Shown here: in pieces, positions 1 through 64,000 of the stretch | Layout: each line of letters starts with the position of its first letter | Numbering within the stretch: position 1 is the stretch's first letter | Assembly: GCA_965661285.1 (NCBI GenBank) | Contig: CBFIDD010000003.1 | Coordinates: 269,161 to 333,160 of the forward strand | DNA length: 64,000 bases | From: Poseidonia sp. | GTDB lineage: Archaea > Thermoplasmatota > Poseidoniia > Poseidoniales > Poseidoniaceae | Direction: 5' to 3' | Translations under genes and position numbers: made by a program | The notes under the pieces: generated by a model | Seen by the model: the letters and a program-made list of their open reading frames with translations, nothing else | What the model was told of the DNA's origin: nothing | The model's database searches: none

Positions 1-2857
1 AGAAACGATCAGCAAAGGCTTGGTGCGTGTTGACCTTGTCAATCATGCTCTCGGTCAGGCGTTCAGTAAAGACCGACTTCACGTTTTCGGGGGGATTGAC
101 CTTGAACACCGTCTCAAGATTTTCGTCAGCGTGGAGTGTGTCGATGAGAGCGCCCAAGAACAGCTTGTCTTCGTCCGTCAAGTCTGCCCCGTAGGTGTCG
201 TTCAGTGTCTCGATTATGGCGGAAAGCGAGTCCAAGTCTTCCTCACCTGCACCCGTGATGTCCTCGACCGCTCGAGACTTCAGTTCAGCTTCCTTTTTGA
301 TAAGCGAGATATCGCCTTCGGAGGTCTGGGTGATTCGTAGCGAGTCAATGTTCACCATATCCTGAATGAACGTGGGCAACTCTGTCCCTTGCACGGGAAG
401 CAAACGAGCGATATGGCGAGTGAAGTGGTAGAATTCCTCCAATTTTTGGTCTTTGAAGGTCATGACTCGAGCAAGGAAGCCGTACCCGCGGTAGAAAGAG
501 CGAAGCATCTTCCTGAACTCGGCCTTTTCTTCCTCGGTGTCGATGGTATCAACGAAGTGCTGGACCTTTTGAGAAAGAAAGGCCACCAGTTCGGGATGGC
601 CTTTGGTATCGTCAAAGAGAATTCGACAAAAGGCTTCAGCGTCCGTTTCGGTGTACACGTCCTCATCGAGGATATCTCGCTTGCGCTGGTAGATGGCAGC
701 GGGGTCTGATGGACTTTCGAGTAGGGTTCGCTCATAGTAATCTTGGAAGGCCGACTGAATGGTTTCGGCATCATTGGCAAAATCAAGAACGAAGGTTTCC
801 TCTTTCCCGGGCGCCACACGGTTGAGACGCGACAGAGTCTGGACGGCGTTCACGCCACCCAATTTCTTGTCAACGTACATGGTGTGGAGCAAGGGTTGGT
901 CGAAGCCGGTTTGATATTTGTTGGCGACGATCATAATACGGTATTCATCCTCGTCAAACTTGCTCGCTGTTTTCCCGTCTCCAAAGCCGTTCATGTTGGC
1001 TTCCGTGTAGTCCTTGCCGTCGATGGAAATGGTATCCGTAAAGGCAACAAGGGCCTTGAAGGGTTTCGGGTTTTCCTTTAACCATGCATCGACTGCGAGA
1101 CGGTACTTGACGGCGTTCTTTCGAGATGACGTCACGATCATGGCTTTGGCTTGGCCCTGGATACGTCCGACGGAGTTCTCACAAAAATGGCTCATGATGA
1201 CGTCCACTTTGTTGCGAACAGTCTCCGGGTGTTCAAGCACATAGCGTCGCAAAATCGCCTTGGCCTTTCTGGATTCGACCTCGGGGTCATCGTCCTCGTC
1301 TTTGTTCAGCTTCCAATAGGTGGCGTAGGTGGTGTAGTTCTGCAGCACGTCGAGAATGAAGCCTTCCTCAATGGCTTGCCGCATGGAGTACAGGCTGTGC
1401 GCTGAAAAGCGGTTATCGGGAAGTTTTCGTCCGAACAATTCGAGCGTCTTCGATTTCGGCGTGGCAGTGAAGGCAAAGACGCTGATGTTCTCTTGCTTGC
1501 CACGAGCAGCAATCTCGTCGTGAATGAGGTCTTCGTAATCCCGGTCCTCTTTTTCCTCGCCGTCTTGAGTCAATACCTTGACCGTGGACTGAGCCATGGA
1601 ACCACCTTGAGAGGAGTGAGCCTCATCGATGAGAAGGGCAAAACGCTTGCCTGGAAGTTTTCCGACAGAGTCAACGATGACCGGGAATTTCTGAAGGGTT
1701 GTGACAATGATTTGTTTTCCAGACTCGAGCGCTTCCTTCAATTGGGCTGAAGTACCTTCAATGCTGGCCACGAGGCCTCGTGTCTTTTCGTAAGCCCTGA
1801 CGGTGGCCTGGAGTTGTTTGTTGAGGATGCGACGATCTGAAATAACGATGATGGCGTTAAACACCCGCTCGTCCTTTTCGTCCATGAGTTGGCTCAGGCG
1901 ATGTGAGAGCCAGGCGATGGTGTTGGATTTTCCGGAACCTGCCGAATGTTGGATTAGGTAGTTTCCGCCCGCGCCGTCGTTGGATGCCTCATTGATGAGG
2001 GTGCGAACGGCGTCCAACTGGTGGAACCGGGGGAAGATGAGTTTGCCAAGTGCCTTCGTGCGTCGCTTGCCTGTTTTTTCATGGTGCAAGAAGTGCTGAA
2101 GAATATCGAGCAAGGATACCTTTGACCAAACCTTGAGCCACAGGTAATCGGTCGCATACCCACCGCCAAGAGCGGGGGGTGCGGGGTTTCCTGCTCCACC
2201 TCGGTTTCCACGGTTGAACGGAATGAAATAGGTCGATTTGCCGGAAAGTCGAGTCGTGACCTGAACCTGATGAGTGTCAACGGCAAAGTGGGCCAAGCAT
2301 CGTCCGAATTTGAGGAAGGGCTCGCCTTCTGGGCGACGGTCAAAACGATACTGACGAACGGCGTTGGTTACGTCCTGACCCGTGAGTTCATTCTTCAACT
2401 CCGACGTGAAGACGGGGAGACCGTTGAGAAAGAGCCCCAAATCGATGGAGTTCTGCGAGGTCGTGCTGTACTTGATTTGACGAACGACCGTCAAGATGTT
2501 CTGCTTGAACTTCTCCTCCAATTCCGGGTTTCGGCTCGAAGAGGGCTGGAAATACACCAGCCGGAACCGACATCCGTAGAGGTCCACGTCGTTGCGAAGC
2601 ACCGCCAGCGTGCCGCGAAGCGTGATTTCCTTGGCGACATGGGTCAAGAACGTGGAACGTGCATCGCCGCCTACCGCTTTCTTCAATTCATCCCACATGT
2701 CGAGTTGGGTGGTTTGAATGAATTGAATGAGCGCCTCTGGATAGAGACAGAGCGTTGAATCGTACTTGGTGTTACTGCCTTCAAACCAATCCCCGGACGC
2801 CGTCATCTGGGCAACGATTTCTTTTTCGAAGGCTTCTTCGTTGTGTTTTGCGGGCAT
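1..2857 (-). CDS. hsdR: Type I restriction enzyme R subunit (partial, 3' end beyond window)
   Basis: Not in the ORF track, presumably because no stop lies in the window. Manual minus-strand translation from ATG 2857 gives MPAKHNEEAFEKEI..., with nuclease motif ELKN, Walker A QHSAGSGKSNTI, DEAH box (IDEAHSSQ) and FTATPK. The same frame reads ...SMIDKVNTHQAFADRF at the window edge. GGTGA lies upstream. Confidence 0.95.
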   Translation of the reverse strand, partial: MPAKHNEEAFEKEIVAQMTASGDWFEGSNTKYDSTLCLYPEALIQFIQTTQLDMWDELKKAVGGDARSTFLTHVAKEITLRGTLAVLRNDVDLYGCRFRLVYFQPSSSRNPELEEKFKQNILTVVRQIKYSTTSQNSIDLGLFLNGLPVFTSELKNELTGQDVTNAVRQYRFDRRPEGEPFLKFGRCLAHFAVDTHQVQVTTRLSGKSTYFIPFNRGNRGGAGNPAPPALGGGYATDYLWLKVWSKVSLLDILQHFLHHEKTGKRRTKALGKLIFPRFHQLDAVRTLINEASNDGAGGNYLIQHSAGSGKSNTIAWLSHRLSQLMDEKDERVFNAIIVISDRRILNKQLQATVRAYEKTRGLVASIEGTSAQLKEALESGKQIIVTTLQKFPVIVDSVGKLPGKRFALLIDEAHSSQGGSMAQSTVKVLTQDGEEKEDRDYEDLIHDEIAARGKQENISVFAFTATPKSKTLELFGRKLPDNRFSAHSLYSMRQAIEEGFILDVLQNYTTYATYWKLNKDEDDDPEVESRKAKAILRRYVLEHPETVRNKVDVIMSHFCENSVGRIQGQAKAMIVTSSRKNAVKYRLAVDAWLKENPKPFKALVAFTDTISIDGKDYTEANMNGFGDGKTASKFDEDEYRIMIVANKYQTGFDQPLLHTMYVDKKLGGVNAVQTLSRLNRVAPGKEETFVLDFANDAETIQSAFQDYYERTLLESPSDPAAIYQRKRDILDEDVYTETDAEAFCRILFDDTKGHPELVAFLSQKVQHFVDTIDTEEEKAEFRKMLRSFYRGYGFLARVMTFKDQKLEEFYHFTRHIARLLPVQGTELPTFIQDMVNIDSLRITQTSEGDISLIKKEAELKSRAVEDITGAGEEDLDSLSAIIETLNDTYGADLTDEDKLFLGALIDTLHADENLETVFKVNPPENVKSVFTERLTESMIDKVNTHQAFADRF

Positions 2858-2871
2858 ATTCATCACCAAAT

Positions 2872-3981
2872 TTACCAAACGGAGCCGGAGAGGCTTTCAC
2901 CAAACTCTGGAATCATCGACACCAACAAACCTGACCGACCCGATATAAAGACATCCAATCGGCTGGCTACCTTTTCGATGTCCTTCTCGAGAACAGGTCC
3001 TGTCATGTTGCGATTAAATCGCTGGTTTCGGTGATGATGATTTTTTGACCACGTGTTCATGGGGTATTCCTTGCCCGTGCGCAAAGATGACGATTTTCTC
3101 ACCCCTTTGATGGCATCGGCGTGCTCTTTGACATGCTCAACGAGAACGGTCTCGGCCCGATCCAAGAACAACGGCATGGCCAAGGGGTTGATCACCTGGT
3201 CCGTATCTTGTGGCACGGAAACCCATTGATCATGCTCAAGCCGTTGAAGTTCGAAAAGAAGGAAACCCGCTCTTCGAAGTCGTAAATCGGTGATTGAAGG
3301 TGGAGAGGTGGTTGAGGCACTTGGTAAGGCAGAGCCGCTTGACATCCACAAGCTGTTGTTACCCTTGACCTCAATGCTGCGCCCTCCCCTTGCCAACCAA
3401 CCGTAGGTGTGGGCGCCGCTGGCTTGACCTGCATCAACGTCCAAGCAATATTTGATTGAAGCATGCCCAGAGGATACAGAGGTCGGGAGCGGCATCCACC
3501 ATGCAGAAAATCCACCGACGGGTTTCATCAAGGTCGCGAAATCAGGCGACGGCCTGGCCGCTTGGAGCAGGCCACGCTGCACGGTGGTGTGTGGAGCGAA
3601 ACGGCGAGTGCGGTTCACGACACGGCTGATGTTGAGGTAGTCCTCACCGGTGGGCTTGAGCGTACCGTCATCAACAATGTCGTACACCTCGAGGTACAAG
3701 ACGGGCGTGCACGAGTCGGGCAAACCAAGCTTGTCAATGAGTTCGTAGACCCGATCACCGTAGGACCGTGCGGTGAACAAACCGCAGGGATCGTGGGTGA
3801 AATGTTCGATCAGTTCCTCATGAAGACCGAAGCCAGGAAGATGGGCCAAACGATGTCGAAAGCCGTGAACCATCCATCGATAGGTTCCTTTGATAGAAGG
3901 GTGATGGAGCTCAAACCCGTGCCCTGTTTGCGTGAAGACCCGGGCCTTTTTCAGGTCGGCCATGGTCTTCGAGGAGGTCAT
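2872..3981 (-). CDS. Hypothetical protein (369 aa) inside the hsd operon
   Basis: Long ORF whose ATG overlaps the hsdS stop (ATGA) and which ends 14 nt before hsdR. No motif recognised. Confidence 0.7.
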   Translation of the reverse strand: MTSSKTMADLKKARVFTQTGHGFELHHPSIKGTYRWMVHGFRHRLAHLPGFGLHEELIEHFTHDPCGLFTARSYGDRVYELIDKLGLPDSCTPVLYLEVYDIVDDGTLKPTGEDYLNISRVVNRTRRFAPHTTVQRGLLQAARPSPDFATLMKPVGGFSAWWMPLPTSVSSGHASIKYCLDVDAGQASGAHTYGWLARGGRSIEVKGNNSLWMSSGSALPSASTTSPPSITDLRLRRAGFLLFELQRLEHDQWVSVPQDTDQVINPLAMPLFLDRAETVLVEHVKEHADAIKGVRKSSSLRTGKEYPMNTWSKNHHHRNQRFNRNMTGPVLEKDIEKVASRLDVFISGRSGLLVSMIPEFGESLSGSVW

Positions 3982-5309
3982 GCAGTGTCCTCCGGGAGTG
4001 GATAATCTCGGACGTCGATTTGCCCGGTGACGGCTGCCGAAATCAATGCTGTTTTGTATTCCTTCAACCTCTCAATTCTGAGATTTAAGGCGCTACGAAC
4101 ATCATCGAATTGTCCTAATCTTTGGTGTAGATAACGAGCGATTGACCGTTGTTCCTCAAGAGGAGGTACAGCATGCCACATCGAAGTGATATTTTCTGGC
4201 CTTGCTCTTTGATGGCTAGGAGTCACCGATTGCACAACGGAAGCAAGACGCTGTCTAGTCATTTCACTGCGGAAGAGGTAGAATGCCCACTCAAGGAAAC
4301 ACCCATCTACATTCAGCGGTACAAACTCTGATGAACAAACAGTTGGAATACCTCTATTTTTGGCGAGAAGGACCATCCCTTTTATCGGGTTTAATTTTGA
4401 TACTAACAGGGTTGGCCTTTCAATTAAAAATTTGGAACTCTCAACCTCCTCAGAGGGTTCAGTCTGTCCATCTCCAGTATCTCGGATGGAGGGGATAGAA
4501 TAATGAAATACATTCGCTCCAAGGTCTGATGCCATTACCTGTTTTTTCTTCATTTCTAAAAACCAATCAGTTCGTTGGATTTTCCAGTGACTGGGAACCA
4601 TACCCACCCATTCAATTCCTGAATCTTTCATCTCTACGTGTGGATTCAGGCCCTCAGTGACAACTTGTGTGATGATAGCAGATTGCTTTTCGTTAAGTCG
4701 CTCGATTTGCTCAATTAGTGGTGATATTGAGGAATTCAATTTAGGAATTTTCGTTTTTAGGAATCTTTTTATTCGTTCCTGCTCATTTAGTGGAGGTTGA
4801 ATTATTTTCAAACAACCCAAATCCGAGGCATTGATTGCAGGATAACTGACTCCATCAGAGTTTGCGACGACATTTTCAACAAAATAATCTGCAACAATGA
4901 AATCTCCAATAGAGTCCTTGCTCCATGAATTATCTGGGCGAACAACTGCAAAACCGGTTAAAAAAACCATTTCGTGCTTAGGATTGTGAATTTTGCATAT
5001 GGCCTTCAGGTAGGTTCTGACCGTCGAGACGATGACATCACCATCATTCGCCAATCTCCTTGCTCTGGAGGGAGATTTTTCAAAAACCATCTCCTTAGAC
5101 TCTGTGATTCCATCCTCATACGACACAGATCCAATATCGACATAACACATTTCTCGCATAGGATTCGTGTCTTCCGGCAACGTATCGTCGTTAATTGATG
5201 AAACGTGTTTCAACGCTAACTCGTTCCAGTGTACTGGTATCCTCTTGGCGAAAGTTTTGGAGGGCTTGTAAGTCAAATAGGGTTTTAACTTCGAAATCAC
5301 CAAATTCAT
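3978..5309 (-). CDS. hsdS: Type I restriction enzyme specificity subunit S
   Basis: Two TRDs with conserved repeats PPLNEQERI / PPLEEQRSI, MKDSGIEWVG..PSHW, and C-terminal LKEYKTALISAAVTGQIDVR. Confidence 0.95.
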   Translation of the reverse strand: MNLVISKLKPYLTYKPSKTFAKRIPVHWNELALKHVSSINDDTLPEDTNPMREMCYVDIGSVSYEDGITESKEMVFEKSPSRARRLANDGDVIVSTVRTYLKAICKIHNPKHEMVFLTGFAVVRPDNSWSKDSIGDFIVADYFVENVVANSDGVSYPAINASDLGCLKIIQPPLNEQERIKRFLKTKIPKLNSSISPLIEQIERLNEKQSAIITQVVTEGLNPHVEMKDSGIEWVGMVPSHWKIQRTDWFLEMKKKQVMASDLGANVFHYSIPSIRDTGDGQTEPSEEVESSKFLIERPTLLVSKLNPIKGMVLLAKNRGIPTVCSSEFVPLNVDGCFLEWAFYLFRSEMTRQRLASVVQSVTPSHQRARPENITSMWHAVPPLEEQRSIARYLHQRLGQFDDVRSALNLRIERLKEYKTALISAAVTGQIDVRDYPLPEDTA

Positions 5310-5324
5310 CCCTCCGTGGTAGAA

Positions 5325-7364
5325 TCAGTTATCGGAATCGCCTTCTTCGTCGTCTTCGTCGTCTTCCTCATCACCAAAGAGCTCGTCCATCAAGCGATTG
5401 ATGTCGTCTTGGAGGTCGAGAATTTCTCCCTCTATTTCCTCCAATGGACGGGGCGGCGTGTAGACGTAGAAATAGCGGTTGAAGTTGATCTCATAGCCAA
5501 CCTTGCCCGTCTCACCGTCGGTCATGTCGGTGACGCTCTCGTTGACCCAAGCATCGGGGACGTGCGGCCAAACTTCCTTCTCCATGTAGGCCTCGATGGG
5601 GACATCTTGCGGGATACGTTCGGTATCGCGCGAGTCGGTATCGTGTTCGGGCTCGCCCTTCTTGTTGGTGCAAACCGCAGCGTTGGCGTCGCGTTCACCG
5701 AGTGCTTTGAGGATGGATTTCTTCAGGGCTGCTTTGGGTTTCAACCCTGCTTGCTTGAGCGCTGCTTCGAGGACGGGCAAGAACGCCGCCCGGTCCGTGT
5801 AGAGCTCGTCGTTCATGCCGTTGAGAACATGAACAATGCTCTGTTGCTCGTCTTCATCGAGTTTCGTGAAGTTCTTCTCTTGGTCAAGTCGCTCGATGCG
5901 GTCGGATGAAGCTTGAAAGTTCATTTTTAGCGGTCGGTCGACAGTGACCTTTCGATAGCCAAAGAATTCGTTAGGGTAAATTTTAGACACATCAGTGTCG
6001 TCTTCAAACGCTCTATAGATTTCCATCACGTTGCCAATGTGTTCTTCACTCATCTCTCGACGCTTGTTTCCAAGGCTCTTTCGCATGGGTTTCCAAAACG
6101 CTTCACCTGAGGCATTGATGAGTTGGACGTGGCCCTTTCGACGCTCTTCTTTTCTGTTCGTGAGAATCCAAGCATAGGTGGCAATGCCGGTGTTGTAAAA
6201 GATCTGTTCGGGCAAAGCCACGATGGTTTCAAGCAGGTCGTTTTCGAGCACATAGCGTCGAATTTCAGACTCGCCGGAGTTGGCGTCCCCAGTAAACAAA
6301 GGAGAGCCGTTCATGATAACGGCCACTCGGCTACCCCCGTTCTTGACGCTCTTCATTTTGGCCAGCATGTGGAGCATGAACAGAGTTTGACCGTCGGATT
6401 TACGAGGTAGACCGGGCGCAAAACGTCCTTGTTCACCGAGTTCGTGTTCAGCCTTTACCTCTGCCTGGGCCGCTGACCAGTCAACACCGTAGGGTGGATT
6501 AGCGATCATGTAGTGATAGGTTTCGCCGGGAAACAAATCGTCTTTGAGCGTGTTTCCGAGACGAATGCGTTCAGCGTCTTTTCCACTTTCGCCGGAAATC
6601 ATCATATCGGATTTTGAGATAGCGAACGTCTTGGGGTTTAGTTCTTGACCTGAAACCTCAACGATGGCTTTTGGATTGAGGTCTTGGATGCTCTTCTTGG
6701 CGATGCTCAACATACCGCCAGTGCCACAGCATGGGTCGTGAACTTGAAGAATCAAACCAGGCTTGCCAAGACGTTCGGCGTCGGGTTCAACCATGAGCCG
6801 TGTCATCAAGGTGACAATCTCTCGCGGGGTGTAGTGTTCACCGGGGCTTTCGTTGGTTTCTTCGTTGAATTTTCGAATCAGCTCTTCGAACACATAACCC
6901 ATGTTGTGGTTGCTGATTTTTTCATAATGAAGATCGAGCTCGGAGAATTGCTGGAACACAAGAAAGGTCAAGTCGTTTTTGGCGAGCCTGCGAAGTGTGT
7001 CCCGGAAATTGAAGTTCTCCAAAATCTCAATCATGTTCGATGAAAAGCCGTTGATGTATGTGTTAACGTTGTCCACGATGTTGGCCGGGTCCTCAAGCAG
7101 GCGGGTAAAATCAAATTGGGAGACGTTGTAAAAGGGATAGCCAGATTCCCGCTTCAGAATATCATCAAGGTTTTGGATGCGGTCTTTGAGTTCGGCGTGC
7201 CTGGCACGAACGGCGTCCTGAGTATCTCGGATGACACAATCAATGCGGCGGAGAACGGTCATTGGGAGAATCACGTCTTCGTACTCTCGAGCGCTAAACG
7301 GACCACGCAGGGACTTGTCAGCCACGTTAAAGATAAAACTCACAAAGTCATTCGGTTCTTTCAT
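5325..7364 (-). CDS. hsdM: Type I restriction-modification N6-adenine methyltransferase M subunit
   Basis: GEHYTPRE, DPCCGTGGML (SAM binding), catalytic NPPY, ILPMTVLRR, and C-terminal GYEINFNRYFY. Confidence 0.97.
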   Translation of the reverse strand: MKEPNDFVSFIFNVADKSLRGPFSAREYEDVILPMTVLRRIDCVIRDTQDAVRARHAELKDRIQNLDDILKRESGYPFYNVSQFDFTRLLEDPANIVDNVNTYINGFSSNMIEILENFNFRDTLRRLAKNDLTFLVFQQFSELDLHYEKISNHNMGYVFEELIRKFNEETNESPGEHYTPREIVTLMTRLMVEPDAERLGKPGLILQVHDPCCGTGGMLSIAKKSIQDLNPKAIVEVSGQELNPKTFAISKSDMMISGESGKDAERIRLGNTLKDDLFPGETYHYMIANPPYGVDWSAAQAEVKAEHELGEQGRFAPGLPRKSDGQTLFMLHMLAKMKSVKNGGSRVAVIMNGSPLFTGDANSGESEIRRYVLENDLLETIVALPEQIFYNTGIATYAWILTNRKEERRKGHVQLINASGEAFWKPMRKSLGNKRREMSEEHIGNVMEIYRAFEDDTDVSKIYPNEFFGYRKVTVDRPLKMNFQASSDRIERLDQEKNFTKLDEDEQQSIVHVLNGMNDELYTDRAAFLPVLEAALKQAGLKPKAALKKSILKALGERDANAAVCTNKKGEPEHDTDSRDTERIPQDVPIEAYMEKEVWPHVPDAWVNESVTDMTDGETGKVGYEINFNRYFYVYTPPRPLEEIEGEILDLQDDINRLMDELFGDEEDDEDDEEGDSDN

Positions 7365-7388
7365 GACGATTTGTGACAGGCTACAGTA

Positions 7389-7395
7389 CTTGAAG
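7389..7395 (-). promoter_or_regulatory. Putative TATA-like box CTTCAAG of the hsdM operon
   Basis: Lies 25-31 nt upstream of the ATG. The same motif and spacing recur at several other genes in this window. Confidence 0.5.
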
Positions 7396-7429
7396 AAACT
7401 GTAATGTTGAATTTGTGCTAGGAATCACC

Positions 7430-7984
7430 ATGGACGTCTTCTCCCACTGGCTCTGGGGCGTGCTCATCACCCGCAAGCACGTCAATTGGAAGGTCGCCGG
7501 ACCGATGAGCGTCCTGCCCGATCTCCTCGCCTTTGTCCCGTCCTTCGTCTACTCCACGATGCACGGCCTCGAGCGCCCCACCGTGGACGACACCACCGTG
7601 ACCTCGGACTTCCCCGCCATCGCCTGGGACATGTACCGGTACACCCACAGTGCGGTGGTCGTGACCGTCGCCGTGCTCCTGACCTGGTGGATGTTCACCC
7701 GATTCTCAGGCTCTCGCTTTGAGTCGCAATTTGCACAGCAACACCGCTCCAAACCCCTGATGATGGCCTTCCTGCTCTGGCTGCCGTGGTACTCCAACAT
7801 CCTGCTGGATATTCCCACCCACACGCTGCAGTTCTTCCCCACCCCGGTGCTCTACCCCCTCTCCGATTTCGGCGTTGACGGCACCCGGTGGTCCGACCCC
7901 GTCATCCTCGTGCCCAACGTCGTCTTGCTTGCAGGGCTGTGGTTTTACGTGAAGCGGAAAGACCGGCTGACACCCACGGTTTGA
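7430..7984 (+). CDS. Membrane-bound metal-dependent hydrolase (YdjM/DUF457-like)
   Basis: MDVFSH...LPD...YTHS...LLDIPTH pattern with TM segments. ATG 7430 preferred as start. Confidence 0.7.
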   Translation: MDVFSHWLWGVLITRKHVNWKVAGPMSVLPDLLAFVPSFVYSTMHGLERPTVDDTTVTSDFPAIAWDMYRYTHSAVVVTVAVLLTWWMFTRFSGSRFESQFAQQHRSKPLMMAFLLWLPWYSNILLDIPTHTLQFFPTPVLYPLSDFGVDGTRWSDPVILVPNVVLLAGLWFYVKRKDRLTPTV

Positions 7985-7995
7985 GGACGGGTTTC

Positions 7996-9261
7996 ATGAA
8001 GGAGCAGCGACGAGTGGTGAATGTGCACCAACATCGTTTCGCCCTTCTGTGCGTCGTGTTGATGGTCGCTTCGCTCGCCGGATGCTTCGGCGAAGACGAG
8101 GGCGAGGGCGAAATTCTCGTCGCCTCAAACGAACACGGTGGCGCTGTACCGGACGTCGGCTGGATGACCTCGTACGGCGGGTCGCAAGAGGAATCGCACG
8201 GCCACTTCATCCTCGCCTGTGAAGACGGCGGCTACCTGCAAATCGGTGAAACCGGCTTCATTCCCAACGGCGCTAAACTTCTCGTCGTCAAGGTGAACGC
8301 CACGGGTGCGCTCGAATGGAAAAAAGAACTGGGCACCAAAGGCCACAACTTGGGCAACAGCGCCATCGAAGTGGCGGACGCCTACGTGGTCGTCGGGGCG
8401 CTGGACGAGGACAGCACACTCATCAAACTGAACAAAACCACCGGAGCCACGATGTGGTCGCAAAGCCACAACTACGGCGGCAGCGACGCCATTGAGCACC
8501 TCGTGGCCACGCCCAACGGCTTTGTGGCGGTGGGCTACACGAACGCCGAAGACGATGAGAACACCTTCTTCACCGAAGGTCGAGGCCACATGATGTTCCT
8601 TGGGCCGTCGGGCGAACAGATCGCAGACCGTTCACTCCAGGCCCACATGGCGCACGCCTACCGCATCGCCACCTACGAAGGGGACCTGTTCGTGTCCGGG
8701 CTGACCGAAGGCGCTGAGGATTATGCGTTACTGCGGGCCGACGTCACGGGTGAGGTGAAGTGGACCAAAACCTACGGCGGCAGCGAGCCTGACCACAACT
8801 TTGCGTTCGGTATGACCTCGGACGGCTTGATGTACCTCTCCGGACACACCCTCTCGGGTACCGAAAACTGGGACACCTACACCGTGAAGGTGGGCACCGA
8901 AGGTGACGTGCTGTGGGAAGCGAAGAACGGCAATCCCCGAGGCTTTGATGCACGCTATATTCACGACGAAGTCTGGGGTCTGCAAGCCCTTGAGGACGGG
9001 GGCGTGGCCGTGGTGGCGGGTACGGGTGACGAATACTGGCGCTACTCAACATGCGACGGCGAAGAATGCTCGGATGCATGGCGTGTCTACGTGCTGAAGT
9101 ACGATGCTGCGGGCGTCTTGGAATGGGAAGCCACCTACGGGCCCGAAGGAGGAGATTGGGCCGGTGAAGACCTTTGCGTCAACCAAAACGGCGATCTTGT
9201 GGTGGCGGTGGACAACGGCGAATTTGGCTTCCTCGAACTCAAGCAACCGACCACGGAGTGA
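7996..9261 (+). CDS. Lipoprotein with beta-propeller-like repeats
   Basis: Hydrophobic signal with lipobox SLAGC, and repeated K.D..G...W.KTYGG blades. Start could be ATG 7996 or GTG 8023. Confidence 0.75.
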   Translation: MKEQRRVVNVHQHRFALLCVVLMVASLAGCFGEDEGEGEILVASNEHGGAVPDVGWMTSYGGSQEESHGHFILACEDGGYLQIGETGFIPNGAKLLVVKVNATGALEWKKELGTKGHNLGNSAIEVADAYVVVGALDEDSTLIKLNKTTGATMWSQSHNYGGSDAIEHLVATPNGFVAVGYTNAEDDENTFFTEGRGHMMFLGPSGEQIADRSLQAHMAHAYRIATYEGDLFVSGLTEGAEDYALLRADVTGEVKWTKTYGGSEPDHNFAFGMTSDGLMYLSGHTLSGTENWDTYTVKVGTEGDVLWEAKNGNPRGFDARYIHDEVWGLQALEDGGVAVVAGTGDEYWRYSTCDGEECSDAWRVYVLKYDAAGVLEWEATYGPEGGDWAGEDLCVNQNGDLVVAVDNGEFGFLELKQPTTE

Positions 9262-9266
9262 TCGAC

Positions 9267-9773
9267 ATGGGGCCGAATGCAACCTCACCGCCCATCAGCG
9301 CCACGCAGGCGTTTGATTGCTCGACCGACGAGCTGTGGGCGCTCGTCAGCGCGCCGGGCAATCTCAACGATGCGCATCCGTTTTGCGACCAGAACGACGC
9401 CTTGGTGTGGGACGGCACAACGCACCGGGACCGTTTGGTCTACCTCAACGGCCGCACGTACGTTCGGGAATTCCAAACCTGGAACCCCGGAGAAGGCTAC
9501 ACCCTGCTCATCGGTGAGGAGGGCGGGCCGCAATCCTACGTCGTGTGGACCATCGAAGCGACCTCGGAGGGTGGTTCTCGACTGACCATCACCGTTCATC
9601 CCTACTTGCTGGCCAACCTGCCGGGCGTGGTGGCCTTCCTGCCTTACCGCTTGTGGATTCGGCCCAAAATGCAGCGCTATTTGCGCAGCGTGGTGGGCGG
9701 ATTTGCGTACGTGGCCTCCACCGGAAAAGCCGTGCCTCGCAACCACTTCGGGCGCCATTCGTGGTTTTCTTGA
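9267..9773 (+). CDS. SRPBCC (polyketide cyclase/dehydrase-like) family protein
   Basis: DELWALVSAPGNLNDAHPFC N-terminus, WTIE...SRLTITV strands and a C-terminal helix. GGAGTGA RBS precedes ATG 9267. Confidence 0.7.
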   Translation: MGPNATSPPISATQAFDCSTDELWALVSAPGNLNDAHPFCDQNDALVWDGTTHRDRLVYLNGRTYVREFQTWNPGEGYTLLIGEEGGPQSYVVWTIEATSEGGSRLTITVHPYLLANLPGVVAFLPYRLWIRPKMQRYLRSVVGGFAYVASTGKAVPRNHFGRHSWFS

Positions 9774-9824
9774 GCCCTGTGACTTCACCGAAGGTATGAT
9801 GTCCGTCCTACGCTTCGCCGTAGC

Positions 9825-10187
9825 ATGGTCTTCACGCACGACATGGCGGACTGGCTAAGTTTCAACATCGACGAGGCATGGCTCGCCGAGAACATCTCCT
9901 GGAAGGATTTCGGCACCGGTGTGCGCCTTGGAAAGCTCAAGCGTGAGGAGAAAACCTCGCTCGTGCTCTACGAGGCCCAGTCCGACGTTGAGGTGGACGC
10001 CTTCATGCCTCACAGCCATCCGGGTGGCGAGTGCTACGTCGTCCTTGAAGGCGAAGTCTGGGACGAAGACGGCTCATATCCCACGGGCTCGATCGTTTGG
10101 ATGGACCCTGAGTCCACCCACACGCCCAAGACGCGTGGCAAGACGCTCATTCTCGTGCTTTGGCCTCAAGGTGTCAAAGCTGCTTGA
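9825..10187 (+). CDS. ChrR-like cupin domain protein
   Basis: HSHPGGECYVVLEG...DEDGSYPTGSIVWMDPESTHTP cupin motifs. Confidence 0.8.
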   Translation: MVFTHDMADWLSFNIDEAWLAENISWKDFGTGVRLGKLKREEKTSLVLYEAQSDVEVDAFMPHSHPGGECYVVLEGEVWDEDGSYPTGSIVWMDPESTHTPKTRGKTLILVLWPQGVKAA

Positions 10188-10191
10188 GGCG

Positions 10192-10515
10192 ATGCAAATG
10201 GTTCGTGAAATCATCGTCATCAAAATCAGCCAGTCGTACAGAAAGGGTATGACCCCCGATGAGCTTTACTTGGCCACCTCTCGTTCGTGGAAACTCGCTA
10301 TGGAGCGATGCAAGGATGTTCGAACTGTGCTGTGTGTCGCCGAGAACGAGGTGAAGGAAGTCTACAGCGTGGATGAGTGGATAGAATCCTCAGATGAGGG
10401 CAGAAAGGAGTTTGTTGGCAGCGTCGCCAACGAACCGCTTCGCTCTTCATGGCTCGGTCAAGACGCAACCGAAATTGCTGCAAAATACAGCCCAATTCGC
10501 TACATACCCGAGTAA
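10192..10515 (+). CDS. Hypothetical protein resembling the C-terminal domain of LEM-3-like GIY-YIG proteins
   Basis: IKISQSYRKGMTPDELYLATSRSWKL...VKEVYSVDEW...GRKEFVG. GAGG RBS after the cupin stop. The track ORF's start at 9919 overlaps the cupin and is unlikely. Confidence 0.55.
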   Translation: MQMVREIIVIKISQSYRKGMTPDELYLATSRSWKLAMERCKDVRTVLCVAENEVKEVYSVDEWIESSDEGRKEFVGSVANEPLRSSWLGQDATEIAAKYSPIRYIPE

Positions 10516-10524
10516 AGAGGCCAC

Positions 10525-10944
10525 TCAAGCTTCTGCTGCTGCTTCCTCATCGTTGAGGTGGAGGAAACCAGAAATTCCCATGGCCGCCAGCAGGGCGACC
10601 ACAACACCAAGGACAATCGGGTCGTTGTAGCCGTAATCGACAGCTTCGCCGGCCATGTAAAGCAGAACCATTACGACGATCATCGCGCCCGAGGAGGCCA
10701 TGGCGAGAATGGACAAGGGTCGACCCTTGACGACCAGGCCTGTGGTCAACGCCATGCCGGCAAAAGCCGCCGAGAAGAGGCCGAACGTTTGCTCGTAAAA
10801 CACATCACGGTCCGTGGGGTCCGGGTAGGCCGTCTCAGCTGAAGTTTCTCCGGTGAGGTAATTCATCGTGCCCAACAACAGGAAGATGACACCGAAGGCG
10901 ATGAGCCAACCCTTTGGGTTGAGGACGTTGTTCTTCCAATCCAT
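10525..10944 (-). CDS. 4-TM membrane protein, paralog 3
   Basis: Hydrophobic ORF with LNPKGWLI near the N-terminus and an NDEEAAAEA end shared with its neighbours. Confidence 0.8.
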   Translation of the reverse strand: MDWKNNVLNPKGWLIAFGVIFLLLGTMNYLTGETSAETAYPDPTDRDVFYEQTFGLFSAAFAGMALTTGLVVKGRPLSILAMASSGAMIVVMVLLYMAGEAVDYGYNDPIVLGVVVALLAAMGISGFLHLNDEEAAAEA

Positions 10945-10946
10945 GT

Positions 10947-11324
10947 TCAGGCCTCCGCAGCGGGTGCGGCGTCATCCATGTTCCAGCCCATCACGCCCGA
11001 CAGGGCAGGCAGACCCCAAAGGACGATCGGCATGATTGTCTCAGGGAAAGGAGCGGCTGGGTTACCGAGCATCTGCAGGTCAAGGGCAGCACAAACCACG
11101 AACCAGACAACGGCGGGGCCGCAAATGACGGCAGCGAGACGAGCTTGGGCTTGACCTTCGAGCATGAACGCGGCATAGAAGAGCGAGACGCTGGTGAGCG
11201 AGAAGAACCCGATGATGGCGAGTTCGTCGGTACCGTACTCCGCAAGGGAACCACCAACACCGAGGAGGGTGTGACCGAGGGCGATAACGATGAGCCAGAG
11301 TTTGGTGTTTTCAAGCGCGTTCAT
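10947..11324 (-). CDS. 4-TM membrane protein, paralog 2
   Basis: LENTKLWLI N-terminus, NMDDAAPAAEA end, and 2-nt spacers to both neighbours. Confidence 0.8.
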   Translation of the reverse strand: MNALENTKLWLIVIALGHTLLGVGGSLAEYGTDELAIIGFFSLTSVSLFYAAFMLEGQAQARLAAVICGPAVVWFVVCAALDLQMLGNPAAPFPETIMPIVLWGLPALSGVMGWNMDDAAPAAEA

Positions 11325-11326
11325 CT

Positions 11327-11767
11327 TCAGGCCTCAGTAGCAGGTGCTTCGTCATCGTTCATGTGCATGTAGCCAGAGGCCGTCAACGCGATGAGCACCA
11401 CAAAGAGTGGGGCAGCTTGTGCCATGGGAACCTCGTAGCCGTTGCTGTTCGATACGGTCAACAAGACGAGGAAGGTGACGATGAACGTCAAACCGGCGGT
11501 CAGCGCCATCTTGGCCCGGTCAGAGCCGGAGAGGAGGAGACCGGAAGCGATGGCCAAGATGCCGTAAGGAATACCAAAGATCCCCCAGCCTTCTTCGTAG
11601 CCAGTTGCAATGGCGAGTTCTTGCGCTGAGAGTGCGCCGTATTCTGTTTCCAGTGCCGCTGTGGCGGTATCGCCGGCCATGGCGTAGTTCATGATGCTGA
11701 ACAGTATGTTGACAATTCCTACACCAATGAGCCATCCTTTCGGGTTGAGTATATTTTTTGCATCCAT
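11327..11767 (-). CDS. 4-TM membrane protein, paralog 1
   Basis: LNPKGWLI near the N-terminus, NDDEAPATEA end, and an AT-rich promoter-like region upstream. Confidence 0.8.
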   Translation of the reverse strand: MDAKNILNPKGWLIGVGIVNILFSIMNYAMAGDTATAALETEYGALSAQELAIATGYEEGWGIFGIPYGILAIASGLLLSGSDRAKMALTAGLTFIVTFLVLLTVSNSNGYEVPMAQAAPLFVVLIALTASGYMHMNDDEAPATEA

Positions 11768-11839
11768 TTTATCACTTTTAAAGAGAGATGGGTTATCTCC
11801 TTTATAGTCTTGCCCTAAAACAAGTCAATATATACCGAA

Positions 11840-12127
11840 TTATTTCGGGTCATATTCTCCGCCCGAGAGCAGGCCTTCAAACAAAAACGGCCCTGCCGGC
11901 ACCACCGCAGCGATGAAGCCGTGAATCAGCGCCGTGCTCGTCCAGTGCTTGCCCACGCCCATGAGCAGCAGGCCAACATAAGCCACGAACAGACCGCCGT
12001 GAAGCGAGCCGAACAGCGAGACCATTTCGGGCTCACCAGCGATGTACTTGAGCGGCATCGCGTAGAACATCAAGATGAGGAAGGAAAAGCCTTCCAAGTA
12101 GCCGACCAAGGTCACCCAGCGCTTCAC
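11840..12127 (-). CDS. DUF3817-family membrane protein
   Basis: EGFSFLILMFYAMPLKY...GSLHGGLFVAY...AAVVPAGPF. GTGA overlap with the ATPase stop. Confidence 0.8.
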   Translation of the reverse strand: MKRWVTLVGYLEGFSFLILMFYAMPLKYIAGEPEMVSLFGSLHGGLFVAYVGLLLMGVGKHWTSTALIHGFIAAVVPAGPFLFEGLLSGGEYDPK

Positions 12128-13104
12128 GCCTTGACCTCGACCATCGGTCTACTTGAACCGCACGAGGGGCATTCCTGGTCGTCGCTCTCGCCGTAATCGT
12201 GCTTGCAGGCTGGACATGCCGAAGCCAGCTCCATCTTCCCCATGGCTTCCACGGCCTCGCCCTGAAGGGAGAGGTAACCGCTGTTGACGTTGCCCACGGT
12301 GTAGCGACCCGCACCACCAAGTCGGACCAAAAGGTCGGGCGGCAGCGTGACGGTTCCGGTTTCGTCGATGATCAACTCACGGTCCTCACTGAGGTTCTCA
12401 ACGTCCACCCCTTCGCCGTGTTCGGCGACGAAGCGGCCGTCCCGCAATTCAAGCGAGCGGTTGGCGAAGGCTGCGACTTCCTTCGAATGGGTCACGATCA
12501 GGAAGGACACCCCATCGTTTTGGTGCAGGTCCTTGAACAGGGCCAGGACTTCGCGGCTGGTGACCGGGTCGAGCGCACCGGTCGGCTCGTCTGCCAAAAT
12601 GAGGCGAGGTTGCGTGATGAGGGCCCGAGCGATGGCCACTCGTTGCTGCTCACCGCCGCTCAGCATGGCTGGCAGGGCGTTGATGCGGTGACCCATGCCC
12701 AGGCGTGTTAGCATGGCGTCGGCCAGAGCGAGGGCTTTCTTCGACGACACACCTTGGTGGCGAAGCGGCTGGGCGACGTTGTCTCGGGCGTTCAAATCGG
12801 GCAGGAGATTTCCTTCCTGGAAGATGAACGAAACCGTCTTTTGGCGCAGTTCAACCAGTTCTTGACCGGTCAAACGGGTCATGTTCTTGCCCGACAACCT
12901 GACCGAGCCAGCGCTGGGTTTCATCAGGCCGCCAAGGCACTTCATGAGGGTGGATTTTCCTGAACCCGAAGGGCCGACCACGGCGATGGCCTCGCCGGCC
13001 TTCATGTCGATGTGAAGACCACGAAGCGCCACGACGTTGCCGTCCTCGGCTTTGGATTCGTAGACGTGGTAGAGGCCGTCAGCATGCAGAATCGTGTCGC
13101 TCAT
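12124..13104 (-). CDS. ABC transporter ATP-binding protein (LolD/MacB-like) with C-terminal extension and zinc ribbon
   Basis: GPSGSGKS, LSGGEQQR, ADEPTG, VTH, and C-terminal CPAC...CPSC. Start placed at MSDTIL. Confidence 0.9.
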   Translation of the reverse strand: MSDTILHADGLYHVYESKAEDGNVVALRGLHIDMKAGEAIAVVGPSGSGKSTLMKCLGGLMKPSAGSVRLSGKNMTRLTGQELVELRQKTVSFIFQEGNLLPDLNARDNVAQPLRHQGVSSKKALALADAMLTRLGMGHRINALPAMLSGGEQQRVAIARALITQPRLILADEPTGALDPVTSREVLALFKDLHQNDGVSFLIVTHSKEVAAFANRSLELRDGRFVAEHGEGVDVENLSEDRELIIDETGTVTLPPDLLVRLGGAGRYTVGNVNSGYLSLQGEAVEAMGKMELASACPACKHDYGESDDQECPSCGSSRPMVEVKA

Positions 13105-13106
13105 CT

Positions 13107-16100
13107 TCACTCCCCCTTCAGCACGCTGGCCAAGTCCGCCTTCAGCGCCCGACGTGTCGTCACCAACAACGCCACCACAACAGCTGCAAACACCGCCAAG
13201 GACACCATGATGATCTGGGTCCACGGGTAAACCAGCGTCCGTTGGATGGTGGTGGTGGAACCACCGAAGATTTGGAAGATGAAGCCGAAGATGTCAAAGA
13301 AACCGTTGAACGACAGCGCCAGACCAACACCAAGCACGATACCGAGCGCCATGGAGACCATCACGATGGAAAGAATCTCGAACAGCACGAGGCGAATGAT
13401 TTGGTTGGGCGAAGCCCCAATCGCCTGCAACACCGCCAGTTCTTTCTGACGCTGGCTGAGCACGAGGGACAGGAACACGAAGCTCGAGGCGACCGCTGCC
13501 ACGCTGGCGACGACGAACTGCAACGAGAGCAGACCGGGCGTACCGAAAATCAGTCCGCCGTTGCGCTCCACGTCCTTGTGGGTGCTCGACCAGTCAACCA
13601 CCGAGGAGACCCGTGCATCGGCCGAAACCTGGGAGGCGAGCGACTCGAGGGCGTCGCCTTCCACGCCGTCGACGCGGACAATCCACGTCGTGGAGGTGTA
13701 ATTGGTCGCTGCATCGGCACCGACGAGGGAAATCCATGCGTCCTCACCGATGATAAGCGCAGAGGAAATGGTGGCCGCACTCACGCCAGGAATGTATTCG
13801 TGGGTGCCCATGTAGTACATGTTCGTGGTGTAGGGCGTGACGATGATGCGAACGGTCGTGTCGGCCAAGAACAGGTCCGAAGCCAGCGGCGGTGGAATCT
13901 GGGAAGGACCTGACAAACAGCCCGTTTCGTCCGCAGAGGAACCGTCGGGACAGGTCGCGTTGGTGAGCGTGGCCCCGGAGAGGTCGAAGAAACCGAACAT
14001 GCCTTCCATGTTGGCATCGGTCAAGTCAGCGCCTTCGAGCGAGCCGCCCATGAAGTTCACCAGTACGGTGTTCTGCAGGTTCGCACCCCGCAGGTCAGCA
14101 CCGGTCAAGTTCGCGTCCCAGAGAATGGATTCGCTCAGGTTCACGCCCGCCAAGTCGGCGTAAGAGAGGTTGCTTCCCGAGAGGTCAATGCGGCTGATGT
14201 CGCGCCCCGAGAGGTCTTGATTGGCGAGGTTCACGTCAGACCAATCGCTGTCCATCAGGAGGGTGTAGGCAAGGAAGAGCGTCTCGACATCGGGCTCCTC
14301 GGTACCGCCGGTGGCGAAGTCAAAGTCGATCTTCTCCCAAACGAAGGTAATGGTCTCGGACTTGTCGTCGCTGGCCTTGAGCAGTACGTCGTTGAGTTCG
14401 TTCTCGTCCCCACCGCGGTCGGAGCCCGGCAGGTCGAGGGAATAGGCAGCGTCGGGACCGGCGCTGAACCCACCGGCGGCGTAGGCGTTGAGCGTGGCGC
14501 CGATGTCTTCACCGGGCAAGGCTTGTTCGCTCCATTTGAGCACATCGCCGTTACCATCGAACAACACGTAGGTCTGCAGCGCATCCCCCCCGTTTTGATC
14601 GCTCAGCGTCAACTCGGACACGCTGGTGGCGACCGGCGTGGTCTTCCCGTCGGTGAACTCACCGAGCAGGGCCAAAGCGGCGGCCTCGTCGATGGGTTGC
14701 TCAAGGGTGATTTGGAGGTCGGAGCCGACCGTGGCGTCCACGGTCTTCTCGTCCACGAGCGTCCCGGTGTAGCCTTGAACGGCGGCCAGGGTCACGATGG
14801 AGAGCGTCAAGAGCATGATGACAGCGAGCCGGTTCACCGATTCAGCCGAGCCAGAACCCTTGAGGCCGCGCTTGACATCCTTGAGCAGCGGCGTGCGGCC
14901 AAAGAGCACCTGCATGATTTGCGGACCTTTGGCGCCGATACGGCCGAGCAGCAAGGCACCGCCAATCCACAAGGCAAAGGGCCCGAAGATGCCGATGAGG
15001 CCTTCGATGAAGAAGTTGGAAACGAGACCGTCCTCGCTGCCGTTGGCCTCCAGCCATGTATCGCCCACGGCAAGCATCCCGAACAGGAAGGCCAGCCAGT
15101 GAAGCCAGCGCTTGGGTTCGGCAGCGGCCGAGGTTTTGCGTACGCCCTCTTCGATTTCAAGTTCGATGAACTGGCGCGCTCGGCTGCGACCAAAGAGCAA
15201 GGCAAGCCCCAGCGTGGTGACGGCCGTGAAGATGGTGGAGCCCACCGAGAGCGTGGGATTGACGTCAAAGTCGCCGGTTCTGAACTCCATGAAGCCGACC
15301 GCAGAGAGGACGATGGGCACGGCCAGAAGCGCCAGCAGGTAGCCGACGAGCCACGCCACCGAGGACATGACGAAGAGTTCCAGCAGCACCATGCCCTGCA
15401 AGCGCTGCCCGTCCGCACCGATGACCCGGTGGATGCTGACCTCACGGCGGCGTTGCTCGAGCGAGAGCACCAGCCCGTAGATTAGCACGGAAATGGAGAG
15501 GAAGACGATGGGAATCATGATGATGTAATCGAAAATCTGGATCAAACCGAGGAAGATGTTCAGGAAGGTGATGGTCCCGCTGATGATATCGGTGTAGTAC
15601 AGCTCGACCTCCTCGTCGGTGTAGGTGCCGTCCTGCACTTGGGTACCCAAGTTCTCAAGCCACTCGGCGGCGTCGGCGGTTGAGGAAGTGGGCAGGGCCC
15701 CACGGTCAATGGTGACCCCCAGGTACATGTGGTCGTAATCCATCAGGGTCGCTCGCTGGGTTTCTTCCATCACGGTCCACGTGGAAAAGATGGGGTTGAA
15801 CGGTAGCGTCGGGTTGCCGAAGGGCCAGGGCTCGTAGATGCCCATCACGGTCAGGTTTTCGACGGTCATCGTCATACGGCAGTAAATCATCTCGTTGTTT
15901 TCCGGCGTGATTTCACCCGCACAATTGTCCTCGGTCACCGTGCCCTCAAGCAGGGTGGATTCGTCCACGACGTAGACGAAGTTCAGCGATTCGAGCACGT
16001 CGCCCACGTTGGCTTGGGCTTCGCTGGCGATGGTGGACGGCAGGATAATGCCACGGTTTTCGGACATGTTCTCCGGCGTTGGCCACTCGCCCAGTCCAGC

Positions 16101-16730
16101 GATGATGTTCTCACTCAGTCGGTTGGCCAATTCGCCGTCAAAGGCCTCGGGACCGAGGAAACGGATGGCACGCTTATCGGAAATGGGCGGGCCGGCGTCG
16201 GCGGCTTCGGGATAGTCGAAGGTGACGTTGCTCCAGTAGGGGTTCTCGTCGTCCACGATGGTCCGCATTTCAAGCGGCTGCGCGACAACGAAATCCAAAT
16301 TGAAGAAGCCCCCGCTGTGAATCCCTTGCCGTCCGAGCACAAGGGTACAGTCGTTGAATTCGGTCGAGAATTCCGTTAGCAATTCATCGCACACACCGGT
16401 CATGGTCGTGGTGTTGTTCGACCAACCCGTGCCGTTTTCTACCGGCGTGCGGGCGTATTCGATCTTGGCGTCAAAGGGCTCGGATTTGAGCGATTCTTCG
16501 AAGAAGAGTTGCGACAATCCGACGCCGTACGCGAGCACCGTCGTGATGACGAGGGAAGCGAGGAAGACACCGGCGATGACGGCGAGACCACGCTCTCGTC
16601 CGCGCCAGGCACCTTGCGCGGCCAGACGAAGCGAGCTGGGGAGTTCGACCACTTTGTGTTGAATTCGGCGAAGACGGGAGCGGTCGGTGGCGAAGTCGGA
16701 CGGAACGAGTTCCTTTGGCTCGGTGCTCAT
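13107..16730 (-). CDS. FtsX/MacB-type ABC permease (two permease halves) with pentapeptide-repeat insertion
   Basis: QRRREVSIHRVIGA and QRQKELAVLQAIGAS permease motifs, with two large extracytoplasmic domains. Confidence 0.9.
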   Translation of the reverse strand: MSTEPKELVPSDFATDRSRLRRIQHKVVELPSSLRLAAQGAWRGRERGLAVIAGVFLASLVITTVLAYGVGLSQLFFEESLKSEPFDAKIEYARTPVENGTGWSNNTTTMTGVCDELLTEFSTEFNDCTLVLGRQGIHSGGFFNLDFVVAQPLEMRTIVDDENPYWSNVTFDYPEAADAGPPISDKRAIRFLGPEAFDGELANRLSENIIAGLGEWPTPENMSENRGIILPSTIASEAQANVGDVLESLNFVYVVDESTLLEGTVTEDNCAGEITPENNEMIYCRMTMTVENLTVMGIYEPWPFGNPTLPFNPIFSTWTVMEETQRATLMDYDHMYLGVTIDRGALPTSSTADAAEWLENLGTQVQDGTYTDEEVELYYTDIISGTITFLNIFLGLIQIFDYIIMIPIVFLSISVLIYGLVLSLEQRRREVSIHRVIGADGQRLQGMVLLELFVMSSVAWLVGYLLALLAVPIVLSAVGFMEFRTGDFDVNPTLSVGSTIFTAVTTLGLALLFGRSRARQFIELEIEEGVRKTSAAAEPKRWLHWLAFLFGMLAVGDTWLEANGSEDGLVSNFFIEGLIGIFGPFALWIGGALLLGRIGAKGPQIMQVLFGRTPLLKDVKRGLKGSGSAESVNRLAVIMLLTLSIVTLAAVQGYTGTLVDEKTVDATVGSDLQITLEQPIDEAAALALLGEFTDGKTTPVATSVSELTLSDQNGGDALQTYVLFDGNGDVLKWSEQALPGEDIGATLNAYAAGGFSAGPDAAYSLDLPGSDRGGDENELNDVLLKASDDKSETITFVWEKIDFDFATGGTEEPDVETLFLAYTLLMDSDWSDVNLANQDLSGRDISRIDLSGSNLSYADLAGVNLSESILWDANLTGADLRGANLQNTVLVNFMGGSLEGADLTDANMEGMFGFFDLSGATLTNATCPDGSSADETGCLSGPSQIPPPLASDLFLADTTVRIIVTPYTTNMYYMGTHEYIPGVSAATISSALIIGEDAWISLVGADAATNYTSTTWIVRVDGVEGDALESLASQVSADARVSSVVDWSSTHKDVERNGGLIFGTPGLLSLQFVVASVAAVASSFVFLSLVLSQRQKELAVLQAIGASPNQIIRLVLFEILSIVMVSMALGIVLGVGLALSFNGFFDIFGFIFQIFGGSTTTIQRTLVYPWTQIIMVSLAVFAAVVVALLVTTRRALKADLASVLKGE
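13915..14245 (-). repeat. Pentapeptide repeat coding region within the permease
   Basis: VNLAN QDLSG RDISR IDLSG SNLSY ADLAG VNLSE SILWD ANLTG ADLRG ANLQN ... ADLTD ANMEG ... ATLTN ATCPDG. Boundaries approximate. Confidence 0.85.
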
Positions 16731-17521
16731 TCTTCTTCCCCTCCTTCGTCTGCGGGCTCTTCGTCGGCAGATTCCCCGTCTGCCTCCCCAACCACCGGCG
16801 CCTCATCGGCGTCTTCCTCATCCTCAAGGCCCCAAGCCGAGCGGATGTCGGAAGCCTCTGTTTTGCCGTCGTTCAGCAACAGCATGCGGTCGGCGTTGGA
16901 CGCCAAGTCGGGATCGTGAGTAACCATGAGAATGGAAATCGGGTTCTCTTCGTCATGGCAGAGTTCCTTGAACAATGTCATGACCTCCTTGCCGCTGGCG
17001 ATGTCAAGGTTGCCCGTGGGCTCGTCAGCCAGCAAAACAGGACGATTGCCAGCAATGGCACGGGCGATGGCGACCCGCTGCTGTTGACCGCCCGAGAGTT
17101 GGTCGGGAATGAAGTGCATGCGGTCGCCCAAACCGACTTTTTCCAGCGCCGTTCGGGCCGCTGCTTCCGCTTCGCCGGACGACATGCCGGAGAGTTCGAG
17201 GGCCATGGCGACGTTGTCCACCGCGGTCAGGTTGTCGAGCAGATGGAAATCTTGGAAGATCCAACCGACGAGTTCACGACGGACATCGACCACGTTGGAA
17301 GGCCCTCGCAAGCCGTAGGAGCGCTTGCCCAGCGTGATGGTGCCGCTATCACCAGCGAGCAGCCCGCCGATGATGTTGAGCAGGGTGGACTTGCCAGACC
17401 CGGACGGCCCCATCAGGGCGACCATTTCGCCCTGCTTGATGTCCATGTCTACGCCCTTGAGGACCTGGAGTTTGTTGGAGCCGGAACCGAACGCTTTGGT
17501 GAGTCCTTCAACTGATAACAT
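16727..17521 (-). CDS. ABC transporter ATP-binding protein (LolD-like)
   Basis: GPSGSGKS, LSGGQQQR, ADEPTG and an acidic tail. ATGA overlap with the permease. Confidence 0.92.
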   Translation of the reverse strand: MLSVEGLTKAFGSGSNKLQVLKGVDMDIKQGEMVALMGPSGSGKSTLLNIIGGLLAGDSGTITLGKRSYGLRGPSNVVDVRRELVGWIFQDFHLLDNLTAVDNVAMALELSGMSSGEAEAAARTALEKVGLGDRMHFIPDQLSGGQQQRVAIARAIAGNRPVLLADEPTGNLDIASGKEVMTLFKELCHDEENPISILMVTHDPDLASNADRMLLLNDGKTEASDIRSAWGLEDEEDADEAPVVGEADGESADEEPADEGGEEE

Positions 17522-17546
17522 CCCGGCACCTTTCGTATCAATGGGC

Positions 17547-17553
17547 CTTGAAG
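17547..17553 (-). promoter_or_regulatory. Putative TATA-like box CTTCAAG of the ABC operon
   Basis: Lies 26-32 nt upstream of ATG 17521. Confidence 0.5.
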
Positions 17554-17700
17554 GTGTATATCAACCGATGTTTGGATAACCCATCCAGTGGTCATGATTT
17601 AGCAAAGCGTTGCTACCGAATTTGGGGACCTCGTCTTCACCGTACGAACATGAAATTCGTCGGCGAAACCATCAAGAAAAAAAACCCATCATCGTAAAGC

Positions 17701-18288
17701 GTGGCCCCCAGTCCTACCCTTGATGCCGAAGTCGAAAAGTTGGTCCGGCTTGGCTACGACCGCGACAAGGCTGTCGTCATGGCGGCCGCCGTTGTTGAGA
17801 AAGAAGAGACGGCCCAAACCATCGCCGTCGCTCCATCACAACGGGTAGGGGGCGTGCTTATGGGCATCTTCCTGATGACATTCGGTCTCCCTTTCATCCT
17901 TCTCCCAGCCACGATTTGGACAGAAATTGGCAGCAGCGGCGGATTTGATTTGTTGTTGATTTGCTTCCCGATTCCGTTCATCATGGCGGGAGCATTTGTC
18001 ATGTTCATGGGAGGCAACCTGCTCATCATGGCTCTCAAAGGCGAAACCCCAACAGGTCCGAGTTGGAGTGGTGATGACGGCTCGAGCTTCTCACCTACCT
18101 CGGGACAACGTCCCATTGCGAACATCGGTGCGTACGATTCCTCAGCCTTCCCTTCAATGGAGGACATCGCGGGTCAGCAACAGGAAGACCTGCTTCCTGA
18201 TTTCCCTGATGGTGCCTCCGCCCCGGAAGCCGTGGCCAAAGATGCAGGCTCGTTTTGGGGCGACATCAACAAAAAGAACGGTTCTTAG
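17701..18288 (+). CDS. Hypothetical membrane protein (2 TM)
   Basis: Two hydrophobic segments. CATCAAG promoter-like motif 25-31 nt upstream of the GTG. Confidence 0.65.
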   Translation: MAPSPTLDAEVEKLVRLGYDRDKAVVMAAAVVEKEETAQTIAVAPSQRVGGVLMGIFLMTFGLPFILLPATIWTEIGSSGGFDLLLICFPIPFIMAGAFVMFMGGNLLIMALKGETPTGPSWSGDDGSSFSPTSGQRPIANIGAYDSSAFPSMEDIAGQQQEDLLPDFPDGASAPEAVAKDAGSFWGDINKKNGS

Positions 18289-18365
18289 GCCCTTTTTGCA
18301 AGTCCCCAATAGAAAATTTTTGATATTTCTGCAGAAATTGCCCGTCCGTGGAACGACAATAAAGC

Positions 18366-18671
18366 ATGTGGCAATTGATTCCATCCCTCGGCTTAACCTT
18401 CGCTACCTTGGGTATAGCGATTCGTTCGGTGTTGGGATTGGTGAATTCGCTGAACGAAAAGAATCTCGCTTCTCAAATCACGGATATCGCAGAATATGCT
18501 GTGTCAACGTTTGTTGCCGTGTTCGTGGTGCTGTATGGGCTGCGGTGGACTGGAAAGGTCATCAAAGGAGAGTACACGGGGTTTGATTGGAACATCACGT
18601 TTGAGGCTACTCCGACACCGGGTTCTGACGAAGACGATCCGTTCCATTACCTTCCGGATGATGATGTTTAG
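18366..18671 (+). CDS. Hypothetical membrane protein
   Basis: 101 aa with two hydrophobic segments and an acidic tail. Ends 2 nt from the alkB stop. Confidence 0.55.
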   Translation: MWQLIPSLGLTFATLGIAIRSVLGLVNSLNEKNLASQITDIAEYAVSTFVAVFVVLYGLRWTGKVIKGEYTGFDWNITFEATPTPGSDEDDPFHYLPDDDV

Positions 18672-18673
18672 AT

Positions 18674-19666
18674 TCAAGCCTGGACCGGTTCAGCCACGAG
18701 ACCCGCAGCTTTGGCTTGCCGCTGCAACATGTGGCCAAACACGGGCGGGACATGAGCCAGCCAGAACATGACATAGTAGCCGTAGGGCAACTGCGGAGAT
18801 CCGTCGTGAACGTCCAGTCGCTCGTAGCGGGTGCTCGACTTGAGATGGTGCGAAGGGTGGAGGGGCAATTCCATCAGTGTCCATCGAGAGAGGCGGTGTC
18901 GGCTCTCCCAAGCGTGGGTGGCGTTCGGACGCTCGTCATCATGGCGTCGAAGCCCGTGGTGCTGGAGGTAGTTGACAAATTCAAGCAAGTAGACGGCGGC
19001 GATGGCCTGCATCACGAAGCCCGCCGCCAGCGGGAGGGCGATGAACGCCAGTCCGGCAATGAAAACGCCCTCGAGCAGGAAGACCCGCTTGGTGTCATCA
19101 GGACGTGCGGCCAGTGCCCCGCGTACCTGCTTGGGAACGGTCATCAAAATATGGGCGTAGACGCTTCGGCCCCACGGCGAAGAGGTCGGGTCCCGGTCTC
19201 GAGCCCAATGACGATGATGCGTGTGGTTGTGTTCGGTTGTGAAATGGGCATAGATGACCGAGAAGAGCGTGAGGCGAGCCAGCCACCACGAAGCGGATTT
19301 TGGGCGGCGATGGCCCAACTCGTGTGCAGCAACGATGCCCGAGGCGCCGTTGCTGAGCCCGGCGGCGATCATGCCGGCCAGACTCATCCCGGTGAGGCCG
19401 TCGAGCGATAACCGCCAAAGCAAGGTGGCCACCACCACCAGTACACCGACGGCGTGAAGATGCACGATGATGTTGTGCGCTCGGCCTTCCTGAAGCGGAT
19501 TCGTGTTTGACGAGGTGCCAAGCACCAGGTCAACGAACGGGTAAATGACGAGCAATAAGACGATGCCACTGGCCATCCACCACCCACCGGCGACCAATCC
19601 GGCTACCGTGATGACAGGCGTGAGCAAGCCCCAAAGGTGCGGCACCCACGTCCAGCGATCACTCAT
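18674..19666 (-). CDS. alkB: Alkane 1-monooxygenase-like membrane di-iron enzyme
   Basis: His boxes HELGH, EHNHTHH, NYLQHHG and LHPSHH, plus RDPTSS and PQLPYGY. Confidence 0.85.
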   Translation of the reverse strand: MSDRWTWVPHLWGLLTPVITVAGLVAGGWWMASGIVLLLVIYPFVDLVLGTSSNTNPLQEGRAHNIIVHLHAVGVLVVVATLLWRLSLDGLTGMSLAGMIAAGLSNGASGIVAAHELGHRRPKSASWWLARLTLFSVIYAHFTTEHNHTHHRHWARDRDPTSSPWGRSVYAHILMTVPKQVRGALAARPDDTKRVFLLEGVFIAGLAFIALPLAAGFVMQAIAAVYLLEFVNYLQHHGLRRHDDERPNATHAWESRHRLSRWTLMELPLHPSHHLKSSTRYERLDVHDGSPQLPYGYYVMFWLAHVPPVFGHMLQRQAKAAGLVAEPVQA

Positions 19667-19705
19667 CGAAACTCGTCACACGCATGTGACTTGTAAAGGA
19701 TGGCT

Positions 19706-19825
19706 TCATTTCATGCCGAGCAGACGACGAAGACGCTCTGACAGGCTGCGACGGGCGAAGATCCCGTTGCGGGTGACCTGGGCGTTCATCGTTTCATCCA
19801 CGTAGCGTTCCAAATATGCATCCAT
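19706..19825 (-). CDS. Microprotein B (39 aa), paralog of the upstream microprotein
   Basis: MDAYLERYVDETMNAQVTRNGIFARRSLSERLRRLLGMK*. AGGAGG RBS 9 nt upstream. Below the ORF-track size cutoff. Confidence 0.7.
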   Translation of the reverse strand: MDAYLERYVDETMNAQVTRNGIFARRSLSERLRRLLGMK

Positions 19826-19990
19826 TCAAATCGTCCTCCTTGATTGAAGCGCACCTCGTCGGTCAACACCGGCACGGTAGAAGGCCACCGCCGTCATCCA
19901 GCGGTTCCAAAGGCTTCGACCGAACACCCCGTTGCGGTAGGTGAACGAATCAACGGCTTGCTCGGTGTAGGTCTCCAGTTCGTGGTCCAT
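19826..19990 (-). CDS. Microprotein A (54 aa)
   Basis: MDHELETYTEQAVDSFTYRNGVFGRSLWNRWMTAVAFYRAGVDRRGALQSRRTI*. AGGAG RBS. Its stop directly abuts the ATG of microprotein B. Confidence 0.7.
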   Translation of the reverse strand: MDHELETYTEQAVDSFTYRNGVFGRSLWNRWMTAVAFYRAGVDRRGALQSRRTI

Positions 19991-20202
19991 GTGCATCTCC
20001 TGAAAGGTTTGCTTCTTTCATGTTACAAATGGTGCCGGACCTATATGAATCACCGGTAAAATTGCCAACACAAGGATGTTAAAAAGGAACTAAGTGTTTA
20101 ATTTTACACCATTTAGGGTCACCCAGCCCCTTCGAACCCGTCGTGATGTTGTGGTGAAATGATTGAACAAACGGTTAAGTGGGCCAGGACGAGGCCAATC
20201 TC

Positions 20203-21231
20203 ATGGGGAAGAAGGGTGTCCTGCTGATGAACGTTGGCACCCCCGACGAACCCACCGTGGCCTCCGTTCGAACCTACCTCCGGGAGTTTCTTCTCGACCC
20301 CGATGTCATCGACATTCCTGCCCCCCTGCGGCACTTGTTGGTCCGAGGAATTATCCTTCGCACTCGCCCCAAAAAAATCGCACCGCTGTACAAAAGCATC
20401 TGGATGGAGGACGGTTCGCCCCTGCGTGTCTACTCAAAGCGAGTCACTGAGAACCTTCGTCAAATCAACCAAGAGATCGACTTTGAATTTGCCATGCGAT
20501 ACGGCAATCCGAGCATTCGCAGCGGCCTTGAAGCCCTCAAGCAACGAGGCGTGACGGACCTTCTCTTGCTCCCAATGTTCCCACATTACGCTCAAGCCAC
20601 CACAGAATCATCACTCAAACACGCCCACCACCAACTCAAATCGATGAACTGGCAGCCCAACCTGTTGGAGATGGGGCATTTTGAAACCGCCGAGGAATTC
20701 ATCGAACCCCTCACCGAATCCATTCGTCCGCACCTCTCAGAGGACACCCACCTGCTGTTTTCCTACCACGGCCTCCCCGTGTCCCACGTCAAGCGAATTG
20801 ACACCTCAAAGAAGCACTGCCAGACCGTAGAGGCTTGCTGCACCGTGAAGTGCGAGGCCAACAGCCTGTGCTACGGCCGACACTGCAACGAAACCACGAT
20901 GGCCGTGGTTGAACGATTGGGGCTGACGCCAGACCAGTGGTCGCTGAGTTATCAGAGTCGACTCGGGCCCGTGAAGTGGCTCGAACCCTCGACCACGCAA
21001 ATGGTGGAAGCCTTGGTCAAGAAAGGCGTCAAGAAACTCGCCATCGTCGCCCCTGCGTTCCTCGCAGACGGGTTGGAGACGCTCGAGGAGTTGGACATCG
21101 GCATTCGTGAAGAGTTCATGGAGCACGGTGGCGAGGAATTGAAGGTCGTCAACTGCCTCAACGATGATGAGCAGTGGATTCGTGGCCTTGAACAACTCAT
21201 CGCCAAAGAGTTCGGACAGGTGGCGGCTTAG
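20203..21231 (+). CDS. hemH: Ferrochelatase
   Basis: GVLLMNVGTP, MRYGNP, LFSYHGLP, SYQSRLGPVKWLEP, FLADGLETLEEL. Confidence 0.96.
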   Translation: MGKKGVLLMNVGTPDEPTVASVRTYLREFLLDPDVIDIPAPLRHLLVRGIILRTRPKKIAPLYKSIWMEDGSPLRVYSKRVTENLRQINQEIDFEFAMRYGNPSIRSGLEALKQRGVTDLLLLPMFPHYAQATTESSLKHAHHQLKSMNWQPNLLEMGHFETAEEFIEPLTESIRPHLSEDTHLLFSYHGLPVSHVKRIDTSKKHCQTVEACCTVKCEANSLCYGRHCNETTMAVVERLGLTPDQWSLSYQSRLGPVKWLEPSTTQMVEALVKKGVKKLAIVAPAFLADGLETLEELDIGIREEFMEHGGEELKVVNCLNDDEQWIRGLEQLIAKEFGQVAA

Positions 21232-22484
21232 AAGACCGCAGCAATCCGTTCTGCCTCGGCCACCACGTGGGTCACCGACACACCGCTGAAACACCAGCCC
21301 GCTCGGGTGAAGTCTGCTGATTCGGTGGTCAGGGAATCCATGTAGCCGGGAGGATAAGAAGGGATGGAGCGCACCCCAATGTGTTCGAACACGACCGGCT
21401 CAGCATCACTCAGGTGATGGGCTAAGGATGCTTTGACCGCATCCTCAGAGCCTGTTTGAAGGGTCGGCGACATGAGGCGGAACAAGCGATGACCGTCCGG
21501 TGCCCGAGGTGTCCCGTGGACGTCGCTCTCGTGAAGAATGCCGCTGATCGGTGAGGAGGGGTCGGGAATCAGGGTGCCGTAGCCGACGGGCACATGGCCG
21601 ACATCGTCGTTGTTATAGCCAACAGCGTAGATGTTGAGGGCCGTGAAGGAAGCCGGTGGCCGGCCAAGGGGTGCGCACCAAATCACGGACGCCAAAGGGA
21701 CCTCTCGCTCTTCGGCAACGTCCATCGGGGAGGGGGCGTCTTCGTTGAGGGACAACTCAACGTTGTCAAGGCGATTCAGCGCCTCTTCCAAGGCATGAAT
21801 CAGCGTTTCCATTCCGCCTTCAAAGGACGCCGTAGCGCCTCTCGTGGGTTGGAAGAGCGGGTAGGTAGCCTCCATCTTGGCTTTGATGCGCTTCCACTTG
21901 ATGGGCGGGTCGGTGCCAAACCTGGTCATGGAGGGCATCAGGAAATCCGCATCAACGTTGGCCGCACGGTCGTTGACAATCCCAAGGGTCATCGCGTCGT
22001 TCACGGGCGGCAACGGGAGGGCATCAGCAACCGAGCGACGGCCCTGACGGGCCGATCTCAATCCACGCAACAGCTTGAACGGCCCCCGTTTGAGCACCGT
22101 CCAAAGCGAAAGTTTCTGCGACCTTCCACCGGTGTGAATCCACCGCGAGTCCGCTTGGGGATTCGAGGGCCCAAAACGGCCCCCCAAACCGAGGTCATCA
22201 ACCAGACGCCAAAACGCAGGATGGGGCCGAGTGGCGTTCACAGCAACGTCACACACCCACTCGTCCTGCGTCCATGTTTCGATCACACCACCAAAGCGAT
22301 GACTCTTTTCGATGACCTCTATGCGCACATCGGGTCGTTTTGTAGCAATTCTGTAGGCCACCGTGAGTCCAGAAAGCCCACCCCCAACCACGCACACGTT
22401 GGTCGAATGTGGAAGGTCACGGGCGATGCAGAGAGGGCGGCGCAGTTCATCGCCGTAGCGGATCCAATCTTGCTGTGAAGCCAC
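21228..22484 (-). CDS. hemY: FAD-dependent protoporphyrinogen oxidase (HemY-type)
   Basis: VVGGGLSGL Rossmann motif, FEGGMETL, GYGTLIP, and position last in the hem operon. Confidence 0.8.
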   Translation of the reverse strand: MASQQDWIRYGDELRRPLCIARDLPHSTNVCVVGGGLSGLTVAYRIATKRPDVRIEVIEKSHRFGGVIETWTQDEWVCDVAVNATRPHPAFWRLVDDLGLGGRFGPSNPQADSRWIHTGGRSQKLSLWTVLKRGPFKLLRGLRSARQGRRSVADALPLPPVNDAMTLGIVNDRAANVDADFLMPSMTRFGTDPPIKWKRIKAKMEATYPLFQPTRGATASFEGGMETLIHALEEALNRLDNVELSLNEDAPSPMDVAEEREVPLASVIWCAPLGRPPASFTALNIYAVGYNNDDVGHVPVGYGTLIPDPSSPISGILHESDVHGTPRAPDGHRLFRLMSPTLQTGSEDAVKASLAHHLSDAEPVVFEHIGVRSIPSYPPGYMDSLTTESADFTRAGWCFSGVSVTHVVAEAERIAAVF

Positions 22485-22488
22485 GCCA

Positions 22489-23400
22489 TCACCCGTTGAG
22501 CCAATCCACCGGCTGACGAAGAACCTCCAGCAGAGCGGCTTCGTCCGAGCCGGGCTCTGCCTCGTGGCAATATTCCCAGCGGGACGTGAGTGGCAGCGAC
22601 ATCAGGATGCTTTCGATGCGGCCGTTGGTCGTCAAACCAAACTTTGTCCCTCGATCGTACACGAGGTTGAATTCGACGTAGCGACCACGGCGGAGTTGTT
22701 GCCATGCCTTCTGGTCAGGGGTAAAGGGCATGGTCATTCGTCGCTCCAAAATGGGGAGGTAAGCTTGCAGAAAATGGGAAGCGCATTCCTCAACAAATGC
22801 AAAACAAGCGGCTTTGCTCTTGGCGCGCAAATCGTCGAAGAAGATACCTCCAACACCCCTTCGTTCGCCTCGATGTGGGATGTGAAAATAGTCGTCACAC
22901 CACGCTTTGTACGCCTCGTAGTCGGCGACCTCGTGGCGGTCGCAAACCGATTTGTGCACTTGATGGAAGTGCACTGCGTCTTCTTCAAAGAGATAGGATG
23001 GGGTCAAATCTGCGCCACCTCCGAACCACCAACTGCCCTCGGCAACACCTTCGCCTCGCTCAAAATAGCGGTAGTTGGCGTGGACCGTGGGCGCCATTGG
23101 ATTGTGAGGGTGAAGGACGAGGCTCAACCCCGTGGCAAAAAAGTCCAAATCCTCTCCCTCGAGGTCGTGCCCGCCGCCCATTTTGGCCGCCGCCTCGGGG
23201 CTGAGTGTTCCGTGAACCACGCTGACGTTTACACCTGCTTTTTCGAACACGGCGCCCTCGGAAAAAACACGGCTTCGACCGCCCCCGCCTTCCTCACGGG
23301 TCCACTCATCCTCACGGAAGGTTGAGTCATCCAGTGAGGCGATGGCGTCGCAGATGGTGTCTTGGAGCCGATGCACCATGTCAACCATGGTTTGCCTCAT
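22489..23400 (-). CDS. hemF: Oxygen-dependent coproporphyrinogen III oxidase
   Basis: EKAGVNVS, HPHNPMAPTVHANYRYF, WWFGGGADLTP, RGVGGIFFD, RRGRYVEFNL, RIESILMSLP. Confidence 0.97.
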   Translation of the reverse strand: MRQTMVDMVHRLQDTICDAIASLDDSTFREDEWTREEGGGGRSRVFSEGAVFEKAGVNVSVVHGTLSPEAAAKMGGGHDLEGEDLDFFATGLSLVLHPHNPMAPTVHANYRYFERGEGVAEGSWWFGGGADLTPSYLFEEDAVHFHQVHKSVCDRHEVADYEAYKAWCDDYFHIPHRGERRGVGGIFFDDLRAKSKAACFAFVEECASHFLQAYLPILERRMTMPFTPDQKAWQQLRRGRYVEFNLVYDRGTKFGLTTNGRIESILMSLPLTSRWEYCHEAEPGSDEAALLEVLRQPVDWLNG

Positions 23401-24431
23401 GCAGATTCACCCGTGATCAATCGCAAGACGGCTTCGACGCAGTCAATTTGCGCGCCCGGAGCAAAACCGTGGCCGAGGTTGAACACATGGCCAGGCGCAT
23501 CGCCTGCTTCATCCAACACGCGCTGAGCCGCCGTACGGGCGGCCTCGGGAGAACCGTGCATCCGGGAGGGGTCGAGGTTTCCTTGGAAGGCAAAGCGGTC
23601 GCCAAACGATGCACGGTTAGCACGCAAGTCGTCCCTCCAATCGAGGGACAAAGCATCGATGTCCAGCGTGCGGATGGAACCGTGAAGATGGCCGCTGCCC
23701 TTGGCGTAGTGAATGAGTGGAACCTTGCGCTCCGCCCGCTCGCGAAACACCTCGATGGCACGTTGAGTGGCAGGAAGGGCAATTCGCTCATAATCCTCGA
23801 CGGAAAGCAAGCCAGCCCAGGTGTCGAAGAGCTGAACTGCATCGGCGCCACCGTGATTCACTTGGTCAGCGAGCAAATCGCCCACGGCTTCAGCCATGTG
23901 CAGAAGCACACGCTGCGCATGGTCAAGGTTGGAGAAAACGGTTGCCCGTGTGTTGTGAAATTCCTTGTCACCCGTGCCACCCGCCATCAAGTAGAGTGAG
24001 GTCGTCCAAGGACATCCGGCAAAACCCAATCGAGCAATGCTGTCGTTGTCCTCGCCGATGGCCTTGAGCGCATCAGCCGCCCAAGGGGCGTGTTGGCGAG
24101 CAGAGAAGGTCGTCCAATCGTCGACGTCATCAAAGGAAAATGGGTCAATGCGAATCCCGCCGCCGTATTCAACTTCATAGCCCAACGCTGGAAGAGGGGT
24201 GAGAATGTCGCTGAACACGATGGCGGCGTCGATGGAGCCGTAGCGGTGAATGGGTTGCATGGTGATGTTGGTGCACAAATCAAGGTCCTGACAGCGCTCC
24301 CAAAACGAGTGCTCCGCAGCGAGTTTTCGGTATTCGGGAAGGTGGCGTCCGGCCTGTCGCATGAACCAGACCGGCGTGCGGTCCACGGGTTGGCGATTTA
24401 ACGCGGCAACGATGCGCTCTTTGCCGTTCAT
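23397..24431 (-). CDS. hemE: Uroporphyrinogen decarboxylase
   Basis: PVWFMRQAGR, FSDIL, QLFDTW, QGNLDP, FNLGHG. Confidence 0.97.
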   Translation of the reverse strand: MNGKERIVAALNRQPVDRTPVWFMRQAGRHLPEYRKLAAEHSFWERCQDLDLCTNITMQPIHRYGSIDAAIVFSDILTPLPALGYEVEYGGGIRIDPFSFDDVDDWTTFSARQHAPWAADALKAIGEDNDSIARLGFAGCPWTTSLYLMAGGTGDKEFHNTRATVFSNLDHAQRVLLHMAEAVGDLLADQVNHGGADAVQLFDTWAGLLSVEDYERIALPATQRAIEVFRERAERKVPLIHYAKGSGHLHGSIRTLDIDALSLDWRDDLRANRASFGDRFAFQGNLDPSRMHGSPEAARTAAQRVLDEAGDAPGHVFNLGHGFAPGAQIDCVEAVLRLITGESA

Positions 24432-25723
24432 GCGTTCAACTCCATGGTCGAGAGCGCATCATCCATCGCCGCAACAAGGCCGCGAATATGGCTGGCCTCG
24501 TGGGCCGTAGAGATGAAACCAATCTCGTAGGCAGAAGGGGCCAGCATGTAGCCTCGGTCGAGTAAGGCACGGTGCACATCAGCGTAGAGGCCTGCGGCGT
24601 CCTTGGCGATTTGGTCGGCTCTGACGGCGGGTTGGCCGTCGCCGGGTGAAAGCCAGAACAAGCTTTCACGACGAACGATTCGCATTGGATTGCCGTGTTT
24701 TTCGAGCACAGCACCCAATTCTTCCTCAAGCATGGCGCCGAGGGATTCCATGTAGTCGTACGCCGCTTCGTCCAGTAGGTCAAGGGTGGTAGAACCGGCA
24801 GCCATGGCCAAGGGATTGCCAGACAGGGTGCCCGCCTGATAGACGGGCCCGAGGGGCGAGAGTTGCTCCATGATTTCATGACGAGCCCCGTACGCGCCCA
24901 CGGGCAAACCGCCACCGATGACCTTCCCCAACGCCGTGAGGTCGGGCGTAACCCCGCACAGATCACCGAAACTGCCCTCTTTGAAACGGAAACCGCTGAT
25001 GACCTCGTCAAACACAAGCAGGGCACCGTGTTCATCGCACAGACGACGCAGCCCTTGGAGGAATTCAGGCCGTTGAACCAACAGTCCGTTGTTGGCCGGC
25101 AACGGTTCAATGACCACGGCGGCGATGTCGTCCCCGTGTTCGCTGAACAAGTACTCCACCGCCTCAAGGTCGTCGAGAGGGCAAATCAGCGTCGTCGCTA
25201 CGGTGTCTTGAGGGATGCCGGGGCTGCTGGCGATGCCAAAGGTGGCCAACCCGCTTCCTGAAGACACCATCAGAGCGTCAACGTGGCCGTGGTAGCATCC
25301 TTCGAACTTCACGAGCATGTCTCGACCCGTGTAGCCCCGAGCCAGGCGAACGGCGCTCATCACGGCCTCCGTACCGGAGGAAACGAAGCGAACTTTGTCC
25401 ATGTGCGAGAAGCGCTTCTTGACACGTTTGGCCAGTTCAATTTCTCCGAGGTGAGGGGCACCGAACGATGTACCGTTCTGCATTTTTTCATGAACAGCAC
25501 CGATGATCACTGGGTGGGAATGGCCGTGAATCAGTGGACCCCATGATTGGACAAAATCAACCAATACGTTCCCGTCCACATCCGTGACATGGGCGCCCGA
25601 GGCTCTTTCGAAGTAAATTGGATTGCCGTGGACCGATTTGAACGCTCGGACGGGAGAATTCACCCCGCCGACCAAATGCGACAACGCCTCGTGATGAAGA
25701 GCATCGGATTTGCTGCGATTCAT
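24428..25723 (-). CDS. hemL: Glutamate-1-semialdehyde 2,1-aminomutase
   Basis: GGVNSPVRAF, SGTEA, GCYHGH, FDEVISGFR, GKVIGGG, QAGTLSGNP. Confidence 0.97.
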   Translation of the reverse strand: MNRSKSDALHHEALSHLVGGVNSPVRAFKSVHGNPIYFERASGAHVTDVDGNVLVDFVQSWGPLIHGHSHPVIIGAVHEKMQNGTSFGAPHLGEIELAKRVKKRFSHMDKVRFVSSGTEAVMSAVRLARGYTGRDMLVKFEGCYHGHVDALMVSSGSGLATFGIASSPGIPQDTVATTLICPLDDLEAVEYLFSEHGDDIAAVVIEPLPANNGLLVQRPEFLQGLRRLCDEHGALLVFDEVISGFRFKEGSFGDLCGVTPDLTALGKVIGGGLPVGAYGARHEIMEQLSPLGPVYQAGTLSGNPLAMAAGSTTLDLLDEAAYDYMESLGAMLEEELGAVLEKHGNPMRIVRRESLFWLSPGDGQPAVRADQIAKDAAGLYADVHRALLDRGYMLAPSAYEIGFISTAHEASHIRGLVAAMDDALSTMELNA

Positions 25724-25732
25724 ACGTTCACC

Positions 25733-26707
25733 TCACTTGACCCAACGCTTCCTTGCTGCTTCACGTGCGTGGTAGGACACCACGACGTCGGCCCCCGCTC
25801 TTTTGAACGCTGTCAAGACCTCAACCACCATCCGCTGTCGGCTGGCTTCGTCATTGGTGGCGTTCATGACCATGGCATATTCGCCACTGACGTTGTAGAC
25901 CGCCACGGGACGAACAACATTGTCGGCGACCTTTCGAAGCACGTCGAGGTAAGGAAGACCGGGTTTGACCATGAGGATGTCCGCCCCTTCCGTCTCGTCG
26001 AGGTTGGCTTCCAAGACGGCCTCCTCGTATCCTGAGCGGATGTCCATCTGATGGGTCGCCCGGTCGCCGAACTCTGGGCTGGATTGGGCCGCATGACGAA
26101 ACGGACCGTAGAACGAGGAGGCGTACTTGACAGAGTACGACAAGATACCCGTGTTGGTCAATCCCGCTGCTTCAAACGCTGTACGAATCGCCGATACGCG
26201 CCCGTCCATCATGTCCGAGGCACAAACGTAGTCTGCGCCTGCTTCGGCGTGAGACCGGGCGATGCTGACCAGCACATCCACCGAAGCATCGTTGACGATG
26301 TCGCCTTCGTGCACCAACCCGCAGTGTCCGTGGTCCGTGGCCGTGCAAAGGCACACATCGGTCATGACGACGAGGTCGTCGCCGTGCACCGCTTTGAGTT
26401 CCAATACTGCACGATGCAGGTGCGACGAGGGGTCGCGGGCATGGCTGGCATGGGCGTCCTTTTGTTCACTGTCCACCACGCCAAACAACATCACGGCGCG
26501 CAGCCCGTGAGCAAGGTCTTCCTCCACGGTTTTGAGAAGCACATCAACCGACTGCTGGTGAATACCCGCCATGCCCTCAATGGGCTGGTCGACCTTTTCG
26601 CCAGCCACAACAAAGTGGGGTTGAACCAGAGAGGAAAGCATGGAGTCACCAAAGAGCAAATCGCGACGGGCCTCCGTCCAGCGATTGATTCGAGGTCTGA
26701 TGTTCAT
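25733..26707 (-). CDS. hemB: Porphobilinogen synthase (Zn-binding type)
   Basis: DVCLCTATDHGHCG, SDMMDGR, KYASSFYGPFR, MVKPG, YNVSGEYAM. Confidence 0.97.
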   Translation of the reverse strand: MNIRPRINRWTEARRDLLFGDSMLSSLVQPHFVVAGEKVDQPIEGMAGIHQQSVDVLLKTVEEDLAHGLRAVMLFGVVDSEQKDAHASHARDPSSHLHRAVLELKAVHGDDLVVMTDVCLCTATDHGHCGLVHEGDIVNDASVDVLVSIARSHAEAGADYVCASDMMDGRVSAIRTAFEAAGLTNTGILSYSVKYASSFYGPFRHAAQSSPEFGDRATHQMDIRSGYEEAVLEANLDETEGADILMVKPGLPYLDVLRKVADNVVRPVAVYNVSGEYAMVMNATNDEASRQRMVVEVLTAFKRAGADVVVSYHAREAARKRWVK

Positions 26708-26708
26708 C

Positions 26709-28400
26709 TCAATCCGTCCTGTGCTCTTGCCACCATTCCACCAGCGAATCCGACGTTGGTCCGTTCAACACCGAAACACGCGCTTCGCTGAAGTGGTCCA
26801 GAGAGAGGATGGTTGTTCGTGCATTTTCTCCCATACAAAGAATTTCGTGAGGCACCTTGAGGCCGTTTTCTGCCCACGAGCGGGCCGAGGAAGCAGAGGA
26901 CAAGACCAGCACGTCAAGCGGTTGGATGTCAACGGTTGCCATGACCTTCGGTTTGTTCTCATACCCGACCCAAGCATTCACGTGAAAGCCGGCTTCTCGC
27001 AGAGTCTGTTCGAGTTCAGGGGCCGCAAGGTCGGACCGGGGCAAGAACAGGGCGGTGCTGGAGCTGAAGTGCTTCACAATGTAGGCACCGAGTTCGCGAG
27101 CATTTCGTGCCCGGGCGCACACGGCGACCGTCACCCCAAGACGGAAACAAGCGCGGGCCGTCCCTTCACCGATGGCAAGCCAAGGGATTCGACCAATGTC
27201 CGGGTGTGCTTCTGCAGCCGCTACGGCACACTTCGCAGCGAAGGGTGAGGTGAGCACCAAATACGGCCAGTCCCGTTTGCTCGGGAAGGCCTGAAGGAAA
27301 TCCGAAGGCCACCGGTCAAGGAAGGGAACAAGGTCGACCACGGGGACGTTCTCCATGGGAACGTCATGGCTGGCGAGGACACGTGAAATCCGATCAGAAT
27401 TCAACGTTGAAACATAGCGTGGGCCGTCGTGTTGCATGCTGATTTCATCAAGCGGTTGAACCGGGAGTTCGATGTCCAGGTCATCCATCGGACCAGCGAA
27501 GCGGAACACATCGTAGACCGAGCCCTGGCAAAAGATTGCCCGCCAATTTTCCGGTGCCACCTGGAGGTGAACCTCCGTGCCATCAACGCCGATACCGGCA
27601 GGGAAAAGGCAGCCGCCGCCCACCTCTTTCAGCAGGCGTCGCTCAGCCGAGACGTCGTGTTCGGTTTGTTCGTGATTCAAGATGGCTCGAATTGGTTCGA
27701 GTTCCGCCAAGCGTGCCTTGGTGCAGTGAACAGCAATGGCCCCCTGACCGGGTGCCGTAGGCCAGTCCGACGGGTCGATGCGAAAAGCAGAGAGCCCCTC
27801 CTTGACGGCGTCCAAAGCACCGATCCTGTTCAAGCGGGCAAGACCGGCCTCTGCAAGGACCACGGCGTCAACGCGACCCTCCACCAAACGAGCAAGACGT
27901 GTTTCAACATGGCCCCTGACCGCCAACGGAATGATGTCAGGACGTTGACTGAGCAAGAAAGATTGGCGCCGACCAGAGACCGTGCCAAAGGTGGCGCCGG
28001 TAGGAAAGTGATCAAGAATCTGGACCAGAGGCGTAGAGGAACGGTCGTTGAGGACATCGTCGAGGGACGGAGCGCCTTCCGTATTCCTCACGATGATGAG
28101 GTCGGTCGTGCTACCTCGTTCGAGGTAAGCAAGGTGGTCAATGCGGTCGTCGACGTCCACCGGGACGTCTTTGCTTGAGTGCACGGCGATGTCCACCTCG
28201 CCGGAGAGCAAACGGTCGTCAATGGCGTGGACGAATTGCCCCACGGAAGCGGAGAGTTGCCCGCCCAAACTTCGGTCGCCGGTTGAAGACAGTGGCACCA
28301 ATTCTGCTTCCATGCCATGACGTGCCAGTGCTTCGAGCACAGCGGTGGCTTGCCACATGGCAAGGTTGGAGGCGCGTGTTCCGATGCGTACGGTCATCAA
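26709..28400 (-). CDS. hemC: Hydroxymethylbilane synthase / uroporphyrinogen-III synthase fusion (HemC-HemD)
   Basis: N-terminal part: RIGTRASNLAMWQ, DIAVHSSKDVP, APGQGA, GGGC. C-terminal part: LTSPFAA, AIGEGTA, YEN, SASSAR, CMGENA (HemD-like). Confidence 0.9.
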   Translation of the reverse strand: MMTVRIGTRASNLAMWQATAVLEALARHGMEAELVPLSSTGDRSLGGQLSASVGQFVHAIDDRLLSGEVDIAVHSSKDVPVDVDDRIDHLAYLERGSTTDLIIVRNTEGAPSLDDVLNDRSSTPLVQILDHFPTGATFGTVSGRRQSFLLSQRPDIIPLAVRGHVETRLARLVEGRVDAVVLAEAGLARLNRIGALDAVKEGLSAFRIDPSDWPTAPGQGAIAVHCTKARLAELEPIRAILNHEQTEHDVSAERRLLKEVGGGCLFPAGIGVDGTEVHLQVAPENWRAIFCQGSVYDVFRFAGPMDDLDIELPVQPLDEISMQHDGPRYVSTLNSDRISRVLASHDVPMENVPVVDLVPFLDRWPSDFLQAFPSKRDWPYLVLTSPFAAKCAVAAAEAHPDIGRIPWLAIGEGTARACFRLGVTVAVCARARNARELGAYIVKHFSSSTALFLPRSDLAAPELEQTLREAGFHVNAWVGYENKPKVMATVDIQPLDVLVLSSASSARSWAENGLKVPHEILCMGENARTTILSLDHFSEARVSVLNGPTSDSLVEWWQEHRTD

Positions 28401-29791
28401 GCCCCCCCAATCACTGAATTCGGCTTGCTCATGGCCAGAACGGATTGTTTGACCTCATGGTCCACATGGGCAAGGATGGCTGAACTCAGCGTTCGGTCGG
28501 TGTTCACCACAAAGTTGGACAGCGTTGACAAGTGAAACGGAGAAGATTGGTGGCAAATCCAGGTGGCAATTTCTCGAGAAAAAGCACCGAGTTGAGGAAT
28601 GTCGTCGGCTGTGGCGTGGTGGGAGGTTTCCCAGATTTTCGCTAACCCTTCCATGGTTTGATAGACGTGAGCACGGAATTTTCCTTGCGCTTTGTTCTCT
28701 AAGGCTTCGCTGTAGCGTTCTTGGATGGTGTCAATCATGGCTTCGCTTTTGTCGATGGTCGAGTCGTAATCCCATTCTTTCCCAAGGTTTCGAGAGACCT
28801 TGATCCAGTGGTTCATGCCCAGCAGTGTTTGATGGTCGCCCACACCTGCATCGTCCAAGGAAGGCGGCCATGAGAAATCCATGATGGTGGTGGGGCCGGC
28901 CACGGGGAGTGGGTGATGTTGCTTGTAGGTGGCCGTAGCGTTTCGAATGGTGGAGATGACCAAATCAGGTTGTTGTTCTCCTTCATCCCAGACCTCGTAG
29001 GAGATCATCGTGCATTGTTCAGCCAGACGAGGGTCGCGTTCAGCCGAGACGGCCGGGTCCCTCGACACCACCGTGATGTTGGTTTGGTTTGCATCGAGCA
29101 AGGCTTCAACCGCTTTCATGCCCATGTCGCCAAAGCCCAACACCGCTGCCTTCATCGGGCCGTGTTCGCTCAACAATCCATCCAAGGCTGTGGTGGCCAA
29201 GGACAGCATCGATTCGGTGGTGCTGGTGAACCCGAGTTGCTTTCGGATGGAACGATTTGCTGCAACGACGTGCTCGAAGAACCCCGAGTTGTAATGGCTG
29301 ATCAGGCCACGGTCTTTGTGGAAGTTAATCGACTTGCGGAACTGTGACATGACCTGCAATTCGCCGATCATGAACGAGTCCAAGCCACTGCAAATCTTCA
29401 CGAGTTGACGCCAAGCTGCCGTCCCCTCAAACACCTCGAACGGTAGGGAATCGAGTTGATTGACGTCAGCGAGGGCCGTACAGAGAACATCCGGCCCTAC
29501 CCCAAAGCCAACATAGAGCACGCGATTGCAGGTCGAGAATTCGAAGATTTCTGCGCCAGCGGCCTCACGGATGCTGTGAATGTAATCCGCTCGTTCATCG
29601 TCTGAGATGCCCTCGGTGGTGATGTGTTTGGCCGCATCGATCGTCTCGGATGTGAACTTCAGGGCAGCCAGAGAAACGCGCTCGGCGTCCTTGTCGCCCT
29701 CACGCTCGACGCGCTTGGCAACCGCCTCGGCAAGCCATGCCAAATCGACCAGTGCGTCGCTCACCAAAGCCCCCCCGGAGACAGGGACCAT
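28397..29791 (-). CDS. hemA: Glutamyl-tRNA reductase (divergent)
   Basis: STCNR catalytic motif, CSGLDSFMIGELQVMSQ, and NADPH-binding LGFGDMG. Start uncertain (ATG 29791 or GTG 29764). Confidence 0.9.
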   Translation of the reverse strand: MVPVSGGALVSDALVDLAWLAEAVAKRVEREGDKDAERVSLAALKFTSETIDAAKHITTEGISDDERADYIHSIREAAGAEIFEFSTCNRVLYVGFGVGPDVLCTALADVNQLDSLPFEVFEGTAAWRQLVKICSGLDSFMIGELQVMSQFRKSINFHKDRGLISHYNSGFFEHVVAANRSIRKQLGFTSTTESMLSLATTALDGLLSEHGPMKAAVLGFGDMGMKAVEALLDANQTNITVVSRDPAVSAERDPRLAEQCTMISYEVWDEGEQQPDLVISTIRNATATYKQHHPLPVAGPTTIMDFSWPPSLDDAGVGDHQTLLGMNHWIKVSRNLGKEWDYDSTIDKSEAMIDTIQERYSEALENKAQGKFRAHVYQTMEGLAKIWETSHHATADDIPQLGAFSREIATWICHQSSPFHLSTLSNFVVNTDRTLSSAILAHVDHEVKQSVLAMSKPNSVIGGA

Positions 29792-30021
29792 CGTAGTGCT
29801 TAGGAACCTTTGCAAGAAGCGACGACCAAAGGGTGTTACGTTCCTGTTTTGAGATGTACCACTTGCCTCAAATCAGCCCACTTTCCCAAGCCGTTTTCCC
29901 CAGTTTTTATCGTCATGATAAGGCGAGCGTTTGATAGGTTCGTGGGGCCGCCCCGAAACCATCCGAGCCACCCCCAACCGGCGCACGCCAACAGAGGACA
30001 GTGGCTCCAGGAGTGAGCCGA

Positions 30022-31032
30022 ATGGCAGGAATGGACCCGCAGCTGAAAGCCAAACTGCAAAAGCAACGCTACCACATTGTGGGCGAGCACGGTGGCGTGA
30101 AAACGTGCCACTGGACCAAAGAATCGTTGTTGCGAGACCGCCAGTGCTACAAAGGCAAGTTCTACGGCGTCGCCAGCCACAACTGCATGCAAATGTCGCC
30201 CGTGGTCGACCAGTGCAATCTGGCGTGCACTTACTGCTGGCGTGAACCCCACATGGACACGCTGGAGTTGACCGACCAAGACCCGCTCGACCTGCTCTAC
30301 GAATCTGTTCGCGCCCAGCGCCGTCTGCTCTCGGGCTTCGGGGGCAACCCCAAGGTGCCACGCGAGAAATGGCTGGACGCTCAGAACCCGAAGCACGTGG
30401 CGATCTCACTCAACGGTGAGCCCACGCTTTACACCCGTTTAGGCGAATACATGGACCTGTGCCACAAGCACGGCATGACCACGATGCTGGTCACCAACGG
30501 CACGCTGCCCAAAGTGCTCGAGAAACTCGACACCTTGCCGACCCAACTCTATGTTTCGGTGGACGCGCCCAATAAACAGGTGTTCGACGAGGTCTGTCGG
30601 CCCAAGTGGAACAGCGGTGCCTGGGACCAGTTCGAGAAAACCATCGACCTCTTGCCCTCCCTCGACACCCGCATCGTGTGCCGCCACACGCTGATGAAAG
30701 GCGTGAACATGAGCGACAGCCACATCAAAGAATTCGCTGCGCTCGACAACCGTGCTGACCCCGATTTCATCGAGAACAAGGGCTACGTGTTTGTGGGCCA
30801 CAGCCGAGAGAACCTCGCCATGGAAAACATGCCCACCCACGACGACATCATGGACTTCTCCCGAAAGATTGCGCCCCTAACCAACCGAGAAGTGCTCTCC
30901 GATTCCCGACCCAGCCGAGTTGCCCTGGTTGGCACAGAAATCACGCCCATTCCGATTCCCGAACCCACGATGTTCTTCCCCGAAGATCTGGGGATTGCGC
31001 CGCCGGTCAAGCACCTCCCCGTCATCTCCTGA
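30022..31032 (+). CDS. taw1: 4-demethylwyosine synthase Taw1/TYW1 (radical SAM)
   Basis: VKTCHW, CYKGKFYG..SHNCMQM, CNLACTYCWR, HVAISLNGEP, KGYVFVGHSR. Confidence 0.95.
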   Translation: MAGMDPQLKAKLQKQRYHIVGEHGGVKTCHWTKESLLRDRQCYKGKFYGVASHNCMQMSPVVDQCNLACTYCWREPHMDTLELTDQDPLDLLYESVRAQRRLLSGFGGNPKVPREKWLDAQNPKHVAISLNGEPTLYTRLGEYMDLCHKHGMTTMLVTNGTLPKVLEKLDTLPTQLYVSVDAPNKQVFDEVCRPKWNSGAWDQFEKTIDLLPSLDTRIVCRHTLMKGVNMSDSHIKEFAALDNRADPDFIENKGYVFVGHSRENLAMENMPTHDDIMDFSRKIAPLTNREVLSDSRPSRVALVGTEITPIPIPEPTMFFPEDLGIAPPVKHLPVIS

Positions 31033-31173
31033 ACGGTGGGTTGCGTGGCCGAGCAGCGGGTACCCTACCGTTCATTTCTCATGGAAGGGTATTGGATGGC
31101 CAAGGTTGCGAAAATAACCGATCGGCGAGGCTCTCTCCATTGAGAGGCGTTGAGGGCCTGCTTGTTCTCTGAA

Positions 31174-31524
31174 TCAATCGTTAAAAAGGTTGGATGTCAA
31201 ATCGACACTTTCCGTTTGTTGGCTCAGCTTAACAGGTGTTGATTGGTTGAATGTCTTGGTCAATTCCTTGGCTTGTTTTGCCTTGGCGTAGTCCCTTTCT
31301 TCATAGGATGCAAACTCAAGCATACCCATGTCTGCACCACCCATGTATCGCCCCCATGAACTGTGAACCATGAGCCACCCACATCCTGGGCAAGAACCGT
31401 TGACAGGCGCCTTGTTGCAGTCCCAACACACGGGAGGTTTTCGGAAAAAATTTCGACCGAAGCGGAGCCGAAAATACACCATAGCAACCGGGAATGTGAA
31501 AAATTTCCAAAGGATGGAGAGCAT
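31174..31524 (-). CDS. Hypothetical protein with CxxC...CxxC zinc-finger-like motif
   Basis: CWDC...CPGC, hydrophobic N-terminus, lower-GC region. Confidence 0.5.
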   Translation of the reverse strand: MLSILWKFFTFPVAMVYFRLRFGRNFFRKPPVCWDCNKAPVNGSCPGCGWLMVHSSWGRYMGGADMGMLEFASYEERDYAKAKQAKELTKTFNQSTPVKLSQQTESVDLTSNLFND

Positions 31525-31766
31525 AACACCATGCCGTCATCTTGAGGATTAAAATCTACTTCAGTTTTTATGCTGATTTAGTCGAAGTATGGCCCTCATT
31601 GCATTCACCAACCAATCTATTCGGACCGGCTGGATGAGGTTTTCCGATGACCCATTCAACGCTCAATCTCTGTTGGAAGTGTTGTAATGGGCCTGTTTTT
31701 TTGCTAACCATTGGATGACAAGCACCGCCTTCAATGGTTTCAAAAGCAGGGGCCAGAGGTTGAGAC

Positions 31767-32087
31767 ATGCTCAACTGGCTGAAGACGCTGTTCTCCTCCG
31801 GCCCCAACATCGCCGACCTGCTTGCCGAGGATGCCATCGTCCTCGATGTCCGCAGCCAGGCCGAATACCAGAGCGGGCACGTGAAGGATTCCATGCACGT
31901 ACCTTTGCCGCAACTGAGCAAGAAAATCAACGCTATCAAGAAGCGGAAAAAGACCATCGTCACGGTTTGTGCAAGTGGTATGCGCAGCGGCAAGGCTGCG
32001 AAGATCCTACGTTCGCACGGCGTCGAAGCGCACAACGGTGGCCCTTGGCAATCGGTTGAACGACTTCGTTCCAATCAGTCGCCATGA
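31767..32087 (+). CDS. Rhodanese-like domain protein
   Basis: LDVRSQAEYQSGHV, active loop CASGMRS, NGGPW. GAGGT RBS. Confidence 0.9.
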   Translation: MLNWLKTLFSSGPNIADLLAEDAIVLDVRSQAEYQSGHVKDSMHVPLPQLSKKINAIKKRKKTIVTVCASGMRSGKAAKILRSHGVEAHNGGPWQSVERLRSNQSP

Positions 32088-32108
32088 CAGACAGGGTATC
32101 CGAACAAA

Positions 32109-33806
32109 TCAGTTTGCCAGAACGGCCCGGACGATGGCGAGCATTTTCTCGTTCTCTTCGGGCGAACGCACAGCAAATCGCACAGCGTTGTTCGGAAGCA
32201 TGACACCCATGTTCTGAGCGTCTCGGACAAAGAGCCCTTGGGTTCTGCAGGTTTCGATGAACCGATTAGAAGAATAGCCCGAAGCCGAGGGAAGATAGGT
32301 CAGAAGGTAGTTGGCCACACCTGAAAACACGCGGAAGCCGAGCCCTTCGAGGGCCTGGTGCATACGTTCACGCTGCTGGTGGATGATGTCGTACTGGGCT
32401 GTGTAGTACGCCGTGTTACGCAACGCTGCCACCGCTGCCAATTGCCCAGGTAGGCTCACGGCCCACGGAGGGATGTACCGCCGGAGCGTTGGCATGTTCT
32501 GGCTGACAGCATAGGCAACCCGCAATCCAGAGAGCGCGTAGCACTTGCTCATGCTCTTGCAGACCACCAGTTCTGGCAGCGAAGCGCAAAGAGGTTCCAG
32601 TGAAACGGCGTCGGGGAGGTAGTTGATGTACGTCTCATCAACCCAGATCATCTTGCACTTGGAAGCAGGGTTTCTTGAGTGTGCAATCCTGCTCACGATG
32701 TCATCCATGGTTTCGCAGTACACGCCGGTGGGGCTGTTGGGATTGACGAAAATCACGGCGTCGTGTTCGCAGGCCTGCATGATCAAGTCCTCTGAGTTGA
32801 TGGCAAACCCGTTGGCGTCCTCGAGCACAAAATAGGTGATGTGGCAACCGATGACGTGCTGAAGAATGTGGCTGTATTCGCCGTACATCGGCGACAAAAG
32901 CAACACGCGAGACTGTTCGTTCAACAGTTGAGGCAGCAAGGAGAACATCAGCGAGGACGAACCCGAGGAGACCGCCACGTTACGAGACGGCACGCCACGA
33001 ACTTCCGCGATGGTTTCGATGAGGTCCTCGCACTGCGTGGGTGGCGATTCCTGACAACACCGCTCGAGCTGATCACGAATGACATCAAGCGCCTCAGGAC
33101 AGGGCGGAAATGGACTGTCCAACACGTCGGCCACGATGAGCGAATCTCGAACGTCGAAGTCAAACCTCGAAGCCTCCCAGGATTGCCCGCCGTGATAGCA
33201 CGCATCATCGCCTGATTCATCTTCGCGGTCGGCCTCAATTTTCTTGGCATGCGATTTCAGCACAGCGCTCACGCTCATGTGCATGGGGAAGTACACCGTT
33301 TGACCGTGCTGAACACCTGTCTCATGGAACACCTTCAGGCCGTTGCTCTCGTAGAGTTTGACCACTTCGGTGTGCCCCATGGCCACCATATCGGTCCCGC
33401 CTCGTTCAACCACGAATTCCAGGGCGTGGCGCATCAATCGGAACGCCAGGTTTTGGCCGCGGTAAGCCGGAGCAACCGTGAGTCCCCTGACCTCAAAAGC
33501 GGTGTTCTTGGGGTCGGTGCAAGCGGCAAACACCGTTCGCTCAAGCACGTCGCTGGAGAAGTAGGTCGTCAATCGGAACGGCTGGCTTTCGGGTGGATTG
33601 AGGCTGATGTAGCCGACCAGTTCGTCACCCTCAACGCATGCAATGAAATGACGACCGGGGTCTTCGAGGACGCCATCGGTGTTCGAGTCGTATTGATGCA
33701 GTTCATCAGCGTAGACATCATGACGAATCGTTGAGATTTGATGCCAGATTCGGTGAATGTGCTCATCCTCGGGTAGGGGGAAATCAAAGCGGACGAATTC
33801 AGCCAT
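32109..33806 (-). CDS. GNAT acyltransferase fused to class I/II PLP enzyme (HisC/CobD-like)
   Basis: N-terminal part: IRHDVYADE, EVRGLTVAPAYRG, LYESNGL. C-terminal part: HGG, VNPNSPTG, VDETY, SMSKCYALSGLRVAY. Confidence 0.85.
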   Translation of the reverse strand: MAEFVRFDFPLPEDEHIHRIWHQISTIRHDVYADELHQYDSNTDGVLEDPGRHFIACVEGDELVGYISLNPPESQPFRLTTYFSSDVLERTVFAACTDPKNTAFEVRGLTVAPAYRGQNLAFRLMRHALEFVVERGGTDMVAMGHTEVVKLYESNGLKVFHETGVQHGQTVYFPMHMSVSAVLKSHAKKIEADREDESGDDACYHGGQSWEASRFDFDVRDSLIVADVLDSPFPPCPEALDVIRDQLERCCQESPPTQCEDLIETIAEVRGVPSRNVAVSSGSSSLMFSLLPQLLNEQSRVLLLSPMYGEYSHILQHVIGCHITYFVLEDANGFAINSEDLIMQACEHDAVIFVNPNSPTGVYCETMDDIVSRIAHSRNPASKCKMIWVDETYINYLPDAVSLEPLCASLPELVVCKSMSKCYALSGLRVAYAVSQNMPTLRRYIPPWAVSLPGQLAAVAALRNTAYYTAQYDIIHQQRERMHQALEGLGFRVFSGVANYLLTYLPSASGYSSNRFIETCRTQGLFVRDAQNMGVMLPNNAVRFAVRSPEENEKMLAIVRAVLAN

Positions 33807-33829
33807 AACCACACCAAGGCTTTGTTGAA

Positions 33830-33836
33830 CTTGAAG
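33830..33836 (-). promoter_or_regulatory. Putative TATA-like box CTTCAAG of the GNAT-PLP gene
   Basis: Lies 24-30 nt upstream of ATG 33806. Confidence 0.5.
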
Positions 33837-33946
33837 GATTTCCCGTTCATGAAGTGCAACTTTGATGGCTTATCGCAAGGCAGTCCGGGAAAAAACACAA
33901 GAAGGGCGTGAAGTGAAACCCAGTTTGAAACTGGTTGGATTTGTTC

Positions 33947-34661
33947 ATGGACGAGAAATTTTGGGAAGACGGTGTCAAGGTCATTGACCACGAGGAATCC
34001 ATCCATTCCTCACCCTCTTCACGCCTCTCCGCCAAGCTGATTCTCGCCCCGCTGTTCTTCTTCACCGCCTTTGGTGTCCCAGTCTTATGGTTGACGTCCG
34101 GCGATGCAAAGATGATTGTTGCAGGAATTTTGTTTGGTGGTTTACCCTTTGCAATGGTCCTCCTCACCATTTACGGAGTTTACATCACTGCACACACGGA
34201 CTATGCCCTTCGCATCAACTCGGTGAGCGGCACCATTGAAGAAATCTACACGAGGAAGGACAAAGTGGAACGCGACGTTTACCCCATCAAGGAAGCCATG
34301 CGAATCAGTCTGTCTGATCCAAACAGCAGCGAAGGAGAGTCCCACATCTCCATCAAAGGCATGAACATACGAGGCGTCAAGTGGTCGGTGGACCTCTCGC
34401 ATTTTGCCTGGGGAACTCTACAAACAAGGAGAGCGATCGTCGGACCGGCGGAGAATCGCTTCCATCAAAACGGCCGAACACTTTGCAGAAATGCTGGATG
34501 TCGAAATTGGAAGTTGGCTGATTCTGTCAAATGTTTCACGCCATTTGCGCCTTGAATTTGGTACCGAGTGGATTCACAAATGGTCCGACCGTCAAACCAT
34601 CACAGAACAAAATCAACGGTTGCTAGATGAGGAACAAAAACAGCGTCAAGAAGTCCAATGA
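33947..34661 (+). pseudogene. Membrane protein gene apparently split by a +1 frameshift near 34402-34405
   Basis: The first frame (MDEKFW..., 2 TM) reads well up to VDLSH. The +1 frame continues LPGELYKQ...AEHFAEMLDVEI...EVQ*. The junction is a T4 run. Confidence 0.5.
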
Positions 34662-34856
34662 TGTCAGCAAGGTGACAACGCCATCGGCCGCCCAGAACAG
34701 ACCTGAATGCTGATTCTTTTCATCCGCTCCTTCCGTTTTGTCCCTGCGGAGGTACTTCAGAAGCGAGTTGATGTTGAAAATCATCAACAGAACGAACAAC
34801 ACCCCGCCAACAACCGTCAGCATCGCCAGGGTCTGAACCGTCTCTTCGGCTGCCAT
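34623..34856 (-). CDS. Small membrane protein (77 aa)
   Basis: Two hydrophobic segments with an ATG start. Overlaps the end of the opposite-strand gene by 39 nt. Confidence 0.5.
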   Translation of the reverse strand: MAAEETVQTLAMLTVVGGVLFVLLMIFNINSLLKYLRRDKTEGADEKNQHSGLFWAADGVVTLLTSLDFLTLFLFLI

Positions 34857-34927
34857 GAGAATTTATTCTGCGGCTCAGAGATTAGTATTTGCCCGGCGTC
34901 GAGGCAGATACGATTGCGATTTGGCCC

Positions 34928-35527
34928 TCAAGGGAAGAAGACCGTTTCCGCACCCTCAATCCACTGCTTCTCTTTCTTCATGCAGCGTTTGAATTCCGCC
35001 GACTCAAGATGCTCGCCCAGCCAAGCGTGAACGTAGGCCCAGGGCTGAGCGTCGAACCAGTCCCGGTCGTGGTTGGCGAACTGCCGCACGAACGGGAACA
35101 ATGCGTCGTTGAGTTGGGGCGCAAAGGCCGGACCCTTTTCCAGTCGAGCGTCAAGGTCGCTCAAGTAAGCCGAAGCCAATGTGCGATGCTCCACTTCGTC
35201 CACGTCTTCGTAGCGGTTCGGATACTTGTAGCGGTCCAGGTGGAATTTGAATTCCTCATCGTTACGTTCCACCCAGTGCGCTTCCTCTTCACTGAGCTCC
35301 CAGCCCAGAACGTGCTGCATGATCTCCAAACTCTCCTCGATGACCGTGCCGTCAGGCAGCAAGAGCACGGGCACCGTGCCCTTGGGTGAAATCTCCATCA
35401 TGTGGTCTGGGCGGTCACGCAGCACGACTTCCCGAAGTTCGACCTCGTAGCCCTCCCGAACGATGGACATCCGTGCCCGCATGGCGTAGGGGCAGCGGCG
35501 AAAGGAGTAGAGAATGGGCAGCGACAT
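34928..35527 (-). CDS. Glutathione S-transferase family protein
   Basis: LYSFRRCPYAMRAR, SPKGTVPVL, ESLEIM, FKFHLDRYKY, ALFPFVRQFA. Confidence 0.9.
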   Translation of the reverse strand: MSLPILYSFRRCPYAMRARMSIVREGYEVELREVVLRDRPDHMMEISPKGTVPVLLLPDGTVIEESLEIMQHVLGWELSEEEAHWVERNDEEFKFHLDRYKYPNRYEDVDEVEHRTLASAYLSDLDARLEKGPAFAPQLNDALFPFVRQFANHDRDWFDAQPWAYVHAWLGEHLESAEFKRCMKKEKQWIEGAETVFFP

Positions 35528-35544
35528 GGCGACCCTTCCTGCAA

Positions 35545-36609
35545 TCACTCGGGCGGTGTGGGCGGAGCGTAGCCGCCGTCAACCGCTTCCTGGACGGTCG
35601 CCATGTCGGCGTCGACCATCATCTGAACGAGTTCTTCAAACGAGGTGCTGGGCACCCAGCCGAGTTCCTTCTCGGCCAGCGCAGGGTCGCCGATGAGCAA
35701 ATCCACTTCAGCGGGACGGAAGAATTTGGGATTGGTGCGTACACGCACGACGCCATTCTGGTCGGTGGCGATGGTGTCAACGTCTTCTCCCGACCACGTC
35801 AGGTCCATGCCGACATGAGAGAAGGCGAGGGTGATCATGTCGCGCACGCTGTGCGTGCGACCGGTCGCCACAACGTAGTCGCCGGGCTTTTCCTGCTGGA
35901 GCATGCGCCACTGCATCTCAACATAGTCGCCGGCGAAACCCCAGTCTCGCTTGGCATCGACGTTGCCAATCCACAAACACTCGTCAAAGCCATGGGCGAT
36001 GCGAGCGGCGGTCATGGTGACCTTTCGGGTGACGAATTCAAGTCCGCGACGTGGGCTTTCGTGGTTGAAGAGAATGCCCGTGCAGGCGAACATGTCGTAA
36101 GATTCACGGTAGTTTCGGGTGATTTCGAAGGCGAAGACCTTGGCGCAGCCGTAGGGCGAGCGGGGGTGGAAGGGCGTCAACTCGGTTTGGGGAACGTCAC
36201 GAACCTTGCCGTACTGTTCGGAAGAGCCCGCCTGATAGAAGCGGCAGTGAGGCGCATGCTTGCGAATGGCTTCGAGGCAGCGAAGGGCACCCAGGCCGGT
36301 GATGTCAGCGGTCATCATGGGCGAGCGCCACGATTCGGGAACAAAGGACATGGCGCCGAGGTTGTAGAATTCATCGGGTTGGGTCTGGCTGACGGCGTTG
36401 TCGATGGAGTTCTGGTCGGCCAAATCGCCGTTGAGGAGGTGGAACTTGTCGTTGCTCATCAGGTGGTTGATGAGACTGCGACCGGAGGTGGGCTGTGAGA
36501 CACGGCGCACCAATCCGTAGACGGTGTAGCCCTTTTCGAGAAGCAATTCAGCGAGGTAGGAGCCGTCTTGGCCCGTGATGCCCGTGATCATCGCGGTCTT
36601 GCTGCCCAT
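35545..36609 (-). CDS. gmd: GDP-mannose 4,6-dehydratase
   Basis: ITGITGQDGSYL, PRSPYGCAK, GILFNHESPRRG, FVTRK, RDWGFAGDYV, RPAEVDLL. Confidence 0.96.
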   Translation of the reverse strand: MGSKTAMITGITGQDGSYLAELLLEKGYTVYGLVRRVSQPTSGRSLINHLMSNDKFHLLNGDLADQNSIDNAVSQTQPDEFYNLGAMSFVPESWRSPMMTADITGLGALRCLEAIRKHAPHCRFYQAGSSEQYGKVRDVPQTELTPFHPRSPYGCAKVFAFEITRNYRESYDMFACTGILFNHESPRRGLEFVTRKVTMTAARIAHGFDECLWIGNVDAKRDWGFAGDYVEMQWRMLQQEKPGDYVVATGRTHSVRDMITLAFSHVGMDLTWSGEDVDTIATDQNGVVRVRTNPKFFRPAEVDLLIGDPALAEKELGWVPSTSFEELVQMMVDADMATVQEAVDGGYAPPTPPE

Positions 36610-36719
36610 GTGGCTTGGCAGATGCTGTCCCTTTTCAAACGGTCGCCTGTATGGCCGGAAAAAACAGCCTCGAAACCCGGCCCCTTTGATTTTAAGTACG
36701 CCTTGGCCACCCTTTTGCC

Positions 36720-38021
36720 ATGGCACAAGCGGAAGAGGGGCGACGTCCTCGTCTTCTCATCGTGCGGGGCTCCTTTGCGACCATGGGCGGCGCCGAGCGC
36801 GAACTCCTCCAACTCATTCGCATGGCCCACAACCGCTGGGATGTCCATCTGGCCACCCTTGACATCTCCACCGAAGCCCAAGACCTCATGCTTCCTGCGA
36901 CACCCACCCTCATCACGCCCGCCACACCCCTCAACTGGCCCGAAGGCGCCCTCGCTGAGGTCACCGCGGCCGCCAGCAAAACAGCCGAAAAGGCGTGGGC
37001 GAAGATGGATATTCCGTGGGAACAGTTCGACGTGGTCCACCTTTCCGTGTGCCGAGGCACGCTTGAGATCTTGCCGCTCGTTCCACCGCATCTCCCCGTG
37101 AACTACCATTGTCTCGAACCACCGCGCTGGCTGTACGAGGACGTGCTTCACCGTCATCCAAACGGCCAACCAAAACGTCCGCTGTGGCTGACGAAGATGG
37201 TGTTTACACGTCAACGCCGACGGGACCAGCGCTATGTTCGCACCCTCCTCAAGCGCCCAAAAAGTGCCATCTTCGGAAACTCGCCGTGGAGTCAAATCCT
37301 CCTCGAGCGCACCTACGGCCTGCCTTCTGACCCGACCACCACCAACGGTCATCCACCCCGGCGAGACGAACACCAGCGCCCCCTCGAAGGCTCCCATGTA
37401 CTGCCAACCGTCGACCTCAGCAACTGGCCTGCGCAGTCCACGCCCGAGGAACGCGACGAGATGGTCGAAGTCGCCCTGCCCGAGGGGCCGTACGTCATCA
37501 CCATCGGTACGGTCTCCCATGTCAAAGGGACCTACGATACAATGCGTTCGCTGGTGAACAGCCCGTACGCGCTGGTCCAAGCCGGCGGCGGTTCAGCCGA
37601 AGACAAGGCGGCGCTGGTGGCTGAAGGAAAGCGCCTGGGCGTTGAGGTCGTGTGCATGCCTCGCCTTTCACAAGCGGCGCTCGTGGGTGTGGTTCGCGGG
37701 GCTCATGCCATGGTCAGCCATGCACATCACGAACCGTTCGGGTTCACGCCGCTCGAAGCCATGGCCGTGGGTGTGCCTCCCATCATGGTTGACGAAGGCG
37801 GCTTTCACTTCACGATGACCGGTTCGGGCGCCGGCGTGCTCGTTCAACGAGACGACCGGGAAGGCTGGCTCACGGCCTTTGAAGCGGCTGCGGACCCCGA
37901 AACCCGAGCGGCATGGGCCAGCGCAGGTCGAAACCACGTCGCAAGCAACTATCCTCCGGAGCGTCAACTCGAGGCGATCGAACGCATCATGGCGCCGTTC
38001 TTCAACGACGAACCGGTCTGA
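36720..38021 (+). CDS. Glycosyltransferase family 4
   Basis: GGAER at the N-terminus and EPFGFTPLEAMAVG (E-x7-E). Confidence 0.9.
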   Translation: MAQAEEGRRPRLLIVRGSFATMGGAERELLQLIRMAHNRWDVHLATLDISTEAQDLMLPATPTLITPATPLNWPEGALAEVTAAASKTAEKAWAKMDIPWEQFDVVHLSVCRGTLEILPLVPPHLPVNYHCLEPPRWLYEDVLHRHPNGQPKRPLWLTKMVFTRQRRRDQRYVRTLLKRPKSAIFGNSPWSQILLERTYGLPSDPTTTNGHPPRRDEHQRPLEGSHVLPTVDLSNWPAQSTPEERDEMVEVALPEGPYVITIGTVSHVKGTYDTMRSLVNSPYALVQAGGGSAEDKAALVAEGKRLGVEVVCMPRLSQAALVGVVRGAHAMVSHAHHEPFGFTPLEAMAVGVPPIMVDEGGFHFTMTGSGAGVLVQRDDREGWLTAFEAAADPETRAAWASAGRNHVASNYPPERQLEAIERIMAPFFNDEPV

Positions 38022-38070
38022 ACAATTCTCTTTTTGCATCCTTTATGTAGGCTCAAGCATCTACTCTATC

Positions 38071-38706
38071 ATGAACGAAGAGCGAAGCCCACGCCATCTG
38101 CTTTTGGTCGGTGCCGGAGGCATCGGCACCCAACTGATTGAACTCTTGGTCCCTGCCTTGCGCATGGTCAACCTGCAAGGTAGCATCACCTTGATGGACG
38201 CCGACATCGTTGAAGCCACCAATCTGGGCCATCAACGCTACACAAAGGACGACATCGGGCAAGCCAAAGTCGACGCCCTCGCCAAGCGCTTGGACGACGA
38301 GGACGCAACCTTACGCGTCAAGGCCATCGCTGAGAATTTGCGAACGGCTGACCAACTCAACGGCTACGATTTCGTGGTGGTCTGCGTCGACCGTCCCGAG
38401 CCGCGTCGTCTCGTACACCAACTGGATATCCCTTGGCTGGACCTCAGGTGCAGCGGCGACGGCCATGTGGCCCTGTCATCTCAATCCCTTCCTGCCTTGG
38501 TTGAGCGCATGACGCCCGACCACGCTCCAGCCAGTTGTCAAGTGCCTGGCGCCTTGGATGCTGGCAATTTGGAATACGGCTTTGCTTCGGCCGCTGCTTT
38601 TGGTGCCCAATGGGCCACCCAACTTTGGCGAGGGCGCCCAGCGCCCGTACAGTCCATGGGCAGCCTGACCTACGGCGCACTCTCCTTCCCGGAGGTGAGC
38701 GCATGA
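38071..38706 (+). CDS. ThiF/MoeB/E1-like adenylyltransferase
   Basis: VGAGGIG, D.D.VEATNLGHQ, DIGQAKVDAL, VVCVD, and a candidate catalytic Cys in PASCQ. ATG 38071 follows CTTTATG. Confidence 0.85.
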   Translation: MNEERSPRHLLLVGAGGIGTQLIELLVPALRMVNLQGSITLMDADIVEATNLGHQRYTKDDIGQAKVDALAKRLDDEDATLRVKAIAENLRTADQLNGYDFVVVCVDRPEPRRLVHQLDIPWLDLRCSGDGHVALSSQSLPALVERMTPDHAPASCQVPGALDAGNLEYGFASAAAFGAQWATQLWRGRPAPVQSMGSLTYGALSFPEVSA

Positions 38707-39251
38707 TTGGGCTTCCCGATGCCGCCGACCTCGAACTGCACGACGACGTGTGGGAGCGAGCCTGTATGGCCGCGCAGGATAAGCGCGTGGACGACGAGGA
38801 TTTGCTCACCGCTCAACGCATGTTGGCAGAGGCCGGCCGATGGGATGGCGTCTACGTCCTCTCGGTCATGGCCGGGCTTGAAACTTCAGTGCTCATCGAT
38901 GCCGATGAGAAGATTTTCATCGACTGGGGCACGGCCGGCCAGGTCACCCTCCAGCCTCCGGTTGGCGGACGTATTCCGTTCAAGCTGTGGGTTCACACCC
39001 ACCCTCGGTTCGCATCGTACTGGAGCATCACCGACACCACCAGTCTCAGCTTGGGTGCAGGCATTCTCGAGTCCGCCATGGTGCTGGGACAACCCGGGCC
39101 AAAACACAGCAGCAACCGTTCTTTTGTGGACGGTGACCACGACACCATGCTCAGCAACCAAGGGCCGTTGAGCCAATGGACCAGCGAAGAGCCCGTGCCG
39201 TGGACCGAATGGTACGGACTCAACAACATCGATGTCGAGGTGGTTGAGTGA
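38703..39251 (+). CDS. JAB/MPN+ metallo-isopeptidase-like protein
   Basis: Upstream Glu (GLETSVLID) and HTHPRFASYWSITD = H-x-H-x7-S-x2-D. ATGA overlap with ThiF and GGAGGTGA RBS. Confidence 0.8.
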   Translation: MIGLPDAADLELHDDVWERACMAAQDKRVDDEDLLTAQRMLAEAGRWDGVYVLSVMAGLETSVLIDADEKIFIDWGTAGQVTLQPPVGGRIPFKLWVHTHPRFASYWSITDTTSLSLGAGILESAMVLGQPGPKHSSNRSFVDGDHDTMLSNQGPLSQWTSEEPVPWTEWYGLNNIDVEVVE

Positions 39252-39484
39252 CCGCACGTGGACCCAAAGACGAAGAGGAGCACTTCAAGGCCCTCTTGGC
39301 CGTCCTCAACGGCCGCGGGCGAAGCGTTGCCGACGTCATCGAAGAGTTGACTGGCGAGACCCCGTCAGAAGAGACCGTCGAAGCCGTGGTGAATCGCCTG
39401 CAAATGGCCCAAGAAAGCGGTGAGCATGTCGACATTGTCGCCATCGTCCACTCGCTCAGCGACCTGGCCGAGCAGTGGGCCTGA
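39248..39484 (+). CDS. Small acidic helical protein (78 aa)
   Basis: GTGA overlap with the JAB stop and GAGGTGG RBS. Ends ...DLAEQWA. Confidence 0.75.
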   Translation: MTARGPKDEEEHFKALLAVLNGRGRSVADVIEELTGETPSEETVEAVVNRLQMAQESGEHVDIVAIVHSLSDLAEQWA

Positions 39485-41557
39485 TCACTGGTTCGTGTAG
39501 GTCGGCCGACGGTTCTCAATGAGGGCCGACAAGCCTTCCAGTGCATCTTTGGTCGAGAAAATCGTGTTCAGGCCGTCGAGTTCCAACTTCAAGCCAGCCG
39601 AAAGGTCGGTCGTGGCCGTAGCGTCGATCAAATCGCTCGCCATCCGCAGCCCAATCGGTGCGGTGAACGAGAGGCTCTTGATTTGACGAGCGACCGTCTT
39701 TTCTTCCTTGTCAAAGCCATCCGGGCAGTCGCCCTTCATGAGCACGGCCATGTTTTCATCGGTGAAGAACGAGGTAGCAAACTTCGCCACGGGCGAGGCG
39801 GGATTGGCCGGCTGGCCGGGGTACTTCTCAGCGGGCTTTCCTTCACCGGCCAGCGTTGCAATGCAAGCGTCAACGCCAGCCACATCGACCAAATGGGTCA
39901 CGAGGCCGAGGTCGGTGGCCGTGTTCGCATCCATGAAATTCCCGGCGAGCACCGCCCAGCGTGCGGCAGGAATGCCGCAGATTCGAGCCGGTCGTTGTGA
40001 GCCTCCAAGTCCAGGATAGATGCCGATGGACGTCTCGGGGAAACGGAACTGGGTTCGGCGGGTGCCGATACGATAATCGCAGGCAAGGGCAAGTTCCAAT
40101 CCGCCGCCAAGGGCCAAACCGGTGGTCAAGGCGATGGTGGTTTTGGGTGAGGATTCCAACATGTTGAGCAGGACATGCCCGTCTGCGGTGAAATCATAGA
40201 TGTCAGGAATGGCCTCAGCCCGAATCTTGTCCACAAAGAACTTCACGTCAGCGCCGGCGACAAACGCCTTTCCTGCACCGTCAAGGACAATGGTGTTGAC
40301 CTCAGCGTTGGCGTTGGCGGCCTCAACGGCCTGTGTCAACTGCTTGACCACCACGACATTGAGTGCATTCATGGCTTCAGGACGGTTGATGGTGATGGTC
40401 GCCACGCCGTTGTTCACGGTGGTATCAACATAGGAGAACGCCCAACCGGTCGCGCCCTGCTGGGTAAAGAAAGCGGGGACGTTCCAGCCTTCTCCGGCCG
40501 TCTGTGCGTAGGCAGCGGCCATGCGATGAGCTTCGCCAACGCCGATGCGGTTCATCATCTCAAACGGTCCACGAGCCCAGCGCAAGCCGACTTTCGCCCC
40601 GCGGTCAACGTCTTCCATGCTGCAGATGTCTTCGTCAACGATCTGGGCAGCCACACCAAACACGACGCCCAAAAGGCGCTCGGAAACGGCGGTGTATTGC
40701 TCGTCGCTGTAGGTGGCGTCCTCTGAAACATCCCACTGTTCGTTCGCTTCGACGAGCGCTCGAAGATTGGCGGCCCCGGTGTAGCGGGGCGTGTTGAGCT
40801 GCTCGGCCAAATAATCGGTGGAATGCAGGGCGATAGGAGGGCCTGTGAGGTTCATCAATCCAAAGGGGCCCAAACCGATGCGGAAGGCTTTGCAGGCGAT
40901 GGCGTCAATTTGTGCGGCGTTCGCTGCACCCTCTTCGAGCAGAAGACACGCTTCGTTGAGCCAAGGCACAAAGAAGCGGTTGACGACAAACCCGGGTCGG
41001 TCGGCGCAAACGATGACCACCTTCCCAAGCATCTTGCAGTACTGCACGACCTTGTCGATGGTCGCTTGACTCGAGGCCTTGGCGGGAATCACTTCCACCA
41101 GACGGTTCTTGGCGGGGTGGTAGAAAAAGTGCAGGCCAACAAAGCGGTCGGGGCGGCCGGTGGCTTCGGCGAGTGCGTTGACCGAGAGCGAAGATGTGTT
41201 GGAAGCGAGAATGGTACCCTCGCCGCAGGCTTCGTCCAACGCCGTGAACACCGCCGTCTTCACGTCAAAGTCCTCGAAAACGGCTTCAATGACCAAATCC
41301 GTGTTCTCTGCGGTGTTGTCCACGCCCACCACGCCGGTGATGCGTCCCTGAATCGCCTCGACTTGCGCAGGTGAGAAAATGCGTCGCTCGACGGCTTCTT
41401 CGAGGAACGAAGCGATGATGGATTGGCCACGCTCCACCCACTGGAGTTCGCGGTCGACCATCTGCACGTCAAATTCTTCTTGTGCGCTTTTTTGAGCGAT
41501 GCCTGAGCCCATGTTGCCGGCGCCGACCACGGCGACGCGCTGAATCGGTTGAGTCAT
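39485..41557 (-). CDS. 3-hydroxyacyl-CoA dehydrogenase / enoyl-CoA hydratase fusion (archaeal domain order)
   Basis: VGAGNMGSGIA, IEAVFE, ASNTSSL, GLHFF, GFVVNR, followed by INRPEAMNAL, FVAGAD, GGGLELALACD, FPETSIG. Confidence 0.95.
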   Translation of the reverse strand: MTQPIQRVAVVGAGNMGSGIAQKSAQEEFDVQMVDRELQWVERGQSIIASFLEEAVERRIFSPAQVEAIQGRITGVVGVDNTAENTDLVIEAVFEDFDVKTAVFTALDEACGEGTILASNTSSLSVNALAEATGRPDRFVGLHFFYHPAKNRLVEVIPAKASSQATIDKVVQYCKMLGKVVIVCADRPGFVVNRFFVPWLNEACLLLEEGAANAAQIDAIACKAFRIGLGPFGLMNLTGPPIALHSTDYLAEQLNTPRYTGAANLRALVEANEQWDVSEDATYSDEQYTAVSERLLGVVFGVAAQIVDEDICSMEDVDRGAKVGLRWARGPFEMMNRIGVGEAHRMAAAYAQTAGEGWNVPAFFTQQGATGWAFSYVDTTVNNGVATITINRPEAMNALNVVVVKQLTQAVEAANANAEVNTIVLDGAGKAFVAGADVKFFVDKIRAEAIPDIYDFTADGHVLLNMLESSPKTTIALTTGLALGGGLELALACDYRIGTRRTQFRFPETSIGIYPGLGGSQRPARICGIPAARWAVLAGNFMDANTATDLGLVTHLVDVAGVDACIATLAGEGKPAEKYPGQPANPASPVAKFATSFFTDENMAVLMKGDCPDGFDKEEKTVARQIKSLSFTAPIGLRMASDLIDATATTDLSAGLKLELDGLNTIFSTKDALEGLSALIENRRPTYTNQ

Positions 41558-41599
41558 GGCCCTTGCGAATCCAATGACGCTCATGAAGCATACGGCCGG

Positions 41600-42781
41600 T
41601 CAAGATGAGGAAATCTGACCCCACGCGTCCGACATGTCGCGATGAAATCGGTCCGGGGCGAGGAACGCAACGTGCTCCATCAGGCGTCGTTCTGGCTGGC
41701 GGGGCTCACCGTTTCGGCCTTTCCATGCTGAATGAACCTCGACGATGGCCTGAACCCAAGCCTCCACGTCCTCCGGGTCAATCACGTCGCCTTCGGGCAT
41801 CAACTCGTTGTGGGCCGGACGATTCGAGGCCACGACGGGCTGACCAGCCGCCATCGATTCAACGGTGGGGTAACCAAAGCCCTCTGCGGCCGATGGGAAC
41901 AGCAGCGCTTCGCAGTGCCAGCGGTAGGTGTTCAGTACCTCTTCGCTGATGTTGGAGCCGACCCAATGCCACGCCACGCCATGCTGCTTGGCCAAAGCGG
42001 TGGCTGAAGGCCCTCCGTGGGGACACGTATCACCGCCGATGTGGTGCACCCGAACATCATCGGCAACAGCTGGAGGGAGTTGGGCGAGCACGCGAATGAG
42101 GAAAGAAAGGCGTTTGCGAGGGTCGTGACTGCCCACAACCAACAGGTCGCAAGCCGAGGCCCGCAAGGCTTCAGGCGGGGCAGGAAGGTCGGCGGGAGGG
42201 GCATAACGCTCCACGTCGATGGCGTAGGGGATTTGGTAGAGCGGCGTGTTGGGAAAGTGTTGCCGGCACGATGCTGCAACAGCGCCGGTACTGCAAATGA
42301 ACGCATCTGCGCGCCCCAGCCCGTTCAACAAACGGCGAAGGTCACGGCGGCGAATGAAGCCGGGACGGGGCTCCCCCACCTCCACCCGTTCGCCCGAAAG
42401 GGTGACAATCTCAGGGGCCAAGTGGAAGAAATCGTGGACGTAGACGACCACGGGCACGGGTGCGTCGTGAGGAACGAGGTGGGCTTGCTCTTGGTCGCTG
42501 ACAAACACCAAATCCACCTCGCCTGCTTGATGGCGCTGTTTGATGGCGGACCGGACGCGCGTAGGATGGCGAAACCATCGCTCACGCAAACGCTTCGGCC
42601 CCGACGGGTTATCGCCGAGATCGTACTCTTCGACGCCGGCGCTTTGCCAGCCGGGAATCTCGCCGGCATCGAGAGCGACCTTGAGGTCGTGAAACGCACC
42701 ACCAATCCCCGAAAACCGCGTCAGGACGCCGCCCCTTACGAGCAACACCCGCTTGGTGCGGTCTGAGGCGCCTGGCTCCAT
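41600..42781 (-). CDS. Glycosyltransferase family 4
   Basis: YVHD, PRKR, FPSAAEGFGYPTVESMAAG. Start MEPGASD chosen because TTTCAAG lies 24-30 nt upstream. Confidence 0.88.
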   Translation of the reverse strand: MEPGASDRTKRVLLVRGGVLTRFSGIGGAFHDLKVALDAGEIPGWQSAGVEEYDLGDNPSGPKRLRERWFRHPTRVRSAIKQRHQAGEVDLVFVSDQEQAHLVPHDAPVPVVVYVHDFFHLAPEIVTLSGERVEVGEPRPGFIRRRDLRRLLNGLGRADAFICSTGAVAASCRQHFPNTPLYQIPYAIDVERYAPPADLPAPPEALRASACDLLVVGSHDPRKRLSFLIRVLAQLPPAVADDVRVHHIGGDTCPHGGPSATALAKQHGVAWHWVGSNISEEVLNTYRWHCEALLFPSAAEGFGYPTVESMAAGQPVVASNRPAHNELMPEGDVIDPEDVEAWVQAIVEVHSAWKGRNGEPRQPERRLMEHVAFLAPDRFHRDMSDAWGQISSS

Positions 42782-42916
42782 GCTACCGGGAGGGGTTGGT
42801 TCCTCTTGAAAGGAGGGCATCACACGAGCCGTACGCCATGAGATTCGAGGCCGATTCGCGCCGTGGTGTGGAAAAGACATCAAGTAGTCAAACCCACTCC
42901 GGCAAAGCGAGTCCCG

Positions 42917-43372
42917 ATGCCAGAGCCACCCATGACCATTCCTTCAAACGAGTTTACAGCCATCGAAGACGGCATCCAGACCACCATCGACCAGGGAACA
43001 TCCATTCGAAAAATGCTGGCAAAACACTCCGGTCAAGGCCCTTACAATGCCGCGTGGGAAGTTGAAGCGGCGGTGGAAGCCCTGCATGTTTTTGCCTCGA
43101 GGTGGACCATCGAAATACTCGCCGCCCTCTACATCACCGGGCCTCGAAGGTTCAACGAAATGAAAAACATGCTCTCTGGCATCTCAAGCCGCACGCTATC
43201 GGATAAACTGCGCTACCTCACGGAGGAAGGTTTGGTGCTTCGTGTGGTGACCGACGGCCCGCCTGTCAAAGTCAGCTACGAACTCAGTTCGCACGGACGA
43301 ACCTGTGGACGCCTGCTCTCTCCCCTCGTCGCTCATCTGAAGATGGTCGCGGGTTCGGTCGTTCAAGACTAA
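42917..43372 (+). CDS. HxlR-family winged-helix transcriptional regulator
   Basis: RWTIEIL...RRFNEM...GISSRTLSDKLRYL...GLVLR...PPVKVSYELS. Confidence 0.9.
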   Translation: MPEPPMTIPSNEFTAIEDGIQTTIDQGTSIRKMLAKHSGQGPYNAAWEVEAAVEALHVFASRWTIEILAALYITGPRRFNEMKNMLSGISSRTLSDKLRYLTEEGLVLRVVTDGPPVKVSYELSSHGRTCGRLLSPLVAHLKMVAGSVVQD

Positions 43373-44169
43373 GCCTCTACCCTTCCTTGCTGGACCGATT
43401 GTCCGGTCCTCAAATTCAACGCCGTGAGCATGCGCTTGTGTTCAGGACCGTGATAGAGGCAGGTATCGAGTCCGATGGCGGCAGAACGTTCGTCGTCCAA
43501 GACCACCGCACTTTCCCACACCCTGCCCCAATCGTTCACGGTTGGACCGGGCAAACCAGCCGTGATGGTGTGGCCAAAGACGACGGTTCTCTCATCGTCG
43601 ATGGGTGTGCTGGAACGGTGAAATTCGTTGCGAATCCAAAGCAGATCGTCCTCGTCTTGACCGTCCAAGTCAACCCCTGGCCGATAGCCGGCGTGAACCA
43701 ACCGCCAGCGGTCAAGCACGATGTGCGTGGGCAAGGCGGTCATCCATTCCGTGTGGCGTTGAGCACAGTCATGATACGAGTCTGCATCCAATCCCCCATC
43801 GGTTGTTTGATGAGCCCGAATGTACGATGCCACGGTCGTGTTGCCGCCGTTTTGCATCCACAACATCACGTCGATGTCCGGTTGTTCTAATTTTTCAGGT
43901 GTGAAGTTTTGCACCATCATCTGCTCATGATTGCCTTTGACGGTCGCCATGCGGGCTTCCGTCATCACATGATGAACCACACCGAACGAATTTGGTCCGC
44001 GGTCCACCAAATCGCCCAAAAAAACCACCCAGTCGTGTTCCTTCAACGCCAACCGGTCGCACAATTCGACCATGGTCTGGTAGAATCCGTGAACATCACC
44101 GACCACCCAGACATCGTGTCCTCGGTCCAAAGCCTGCTGCAACTTCCCCTCCAATTCTATGTCTCTCAT
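43369..44169 (-). CDS. Calcineurin-like metallophosphoesterase (PrpA-like Ser/Thr phosphatase)
   Basis: GDVHG, GDLVDRG, GNHE, VHAG, LLWIR, VFGHT, GLDT. Confidence 0.92.
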   Translation of the reverse strand: MRDIELEGKLQQALDRGHDVWVVGDVHGFYQTMVELCDRLALKEHDWVVFLGDLVDRGPNSFGVVHHVMTEARMATVKGNHEQMMVQNFTPEKLEQPDIDVMLWMQNGGNTTVASYIRAHQTTDGGLDADSYHDCAQRHTEWMTALPTHIVLDRWRLVHAGYRPGVDLDGQDEDDLLWIRNEFHRSSTPIDDERTVVFGHTITAGLPGPTVNDWGRVWESAVVLDDERSAAIGLDTCLYHGPEHKRMLTALNLRTGQSVQQGRVEA

Positions 44170-44218
44170 GGCCTCACTTCATTGACAAAAGAAGAGGACT
44201 GCAACCTTATTTAACGGT

Positions 44219-44968
44219 ATGAACAGCCCTCAACCTCAACCAGCACGACCCCGAACGAGAAGGCGATGGATTAAGGGAGGAGAAGACCATCCTCGTCCCA
44301 TGCCTTTGCTCGCTCAGTGGACCCGGCAACGCCCTTGGCTCGCCGCAGGGTTGACCGGTGCTGCGAGTGGAGTTGTTGGTATCGCAGGCGGACTTGCGAC
44401 CGTGGCAAGCGCCGTTGGTGCCGTGGCCTTCGGTGGTATTTCCACGCGAGCGACCGCCCACGAACACCCGCTACGACGACGCATACTCTCAACGCTTGAA
44501 GAGCGCCCAGGGTTGTGCTACCGTGAACTCCAAACGGTCATGAACACGGCCAACGGCACCCTGCGCCATCACCTCGATGTCCTCCAAACACGACGAGCGG
44601 TGACCGTGATGCCGGTCAACGGGCGAACGTGCTACTTTGCCGGTGGCCCGAGCCAAGTGGAAGTTCTGCGAAGCAGGGTTGTTGGCGAAGAACGCATGGC
44701 TCAGCAATTGCCTATCGGCCTTTCACCCGTTCAGCGGATGATTCTCGACAACATCGACCGTGAGGGCGTTCCACGCTCACAAGCGGCACTCGCTCGGCGA
44801 CTTGGCCGCTCTCGCGCAACCGTTCACAGCGCCATCAAGGTACTGCGACGGCGCGGTATCCTCCGAGAAGACCGCATTGAATTGATGCCACATATCGATT
44901 TGGAAATTTACACCAACGCCCGAACAGGTGTGGATTACGACCACGTTGATGAGCGACGGCGGTCATGA
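44219..44968 (+). CDS. Double winged-HTH transcriptional regulator with N-terminal hydrophobic segment
   Basis: HPLRRRIL...PGLCYRELQ...GTLRHHLDVL and SQAALARRLGRSRATVHSAIKVL. Start uncertain. Confidence 0.8.
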   Translation: MNSPQPQPARPRTRRRWIKGGEDHPRPMPLLAQWTRQRPWLAAGLTGAASGVVGIAGGLATVASAVGAVAFGGISTRATAHEHPLRRRILSTLEERPGLCYRELQTVMNTANGTLRHHLDVLQTRRAVTVMPVNGRTCYFAGGPSQVEVLRSRVVGEERMAQQLPIGLSPVQRMILDNIDREGVPRSQAALARRLGRSRATVHSAIKVLRRRGILREDRIELMPHIDLEIYTNARTGVDYDHVDERRRS

Positions 44969-45055
44969 CGCTGTCGTGATTTCAATTACGGAATCTGTCG
45001 CTTGAGCGACAATTATTGCACAGGCTTCAAAGACCCTTGGCGCTGCCGAAATACC

Positions 45056-46177
45056 ATGTTCTCGCTTCGCTTGGTGGAACGACCTTTGCCCACAACCGAA
45101 CGCGATGTGGACGGGCTGGTCGCCTGGTTCATCGAGACCCTTTCACTGGTCCGGAAACGAGGGGAGACAACCGCCGACCACGGACGTGCAGGTCCGGTGC
45201 ATCGCTTGCTTCGCGACCATCTGTTTGGTGCACCGCACCAAAGCTGGGATGCACAGATGCTCGCAGACGAACTGGCACAAATGCCAGCCTCCCTTAACCA
45301 CCATCTCGCACGTTTGGTTGAAACCGGACTCATCGGGTTCACCAACGAAGGAAAGGGATGGAGGAAATACTTCCTTCGAGGCGGTTCCATCACCAACGCC
45401 GTCGCCTATCTTCAGCAACACGCCACGCTCATCGTGCAACAACGCTTCAGCGTGGTGGACGCGCGATGGCAACGTGAAGGTACGTCGCTTCCGGTTGAAC
45501 TGCCCGAGGACGAACACGCCTCATTTGTCATCGGCCTGGTGGACCACCGTCCGTTGCCCGCGCAAACGGAGGGTGACGAACTCTCGCATTGGATGAACGA
45601 CTTTGGCTTGCTTGGCGAGCGACCAGGTGGCGAGATGGCTGCGGATTCGCTCTCCGTCCGCCTCTTTTCGACCCTCTTGGAACGAGATCTCCCCCTCTCA
45701 CTGGATGAAGCAGCCGAACTGCACGGCGGGCAAAAAGCCAGAGTCGGGCGAATCCTCGACCGATTCCGAGCCACGGGGATGGTTGAGCGCGTGCCGCGAA
45801 CAGACCGACTGAACACAGCGTTGTGGACGGCGATGACCACGCAACATCAGCGCCGTGGCGAGGATTGGATGCTGAAGAAAGGAGGCTTCCAACGGCTCCT
45901 CAACGAGAAGCAACAAGCGGCGCTGCTGCAAAGCCTTGGCAACGGAGCGCTGACCATCGAACATGTCGCCACTCACCTTGATGGCGTTGAGGCCAGGGAC
46001 CAGATGCTGTTGCTCAATCTCCTGGGCGGGCGCCTTCCCATGGGCTACAGGATGGCCGGGCCCTCGGCCAGTGCCGTACAGCGTCGCGTCCAGGACAGAC
46101 TGGACCGGGTGTTGCGGCGAATGGTGCGCGTGGCGGGCCTGCTCGACGAAGCGCTCGCCTCGACCAGCGCTGAATGA
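45056..46177 (+). CDS. Internally duplicated wHTH-containing protein
   Basis: Two similar units (RPLP...W....L; HTH ASLNHHLARLVETGLI / ARVGRILDRFRATGMV). CTTCAAA 25-31 nt upstream of ATG 45056. Confidence 0.75.
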   Translation: MFSLRLVERPLPTTERDVDGLVAWFIETLSLVRKRGETTADHGRAGPVHRLLRDHLFGAPHQSWDAQMLADELAQMPASLNHHLARLVETGLIGFTNEGKGWRKYFLRGGSITNAVAYLQQHATLIVQQRFSVVDARWQREGTSLPVELPEDEHASFVIGLVDHRPLPAQTEGDELSHWMNDFGLLGERPGGEMAADSLSVRLFSTLLERDLPLSLDEAAELHGGQKARVGRILDRFRATGMVERVPRTDRLNTALWTAMTTQHQRRGEDWMLKKGGFQRLLNEKQQAALLQSLGNGALTIEHVATHLDGVEARDQMLLLNLLGGRLPMGYRMAGPSASAVQRRVQDRLDRVLRRMVRVAGLLDEALASTSAE

Positions 46178-47217
46178 ATGGAGTGGGCGGCATGTCGGAG
46201 TTCATCGCACCGAAGCAAGGGGCTTGGGACGGCGAAGCACGACCGCTGTTTCTCGCCCCGATGTCGGGGGTCACCGACCTCCCGTTCCGCTTGCTAGCGA
46301 AGGAATGCGGCGCCGACGTGACCATCACAGAGTTCACCAACTCAACCGCCTTGACGCGTGAAGCAGCGACCTCGTGGCGACGAATGGAGACCCACGAGAC
46401 CGAAGTCCCGTTCATTCCCCAAATTTTTGGCGGGGATCCGGGCGACATGGCGACCGCTGCCGAGATGCTTGCGCCGACAGCGGATGTGATCGACCTCAAC
46501 TTTGGCTGCCCCGCACCCAAGGTGACCAATATCTGTGCCGGAGCGGCGCTGATGGGCGAGCCTGACCGTTTGGTCAACATGGTGGAAACCATCGTTGAGC
46601 GCGTGGACGTTCCGGTCACGGCCAAGATGCGACTTGGAACCGGAAAAAAGGCAAACAACGCAACCGAGATTTGCGAACGTTTGGAGGACGTTGGCGCACA
46701 GCGGCTTTGCATCCACGGGCGCACCTTGCGGCAGCGATATTCTGGCATCGCTGACTGGTCAAGCATCAAGCAGGCGGTCGACCGGGTCGAGGTTCCCGTC
46801 ATCGCCAACGGTGATGTGGTTGACGCCGCATCGGCCGCAGCATGTTTGGAACACACGGGGGCGTCCGGGTTGATGATCGGACGCGGCGCCATCGGCCGAC
46901 CAACGGTGTTCTCAGACATCAAAGTCGGGCTGGGGTGGATGGACCTCCACGATTTACCGTGGGTCAAGATGCACGACGGGTGGAAATCCATGGGCGAGAC
47001 CGAACAGGCCTTTGCCTCGAGGAAATGGTGTTGGGACCGCTACATCGCCCTGTCCGAGGCGACGATCGGTCTGCAAGGAAAATGGATGCAACGTCATGCG
47101 ATCGCGTTTACGAAGGGTTTGCCGGGTGCGAAAAAAATTCGAACCCTTATGCACGAACAAACGACCAACAAAGCCGTGGCCAACGCCATCAGCGGATTTC
47201 TGGGCGACGGGGTTTGA
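46174..47217 (+). CDS. tRNA-dihydrouridine synthase (Dus family)
   Basis: LAPMSGVTD, DLNFGCP, GAALM, TAKMR, IHGRT, IANGD, MIGRG. Confidence 0.93.
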   Translation: MNGVGGMSEFIAPKQGAWDGEARPLFLAPMSGVTDLPFRLLAKECGADVTITEFTNSTALTREAATSWRRMETHETEVPFIPQIFGGDPGDMATAAEMLAPTADVIDLNFGCPAPKVTNICAGAALMGEPDRLVNMVETIVERVDVPVTAKMRLGTGKKANNATEICERLEDVGAQRLCIHGRTLRQRYSGIADWSSIKQAVDRVEVPVIANGDVVDAASAAACLEHTGASGLMIGRGAIGRPTVFSDIKVGLGWMDLHDLPWVKMHDGWKSMGETEQAFASRKWCWDRYIALSEATIGLQGKWMQRHAIAFTKGLPGAKKIRTLMHEQTTNKAVANAISGFLGDGV

Positions 47218-47220
47218 GCC

Positions 47221-47829
47221 TCAGAACGTGGATTCCCACTCTTCAAGGTCGTTGGCTTCAGCCCAAGCCTCGTCGGTGGTCTCCCCGCGAACTTTGAGCA
47301 CTTCTCGAGCGAGGAGCCAGTAGATGAGGGCGAGCGAACGACGACCCTTGTTGTTCGCTGGGAGAGCGATGTCAACGTTGCGAAGGTGGTTGTTGGCGTC
47401 AACGATCCCAACGATGGGCAGGCCCGTGGCAACAGCTTCACGCAGGGCTTGCTGGTCGTTGGCGGGGTCGGTGACGAACAGAATATCAGGTTCGATGTAG
47501 GAGCGCAGGGCAGGGTTGGTCAAAGAACCGGGAATGAATCGACCGACAGCGGAGTGTGCACCCACGGCCTCTGCGAAAAGGCGAGCAGGGCGCTGTCCGT
47601 ATTGTCGGGCGCTGACCACCATGATGGATGGAGCGTCGTAGGTGTTGAGGAGCGCAGCGATGGAGCGAATGCGGGCGTCCGTGACGTTGATGTCGAGGAG
47701 GTAAAGGCCGTCTTCTCGCACGCGGTCAATGAAGCGGCTCATGTCAGCGCTCTTCTGTTGCGTACCGATGTTCACGGCGTTCTCCTCGTAGGTTTCGGCG
47801 GACACGAGTAGACTGGCTTCTTCGGACAT
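47221..47829 (-). CDS. rps2: 30S ribosomal protein S2 (archaeal uS2)
   Basis: IGTQQK, REDGLYLLD, GRFIPGSLTNP, VTDP..D.QALREA, PANNKGRRSLALIYWLLARE. Confidence 0.97.
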   Translation of the reverse strand: MSEEASLLVSAETYEENAVNIGTQQKSADMSRFIDRVREDGLYLLDINVTDARIRSIAALLNTYDAPSIMVVSARQYGQRPARLFAEAVGAHSAVGRFIPGSLTNPALRSYIEPDILFVTDPANDQQALREAVATGLPIVGIVDANNHLRNVDIALPANNKGRRSLALIYWLLAREVLKVRGETTDEAWAEANDLEEWESTF

Positions 47830-47963
47830 GTTGAACCACAGCAAGCCGCCCACAAACCCCCTGTATTAAACCACTTCGTCCGGTCTAGCCACCACTCGCT
47901 GGCCGAGGAAGCACCGAACAATGAAGAAAAGAACTCAATAAAGAGACCTCAGTATCCCGGCGT

Positions 47964-49151
47964 ATGGCGAAGGGGGTTGAGGTTCTCAACGGGAGTAAAC
48001 CGACCCGTTCCGACGCCGTCAAGGGGGAGGACGGGCGCTGGCGGACCACCAAAGGCACGCCTTTGCCAGTGAGCGCCAGCGACCTCGAGCGATACACCTA
48101 CTGCCCGCTTTCGTGGCACCTTGCCGCAACGGGTACCAGCGGAGAAAGCGCTGCTATAGAAGAAGGAAAACGGCAACATCAAGCGATTCACGAGTCCATC
48201 ATGGACCTCAAGGGGCATCAGTTTCAAACCCGTAGAAATTTGTTGATTTGGCAGTGGTGGTTCAGCGTCATCGTGCTCCTCCTCATCGACACCGTCGCCT
48301 TTCGCTACATCGACGATATCGACCTCAACGTCATCGAATTTTCCAGGATGCTCGCCGTCGGTGCCCTCTCGTTTTTGCTGGTCGGCATCGCCGCCCTGTT
48401 GGTTCCGTGGCGAACGACCATCGGTCTCAACCGACCATTTTTGCCAGCCTTAGAAGGCCATGTTGAACATGTCGACCCTATTATTGAGCCACGAGACTTC
48501 ATGGGCGGCTGGTTCCAAGCCGGTTTACTTGAGACCTTCATGTTCATCGCTGCCATTGTCCTCGCTCTCCACTCAAGTGCACTGCTCTTTGCTGAAGATC
48601 GGGAGCAAGCATCTTTTGTGCTGGCCACCACCACCCTCGGATGGACGTTGCTCGCTTCGGTGGTCTTGCGTCGAGCCCTCCAAGCCAACGCGCTGGCCCA
48701 GAACATCGCTGCCAAAAACGACCTTAGCGTGGACGACGAAATCTCCTATTCTGACGACGAGGAGAAAGCCCAACTCCTTATCGACGACGAAACCGGCCTG
48801 CGCGGCCGGCCCGACCAGATTGTCATCATCGATTCAGAGTTCATTCCTGTTGAACAAAAAACCGGGAAGGTTCCCAAGCGCCCCCACGACTCGCACCGCC
48901 TTCAGGCGCTGGCGTATGCCCGTCTTGTTGAGAAAACAACGGGCCGCTCTCCGCCCTACGCACTGCTGCGCTACGGTCAAGACAACCTGCACCAGTTGCC
49001 CTGGGATGAAGCGGCACAAGAGGAACTCTTCGCACGCATCCACGATGTACAACAAGCCATGGCAGAAGGGGGTGCCGTGCGCAATCACGAACGGCCTGGG
49101 AAATGTCGGCATTGTTCTCGACAGTATGCATGCGACGCCAGTCTGGTGTAA
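47964..49151 (+). CDS. Cas4/Dna2-like PD-(D/E)XK nuclease with four inserted TM helices
   Basis: SASDLERYTYCP, GRPD...VEQK, QALAY, KCRHCSRQYAC, and four hydrophobic segments between them. Confidence 0.85.
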   Translation: MAKGVEVLNGSKPTRSDAVKGEDGRWRTTKGTPLPVSASDLERYTYCPLSWHLAATGTSGESAAIEEGKRQHQAIHESIMDLKGHQFQTRRNLLIWQWWFSVIVLLLIDTVAFRYIDDIDLNVIEFSRMLAVGALSFLLVGIAALLVPWRTTIGLNRPFLPALEGHVEHVDPIIEPRDFMGGWFQAGLLETFMFIAAIVLALHSSALLFAEDREQASFVLATTTLGWTLLASVVLRRALQANALAQNIAAKNDLSVDDEISYSDDEEKAQLLIDDETGLRGRPDQIVIIDSEFIPVEQKTGKVPKRPHDSHRLQALAYARLVEKTTGRSPPYALLRYGQDNLHQLPWDEAAQEELFARIHDVQQAMAEGGAVRNHERPGKCRHCSRQYACDASLV

Positions 49152-49153
49152 AC

Positions 49154-49711
49154 TCAGAAACAATCGTCAACCAGCGGGTACTGCGTGCAGGTGTTGGTAA
49201 TGGTGACGATGATGACAAAATTGTCCTGAACCGACCCCAACGTGCTCTCGCCGCCGCCTCGTGCTTTGACATCCAATTCCCAATCGCCCTTGGCAAACGA
49301 CGGGTTTGGCAAGAGGCTCTCTTCAAGGGGCGTGGCGTCTTCGCTCACGTCTTGTTCCCACTGGACCATGCCTTCGCTGTCGGTCAACGTGGCCCGAACA
49401 TATCGGCTCTCGTTGTCCCAAAAGGACGAGGGGAGATTGCGCGAGAGTTCGAACGAGACCTTGAAGTAAACACCGATTTCGGTGGTTTGGTCGGTGACGG
49501 CGAACGTGGACCGATTGGTGTATTCGTTGGCGTAGTCCGTCAGAGAGGTGAAGGTGTGCGTGATGGTGATCTTCTTGTTGTTCAAGTCCTCATAGGCTGG
49601 TTCGCGGAGCGATTCGACCGATTCTCGAGCAACGATCAATCCCATGCAACCCGAGGTGGACGCCATCAGCACCACCATGACGAGGACCGCACCGAGACCG
49701 GGTCGCCGCAT
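49154..49711 (-). CDS. Putative lipoprotein
   Basis: MRR, hydrophobic stretch and TSGC lipobox. Confidence 0.75.
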   Translation of the reverse strand: MRRPGLGAVLVMVVLMASTSGCMGLIVARESVESLREPAYEDLNNKKITITHTFTSLTDYANEYTNRSTFAVTDQTTEIGVYFKVSFELSRNLPSSFWDNESRYVRATLTDSEGMVQWEQDVSEDATPLEESLLPNPSFAKGDWELDVKARGGGESTLGSVQDNFVIIVTITNTCTQYPLVDDCF

Positions 49712-49861
49712 GGGCTGACCACCGGTCCCGAGACTATGAAGTCCACGCTAGCGCCGTGCCGAGCAATTGAAAACACACCGACCCTTGGTCAACCCGTCTG
49801 AATGAAGCGAACTTGAGGCCGAGCCCCGGCGATGACGACCCCTATGAACGCCGACAGACGC

Positions 49862-52669
49862 TCAACCAAACTTGGCACCGCACACCGAACACTCCATCGC
49901 ACCAACGGGGAGGTCAGCACCACAGGCGCCGCACTCATCGGTCTGTTCGGGCTCATTCTTCTCGGCTTTCCGAGGCGCTCGGCGGCGAGCTGGTTTACTC
50001 CCTTTGGGCGTCGGGGCCTTTTTTGACGGATTGGCTGCTGAGAACGAAACGTCGTCATCGTCGTCAAAGGCAAAATTGGCCGTGGCTTCTTCCACCTCGT
50101 TGCCGGCAAACGACGAGTCGGTGAGGCTCATGCCCACCTTGACCTTCTCGCCCGGCAGGACACCCTCTTCGCCCGTGATCTCGAACAGTTGTTCACGAAT
50201 GGCTGCATCGGAAGCGCTGAGTTCGCCGGATTCTTGTTCCAAGGATTTGAGTTCACCCTTCTCGGAAAGGATGGAGTCAAGACCTTTGTCAGCCTTCTCA
50301 GCAGGGGAGCGCAACGTCGTCATGACCTGTTCTTTGTAGGCCTCAATCTCTTCATCGGTCATGTCTTCCATGGCCATTTCATCGGCGAAGCGACGGTCGT
50401 AAGCGGCTTCCACCTCGGCTTCTGCAGCCTGGATGTTGGTGTCCCATTCATCTTCAAGATGGTCTTCATCAAAGCCGAACGCCTTGACGGCATCAGCAAA
50501 GTTTTCCGTTCCGGTCACAATTTCATCGCCGTCGTCCTCGGGAAGAGCAACCTCTTCTTTGACGACCTCACGACGTTCACGACGCTCCCTGCGTTCAAAG
50601 AAGGACGAAACATCCTGAGCAGCACCGCAATAGACGCAATTTTCGAGGAGATCGGGAATGGATTCGCCGCACTCGTGACAGTCGTGGAATTGATTCCTCG
50701 CCTTCTTGAGGTTGAACATGCAGTGCGGGCAGCGGTCTTCTGTACCTTCCAACTCACCATCGCAAGCAGGGCAGTATTCGTAGATGTCCCGCTCAACCTC
50801 CTCCTCGCGCTCCCGGGTCAACACCACGGCGGCGACCAGCGCTCCAATGAGGCCGAGGGCGACAAGACCGAACAGGGTCAACGTCCCTGCTTCCGAACTT
50901 GACCCAGCACCATCGTCGCCGGTGGTGCTGGCCAGGGTCGCAAAGGATCGTGAAAAGGTCGTGCTGATGGAGGTGTCCTCTGGGATAAGGCGGATGCTGG
51001 TCATGGCGGCCGTGGCGGTAAAGGTGCAGGAGAGTTCGGCACGGTCGCCTCTGTTTTCCACGTTGACGGACATGGTCGAGAGCACCGTGTTGCTCGCATC
51101 TCGACAGGTGTAGTTGGCCTGACCGGTCTCTTGGCTCGTCAAACCGATGGTGAGGGTGTAAACCGCTCCATCGGCCAACGGCATGGTTGGTACCTCGTTG
51201 TCAACGTCCAGCAACTCCAAGGAAGCGTACTCCCAATCCAATTTGAGTTTCGATTCCACGAGCACCGTGCCGGTGGCAAAGGAGTTCTGCTTATTGGCGT
51301 CCCAACTTCCAGAGGCGGCCACCCATTGACCCTCAAAGTCGGCGGTGTGTGCACCCAAAGCCGTGGGCAGAGACACCGTCCATGTGAAGGCTTCACCGGC
51401 GTCGAGCAGGATTGGAGGCGATTGACCTTGAAGGCCGTCAAAGGTGTATTGGATGTTGCCAGAAACGCCGATATCGCCCGTGTTTTCCATGGTCACTCGC
51501 CATTCCACGTCCTCGCCCGATTGAACCGAGGGAACGGTTGGAAGGGCGTTGGCGTCCACGTAGACATCGGGGATCGGGTAGATGGTGAGCACGCCCGAAG
51601 CAATGTCGTTGTCGGTTCGCTCCTGCTCGTATCCTGCAGCGTTGAAAGGGTTGATCTTGGCAGAGATCACGTGGTCTCCGTCGGGAAGAGAAGCGAGCGT
51701 GGACGCATTGAGGACAGTGCTGAAGGCTTGTTCGGTATACCCCATGCCGCTCATTGAGACCGTGAAGGGCTGACCGGTGATCATCCCGCCCGAGAGCGTT
51801 GGCAACTGAAGTCGCACGGGGACGTCAATCGGACCGGTTCCGTTGGTTCGCACCATGGTGCCTTCCACGATCCACGGTCCTTCGAGCGCTCCTTCAGCGG
51901 TGGTGACCGTCAGGTCGTCTTTGAAACTCAAATCCATTCGCGTGGCGACCACAAGCTCAACATCGGACATCTTGTTCATCTCCGAGGCTTCCTCGACGAC
52001 GTTTTCGGCATCGGGCGTGACTTGAACGAGATGGACACCGCTGCTCGGTGCCGTGATGGTGGTGTTCACCCACGCCGATGAGCCCGCTGTCAAGGCAGGC
52101 GTGGTGAGCAGGACATCGCTGGATTCGGGGACTTCGACCAGGAGCTTCGTCTCCGGTGCTTCAACGCTTCCAGAATTCAAGACCAACGTGGACAACGCGA
52201 CCGTATCGCCCGAATACACAACGTCCGTATCGGTCAATTCGAGCGTATCGATGCGAAGATTGGCCAGACCCTGGACGTCGAATTCCTTGTTGAACCGTGC
52301 TTGTACATCGCCACCGGCTGAGAATTCAAACCACACCTTGTGGGTGCCTTCGGTGAGGCCTGACCATGTCGTGCTGGCCGTGTAGTAGTCTTCAGCGGCC
52401 ACCGTGACGGCATCCAAAAGAAGGCGATTGGCGGGCGTGATGCTCTCTTTGTAAAACGCGATTTCAACATCCAACGCATCGCTCTGCTGACTGTTGTAAA
52501 GCACCACATCGATGTCGACCGAACCGCCCATGACGGGGTTTTGTGGCGTCAGGGACATGGTGAACTCAGAGGCTTGGACGCCACCGCTCGATTCGGCGTG
52601 AGCAGAAAGGGGGAGAACGCTGGCAACAAGAAGGCAGAGGATGAACATCGCCTTTGCTTTCGGCTCCAT
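49862..52669 (-). CDS. Secreted/membrane CARDB-domain protein with cytoplasmic zinc ribbons and acidic region
   Basis: Signal peptide, CARDB-like motifs (TPDAENVVEEASEMN, ERTDND), a TM, four CxxC motifs, then terminal CGAC...CSVC. Confidence 0.85.
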   Translation of the reverse strand: MEPKAKAMFILCLLVASVLPLSAHAESSGGVQASEFTMSLTPQNPVMGGSVDIDVVLYNSQQSDALDVEIAFYKESITPANRLLLDAVTVAAEDYYTASTTWSGLTEGTHKVWFEFSAGGDVQARFNKEFDVQGLANLRIDTLELTDTDVVYSGDTVALSTLVLNSGSVEAPETKLLVEVPESSDVLLTTPALTAGSSAWVNTTITAPSSGVHLVQVTPDAENVVEEASEMNKMSDVELVVATRMDLSFKDDLTVTTAEGALEGPWIVEGTMVRTNGTGPIDVPVRLQLPTLSGGMITGQPFTVSMSGMGYTEQAFSTVLNASTLASLPDGDHVISAKINPFNAAGYEQERTDNDIASGVLTIYPIPDVYVDANALPTVPSVQSGEDVEWRVTMENTGDIGVSGNIQYTFDGLQGQSPPILLDAGEAFTWTVSLPTALGAHTADFEGQWVAASGSWDANKQNSFATGTVLVESKLKLDWEYASLELLDVDNEVPTMPLADGAVYTLTIGLTSQETGQANYTCRDASNTVLSTMSVNVENRGDRAELSCTFTATAAMTSIRLIPEDTSISTTFSRSFATLASTTGDDGAGSSSEAGTLTLFGLVALGLIGALVAAVVLTREREEEVERDIYEYCPACDGELEGTEDRCPHCMFNLKKARNQFHDCHECGESIPDLLENCVYCGAAQDVSSFFERRERRERREVVKEEVALPEDDGDEIVTGTENFADAVKAFGFDEDHLEDEWDTNIQAAEAEVEAAYDRRFADEMAMEDMTDEEIEAYKEQVMTTLRSPAEKADKGLDSILSEKGELKSLEQESGELSASDAAIREQLFEITGEEGVLPGEKVKVGMSLTDSSFAGNEVEEATANFAFDDDDDVSFSAANPSKKAPTPKGSKPARRRAPRKAEKNEPEQTDECGACGADLPVGAMECSVCGAKFG

Positions 52670-52835
52670 GCACCTCCTTAGTCATCCAAAGCACTTGAAC
52701 CCATCTCCGAGAAGGCGGAAAAAAACGACGGGCGGCACCTTTCTGCGGTTGCCCAACCACCAAAAAGAAAGGAATCCACTTCACAACAGGAGAGGAAGGG
52801 GAGAGTTGAAGGCTCACCGTAGGTGAGAGAGAGGC

Positions 52836-54656
52836 ATGGGACGAAGCGTCGCGGCCGTTTGGCTGGTCACCCTTCTGCTGTGTTCCCTCATCCCCGGGAC
52901 GTGGCTTGGGCCCGAAGGGGTCGATGAACTCCAAGAAGGGGCGGTTGTCTCTGCAAGCGCCTCAAACCTCGTCATCGCCTTCTCCAACGGTCCGGCGGAC
53001 AACGACGAAATCAAAGGCACCCATGCCCTAACCTTCAGCGTTTCGGGCAGTGGTACGCTGGCCTCGTTGTTGATTGAAATCACCACGGATGAGTCAACGT
53101 GGACCACCGTGGTCAACCTGACGACGACGCCGTGGATGTTCCCGCTTGACACGACCGGCTACACCAACGACACCTACAAACTCCGAGCCTCGGGGTGGGA
53201 TAGCGACAGCGAGAGTTTCACCCTCGCCACCTCAGGCTGGTTCGACATCGTCAATCAGGTCCCTGTCATCACCACCTTCACCGTACTCAATCCAGACGCC
53301 GGGACGGGTGCAAGTCTGGCCGACCGTGCTTGGTTCAACATCGACGCACAGGGCACCATCGCCTTCCGTTGGGGCGCCAGTGATGATGACTTGAAACAAG
53401 CAACACTCGCCAATGTCCCCGGACCGGGAACGCCGCCCACCGATGGACCAACATCCCTGAGTTATGGATGGGATTGGAGCAGCGGAAGCATGCAGGAAGG
53501 CACCTGGTCGCCACGACTGACCGTCCAAGACAACTCCGGACTTTCCGCCACCTCAACCCTGTTCATTGGCATTGACCGCACGGGGCCGACCATCGGGAGC
53601 GTAACCGTAGGCGACGGAAGTGCATGGCAGCAATCCAACAGCGTCACCGTGAGCGGCTTGCTGACCCAAGCGGATGACGGCCAGGGCTCAGGCGTTGCCA
53701 GCGTGCAATACGCCTTGGGCGAGCAGCCATGGTCCACGACCATCACCGACAGCATCACCCTCACCCTTGAGGAAGGCATCCACACCCTCACCCTACGAGC
53801 CGTTGACCGGGTGGGTAATATCGGCGAAAACAGCACGGTCACCGTTCGTGTCGACCAAACAGCACCCATCGGATTGTCCTGGACGGTGGACGAGTTGACG
53901 ACCAGCAGAATCGGAGCGGCCAACATTGCCTTCAGTGCTGAGGACGCCGACTCCGGCATCGACAACGGTTCCTCCTACATCCAGTACGGCTTTGATTCCA
54001 ACGGCGTGGGTGAAACCCCCGACCTCTCCGGCCGATGGTTGACGTTGGGCGTGAACGGTCTCTCAGGTCAAGTAGGACTCGCCAGTTGGGCGACAAAGTC
54101 CCGACAACACCTGATGCTGCGGGCCATCCTCGTCGACGAAGCGGGCAACTCGTACACAACACAAGCATCGTCATACCAAATTCTGCCCGGGCTCGACCTT
54201 TCGTGGAATATCAGCCAAACCAACGTTGACCGCATCGTGGTCCGGCCCGGCGAGCAAACCGGGAACATCACCATCACCAGCGTGTTGGAATCGAACGAAG
54301 ATTACGGTGGAAGCGTCATCGTACGCCTTGAAACCGCTCCAGCCGACCGCTCTTCAAACGTTGACTGGACGGTCATGGAGACACGAAACCTGCCGGCCGG
54401 TACGCTCTCAAACAGCACCGAAACCATCGTATGGCAGTACACTGTACCTCGTTCGGGACAGTTTGACCTTCGCCTCGTGATCGATTTCGCTGACGTCATC
54501 GATGAGTACGATGAAGGAAACAATGCGAACTACCTCGTCGTCACCGGCGCTGCGCTCGACGCCCCCGGACTCGTGCCGTCCTTCGCCCCTTCGTTGCTGG
54601 TCATCGTCCTCGTCGGCTTCGCCCTCAGCCTGCTCCAGCGCCGGACAAGGGATTGA
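52836..54656 (+). CDS. Secreted Ig-like/CARDB surface protein with C-terminal PSF-TM-RR sorting-like signal
   Basis: Signal peptide, AVDRVGN / DRTGP / DQTAP Ig motifs, IDEYDEGNN, and VPSFAPSLLVIVLVGFALSLLQRR. Confidence 0.8.
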   Translation: MGRSVAAVWLVTLLLCSLIPGTWLGPEGVDELQEGAVVSASASNLVIAFSNGPADNDEIKGTHALTFSVSGSGTLASLLIEITTDESTWTTVVNLTTTPWMFPLDTTGYTNDTYKLRASGWDSDSESFTLATSGWFDIVNQVPVITTFTVLNPDAGTGASLADRAWFNIDAQGTIAFRWGASDDDLKQATLANVPGPGTPPTDGPTSLSYGWDWSSGSMQEGTWSPRLTVQDNSGLSATSTLFIGIDRTGPTIGSVTVGDGSAWQQSNSVTVSGLLTQADDGQGSGVASVQYALGEQPWSTTITDSITLTLEEGIHTLTLRAVDRVGNIGENSTVTVRVDQTAPIGLSWTVDELTTSRIGAANIAFSAEDADSGIDNGSSYIQYGFDSNGVGETPDLSGRWLTLGVNGLSGQVGLASWATKSRQHLMLRAILVDEAGNSYTTQASSYQILPGLDLSWNISQTNVDRIVVRPGEQTGNITITSVLESNEDYGGSVIVRLETAPADRSSNVDWTVMETRNLPAGTLSNSTETIVWQYTVPRSGQFDLRLVIDFADVIDEYDEGNNANYLVVTGAALDAPGLVPSFAPSLLVIVLVGFALSLLQRRTRD

Positions 54657-54681
54657 AAAGCATCAGGCCTCACGCCCGACC

Positions 54682-55431
54682 ATGCGACAGTCGCTTCCCC
54701 GTGTACCCAAAGACCGTATCGCGGTCATCATCGGTGCCAAAGGGGCGACCAGCAAAGCCATACGCGAGGCAGCTGGCTGTCTGAAATTCATCATCGATTC
54801 CGATTCAGGAGACATCGAAGTGGAATGGGGTGAGGTCGGCACCTACGACCCCGTCAAGGCGATGAAACTGCCCGATGTGGTGAAAGCCATCGGACGAGGA
54901 ATGGCGCCTGATGCTGCCATCCGTCTGTTGGATGATGACCACTTCTTCGAACTGGTGGACATCCGAGAATACGTCGGGAAGCGGTCCAATCAACAACGAC
55001 GCATTCGAGCCCGAATCATCGGTCGACAAGGAAAAATCCGCAAACTGATCGAGCAGTTGACAGACACGCAAATCAGCATCTACAACTCGACGGTCGTCTT
55101 GGTCGGCGAAGAGAGCGGCCTGTTTGCAGCACGCCAAGCCATCGAGATGCTGGCGGGTGGCTCGGAACACGGCACGGTCATCGGCTTCCTCGAACGGGAC
55201 CGAAAGCGTGCCCGCCTCGAGAGCCGTTCCTTGGACGCCTTCGAAGAGCGTAAGCCTGCAAACCAAACCAACGCTGGCTTTGAGGGATTGGTTCCCGGTC
55301 TCGCAGAAATTTCGCAGCAGCGTCGCAACCGCCGTATGAAAGCCGCACAAGTGGACCCGCAGGACGATGATGCGGTTGCTGAAATGATGGAGCTCGCTGA
55401 AGACGAAGTCGTCACCTGGGAAGAAGAGTGA
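54682..55431 (+). CDS. KH-domain rRNA processing protein Dim2/Pno1
   Basis: RIAVIIGAKG, VKAIGRG, RIIGRQGK, AIEMLAGGSEHGTV. Confidence 0.92.
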   Translation: MRQSLPRVPKDRIAVIIGAKGATSKAIREAAGCLKFIIDSDSGDIEVEWGEVGTYDPVKAMKLPDVVKAIGRGMAPDAAIRLLDDDHFFELVDIREYVGKRSNQQRRIRARIIGRQGKIRKLIEQLTDTQISIYNSTVVLVGEESGLFAARQAIEMLAGGSEHGTVIGFLERDRKRARLESRSLDAFEERKPANQTNAGFEGLVPGLAEISQQRRNRRMKAAQVDPQDDDAVAEMMELAEDEVVTWEEE

Positions 55432-56421
55432 TCACTCGAGCAGTTCAATTTGCTCCACATCGGACACGTCCATGTTGAGCACCTCGTACATGGCACCTGC
55501 CAAGTCAACATCCAATCCGTTCTTCTGCCCCCACTCAACCAGTCGAGTGACATCCCGCACGAGGAATTCGTGCGCTTTGGGATGGCTGTCAACCACCGCT
55601 TGACCAACATCGATGACGCAGGGTCTGCCCTCGTGCCAGAGAATGTTGTAGGGAGAAAAATCGCCGTGAACGAGTTTCGCCTTTTGCCAGGAAATGGCGA
55701 GGAAGCGGAGCAGGTCGTCGTACACCTCGGCGGGCTGGTCGATGTCCACATCACGAAGCTTGGGTGAGGGCGAGGTGCTCGAGCCCAAGTACTCCATCAC
55801 GAGGACGTTTTTGTGTACGCCTTGTGGATGAGGGACGTTGAGCCCCCAACGTGCCAAGCGGTTGAGGTTTCGATGTTCTTTCCGAACCCAAACCTCGACC
55901 AAGTCTCGGTGTTTTCGACGCAAGCCGGTGAACCGAGGGTCGCCTTCGATGTACTGAATGAGGTTCTTGAAAACGGCGTTTGAGGTATGGAAAATTTTCA
56001 CCGCAACGGTCTCGCCGGCAAGGTTGGTTCCGTGAAACACATGGGCCTCCTTTCCACGTGCGACCGGAAAATCGAGGGTGTCGATGACGCCGGATTTCAT
56101 CATCTTGTAGAGCGCCATGAGCGTCAACCGGTCAAACACCTGGTCAAATACGCGTCGGTCAACCCAATCGTAGGTCCCCGAGCCCATCGCGCCCTGAATT
56201 TTCGCCTCAATGTCTCGAAACATGGTGTTGAAGCGCTTTTCCTTCATCCACTCGTAGCGACCTCCTCGGTCGTTGAGTCCGCTCAAGAACTCATTCTGCT
56301 CCGCTCGTTGATGTTCATCGTCCAAGCGCTGAGACTTGGAACGGTGCTTTCTGTTCTTGCGTGATTTCCGACCTTTTCGAGGGCGACCGGCCAATTCATC
56401 CCAGTCGTCCTCGTTGCCCAT
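55432..56421 (-). CDS. rio1: RIO1 family atypical Ser kinase
   Basis: GKEAHVF, AVKIF, YIEGDPRF, WVRKEHRNL, LVMEY, VHGDFSPYNIL, IDVGQAV. Confidence 0.95.
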   Translation of the reverse strand: MGNEDDWDELAGRPRKGRKSRKNRKHRSKSQRLDDEHQRAEQNEFLSGLNDRGGRYEWMKEKRFNTMFRDIEAKIQGAMGSGTYDWVDRRVFDQVFDRLTLMALYKMMKSGVIDTLDFPVARGKEAHVFHGTNLAGETVAVKIFHTSNAVFKNLIQYIEGDPRFTGLRRKHRDLVEVWVRKEHRNLNRLARWGLNVPHPQGVHKNVLVMEYLGSSTSPSPKLRDVDIDQPAEVYDDLLRFLAISWQKAKLVHGDFSPYNILWHEGRPCVIDVGQAVVDSHPKAHEFLVRDVTRLVEWGQKNGLDVDLAGAMYEVLNMDVSDVEQIELLE

Positions 56422-56438
56422 GCGACTTCCTCATCGGC

Positions 56439-57116
56439 TCAAGCAAACAAGGCGTCGATGTCATCATCATCGTCGTCATCGTCGCCTTCGGGTTCTTCTT
56501 CCACGACGTCGTCAACAACGGCAGGAGGTGCTTCTTCGCTCGCCTCCTCGACCTCGGCAGGCACCTCGGCCTCCCCGTCCTCAGCGAAGAGGTCATCGTC
56601 GCCATCATCGGCAAAGAGATCGTCATCGTCATCGTCGGCGAAGAGGTCGTCGGCGTCGTCTTCAGGTGCCGGGTCGTTCGCTTCATCCATGTTGCCAGAT
56701 GCGAAGAGATCGTCGTGCTCGCCGTCATCGTCAACCCTGGTGCTCATGCCGAACATGTCGACATCGTCGGGAAGGACGCCTTTTCGAGACAGGTACATGG
56801 CCTGAGTTTTGGTATAGCGGTGCTTGACGTCCGCCTTTGAATCTTGGAAATCCCACGGCCAGACGATGATGAGGTCGCCTTCACGAACCCATTGGCGCCG
56901 GCGCATCTTTCCTGGAATGCGAGCCATACGTGTTTCGCCGTCTTCGCAGAGGACGGTCACACGGCGACCGCCGAGAATTTGTGAGGCGAGGGCAAACATC
57001 TCGTTGACTTTCTTATTGGGCATCTTGACACGGATTTTACCGTCACTTGCATTTTCGGGGTTTTCAAGACGTGCGAGTTCTTCCACGTCCACTTTTTCCT
57101 CAAATCTGCGACCCAA
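56439..57116 (-). CDS. eif1a: Translation initiation factor aIF1A with long acidic C-terminal tail
   Basis: LGGRR...CEDGETRMARIPGKMRRRQWVREGDLIIVWPWDFQDSKADVKHRY. TTG start after an AGGTGA RBS. Confidence 0.92.
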   Translation of the reverse strand: MGRRFEEKVDVEELARLENPENASDGKIRVKMPNKKVNEMFALASQILGGRRVTVLCEDGETRMARIPGKMRRRQWVREGDLIIVWPWDFQDSKADVKHRYTKTQAMYLSRKGVLPDDVDMFGMSTRVDDDGEHDDLFASGNMDEANDPAPEDDADDLFADDDDDDLFADDGDDDLFAEDGEAEVPAEVEEASEEAPPAVVDDVVEEEPEGDDDDDDDDIDALFA

Positions 57117-57196
57117 CCAGTCTCACCTGCTTTGTCCAGCGGCCAACCCTTCTTGAAGTCATCACCCGAATCGGGGCGTTTTGGGGTCCCGGGGGC

Positions 57197-58897
57197 TCAC
57201 CATGCACCGACAAGTGCGTTGGCAGCGGCTTCACAGAGCGCGATCAGTTGCCCGGCACCAACGCCGAAGTACACCGTTGTGATGAGACAGGCGATGATGG
57301 CAAAACGAACGGGTGTTCCCTTGGGAAGGGGACCTTCTCGACCTGCTTCAGGCTCGTGGAAATACATGACGAGCCCAACACGGAGGTAGTAGAACACCGA
57401 GATGGCCGAGTTGATGACCATCAGAAGGGCGAGGTACCAGACCCAGTGAATGTCGGCAAAGACCAGGTCGCTGTTGACCGTGACGTCAAGCAGAGCGACC
57501 TTGACGATGCCCATGATCACCAGCAACTTGGACACAAAGCCAGACAGCGGAGGTACACCGGCCAAGGACATCATGAAGATGAACATGGCCACCGCAAGGA
57601 AGGGGTCTCGCTTGGCAAGGCCACCGAGCGATTCGAGGGTGTGGCCGCCCTTTTCTGATTCGAGCAGCGAGAGGACGAGGAAGGCGCCGAGCTTGAAGCA
57701 CACCAGCACCGAGAGGTGGAAGATGAGGGCCGTGACGACCACCAAGGCCGCATCGTTGCTCATGTCGATGTGGCCGTCTTCCCAGTTCAGCGCACCAATG
57801 GCCGTGATGGCGGCCAGCATGTAGCCGGCGTGGGCCACGGAGGAGTACGCCAGCATGCGCTTTGGATTGGTTGAACCAAGCGCTGCGAGGTTGCCCCACG
57901 TCATCGTGATGACCGAAAGGGTGCCGAGGGCCACGAGCCACACCGCGGAGCCGTCGGTGGCCTCAGGCGAAGCGACAACGAGCAGGATACGGAGCAAACC
58001 GAGCACGCCCATGGCCTTGCTGGCAGTCGCCAGCACACCTGCAACAGGTGCTGTCGCTCCTGCATAGGCGTCGGGGGCAGCAAAATGGAACGGCGCTGCG
58101 CTGACCTTGAAGCCAAAGCCAACCAGCAACATACCAAGGGCGATCAGCGGCAGAGGTTCCATCCCGTTTTCGGCAAAGGCGACCGAAAGGTCGGCGAACT
58201 GGAGCGAGCCCGACCAAAGGTAGAGCAACGACAGGCCATAGAGACCAACACCGGACGCTACGGAGCCGACGATGAAGTACTTCATTCCGGCCTCGGTGCC
58301 TTCCTTGCTTTCTTTCATGAAGGAAACCAAAACGTAGGTGGAGAACGAAGCGAGTTCAAGACCGACAAAGAGCATGAAGAGGTCTTGGGAGAGGGCAACA
58401 ACGGCCATGCCGAGTCCCGTGGTGATCAGCAGGATGTAGAAATCAACTTGGCGACGGTTGTTGTACAGGCCGTTCAGGCTTCGGTCGGCCCGGCTGGTTG
58501 CGGGAATGCGATTGACCGAAGCAGCACTGGCCAGCGCAAGCGCACCGAAGAAAATCAACTCAAACATGCGACTGAACTCGTCGATTTGGAGCATCGTTGT
58601 GCCACCGGGCGTGATGATTTGCGTCTGTTTCATGCCACCGATGAACGAGACCACGGTCAAGCCGAATGCGATGGTGAAGAACACCGTAGCGAACAAACCC
58701 GGCAGTCTCGGGTCGCTGTCAAGTTTCCCGCGTCGTCCACCAAGGAGCCAGGGGATACGAATCTGCGTGAGCGGGATGCGGAATTTAGCGTCGCCCATGT
58801 TGGGAACAATCATCAACGTGAACAAGCCGATAACGAGGACAAATTCAGGCGCAAGCGCAAGCACAAAGCCTTCTGCAAAGGGTTCTACTCGCTCCAT
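57197..58897 (-). CDS. nuoN: NADH-quinone oxidoreductase subunit N
   Basis: EAGMKYF, FKVSAAPFH..APDAY, KRMLAYSSVAH, SLAGVPP, YYLR. Confidence 0.95.
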   Translation of the reverse strand: MERVEPFAEGFVLALAPEFVLVIGLFTLMIVPNMGDAKFRIPLTQIRIPWLLGGRRGKLDSDPRLPGLFATVFFTIAFGLTVVSFIGGMKQTQIITPGGTTMLQIDEFSRMFELIFFGALALASAASVNRIPATSRADRSLNGLYNNRRQVDFYILLITTGLGMAVVALSQDLFMLFVGLELASFSTYVLVSFMKESKEGTEAGMKYFIVGSVASGVGLYGLSLLYLWSGSLQFADLSVAFAENGMEPLPLIALGMLLVGFGFKVSAAPFHFAAPDAYAGATAPVAGVLATASKAMGVLGLLRILLVVASPEATDGSAVWLVALGTLSVITMTWGNLAALGSTNPKRMLAYSSVAHAGYMLAAITAIGALNWEDGHIDMSNDAALVVVTALIFHLSVLVCFKLGAFLVLSLLESEKGGHTLESLGGLAKRDPFLAVAMFIFMMSLAGVPPLSGFVSKLLVIMGIVKVALLDVTVNSDLVFADIHWVWYLALLMVINSAISVFYYLRVGLVMYFHEPEAGREGPLPKGTPVRFAIIACLITTVYFGVGAGQLIALCEAAANALVGAW

Positions 58898-58898
58898 C

Positions 58899-60533
58899 TC
58901 AGGCACCTCCCAAAATCGGAATCAAGAGCGTTTCAAAGAACGCCACCGTCCATCCGTTCATCATGTCCAGCGCAATCCACGGCATGACACCGAAGAGGAT
59001 GGTGAACACCGCCATGATGACCATGGCCAGTTTTTCGCTGTCGGCGATGTCGGGAACGGGTTGCCCCTTGAGGCTCTCAGGAGGCTGCGTTTCATCGCCA
59101 CCTTCGAAGATGGTGCGCTGCATCGACCAGAGGTAGTAGGCGGCGGTGATGGCCAGCACGAAGGCTGGACCAACCATCCACAGCACGCTCCAGCCCTCTG
59201 CGGCGAGGAAATGCCACAGCGCCAAGAACATCATCAACTCAGCGACGAAACCTGCCAGAAGCGGCAGGCCAAGGGAAGCCATCCAAGCGAACATCATCGA
59301 CGTGGCGAGCCAAGGTGAGTGCTTGGCCATACCGCGCATGGCACCGATTTCCATGCTGTGGTAGTGGTGCTTGAACGCGCCACAGACTGCGAAAAGCATG
59401 GGGCTGATGATGCCGTGAGCGAACATCATGAACAGCGCTGCAGCCCAACCAAGCGGTTGCATGGTGGCGATGCCGATGAGGATAACACCCATGTGAGAAA
59501 CCGAGGAGTAGGCGACCATCTTCTTGAGATTGGTTTGGCCCAGACACACCACGGCACCCCACACAAGGGAGATCATACCGAGGGCCAGCAAGGCAAACTG
59601 GAAGTGTTGGGCTGCGTGTGGGAAGAACGCCAACGGCAAGCGGAACATACCGTAGGCACCCATCTTCAGCATGACACCGGCCAGCAGCATGGAGCCACCG
59701 GTTGGGGCTTGGACGTGGGCATCGGGCAGCCAGGTGTGGAAGGGTACAGAAGGCAGCTTCACGAGGAACCCGATCATCAGCATGACGAACAGGATCTTCT
59801 GCAAACTCTCGCCGAGGAACCAGGCGCCACCAGCGTTGGCGGATTGTGCGTGAGCGGTCAAGGTTGGGATGTCAAAGGTGCGACCGGTCCAAGCGCCAGC
59901 GTAGGAGAGGTTCTCCGGCTGGAGGAAGTACACGGTGACCAAGCCGAGAAGCATGATGACCGAGGCGGTGAACGTGTAGATGAAGAACTTCTGAGAAGCG
60001 TACTTTCGGTCGTAGCCACCCCATTTGAGGATGAGGAAGAACATCGGAATCAAGGTCAATTCCCAGAACACGTAGAACATGAACAGGTCCAAAGCCACGA
60101 AGACACCGATAAGCGCCCCGCCCATCATCAACACGAGCGGGAAGTAAATGGCAGCGTTCTTTTCGTTCCACGTGGCCACGATGGTCACCGGGAGGAGGAA
60201 GGTTGTGAGCCACACCATGGGGAAGGACAAGGCGTCCAAGCCCACACTCCAGTGAATGCCGAGCGATTCAATCCAAACGTATCGGAACTCATAGTTGAAC
60301 GAACCAAACGAAAGCGAGGCCCAGTCGAGGGTGCCTTCGATGTACTCGTTGCCGAGGAACATGGCCGTGGTGAGCGCCAGCATCAACAACGAGAAGATGA
60401 GGGTCGCCATACGAACCGAAGGCCCCATACGCTCACGAGCGGCAGGTGATGCGTAGGCTACGAAGGCCAGAATGGCGATGCTGGTGACAAGCGGCAGGGC
60501 CACCAGTGGAATGGAAATCCAGTCGGTCGTCAA
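58899..60533 (-). CDS. nuoM: NADH-quinone oxidoreductase subunit M
   Basis: FYVFWE, PFHTWLPDAHVQAP, LKMGAYG, AYSSVSHMG. TTG start overlaps the nuoL stop. Confidence 0.95.
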   Translation of the reverse strand: MTTDWISIPLVALPLVTSIAILAFVAYASPAARERMGPSVRMATLIFSLLMLALTTAMFLGNEYIEGTLDWASLSFGSFNYEFRYVWIESLGIHWSVGLDALSFPMVWLTTFLLPVTIVATWNEKNAAIYFPLVLMMGGALIGVFVALDLFMFYVFWELTLIPMFFLILKWGGYDRKYASQKFFIYTFTASVIMLLGLVTVYFLQPENLSYAGAWTGRTFDIPTLTAHAQSANAGGAWFLGESLQKILFVMLMIGFLVKLPSVPFHTWLPDAHVQAPTGGSMLLAGVMLKMGAYGMFRLPLAFFPHAAQHFQFALLALGMISLVWGAVVCLGQTNLKKMVAYSSVSHMGVILIGIATMQPLGWAAALFMMFAHGIISPMLFAVCGAFKHHYHSMEIGAMRGMAKHSPWLATSMMFAWMASLGLPLLAGFVAELMMFLALWHFLAAEGWSVLWMVGPAFVLAITAAYYLWSMQRTIFEGGDETQPPESLKGQPVPDIADSEKLAMVIMAVFTILFGVMPWIALDMMNGWTVAFFETLLIPILGGA

Positions 60534-63136
60534 GCGACCACCCCCCAAATCAGTGCAAAGAGACCCAAGGTGCCAAGCGCCGCCATCAAGATGTAATCAC
60601 GTGCTGAACCCGTGGTCAGCGAGCGGAATTTGGTCGAGAGTTGTTGCGAAGTTCGCTCAATCGTCTTGACCGTGCCGTCGATAACGCTGGAGTCGGCCTC
60701 AGCGGCCTTGAAGGAGAACGCAGCGACGATCTTTAGCATCGCCATGTCGTAGTAGTGATCGAAGTAAAGGCGGTTCTCGAGGGCCGTGGCGAAACCGGAT
60801 TGGCCGAAGGACGAGTTGTCCCAATGGTAGCGGTCCTTCACAAACTGATTGACGGCCAACACGGGGCCGAACCACGGCATCGTGCTCTCGCCCTCGTCAA
60901 GCTTTCCACCATAGAGCGAAAGCGCCAGCCCGGGACCGACGATGGCGCCCAGAAGAATAGCGATGTAGGTCAGCACGAAGAAGAAGGAATCGCTGTTCGC
61001 AAAGGCATGTTCCATCTCATAGACGAAGCCTTCAAGGAAGGATTTCTTCCCGTCAAAGAACGGTTTGTAGTACTCGTCAGGCGCCCAGTGGGTAAAGCCC
61101 ATGCTCGCCAAAACAATGGCGCTGAGGCTCATGAACGTCAGGATGAACAACGGGGTCTTGATCCACGTGTTGGTTGGGTGCACGTGCGCTGCCACATCGG
61201 TTTTTGGCGAGCCTGCAAAGGTCTTGAGCCACATGCGGGACATGTAGAAGCCCGTCATGGCAGCACCGAGCAGCACGCACATGGCCGGATAGAAAAAGCG
61301 GGGGTCGTCAAGCGCCACGCGCCAAGTGTTGGCGATGATGCCTTCCTTTGACCAGAAACCACCGATGAGCGGGAAGCCCATGATGGAGAGCGAACCGACG
61401 AGCATGGCGGTGGCGGTCAGCGGCATCTTTGAGGCCAAGCCGCCCATGTTCTCCATGGACTGGGCATCAAACTCGTCGTGATCGTCGTGGTGGTCATCGC
61501 CGCCCAACGAAGCAAGGTGAACGCGACCGAGGGTCAGTTCGAGTTCGGGGACGTTGATCTTCCCGTTGCCGTCCATGTCAAGGGCGTCCATCAGCGGTTT
61601 TATTTCCCACGGTGGCAGGTCGGCGATGTTCGCATCCTTGAGGGCTTTTTGGAACTCATAGGTGTCCACTTCGCCCGACTGGTCGAGGTCGATGGCGTTG
61701 AAGAAGCCGAACACCGACTGGCCGGTTTCAGCCAGATAGTTGGCGAGCATGAGCAGTTCCTTTGGCTCCTCGTCGTGGTGTTCGTCGTCGTGAGGGTGCA
61801 GGTGGTGATGGGCATGGTGAACCTCGTGAATCACCGCACCGCTGGCCATGAAGAGCATGCCCTTGGCCATGGCGTGGTTGAACAGATGGAAGAGGGCGGC
61901 GCCAAAGGCGACGATGACGATGCCGTGATTGACGTAGTAGTCGGGGTTCTTGGTGCCGTCAGCGAGGTATTCGTGCCAGTGCAGGGTGTTGGCGAGGTAG
62001 AGTGCAGCTCCCAAGCCGGTGAAGATGTAGGCGAGTTGCGACATGGTCGAATACGCCAGGACCTTCTTGAGGTCGTGCTGGACAAAGGCAATGGCCGCTG
62101 CCATGACGGCGGTGGTTCCACCGATGGCGGCGATGATGAACGCCAGGTCCGCAAGTTCACCGTGAAGCGCATCGGCGCCGAAGAACGGGAACATGCGGGC
62201 AACGAGGTAGAGACCGGCGTTGACCATCGTAGCAGCGTGAATCAAAGCGGAAACCGGCGTTGGCCCTTCCATAGCGTCGGGCAACCAAACGTGGAGCGGG
62301 AATTGAGCGGATTTGCCCACCGCACCAATGAACATCAATCCGAGCGCCCAAGCCAGGGTGCCCGAGTTGTTGGCCGCCACTTGCTCGATGTTGCCTTCGT
62401 AGAAGACGACGGCGTAGTCAAGCGCACCTTGGTCGGCACCGGCGTACGGGTGGAAGAGCGACCAGAGCATGGCCAAGCCCACCATGAGGAACACGTCGCC
62501 GACACGGGTGGTCAAAAACGCCTTCTTTGCGGCGTAGGCAGCGCTGGGGCGTTCGTAGTAGAAGCCGATGAGCAAGTAGGAACACAAGCCCATCAGTTCC
62601 CAGAAGATGAACAGCCAGAGGAAGGAATCCGCCAGCACCATGCCGAGCATACCGGAGCAGAACAGGACAAACTCAGCGTAGAACCGGTGGTTTCGGTTGT
62701 CGTTGATGGGGTCGGTGTTCATGTAACCGATGGCGAAGGTGTTGATGAGCAAACACAGGAAGGAGGCGATGAACAGCAACATCACGGTGACGTGGTCGAT
62801 GTAGATACCAAAGCCGAGGGTGATTTCGGTCACGGTGGTTTGACCCGAATCCCACATGCCGGAGGTGAACCATGTCCACTTCTCGGTTTCACCCGCACCG
62901 CTGCCACCGATGAAATCAGTGATGAGCCACAGCGAGAGGATGAGGCTTCCAGCCATGACCGGGAGGGCGATGAGACCGCCCTCTTTGAGGCCCTCTTTCC
63001 ATGTCTTGTTCCCGTTGAGCACCTTCCCGAGGAAGAGGATCACGGGGAACGCCAGCATGGGCAAAAGAAGAATGTAGGGTGCGTATTCCAACGCCGTGCT
63101 TTGAACTGCTTCTGTGCTACCTGAACCTGCCATCAT
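60530..63136 (-). CDS. nuoL: NADH-quinone oxidoreductase subunit L with EF-hand insertion
   Basis: WELMGLCSYLLIGF, KSAQFPLHVWLPDAMEGPTPVSALIHAATMV, KKVLAYSTMSQ, GFWSKE. Confidence 0.96.
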   Translation of the reverse strand: MMAGSGSTEAVQSTALEYAPYILLLPMLAFPVILFLGKVLNGNKTWKEGLKEGGLIALPVMAGSLILSLWLITDFIGGSGAGETEKWTWFTSGMWDSGQTTVTEITLGFGIYIDHVTVMLLFIASFLCLLINTFAIGYMNTDPINDNRNHRFYAEFVLFCSGMLGMVLADSFLWLFIFWELMGLCSYLLIGFYYERPSAAYAAKKAFLTTRVGDVFLMVGLAMLWSLFHPYAGADQGALDYAVVFYEGNIEQVAANNSGTLAWALGLMFIGAVGKSAQFPLHVWLPDAMEGPTPVSALIHAATMVNAGLYLVARMFPFFGADALHGELADLAFIIAAIGGTTAVMAAAIAFVQHDLKKVLAYSTMSQLAYIFTGLGAALYLANTLHWHEYLADGTKNPDYYVNHGIVIVAFGAALFHLFNHAMAKGMLFMASGAVIHEVHHAHHHLHPHDDEHHDEEPKELLMLANYLAETGQSVFGFFNAIDLDQSGEVDTYEFQKALKDANIADLPPWEIKPLMDALDMDGNGKINVPELELTLGRVHLASLGGDDHHDDHDEFDAQSMENMGGLASKMPLTATAMLVGSLSIMGFPLIGGFWSKEGIIANTWRVALDDPRFFYPAMCVLLGAAMTGFYMSRMWLKTFAGSPKTDVAAHVHPTNTWIKTPLFILTFMSLSAIVLASMGFTHWAPDEYYKPFFDGKKSFLEGFVYEMEHAFANSDSFFFVLTYIAILLGAIVGPGLALSLYGGKLDEGESTMPWFGPVLAVNQFVKDRYHWDNSSFGQSGFATALENRLYFDHYYDMAMLKIVAAFSFKAAEADSSVIDGTVKTIERTSQQLSTKFRSLTTGSARDYILMAALGTLGLFALIWGVVA

Positions 63137-63142
63137 ACCACC

Positions 63143-63445
63143 TCAGTTCTTCAGGACGTTCACGTCGTCCAGCGTAATCGATTCGTGTTGCCCGTACATG
63201 GCGAGGAAAATGGCCAACCCGATGGCCACCTCGCTGGCAGCGATGGCGATGGCGAAGATGGTGTAGACCCACCCTGTCGTATCACCGTGGTGCACGGCAG
63301 CGGCGGCGAACTGCATGTTCGCTGCGTTGAGCATCAATTCAATGCACATCAAGACGATGATCGCGTTCTTTCGGGTGAATGCACCGGCCAAGCCGATGAC
63401 GAAAAGGAGTGCAGAAAGACCGGAAACCCATGCTGGATCGATCAT
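63143..63445 (-). CDS. nuoK: NADH-quinone oxidoreductase subunit K
   Basis: RKNAIIVLMCIELMLNAAN, IAASEVAIGLAI. Confidence 0.96.
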   Translation of the reverse strand: MIDPAWVSGLSALLFVIGLAGAFTRKNAIIVLMCIELMLNAANMQFAAAAVHHGDTTGWVYTIFAIAIAASEVAIGLAIFLAMYGQHESITLDDVNVLKN

Positions 63446-63711
63446 TCTTCTTCACCTCCAAATTCCCAAAGGAGATTCTCCATTCGCTCGTCTCGAACGA
63501 GGTAGGCCGCCCCCATCATGGCCATGGCCATGAGAAGGCCGAGCACGAGCAGCGCAAAGCCCCACTCGTTGAGCAGCGAATCGGCCAGTCCCGCAGTGGT
63601 CGGTGTCGTGGTAGCCGGGTCGGCCCACACGCTGTCGTCGTTGAGTACGGCGACGAGGATGAAGCCGAGCGCCAACAAACCGAGACGGGTAAACAGCGAG
63701 GTGAACTTCAT
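63442..63711 (-). CDS. nuoJ: NuoJ C-terminal half (split subunit J2)
   Basis: LADSLLNEW...LLMAMAMMGAAYL, and position between J1 and K with ATGA overlaps. Confidence 0.8.
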   Translation of the reverse strand: MKFTSLFTRLGLLALGFILVAVLNDDSVWADPATTTPTTAGLADSLLNEWGFALLVLGLLMAMAMMGAAYLVRDERMENLLWEFGGEEE

Positions 63712-63992
63712 TCGAAGTCCTCCTCGAGAATTTGACGTCGGGTCAACATGATACCGAAGAGCACCACCAAACCGACGCTGGCCAGGTAAACCAGGATTTG
63801 AATGGCAGCGAGGAACTCAGCACCCAAAAGGATGAAAATTCCGGAAACGGCCATGAAACAGAAGATCAGCGAGAGCATGGAATGGGCTACTCGCTGGGCG
63901 AAGATGAGGCCAAGCGCTCCACCGAGCGTGATGGCTGCAAACAGGAAGAAAACACCGGTTTCGGCAGCGCTGGCCACATCCATCTCAAGCAT
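63708..63992 (-). CDS. nuoJ: NuoJ N-terminal half (split subunit J1)
   Basis: VAHSMLSL...LGAEFLAAIQILVY...LFGIMLT. Confidence 0.9.
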   Translation of the reverse strand: MLEMDVASAAETGVFFLFAAITLGGALGLIFAQRVAHSMLSLIFCFMAVSGIFILLGAEFLAAIQILVYLASVGLVVLFGIMLTRRQILEEDFE

Positions 63993-64000
63993 CCCCCTTC

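What the first reader, a model, noticed from the sequence alone, without database searches (positions are those of the whole stretch)
38071..39484. E1-like ThiF + JAB peptidase + small non-ubiquitin protein: candidate new conjugation system
Seen: three genes coupled by ATGA and GTGA overlaps with strong RBSs. The ThiF has the ATP-binding motifs and a candidate catalytic Cys (PASCQ) but lacks the two CxxC zinc motifs of canonical MoeB/ThiF/UbaA. Gene 2 has a complete JAB signature (E...H-x-H-x7-S-x2-D). Gene 3 is a 78-aa acidic, helical-looking protein with no terminal GG, ending EQWA. No ThiS/MoaD/SAMP, E2, or thi/moa gene is adjacent. Known: E1+JAB pairs write and erase modifiers in SAMPylation, PRTRC, Bil/Bub and CBASS Cap2/Cap3, and CBASS shows that non-ubiquitin proteins ending in Gly or Ala can be E1-activated. 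Inference: an undescribed archaeal modification system in which the small protein is the modifier, the target or an adaptor.
Basis: partly seen in the sequence, partly recalled or inferred. Interest (0 to 1): 0.75.

Follow-up and report, generated by a model that had tools for sequence, protein, structure and literature searches.

The report
Archaeal ubiquitin-like system, tag encoded elsewhere
These three genes are the activating enzyme, the processing protease and a small helper protein of a ubiquitin-like system of marine archaea, and its real tag is a Gly-Gly-ended ubiquitin-fold protein encoded elsewhere in the genome as three head-to-tail copies, much like a eukaryotic polyubiquitin gene.

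Summary
Three overlapping genes encode a 211-aa ThiF/E1-like enzyme without CxxC motifs, a 182-aa protein with a complete JAMM motif, and a 78-aa acidic helical protein. All three are under purifying selection (median dN/dS about 0.1).

It is an apparently undescribed archaeal modification cassette, but the small protein is very unlikely to be the modifier.
- In the sister family of the same order, a 70-aa protein ending in Gly-Gly plus 0-2 cap residues sits directly upstream of the E1. The E1 is sometimes fused to the JAB there.
- In this genome the same protein is encoded on another contig as three exact 70-aa head-to-tail repeats. Each ends in GG, followed by a 3-residue cap.
- It folds as a beta-grasp.
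- It is present or absent together with the JAB and the small gene in nearly all genomes compared.

The genome also holds a separate conventional rhodanese-fused MoeB/UbaA-type E1 and a MoaD/SAMP-type protein. No E2 was found.

Most likely this is an E2-less, SAMPylation-like tagging system specific to Poseidoniales, in which the JAB matures a polyubiquitin-style precursor. The small protein is a core accessory of unknown role.

Earlier notes of this scan reached the same reading on other genomes.

The parts
38041..38048 (+). TATA-box-like element (CTTTATGT) about 24-31 nt before the E1 start codon. It suggests the operon has its own promoter and a leaderless or very short-leader mRNA.
   Evidence: A CTTTA(T/A) or GTTTAT/TTTTAT core sits at the same distance from the start codon in 16 of 16 aligned upstream regions. 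The promoter and leaderless reading is inference from general knowledge of archaeal promoters.
38071..38706 (+). E1-like adenylating enzyme, 211 aa. It is a minimal ThiF fold with no zinc CxxC motifs, no rhodanese domain and no E2 domain. The candidate catalytic Cys is C156, in the SCQ motif.
   Evidence: Pfam ThiF 3.7e-19. All NCBIfam subfamily models score far below their cut-offs. A family profile matches solved MccB, UBA6, UBA1, NAE, MoeB and ThiF chains. Invariant residues come from 19 sequences.
38703..39251 (+). JAMM/MPN+ type metallopeptidase, 182 aa. It is the predicted precursor-processing and deconjugating enzyme.
   Evidence: E60, H98, H100, S108 and D111 are invariant in 20 of 20 sequences. 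The family profile aligns its HxH...S..D block to AMSH-like and archaeal Rpn11-like chains at E 0.004-0.08. One homologue reaches Prok-JAB at 20.3 bits against a cut-off of 25. The protein is fused to the E1 in 3 sister-family loci.
39248..39484 (+). Small acidic four-helix accessory protein, 78 aa. Its role is unknown. It is not the modifier.
   Evidence: 136 close homologues were found, nearly all 78 aa among the 120 listed. A profile search of 1.84 billion representatives found 74 clusters, nearly all stand-alone proteins of 45-101 aa. The gene lies adjacent to the JAB in 37 of 41 cassettes. Median dN/dS is 0.094. pI is 4.05-4.90 in 19 of 19 members, and there is no conserved Cys or Lys. 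The model has pLDDT 64 and four helices.

Best explanation
The triad is the enzyme core of an E2-less ubiquitin-like system specific to Poseidoniales.

The substrate is a 70-aa beta-grasp protein whose mature end is P-G-L-(V/I)-G-G. In this genome it is not linked to the triad. It is encoded at G000:C4:89105-89731 (minus strand) as a 217-aa precursor of three exact 70-aa head-to-tail repeats plus a 3-residue cap.

Proposed mechanism, all steps inferred:
1. The JAMM peptidase cuts after each Gly-Gly, releasing monomers and removing the cap.
2. The E1 adenylates the exposed C-terminal Gly with ATP and probably carries it on the invariant Cys156.
3. The tag is passed to lysines of target proteins without an E2, as in archaeal SAMPylation.
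4. The same JAMM enzyme removes the tag again.

The 78-aa acidic helical protein is translated together with the JAB. It is a non-catalytic accessory subunit (adaptor, specificity factor or regulator), not the modifier.

Shown here: the gene set, the conserved motifs, the fold of the tag, the precursor layout, and the shared presence or absence of the parts.
Not shown here: any enzymatic step, any target, and any binding.
For: Linkage:
- In the sister family the Ubl gene lies directly upstream of the E1 in 5 of 10 genomes (G044, G048, G041, G046, G040). One further genome (G057) has one gene in between.
- E1 and JAB are fused into one 409-422-aa protein in 3 loci.

The precursor:
- The own genome holds 3 repeats in one 217-aa ORF.
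- Family-wide there are 2-4 repeats at an exact 70-aa period, each ending in GG, followed by a 2-4-residue cap.
- The monomeric sister-family forms end in GG plus 0-2 residues.
- Tandem copies are also present in a single-contig genome, G095.

Fold of the tag:
- The AF2 model has pLDDT 82.7 and a beta-beta-alpha-beta-beta-(alpha)-beta order with a free tail.
- The listed Foldseek hits are ubiquitin, SUMO, MoaD, ThiS and similar proteins, with probabilities up to 0.99.
- There are sub-threshold ThiS, MoaD and SAMP1 sequence hits.

Shared presence and absence:
- Of the 24 genomes of the two other families, 9 have both JAB and Ubl and 14 have neither. One (G040) has the Ubl while its JAB is interrupted by masked bases.
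- Of 20 further same-family genomes, Ubl and small gene are in 8 of 8 JAB-positive and 0 of 12 JAB-negative ones. The negatives include 2 genomes inside an otherwise positive genus.

A separate conventional system exists:
- The genome has a 388-aa MoeB/UbaA-type E1 with a rhodanese domain and a MoaD/SAMP-type protein that ends exactly in GG.
- The cassette is therefore not needed for the usual sulfur-transfer role (inference).

No E2:
- UQ_con, Prok-E2_A and Prok-E2_B give 0 hits in the own genome, which is 93% complete.
Against: - No step is demonstrated. There is no evidence of conjugates, targets or expression here.
- The JAB does not reach the Pfam Prok-JAB cut-off, and its fold was not modelled.
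- Foldseek found no match for the Ubl at E <= 0.001. The best was 9.4e-3.
- Three genomes of the genus (G006, G009, G012) have E1, JAB and a di-Ubl but no detectable small gene, so the small protein is not indispensable.
- JAMM + E1 + GG-capped carrier trios also exist in sulfur-carrier biosynthesis (recalled, not tested here). That rival is not excluded.
Confidence: 0.62

Rival explanations
1. Sulfur-carrier pathway. The Ubl is a ThiS/MoaD-like carrier, the E1 makes its thiocarboxylate, and the JAMM peptidase only trims the cap or releases a product. This would resemble the CysO/Mec+ and QbsE/QbsD systems (recalled, not tested here).
For: The tri-Ubl has sub-threshold ThiS, MoaD and SAMP1 similarity. 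A GG end with a short cap and an adjacent JAMM fits those systems. Archaeal SAMPs are known to serve both roles (established knowledge).
Against: The E1 has no rhodanese domain, and no biosynthetic enzyme is conserved next to the cassette. A conventional rhodanese-fused E1 and a MoaD-type carrier are already present. A multi-copy precursor suggests stoichiometric use rather than a catalytic carrier (inference).
Confidence: 0.15
2. The 78-aa helical protein itself is adenylated by the E1 at its C-terminal Ala and conjugated, as the CD-NTase is in CBASS.
For: The gene is tightly coupled to the JAB and travels with the cassette. It ends in Ala in most members of this genus.
Against: The C-terminus varies in both length and residue. 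It ends in A or V here and in A, C, T or S in the sister family, with one or five residues after the conserved Trp. The predicted last helix runs to residue 77 of 78, so there is no free tail. A dedicated GG-ended Ubl exists and is linked to the E1.
Confidence: 0.03
3. Anti-virus defence module of the Bil, Bub or CBASS-Cap2/Cap3 kind.
For: The E1 matches the E1 part of PADLOC Cap2 (E1-E2) models at 1e-11 and weaker. Presence within genera is patchy.
Against: There is no E2 domain and no CD-NTase or effector next to it. The cassette keeps a fixed chromosomal position between the same housekeeping-type neighbours across the genus. In three sister-family genomes the Ubl gene lies between what look, by eye, like ftsZ-like and rpl15e-like genes. 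The JAB profile found nothing in the viral contig scan.
Confidence: 0.05
4. Sub-hypothesis on the small protein only, compatible with the main explanation. It is a DNA-binding autoregulator (ribbon-helix-helix or winged-helix-like) of the operon.
For: The pattern V-R-x-P-x-D-D-E-E, a helix, G-x-S and a second helix in many members resembles the RHH layout (my reading). There are weak Pfam leads to Rv0623-like and VapB-type antitoxin families, with a best E of 0.03 in 2 of 19 members.
Against: pI is 4.05-4.90 in 19 of 19 members. The N-terminal motif is missing in the members that follow fused E1-JAB genes. No fold match was found.
Confidence: 0.12

Closest known systems
SAMP / UbaA / HvJAMM1 system of Haloferax volcanii (archaeal SAMPylation)
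   Same: An archaeal, E2-less trio: a GG-ended beta-grasp tag, a single ThiF-type E1 and a JAMM/MPN+ peptidase.
   Different: The E1 here scores 38.6 bits against the UbaA model's cut-off of 450 and lacks CxxC and rhodanese. The tag is a separate family, below the SAMP1 and MoaD cut-offs, and is made as a 2-4-unit polyprotein with a cap. There is an extra small helical subunit. The genome also holds a real MoeB/UbaA-like E1.
Eukaryotic polyubiquitin precursor genes (UBI4, UBB/UBC)
   Same: Head-to-tail units at an exact period, each ending in Gly-Gly, with extra residues capping the last unit. This implies proteolytic release of monomers.
   Different: There is no detectable sequence homology to ubiquitin: no Pfam family at E <= 0.1. 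The presumed processing enzyme is a JAMM metallopeptidase. No E2 or E3 was found. The layout is probably convergent.
Bacterial polyUbl operons (row 6e of Iyer et al. 2006, PMC1779556; the Bub operons of the preprint PMC11601603). I read passages only of both papers.
   Same: Tandem Ubl domains together with an E1 and a JAB, which are sometimes fused.
   Different: The bacterial sets include an inactive E2/RWD-like protein and a metal-binding protein, and the fusion order is JAB then E1. Their two- and three-domain Ubls are described as intact multi-domain proteins that form dimers and filaments. Here every unit ends in GG, monomeric orthologues exist, the fusion order is E1 then JAB, and no E2-like protein was found.
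Caldiarchaeum subterraneum ubiquitin operon with Rpn11 processing (PMC6043591, abstract seen in a search listing only)
   Same: An archaeal JAMM enzyme matures a capped Ub precursor and removes conjugates.
   Different: That system has a true ubiquitin plus E1, E2 and a RING E3. The tag here is not ubiquitin, and no E2 was found.
PRTRC cassette ThiF (NCBIfam TIGR03736)
   Same: It is the best-scoring NCBIfam model for the E1 (57.8 bits).
   Different: The cut-off is 144.75 bits. No ParB-like or other PRTRC partner is adjacent. The setting is chromosomal and lineage-specific rather than a mobile element.

Membership tests
ThiF/E1 adenylating superfamily (PF00899) | Score above the Pfam gathering cut-off, plus the nucleotide-binding GxGxxG loop | tested here: met
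   69.2 bits against 28.1. GxGGIG is invariant in 19 of 19 sequences.
Canonical MoeB/ThiF/UbaA E1 | Two CxxC zinc motifs, and a score above the equivalog cut-offs | tested here: not met
   No CxxC in the sequence. UbaA scores 38.6 against 450, ThiF 49.7 against 275.25 and MoeB 33.7 against 376.55.
E1 with a catalytic cysteine (thioester-forming) | A conserved Cys after the adenylation domain | tested here: inconclusive
   C156 in the SCQ motif is invariant in 19 of 19 sequences and C127 is nearly invariant. Its structural position and chemistry were not tested.
JAMM/MPN+ metallopeptidase | The E...H-x-H-x(6-7)-S-x2-D metal and catalytic motif | tested here: met
   E60, H98, H100, S108 and D111 are invariant in 20 of 20 sequences. 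The block aligns to the AMSH-like active-site motif.
JAMM/MPN+ metallopeptidase | Pfam Prok-JAB or JAB score above the cut-off, and the MPN fold | tested here: inconclusive
   The window protein has no Pfam hit. One homologue scores 20.3 bits against 25.
Ubiquitin-like beta-grasp modifier | A beta-grasp fold with a flexible C-terminal tail ending in Gly-Gly | tested here: met
   The model has pLDDT 82.7. The listed Foldseek hits are Ub, SUMO, MoaD and ThiS at E 0.009-0.05. The final G is invariant and the preceding G nearly so over 40 units.
Polyubiquitin-type precursor | Head-to-tail identical-length units, each ending in GG, with a terminal cap | tested here: met
   The own genome has 3 units of 70 aa plus a 3-residue cap. 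Relatives have 2-4 units with spacing of exactly 70 aa (in one locus the 140-aa gap hides a unit that my motif missed, and one search finds 4 units there).
Ubiquitin family proper (PF00240) / ThiS (PF02597) | A sequence match to the family model | tested here: not met
   0 Pfam families at E <= 0.1 for three monomers. The PF02597 genome search did not pick up the poly-Ubl. NCBIfam thiS scores 29.6 against 37.45.
CBASS Cap2/Cap3 | An E2 domain fused to the E1, and a CD-NTase target in the operon | tested here: not met
   The PADLOC matches cover only the E1 part of the 426-778-position Cap2 models. The protein is 211 aa. The neighbours are a glycosyltransferase and a beta-oxidation enzyme.
Bil / Bub bacterial ubiquitination-like operons | A dedicated E2 (UBC-like) protein | tested here: not met
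   PF00179, PF14457 and PF14461 give 0 matches at E <= 1 in the own genome, 93% complete. A very divergent E2 cannot be excluded.
PRTRC system | PRTRC_ThiF above its cut-off, with ParB and proteins A-E alongside | tested here: not met
   57.8 bits against 144.75. None of the partners is seen in the flanks. The partner families were not searched genome-wide.

The most novel reading that the evidence does not exclude
Poseidoniales, among the most abundant planktonic archaea, run a housekeeping protein-tagging system that arrived independently at the eukaryotic polyubiquitin strategy. A multi-copy precursor is cut by a JAMM enzyme into GG-ended tags, and a minimal E1 attaches them without any E2 or E3. 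The new 78-aa helical subunit takes the place of the E2/E3 in choosing targets or in switching the JAB between maturation and removal.
Probability: 0.2. Interest if true: 0.85.

Novelty: new variant of a known kind. Interest (0 to 1): 0.64.

Why it matters
It would be a compact Ubl system of four genes in a globally abundant, uncultured archaeal order. Its tag is made as a cleavable polyprotein, a gene layout regarded as typical of eukaryotic ubiquitin.

It offers a simple, testable case of E2-independent tagging and of precursor maturation by a JAMM enzyme. It also bears on how often the polyubiquitin architecture evolved.

All parts are short soluble proteins, so they can be tested by heterologous expression without culturing the organism.

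Tried and rejected
- Complex prediction (E1 + JAB + Ubl + small protein, with the small protein as partner): no answer, score 0.00 against a mark of 0.32. This says nothing either way.
- Fold of the small protein: the model reaches only pLDDT 64. Foldseek against the PDB found nothing at E <= 0.001. The wide VIA search gave a best Z of 4.2, which is noise for a helical model.
- Family searches for the small protein: Pfam, NCBIfam and PADLOC gave nothing. The ESM Atlas returned only one unnamed cluster of 78-aa Thermoplasmatota proteins, probably its own.
- Fused forms of the small protein: the profile search of 1.84 billion representatives found 74 clusters and no informative fusion. The four long hits, of which I read one, look like repeat noise. 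One 152-aa hit looks chimeric.
- A 77-88-aa protein downstream of the di-Ubl in G006, G009 and G012 could have been a displaced copy of the small gene. hhalign gave probability 0.2, so I rejected this.
- Expression: no RNA holder was listed among 24 runs. I did not lay reads.
- The search for related loci with the Ubl alignment: the alignment was too variable to build patterns.
- JAB profile in viral contigs: no relative found.
- ESM Atlas on the 237-aa neighbour family: no useful hit.
- The second PF02597 hit in the genome (L039) lies in a 289-aa ORF that looks unrelated to Ubl proteins, so I discounted it.
Full report
**What is in the window.** Three genes on the + strand overlap by four bases each: 38071-38706 (211 aa), 38703-39251 (182 aa) and 39248-39484 (78 aa). 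GGAGGTGA and GAGGTGG lie 4 nt before the second and third start codons. Upstream of gene 1 a CTTTA(T/A)-type box sits 24-31 nt before the ATG in 16 of 16 related genomes. I read that as an archaeal TATA box with a leaderless or very short-leader mRNA, which is inference. The flanks are a GT4 glycosyltransferase upstream and a convergent 3-hydroxyacyl-CoA dehydrogenase/enoyl-CoA hydratase fusion downstream.

**The three proteins.**
- Gene 1 is a ThiF/E1-fold enzyme: Pfam 69.2 bits against a cut-off of 28.1.
  - Every NCBIfam subfamily model scores far below its cut-off. PRTRC_ThiF gives 57.8 against 144.75 and UbaA 38.6 against 450.
  - PADLOC matches cover only the E1 half of Cap2 models.
  - It has no CxxC.
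  - Over 19 homologues the GxGGIG loop, D43, N51, H54, Q55, K66, D107, R112 and C156 (SCQ motif) are invariant.
- Gene 2 has no Pfam hit of its own, but E60, H98, H100, S108 and D111 are invariant in 20 of 20 homologues.
  - A family profile aligns this block to the active-site motif of AMSH-like and archaeal Rpn11-like chains at E 0.004-0.08.
  - One homologue reaches Prok-JAB at 20.3 bits against 25.
- Gene 3 is an acidic protein (pI 4.47) predicted to form four helices, with pLDDT 64.
- Median dN/dS over 16 genomes is 0.113, 0.100 and 0.094 for the three genes, so the small ORF is as constrained as the two enzymes.

**The missing modifier.** I took the JAB protein to 60 related genomes and read the divergent loci.
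- In the sister family of the order, the E1 and JAB are again followed by a small helical gene that overlaps the JAB stop codon by 1-8 bases. In 3 loci the E1 and JAB are fused into one protein of 409-422 aa.
- They are preceded by a 71-76-aa ORF whose product ends in V-G-G plus two residues, or in A-A-G.
- A profile of four such ORFs found, in the window's own genome, three tandem matches in one frame on another contig, G000:C4:89105-89731 on the minus strand.
- That ORF encodes 217 aa: three 70-aa units, each ending P-G-L-(V/I)-G-G, followed by a 3-residue cap.
- Across the family the gene has 2-4 units at an exact 70-aa period and a 2-4-residue cap. The sister-family forms are single units with GG plus 0-2 residues.
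- Tandem units are also seen in a one-contig genome (G095), so they are not an assembly artefact.
- A unit modelled with a 40-row alignment gives pLDDT 82.7, a beta-beta-alpha-beta-beta-(alpha)-beta order and a free tail.
- The listed Foldseek hits are ubiquitin, SUMO, ISG15, MoaD, ThiS and related domains, with a best E of 9.4e-3 and probabilities up to 0.99. None reaches E <= 0.001.
- The precursor has sub-threshold ThiS, MoaD and SAMP1 matches and no Pfam family at E <= 0.1.

**Do the parts belong together?**
- Adjacency. The Ubl lies directly upstream of the E1 in 5 of 10 sister-family genomes, and a sixth has one gene in between.
- Shared presence, other families. In the 24 genomes of the two other families drawn have both JAB and Ubl and 14 have neither. 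One (G040) has the Ubl without a JAB match. Its locus shows the E1, a JAB ORF broken by masked bases, and the small gene.
- Shared presence, same genera. The pattern splits the same way inside three genera (g5, g8, g11).
These 36 genomes are 67-94% complete. 28 have both, 2 have neither, 3 have JAB only and 3 have Ubl only.
- The whole phylum. In a draw of 401 genomes, the JAB profile matches 45 of 57 genomes of the own family, 13 of 37 of the sister family, and 0 of the 306 others.
- A further test. I took all 12 own-family genomes without a JAB match and 8 of the 45 with one, choosing the latter for high completeness. The Ubl is in 8 of 8 and 0 of 12. The small gene is also in 8 of 8 and 0 of 12, each time just downstream of the JAB.
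- Kin are not independent, so I give these as counts, not statistics.

**The small protein.**
- It lies next to the JAB in 37 of 41 cassettes read:
  - 20 of 20 close loci, one of them cut by a contig end;
  - 8 of 9 sister-family loci, plus G040;
  - 8 of 8 in other genera;
  - 0 of 3 in the G006/G009/G012 clade, where it was not found anywhere in the genome.
- Only G24 (and the start Met) is invariant over 19 sequences. G36 is nearly invariant.
- The C-terminus is not conserved. It is QWA (WV in two of the aligned sequences) in this genus, and in the sister family five varying residues follow the conserved Trp.
- 2 of 19 members have no lysine, and none has a conserved Cys.
- It is therefore not a plausible E1 substrate, catalytic E2 analogue or obligate lysine target.
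- Its pI of 4.05-4.90 in 19 of 19 members argues against DNA binding, although the whole cassette is acidic.
- Its fold and partners remain open. The searches that found nothing are listed under Tried and rejected.

**Other Ubl machinery in the genome.**
- A 388-aa MoeB/MoeZ/UbaA-type E1 with a C-terminal rhodanese domain is present. It scores 283.7 bits on PRK05690 against a cut-off of 266.
- A MoaD/SAMP-type protein that ends exactly in GG is also present.
- UQ_con, Prok-E2_A and Prok-E2_B give no match.
- So the cassette is a second, dedicated system, and no recognisable E2 is present.

**Interpretation.**
- The best reading (0.62) is a SAMPylation-like, E2-less tagging system. The JAMM enzyme matures a polyubiquitin-style precursor and probably also removes tags. 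The minimal E1 activates the GG end. The small protein is a non-catalytic accessory.
- The main rival is a sulfur-carrier pathway (0.15).

**Comparison with what is known.**
- Closest in function is the Haloferax SAMP/UbaA/HvJAMM1 system.
- Closest in gene layout are eukaryotic polyubiquitin genes.
- The bacterial polyUbl operons are also close (row 6e in PMC1779556, passages read).
  - Their multi-domain Ubls are described as acting intact (PMC11601603, passages read).
- A 2024 review (PMC11354881, passages read) lists tandem Ubl genes only for bacteria.
- Four full-text searches found no paper on such a system in Poseidoniales or Marine Group II. Subscription journals and supplements were not searched.

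**Earlier notes of this scan.** After I had reached this reading, look-ups showed that the scan had noted the same cassette (e1-4951281) and the same tandem Ubl gene (e1-1491717, e1-5002649) in other genomes, with the same reading. These are AI notes, not independent evidence. My calls reproduce their main claims on this genome.

**Verdict.** This is a new variant of a known kind of system. Interest 0.64.

Noticed in passing
L083 1336-2178 (= G000:C4, about 225.5-226.3 kb); also L024 5259-6065, L026 1574-2305, L028 5398-6111, L080 2050-2799: A 237-290-aa protein family with no Pfam or NCBIfam match, comparatively basic (pI 6.2-9.6). It lies just downstream of the small gene in 5 sister-family genomes and is unlinked in this genome. 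Among the 24 genomes of the two other families it occurs only in 5 cassette-positive ones. It is found in 31 of 61 relatives overall. It may be a further component or a target.
   Followed up: partly
L021 2136-3137, L023 2604-3704, L029 2809-3891, L076 856-1755: A 300-366-aa protein lies next to the cassette or next to a second Ubl copy in G044, G041 and G057. It has an N-terminal Cys-x2-Cys...Cys-x2-Cys zinc-ribbon-like start and an acidic tail. One member hits the TFIIB zinc-ribbon model weakly (E 0.067). The own genome has no convincing homologue. The likeness among the four is by eye only.
   Followed up: partly
L034 860-1075; L078 1063-1329; L079 1338-1571: A conserved 71-88-aa ORF lies directly downstream of (overlapping or abutting) the poly-Ubl gene in this family. 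It has no Pfam match. It is not demonstrably related to the small cassette protein (hhalign probability 0.2).
   Followed up: partly
L034 1864-3195: The gene upstream of the poly-Ubl encodes a 443-aa protein. It has a long Pro/Ser/Gly-rich repeat N-terminus and a class II aldolase/adducin-type C-terminal domain (Pfam 3.1e-14). A shorter form holds the same position in G006, G012 and G009.
   Followed up: no
L073, L074, L075 (G058, G040, G056): In three sister-family genomes the unlinked Ubl gene lies between what look, by eye, like an ftsZ-type gene and a ribosomal protein L15e-type gene. That is a housekeeping setting. These names are my reading of the translations and were not tested with a tool.
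   Followed up: no
L030-L032 (G006, G012, G009): In the one clade that lacks the small gene, the JAB carries a C-terminal extension of about 15 residues that contains a Trp. Whether it replaces the small protein is unknown.
   Followed up: no
G057: C224 (L029), C171 (L076), C31 (L082): This genome has two Ubl copies on different contigs, and its small gene lies on a third contig near a contig end. It may hold a second or split cassette.
   Followed up: no
window 34928-38021 and 39485-42883: The cassette sits among sugar-modification genes and a fused beta-oxidation enzyme: two GT4 glycosyltransferases, GDP-mannose 4,6-dehydratase and a GST-like gene. The glycosyltransferase upstream of the E1 is kept in the three divergent same-genus loci whose flanks I read, L030-L032.
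   Followed up: partly

Follow-up and report, generated by a model that had tools for sequence, protein, structure and literature searches.

A putative Ca2+-binding EF-hand cassette in the NuoL subunit of a complex I-type enzyme of Poseidonia sp. and on other membrane proteins of Poseidoniales

The analysed window, a stretch of 64,000 nucleotides from Poseidonia sp. whose end is the contig end, carried an adjacent minus-strand row of the genes nuoJ (split), nuoK, nuoL, nuoM and nuoN. The nuoL gene contained an EF-hand cassette between two His/Asp-rich segments. The features were located as follows (positions in the window):

57197..58906, minus strand, nuoN-like antiporter subunit (Pfam Proton_antipo_M, 1.1e-55)
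58899..60548, minus strand, nuoM-like antiporter subunit (Pfam Proton_antipo_M, 2.3e-66)
60530..63136, minus strand, nuoL, 868 aa, antiporter-like subunit of a complex I-type enzyme (open reading frame, Pfam, NCBIfam)
61343..61360, minus strand, GFWSKE (aa 593-598), with Lys597 at the predicted TM12 break (51-sequence alignment, AF2)
61469..61519, minus strand, linker and 3' His/Asp-rich segment (aa 540-556; sequence, direct repeat)
61520..61765, minus strand, EF-hand cassette core (aa 458-539), an N-terminal helix and two EF-hands (Pfam, PDB sequence matches, AF2, dN/dS)
61544..61579, minus strand, EF loop 2, DMDGNGKINVPE, aa 520-531 (ligand counts in 58 distinct inserts)
61655..61690, minus strand, EF loop 1, DLDQSGEVDTYE, aa 483-494 (ligand counts in 58 distinct inserts)
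61766..61828, minus strand, 5' His/Asp-rich segment (aa 437-457), predicted extension of the TM11 helix (sequence, AF2 helix 400-446)
63143..63445, minus strand, nuoK (Pfam Oxidored_q2, 1.7e-25)
63442..63711, minus strand, split nuoJ, C-terminal half, 89 aa (Oxidored_q3 profile positions 82-146, E 5.1e-5, below cut-off)
63708..64000, minus strand, split nuoJ, N-terminal half, cut by the contig end (Oxidored_q3 profile positions 1-63, E 2.5e-17)

The 868-aa product matched Pfam Proton_antipo_M (1.8e-58) and Proton_antipo_N (2.9e-9) and passed NCBIfam TIGR01974 NDH_I_L with 423.2 bits against a cut-off of 407.5; its score for the equivalog PRK06590 (459.9) was under the cut-off of 556. Chains of solved NdhF and Nqo12 in the PDB matched it at 9e-74 and 3.4e-68, respectively. 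The stretch was also found in marine metagenomes, and its identification as NuoL of a marine archaeon in the preliminary description was borne out. Residues E180, K275, H300 and K597 were invariant in a 51-sequence alignment; from the AF2 helices and the E. coli and Thermus numbering, we take these to be the TM5 Glu, TM7 Lys, TM8 His and TM12 Lys. G593 and F594 likewise did not vary, and AF2 placed helices 572-586 and 596-610 on either side of this motif. The whole-NuoL AF2 model had a pLDDT of 69 and a pTM of 0.70, with C-terminal helices at 754-838 and 849-867, candidates for the long lateral helix HL and the last TM helix, and a pLDDT below 50 from residue 772 on; the C-terminus aligned weakly with that of solved NdhF (domain E 1.6). 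NuoF (PF01512) was not found in the 93%-complete genome, so the complex I-type enzyme may use an electron donor other than NADH.

NuoL read ...LFMASGAVIHE, the insert, and then ...FDAQSMENMGGL; as first described, the insert lay in frame between LFMASGAVIH and QSMENMGGL of the 868-aa frame. It adjoined K597 and H437, the latter also invariant in the 51-sequence alignment. Residues 442-552 faced just 3 residues of solved NdhF (6hum_F), and the TM11-TM12 loop, 5-8 residues long in ordinary NuoL relatives, was about 118 aa here. The net gain over insert-less Poseidoniales NuoL was only about 95 aa because those proteins already had a His/Asp-rich loop of 23-35 aa. A 510-nt contig over 61358-61867, found in two runs from two studies with 1-2 differences, crossed both insert junctions, and a contig of another run matched 61250-61823 with 0 differences. 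The junctions were checked on assembled contigs rather than raw reads; with single contigs of two independent studies crossing both of them, the insert is no assembly artefact. Contigs from an RNA run, 90-95% alike, were limited to the conserved flanks (61266-61456 and 61939-62047) and did not cover the insert, and the remaining RNA runs contained 5-7% of the words of the stretch.

Three Pfam EF-hand models were above cut-off in the insert: EF-hand_5 (31.6, cut-off 25.9), EF-hand_1 (30.0, cut-off 25.4) and EF-hand_6 (27.8, cut-off 25.0). The pair model EF-hand_7, at 26.6, was under its cut-off of 30. A reading as dockerin type I was rejected (Pfam score 13.9 bits, cut-off 22.9, E 0.066). When the 120-aa insert was compared with PDB sequences by phmmer, 190 EF-hand chains were matched at E <= 0.01; the best was 2aao, the calmodulin-like domain of a Ca-dependent protein kinase (E 2.1e-9), and centrins were also among the matches. 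Both 12-residue loops had oxygen ligands at positions 1, 3, 5, 9 and 12, with Gly6 and a hydrophobic position 8. In loop 1, D1, S5, the hydrophobic residue at 8 and E12 were kept in 58/58 distinct inserts, D3 in 57/58, D9 in 56/58 and G6 in 55/58. Loop 2 was conserved in all 58 at D1, D/N3, N/D5, I/L8, N/D9 and E12, and in 57/58 at G6. The ligand positions were thus not degenerate (55-58 of 58), the bidentate Glu12 being retained without exception in both loops, and the canonical EF-hand pair of the preliminary description was present where it had been placed. AF2 predicted cassette helices at 459-471, 475-481, 492-501, 509-519 and 529-544, giving helix-loop-helix twice, at a moderate pLDDT over 461-540 (57-72 per 10-residue block). 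Its short bridges at 489-491 and 526-528 correspond to positions 7-9 of each loop, which we take with moderate confidence in the model to be the hallmark of a paired EF-hand. Judged by its sequence, the pair in NuoL very likely binds Ca2+.

The two 12-residue loops, the repeated helix-loop-helix and the short paired bridge are shared with calmodulin, centrin and the CDPK calmodulin-like domain (2aao). However, calmodulin and centrin proper are soluble proteins whose four EF-hands form two lobes; here there was a single pair, embedded in a polytopic membrane protein, with an extra conserved N-terminal helix and an LPPWE linker that we know of in no calmodulin-type family. The cassette would work like one calmodulin lobe but is not a member of the calmodulin/centrin group.

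In the family sample, NuoL frames were 847-872 aa in 25/27 rows of the window's genus, the other two being cut by contig ends, and no NuoL frame exceeded 775 aa in 112 matched genomes of 11 other genera. The NuoL insert was therefore confined in this sample to the window's own genus, where all full-length NuoL carried it. A whole-NuoL search of 1.8 billion representatives was uninformative on the insert, the 150 matches listed being ordinary NuoL relatives. The same cassette of about 82 aa was found on other proteins. In a sister genus it lay inside a His/Asp-rich linker of A-type ATPase subunit I, after the soluble N-terminal domain and ahead of the membrane domain, and placement on NuoL or on ATPase subunit I was reciprocal between the two sister genera. 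In another family it was C-terminal on the NuoJ C-terminal half. It also formed the C-terminus of an order-specific 661-aa protein with a heme-copper-oxidase fold, found across the family and lacking a His-rich flank at the cassette. The preliminary description had presented the cassette as a feature of respiratory complex I; this holds in that NuoL carries it, but it is not restricted to that complex. All recognised hosts were proton-conducting subunits or of such shape. Non-ligand residues, namely the LPPWE linker, the KELxML..YL helix and the motif INLPELDI, were conserved across hosts, which suggests, at the level of sequence, a common partner or common internal packing.

The AF2 model of the 661-aa protein (pLDDT 83.7, pTM 0.84) had a 12-TM subunit I fold, and the top 45 Foldseek matches in the PDB were all subunit I of cbb3, NOR, ba3 or aa3 enzymes (best E 2.7e-9; TM-score 0.66-0.78). 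Sequence searches for a likeness to COX1 (Pfam, phmmer and a profile search of the PDB with alignment A2) were all negative. PF00115 had no match to the protein even at E <= 10 when the genome was searched, and hhalign against the true COX1 of the genome gave a probability of 0.2. The six conserved His ligands of the hemes and CuB were not found, no column of a 22-sequence alignment having His in more than 11 sequences. The protein thus appears to have an oxidase subunit I fold without the conserved histidines, a likeness that comes from fold comparison only. The 120 homologues listed, of 868, were all 86-92% identical, and diverse relatives were taken from the genome search instead. An NCBIfam assignment as 'XopAW calcium-binding effector' was rejected as plain EF-hand likeness (36 bits against a cut-off of 120). 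A complex prediction of the NuoL cassette with that of the 661-aa protein from the same genome and 4 Ca scored 0.00, which speaks neither way on binding.

A tree of 33 hand-picked cassettes (82 columns; 14/30 inner branches open) placed 10 of the 11 NuoL cassettes of the genus in a single supported clade and the NuoL cassettes of the other family in a separate clade. Neither the ATPase cassettes nor the oxidase-fold cassettes formed one clade among these 33, and the tree did not fix the donor or the order of events.

The His-rich segments had been described as part of the insertion. This was not upheld, since in insert-less Poseidoniales NuoL they formed a single contiguous loop; by these comparisons the His/Asp-rich loop is older than the insert, and the cassette split it in two. 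His/Asp-rich linkers were likewise present at the same site of ATPase subunit I without the cassette. A 25-nt stretch of His/Asp codons at 61473-61497 recurred imperfectly, as a direct repeat, at 61770-61794 and 61785-61809 (72-76%). The repeats are real, yet they neither prove nor exclude recombination, because they are only 72-76% alike and His/Asp coding alone would yield them. Across 23 nuoL genes of the genus, the cassette had a dN/dS of 0.059, against 0.045 for the TM core and 0.077 for the C-terminal part; the His/Asp-rich linkers, at 0.03-0.04, were under strong constraint. The cassette value was about as low as that of the TM core, pointing to purifying selection on the cassette. These data bear on whether the cassette could be a tolerated passenger, inserted through recombination of His/Asp-codon repeats and having no role of its own. 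Such an origin would fit the imperfect repeats on both sides, the pre-existing His/Asp-rich stretch split in both NuoL and ATPase subunit I, and the ease of inserting an EF-hand pair, whose two ends lie near each other. However, a core-like dN/dS, the retention of all ligand positions and the occurrence of the insert in every full-length NuoL of the genus sampled make a functionless passenger highly improbable, and we disfavour it.

The cassette lay in the TM11-TM12 loop, directly ahead of the broken helix that bears Lys597, an invariant residue. The AF2 model had four TM helices (12-15) separating the insert from helix HL, and therefore both would lie on one membrane side; the HL side is cytoplasmic in solved complex I. 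By helix counting and this location of HL, the NuoL cassette is predicted to face the cytoplasm, in agreement with the original placement of the loop. The N-terminal soluble domain of subunit I, which the ATPase cassette follows, is cytoplasmic in known A/V-ATPases, and the cassette is placed in the cytoplasm in every host whose topology could be inferred. A structural Ca2+ site on a loop facing seawater would have its EF-hands permanently saturated, as any EF-hand would be at 10 mM Ca2+, and the cassette has a weak likeness to dockerin, an extracellular domain. Against this, the helix count in NuoL and the position of the ATPase cassette both point to the cytoplasm, and an extracellular site is scarcely credible.

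We favour, at a probability of roughly 45%, a functional cytoplasmic Ca2+-binding EF-hand pair on NuoL, a Poseidoniales-specific cassette that would couple pumping to cytoplasmic Ca2+. The cassette would have been added more than once to membrane subunits of chemiosmotic machines, two of the grafts having gone into pre-existing His/Asp-rich cytoplasmic linkers. In NuoL the EF-hand pair domain would be tethered between TM11, with its invariant His and its extension as a His-rich helix, and the broken TM12 with Lys597. Cytoplasmic Ca2+ would load both loops, and the domain would then change conformation like a calmodulin lobe. With one end of the domain fixed to TM11 and the other to TM12a, the switch would alter the geometry or accessibility of the proton path in the distal pump module, so that pump activity would be coupled to cytoplasmic Ca2+. 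In seawater with 10 mM Ca2+, a collapse of ion gradients would let cytoplasmic Ca2+ rise. We infer Ca2+ control of NuoL proton pumping from this arrangement, and the sensing of Ca2+, pH or metals put forward in the preliminary description is likewise a hypothesis. However, the complex that bears the cassette differs between genera, and terminal fusions cannot pull on two helices. Its distribution would be explained equally well or better by a function independent of the host, docking or local ion binding for instance, than by allosteric gating of NuoL.

Bound constitutively to Ca2+, the cassette might instead be a shared cytoplasmic interaction handle that recruits one partner or ties complexes together, with no allostery in NuoL. 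The presence of near-identical cassettes on four hosts that are unrelated to one another (NuoL, ATPase subunit I, the NuoJ C-terminal half and the oxidase-fold protein) would be explained in this way, as would the surface motifs LPPWE and INLPELDI kept across them, the reciprocal NuoL/ATPase distribution and the terminal fusions. This docking role is nevertheless rather doubtful: it has no known partner, the match to the Pfam dockerin model was far under cut-off (13.9 against 22.9 bits), and loops that are fully canonical and end in Glu12 typify EF-hands of the sensor or buffer kind and not just structural ones. Local handling of ions or protons is a further candidate, in which the acidic cassette and the His/Asp linkers would form a proton-collecting antenna or a divalent-metal buffer or trap and Ca2+ would be incidental or stabilising. 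The constrained linkers present even without the cassette and the proton-conducting shape of the recognised hosts are consistent with it. But an antenna needs carboxylates and imidazoles only, not a conserved loop geometry (Gly6, hydrophobic 8, Glu12), and the oxidase-fold host has no His-rich flank; we consider this role unlikely.

A wider reading, which we put forward tentatively as a possibility, is that of a mobile Ca2+ cassette of Poseidoniales, grafted independently onto NuoL, NuoJ, ATPase subunit I and the oxidase-fold protein, two of the grafts by way of His/Asp-codon repeats. It would give the lineage a read-out, through cytoplasmic Ca2+, of ion-gradient collapse in Ca2+-rich seawater, tuning or tethering chemiosmotic machines and wired to different ones in different genera.

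NuoL of the window shares the Proton_antipo_N/M domains, the invariant charged residues and the nuo gene row with NuoL/Nqo12/ND5/NdhF. By contrast, its TM11-TM12 loop holds a folded EF-hand pair between His/Asp-rich segments, whereas that loop is about 3 residues long in solved NdhF. To our knowledge, textbook accounts give complex I antiporter-like subunits no ligand-regulated domains. In cyanobacterial NDH-1MS, the NuoL homolog NdhF3 bears on its cytoplasmic face the protein CupA, whose Zn site is involved in CO2 hydration. Both systems add an accessory function to the cytoplasmic surface of a distal antiporter-like subunit; however, CupA is a polypeptide of its own and binds Zn, whereas the domain described here is in-chain and of Ca2+ type. 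EF-hands are also fused to membrane-associated bioenergetic proteins in eukaryotes, among them the external type II NAD(P)H dehydrogenases of plants and fungi, NOX5/DUOX, Aralar/SCaMC and LETM1. There, Ca2+ controls electron or ion flow through EF-hands that are terminal domains or inserts in peripheral enzymes, and none of them is known to sit in a complex I antiporter-like subunit or an ATPase a/I subunit. No publication describing an EF-hand in NuoL came up in the literature searches, consistent with its being previously undescribed, as had been proposed; the supplement of PMC9258230 (Additional file 2, Fig. S9, Ca-binding modules) may list these families.

If the favoured reading is true, no pump module of complex I would have been shown before to have a second-messenger input built into it, and the EF-hand pair would be a handle for relating movements of TM11 and TM12 to proton transfer. 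Poseidoniales are among the most abundant groups of planktonic archaea, and we know of no cultured member. The isolated domain is small and soluble, so that Ca2+ binding and the switch could be tested without culturing the organism. A natural comparison is offered by the two genera, one with the cassette on NuoL and an ATPase without it, the other the reverse. The presence of the cassette on subunit I of the ATP synthase, and also on the oxidase-fold protein, points to Ca2+ signalling in archaeal energy conversion.

The preliminary description had claimed an EF-hand pair with His-rich flanks in NuoL of the window. The observation was confirmed and its interpretation partly supported. The EF-hand insert was seen in NuoL, and the two EF loops were found exactly where they had been placed (nt 61655-61690 and 61544-61579). 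The NuoL sequence matched Proton_antipo_N and Proton_antipo_M in Pfam and was a member of NDH_I_L in NCBIfam, scoring 423.2 bits (cut-off, 407.5). The insert had approximately 118 residues, flanked by ...ASGAVIHE and FDAQSMENMGGL..., with its two junctions at nt 61469/61470 and 61828/61829, and NuoL residues 442-552 stood opposite only three residues of the chain in solved NdhF. The layout of the gene, its insert and the upstream nuoJ was as follows.

Window 60530-63136, minus strand: nuoL, a single open frame of 868 aa
NuoL aa 437-457: first His/Asp-rich stretch
NuoL aa 458-539: a helix, then two EF-hands (the cassette)
NuoL aa 540-556: linker and second His/Asp-rich stretch
Window 63442-63711 and 63708-64000, minus strand: split nuoJ, two ORFs

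Three Pfam EF-hand models scored above their curated cut-offs for the insert and the pair model fell just below; when the insert alone was the query, 190 solved EF-hand chains with E <= 0.01 were retrieved, the top match having E 2.1e-9. Single contigs from the runs of two studies covered 61358-61867 with 1-2 differences and bridged both junctions, and a contig from a third run covered 61250-61823 with 0 differences; at the level of assembled contigs rather than raw reads, the insert is thus not an assembly artefact. A protein search with NuoL residues 425-570 returned 365 matches. Among the best 120 of these, 84 (P0002-P0085; NCBI, ENA, JGI and Logan) were NuoL-type proteins with EF-hand Pfam marks and an identity of 61-92% over the region, some of them bearing the name Poseidonia sp.

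On the same strand, the split nuoJ was followed by nuoK, nuoL and two further antiporter-like genes; the end of the window is the end of the contig and lies inside nuoJ. No member of the NuoF family (PF01512) turned up in the window's genome (G000, 93% complete), indicating that its complex I-type enzyme is probably without the NADH-oxidising module. The complex likewise lacks this module in many archaea. Elsewhere in the window, two large proteins (49862-52669, minus strand; 52836-54656, plus strand) carried CARDB or Ig-like domains, and one of them had a double zinc ribbon as well; both are probably located at the surface and unrelated to the NuoL insert.

Degeneracy of the Ca2+ ligands was looked for in P0001-P0089 without P0086; two of these 88 proteins had no anchor and were dropped, and the remaining 86 gave 58 distinct loop sequences. 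Ca2+-ligand positions were kept in 56-58 of the 58 distinct inserts. Loop 1 retained D1 (58/58), D3 (57/58), S5 (58/58), G6 (55/58), a hydrophobic residue at position 8 (58/58), D9 (56/58) and E12 (58/58). In loop 2, G6 was present in 57 inserts, and D1, D/N3, N/D5, I/L8, N/D9 and E12 in all 58. Selection was estimated by the Nei-Gojobori method on the window and 29 loci of the genus, from which seven frames below 800 aa were excluded, leaving 23 genes. The dN/dS was 0.059 for the cassette, 0.03-0.04 for its His/Asp flanks, 0.045 for aa 100-436 and 0.077 for aa 557-868; dS was about 1-1.3, near saturation, so that only the comparison between regions is trustworthy. Given the canonical loops with a bidentate Glu12, the strict conservation and the strong purifying selection, the NuoL cassette is predicted to bind Ca2+, which we consider very likely.

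Ordinary NuoL has 5-8 residues at the insert site. In related genera, insert-less NuoL (751-765 aa) had a single contiguous His/Asp-rich loop of 23-35 aa there, indicating that the cassette split a pre-existing loop. The His-rich segments that had been described as flanking the EF-hand pair predate the insert. In the DNA, the two halves were imperfect 25-nt direct repeats, 72-76% alike. When 146 genomes of the family were searched with the C-terminal 312 aa of NuoL (139 matches), 25 of the 27 rows of the window's genus had NuoL frames of 847-872 aa, the other two being cut by contig ends; the frame reached 775 aa at most in the 112 genomes matched from 11 other genera. In a genus of another family, NuoL had a divergent EF-hand insert at this position, verified in one genome (locus L052, 882-aa frame, Pfam) and three proteins (P0087-P0089), and these inserts formed a separate supported clade in the cassette tree.

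The AlphaFold2 model of NuoL (51-row alignment) had a pLDDT of 69 and a pTM of 0.70, with block pLDDT values of 57-72 over the insert. A helix at 400-446 preceded the insert, and TM11 is accordingly predicted to continue into the first His-rich part. Within the insert, helices were modelled at 459-471, 475-481, 492-501, 509-519 and 529-544, with bridges at 489-491 and 526-528. These residues occupy positions 7-9 in the two loops, a pattern that marks a paired EF-hand. Beyond the insert, helices 572-586 and 596-610 flanked the invariant Lys597 as a broken TM12, followed by helices 612-641, 657-678 and 717-742, an extended helical segment at 754-838, and 849-867. Between the insert and the lateral helix there are thus four membrane helices, placing both on one side of the membrane, which we take to be the cytoplasmic side as in solved complex I. 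The helix count is reasonable but not firm, since the last 100 residues of NuoL had a pLDDT below 50.

An order-wide search of 401 genomes with the 120-aa insert (E <= 1e-5) found cassette matches in 253 (195/199, 2/2 and 55/199 per family). Fifteen of the matching places were excised and their frames read. Carriers of the cassette and related proteins, with excised loci given as L-numbers, were the following.

P0086; L042, 2971-5385, plus strand; L047-L051: sister-genus A-type ATPase subunit I, with the cassette in a linker rich in His/Asp
G000 contig C3, 127645-129681, minus strand: own subunit I, cassette-less, His/Asp linker present
L011, 4098-6083 (G000 contig C5, 66097-68082), plus strand: own polytopic protein of ~660 aa, cassette at the C-terminus
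L052, 3145-3747, plus strand: C-terminal half of split NuoJ with cassette, 201 aa, one genome of the other family
L053, 2667-4550, plus strand: 628-aa protein, cassette mid-protein, only EF-hand models in Pfam
L003, 133-1992 (G000 contig C2, ~103236-105095), minus strand: 619-aa protein
L004, 1480-2373, minus strand: small EF-hand pair protein, C-terminal ~90 aa, 27% identity to the cassette

Subunit I hosts were identified by Pfam (P0086, L042) or phmmer (L047-L051), and in them the cassette separated the soluble N-terminal domain from the membrane domain. A survey of the 146 family genomes with the C-terminus of the own subunit I gave 135 matches. Frames were 660-689 aa in the window's genus (one of 717) and 777-847 aa in 21 of the 24 sister-genus rows; of the other three, two were cut frames that still had the cassette in the order-wide search and one was 699 aa. 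Outside both genera they were 671-747 aa. In the own subunit I, which has no cassette, a contiguous His/Asp-rich run stood exactly at the sister-genus cassette site, indicating that the cassette landed in a His/Asp linker twice, in NuoL and in the ATPase. The sister genera are thus reciprocal, with the cassette in NuoL of one and in the ATPase of the other.

The ~660-aa family was present in 40/41 and 22/22 genomes of the two large families of the order and in 0/237 genomes of the other families of the phylum, making it order-restricted in this sample. Relatives of the L011 protein were seen at L043-L046, L054-L056 and L089-L106. The membrane part had no relative by sequence and no sequence-profile match to COX1. 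Its 12-TM AlphaFold2 model (pLDDT 83.7, pTM 0.84) had subunit I of cbb3, NO reductase or ba3/aa3 oxidase as all of its top 45 PDB matches, with cbb3 CcoN and NorB nearest. No conserved histidine column was found in the family alignment, indicating an oxidase fold without metal ligands. A normal COX1 was also seen in G000 (C1:543509-544870). The protein ended in the cassette in the window's family, and most copies in the other large family (527-616 aa) had none. Some copies (L044, L045, L046 and L054) continued beyond the cassette with an acidic spacer and then a short motif at the C-terminus that looks like a SAP domain by eye and from an Atlas cluster name.

The NuoJ-C/cassette gene of L052 was directly upstream of the nuoL that holds the divergent insert. 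Judging by the topology established for each homologous family, the cassette is presumably cytoplasmic on ATPase subunit I, the oxidase-fold protein and NuoJ-C. The L003 protein combined a double zinc ribbon with two EF-hand pairs, the first of which had a cassette-like ADLPP linker; it also had a hydrophobic segment, and its tail was very acidic. It represents a paralog more distant from the cassette. The L004 protein is probably stand-alone, its listed 297-aa frame likely being over-extended upstream.

Non-ligand motifs were conserved across cassette hosts, and the cassette was fused to protein ends in some of them, which favors the main rival explanation, that it serves as a docking handle independent of the host. 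The reading that we put first, at a probability of about 0.45, is that the cassette would act as a Ca2+-operated switch with TM11 and TM12a in the distal pump module as its anchors; the docking handle is considered less likely. A full-text literature search found no paper linking an EF-hand to NuoL or to the respiratory complexes of these archaea, and the public annotation of these proteins goes no further than 'proton-conducting transporter membrane subunit' or 'EF-hand domain-containing protein'. PMC9258230 states that the family-specific protein-family modules of both Poseidoniales families contain calcium-binding domains. Because several chemiosmotic membrane subunits bear the module, with a reciprocal pattern between genera, its interest extends beyond a single odd insert.
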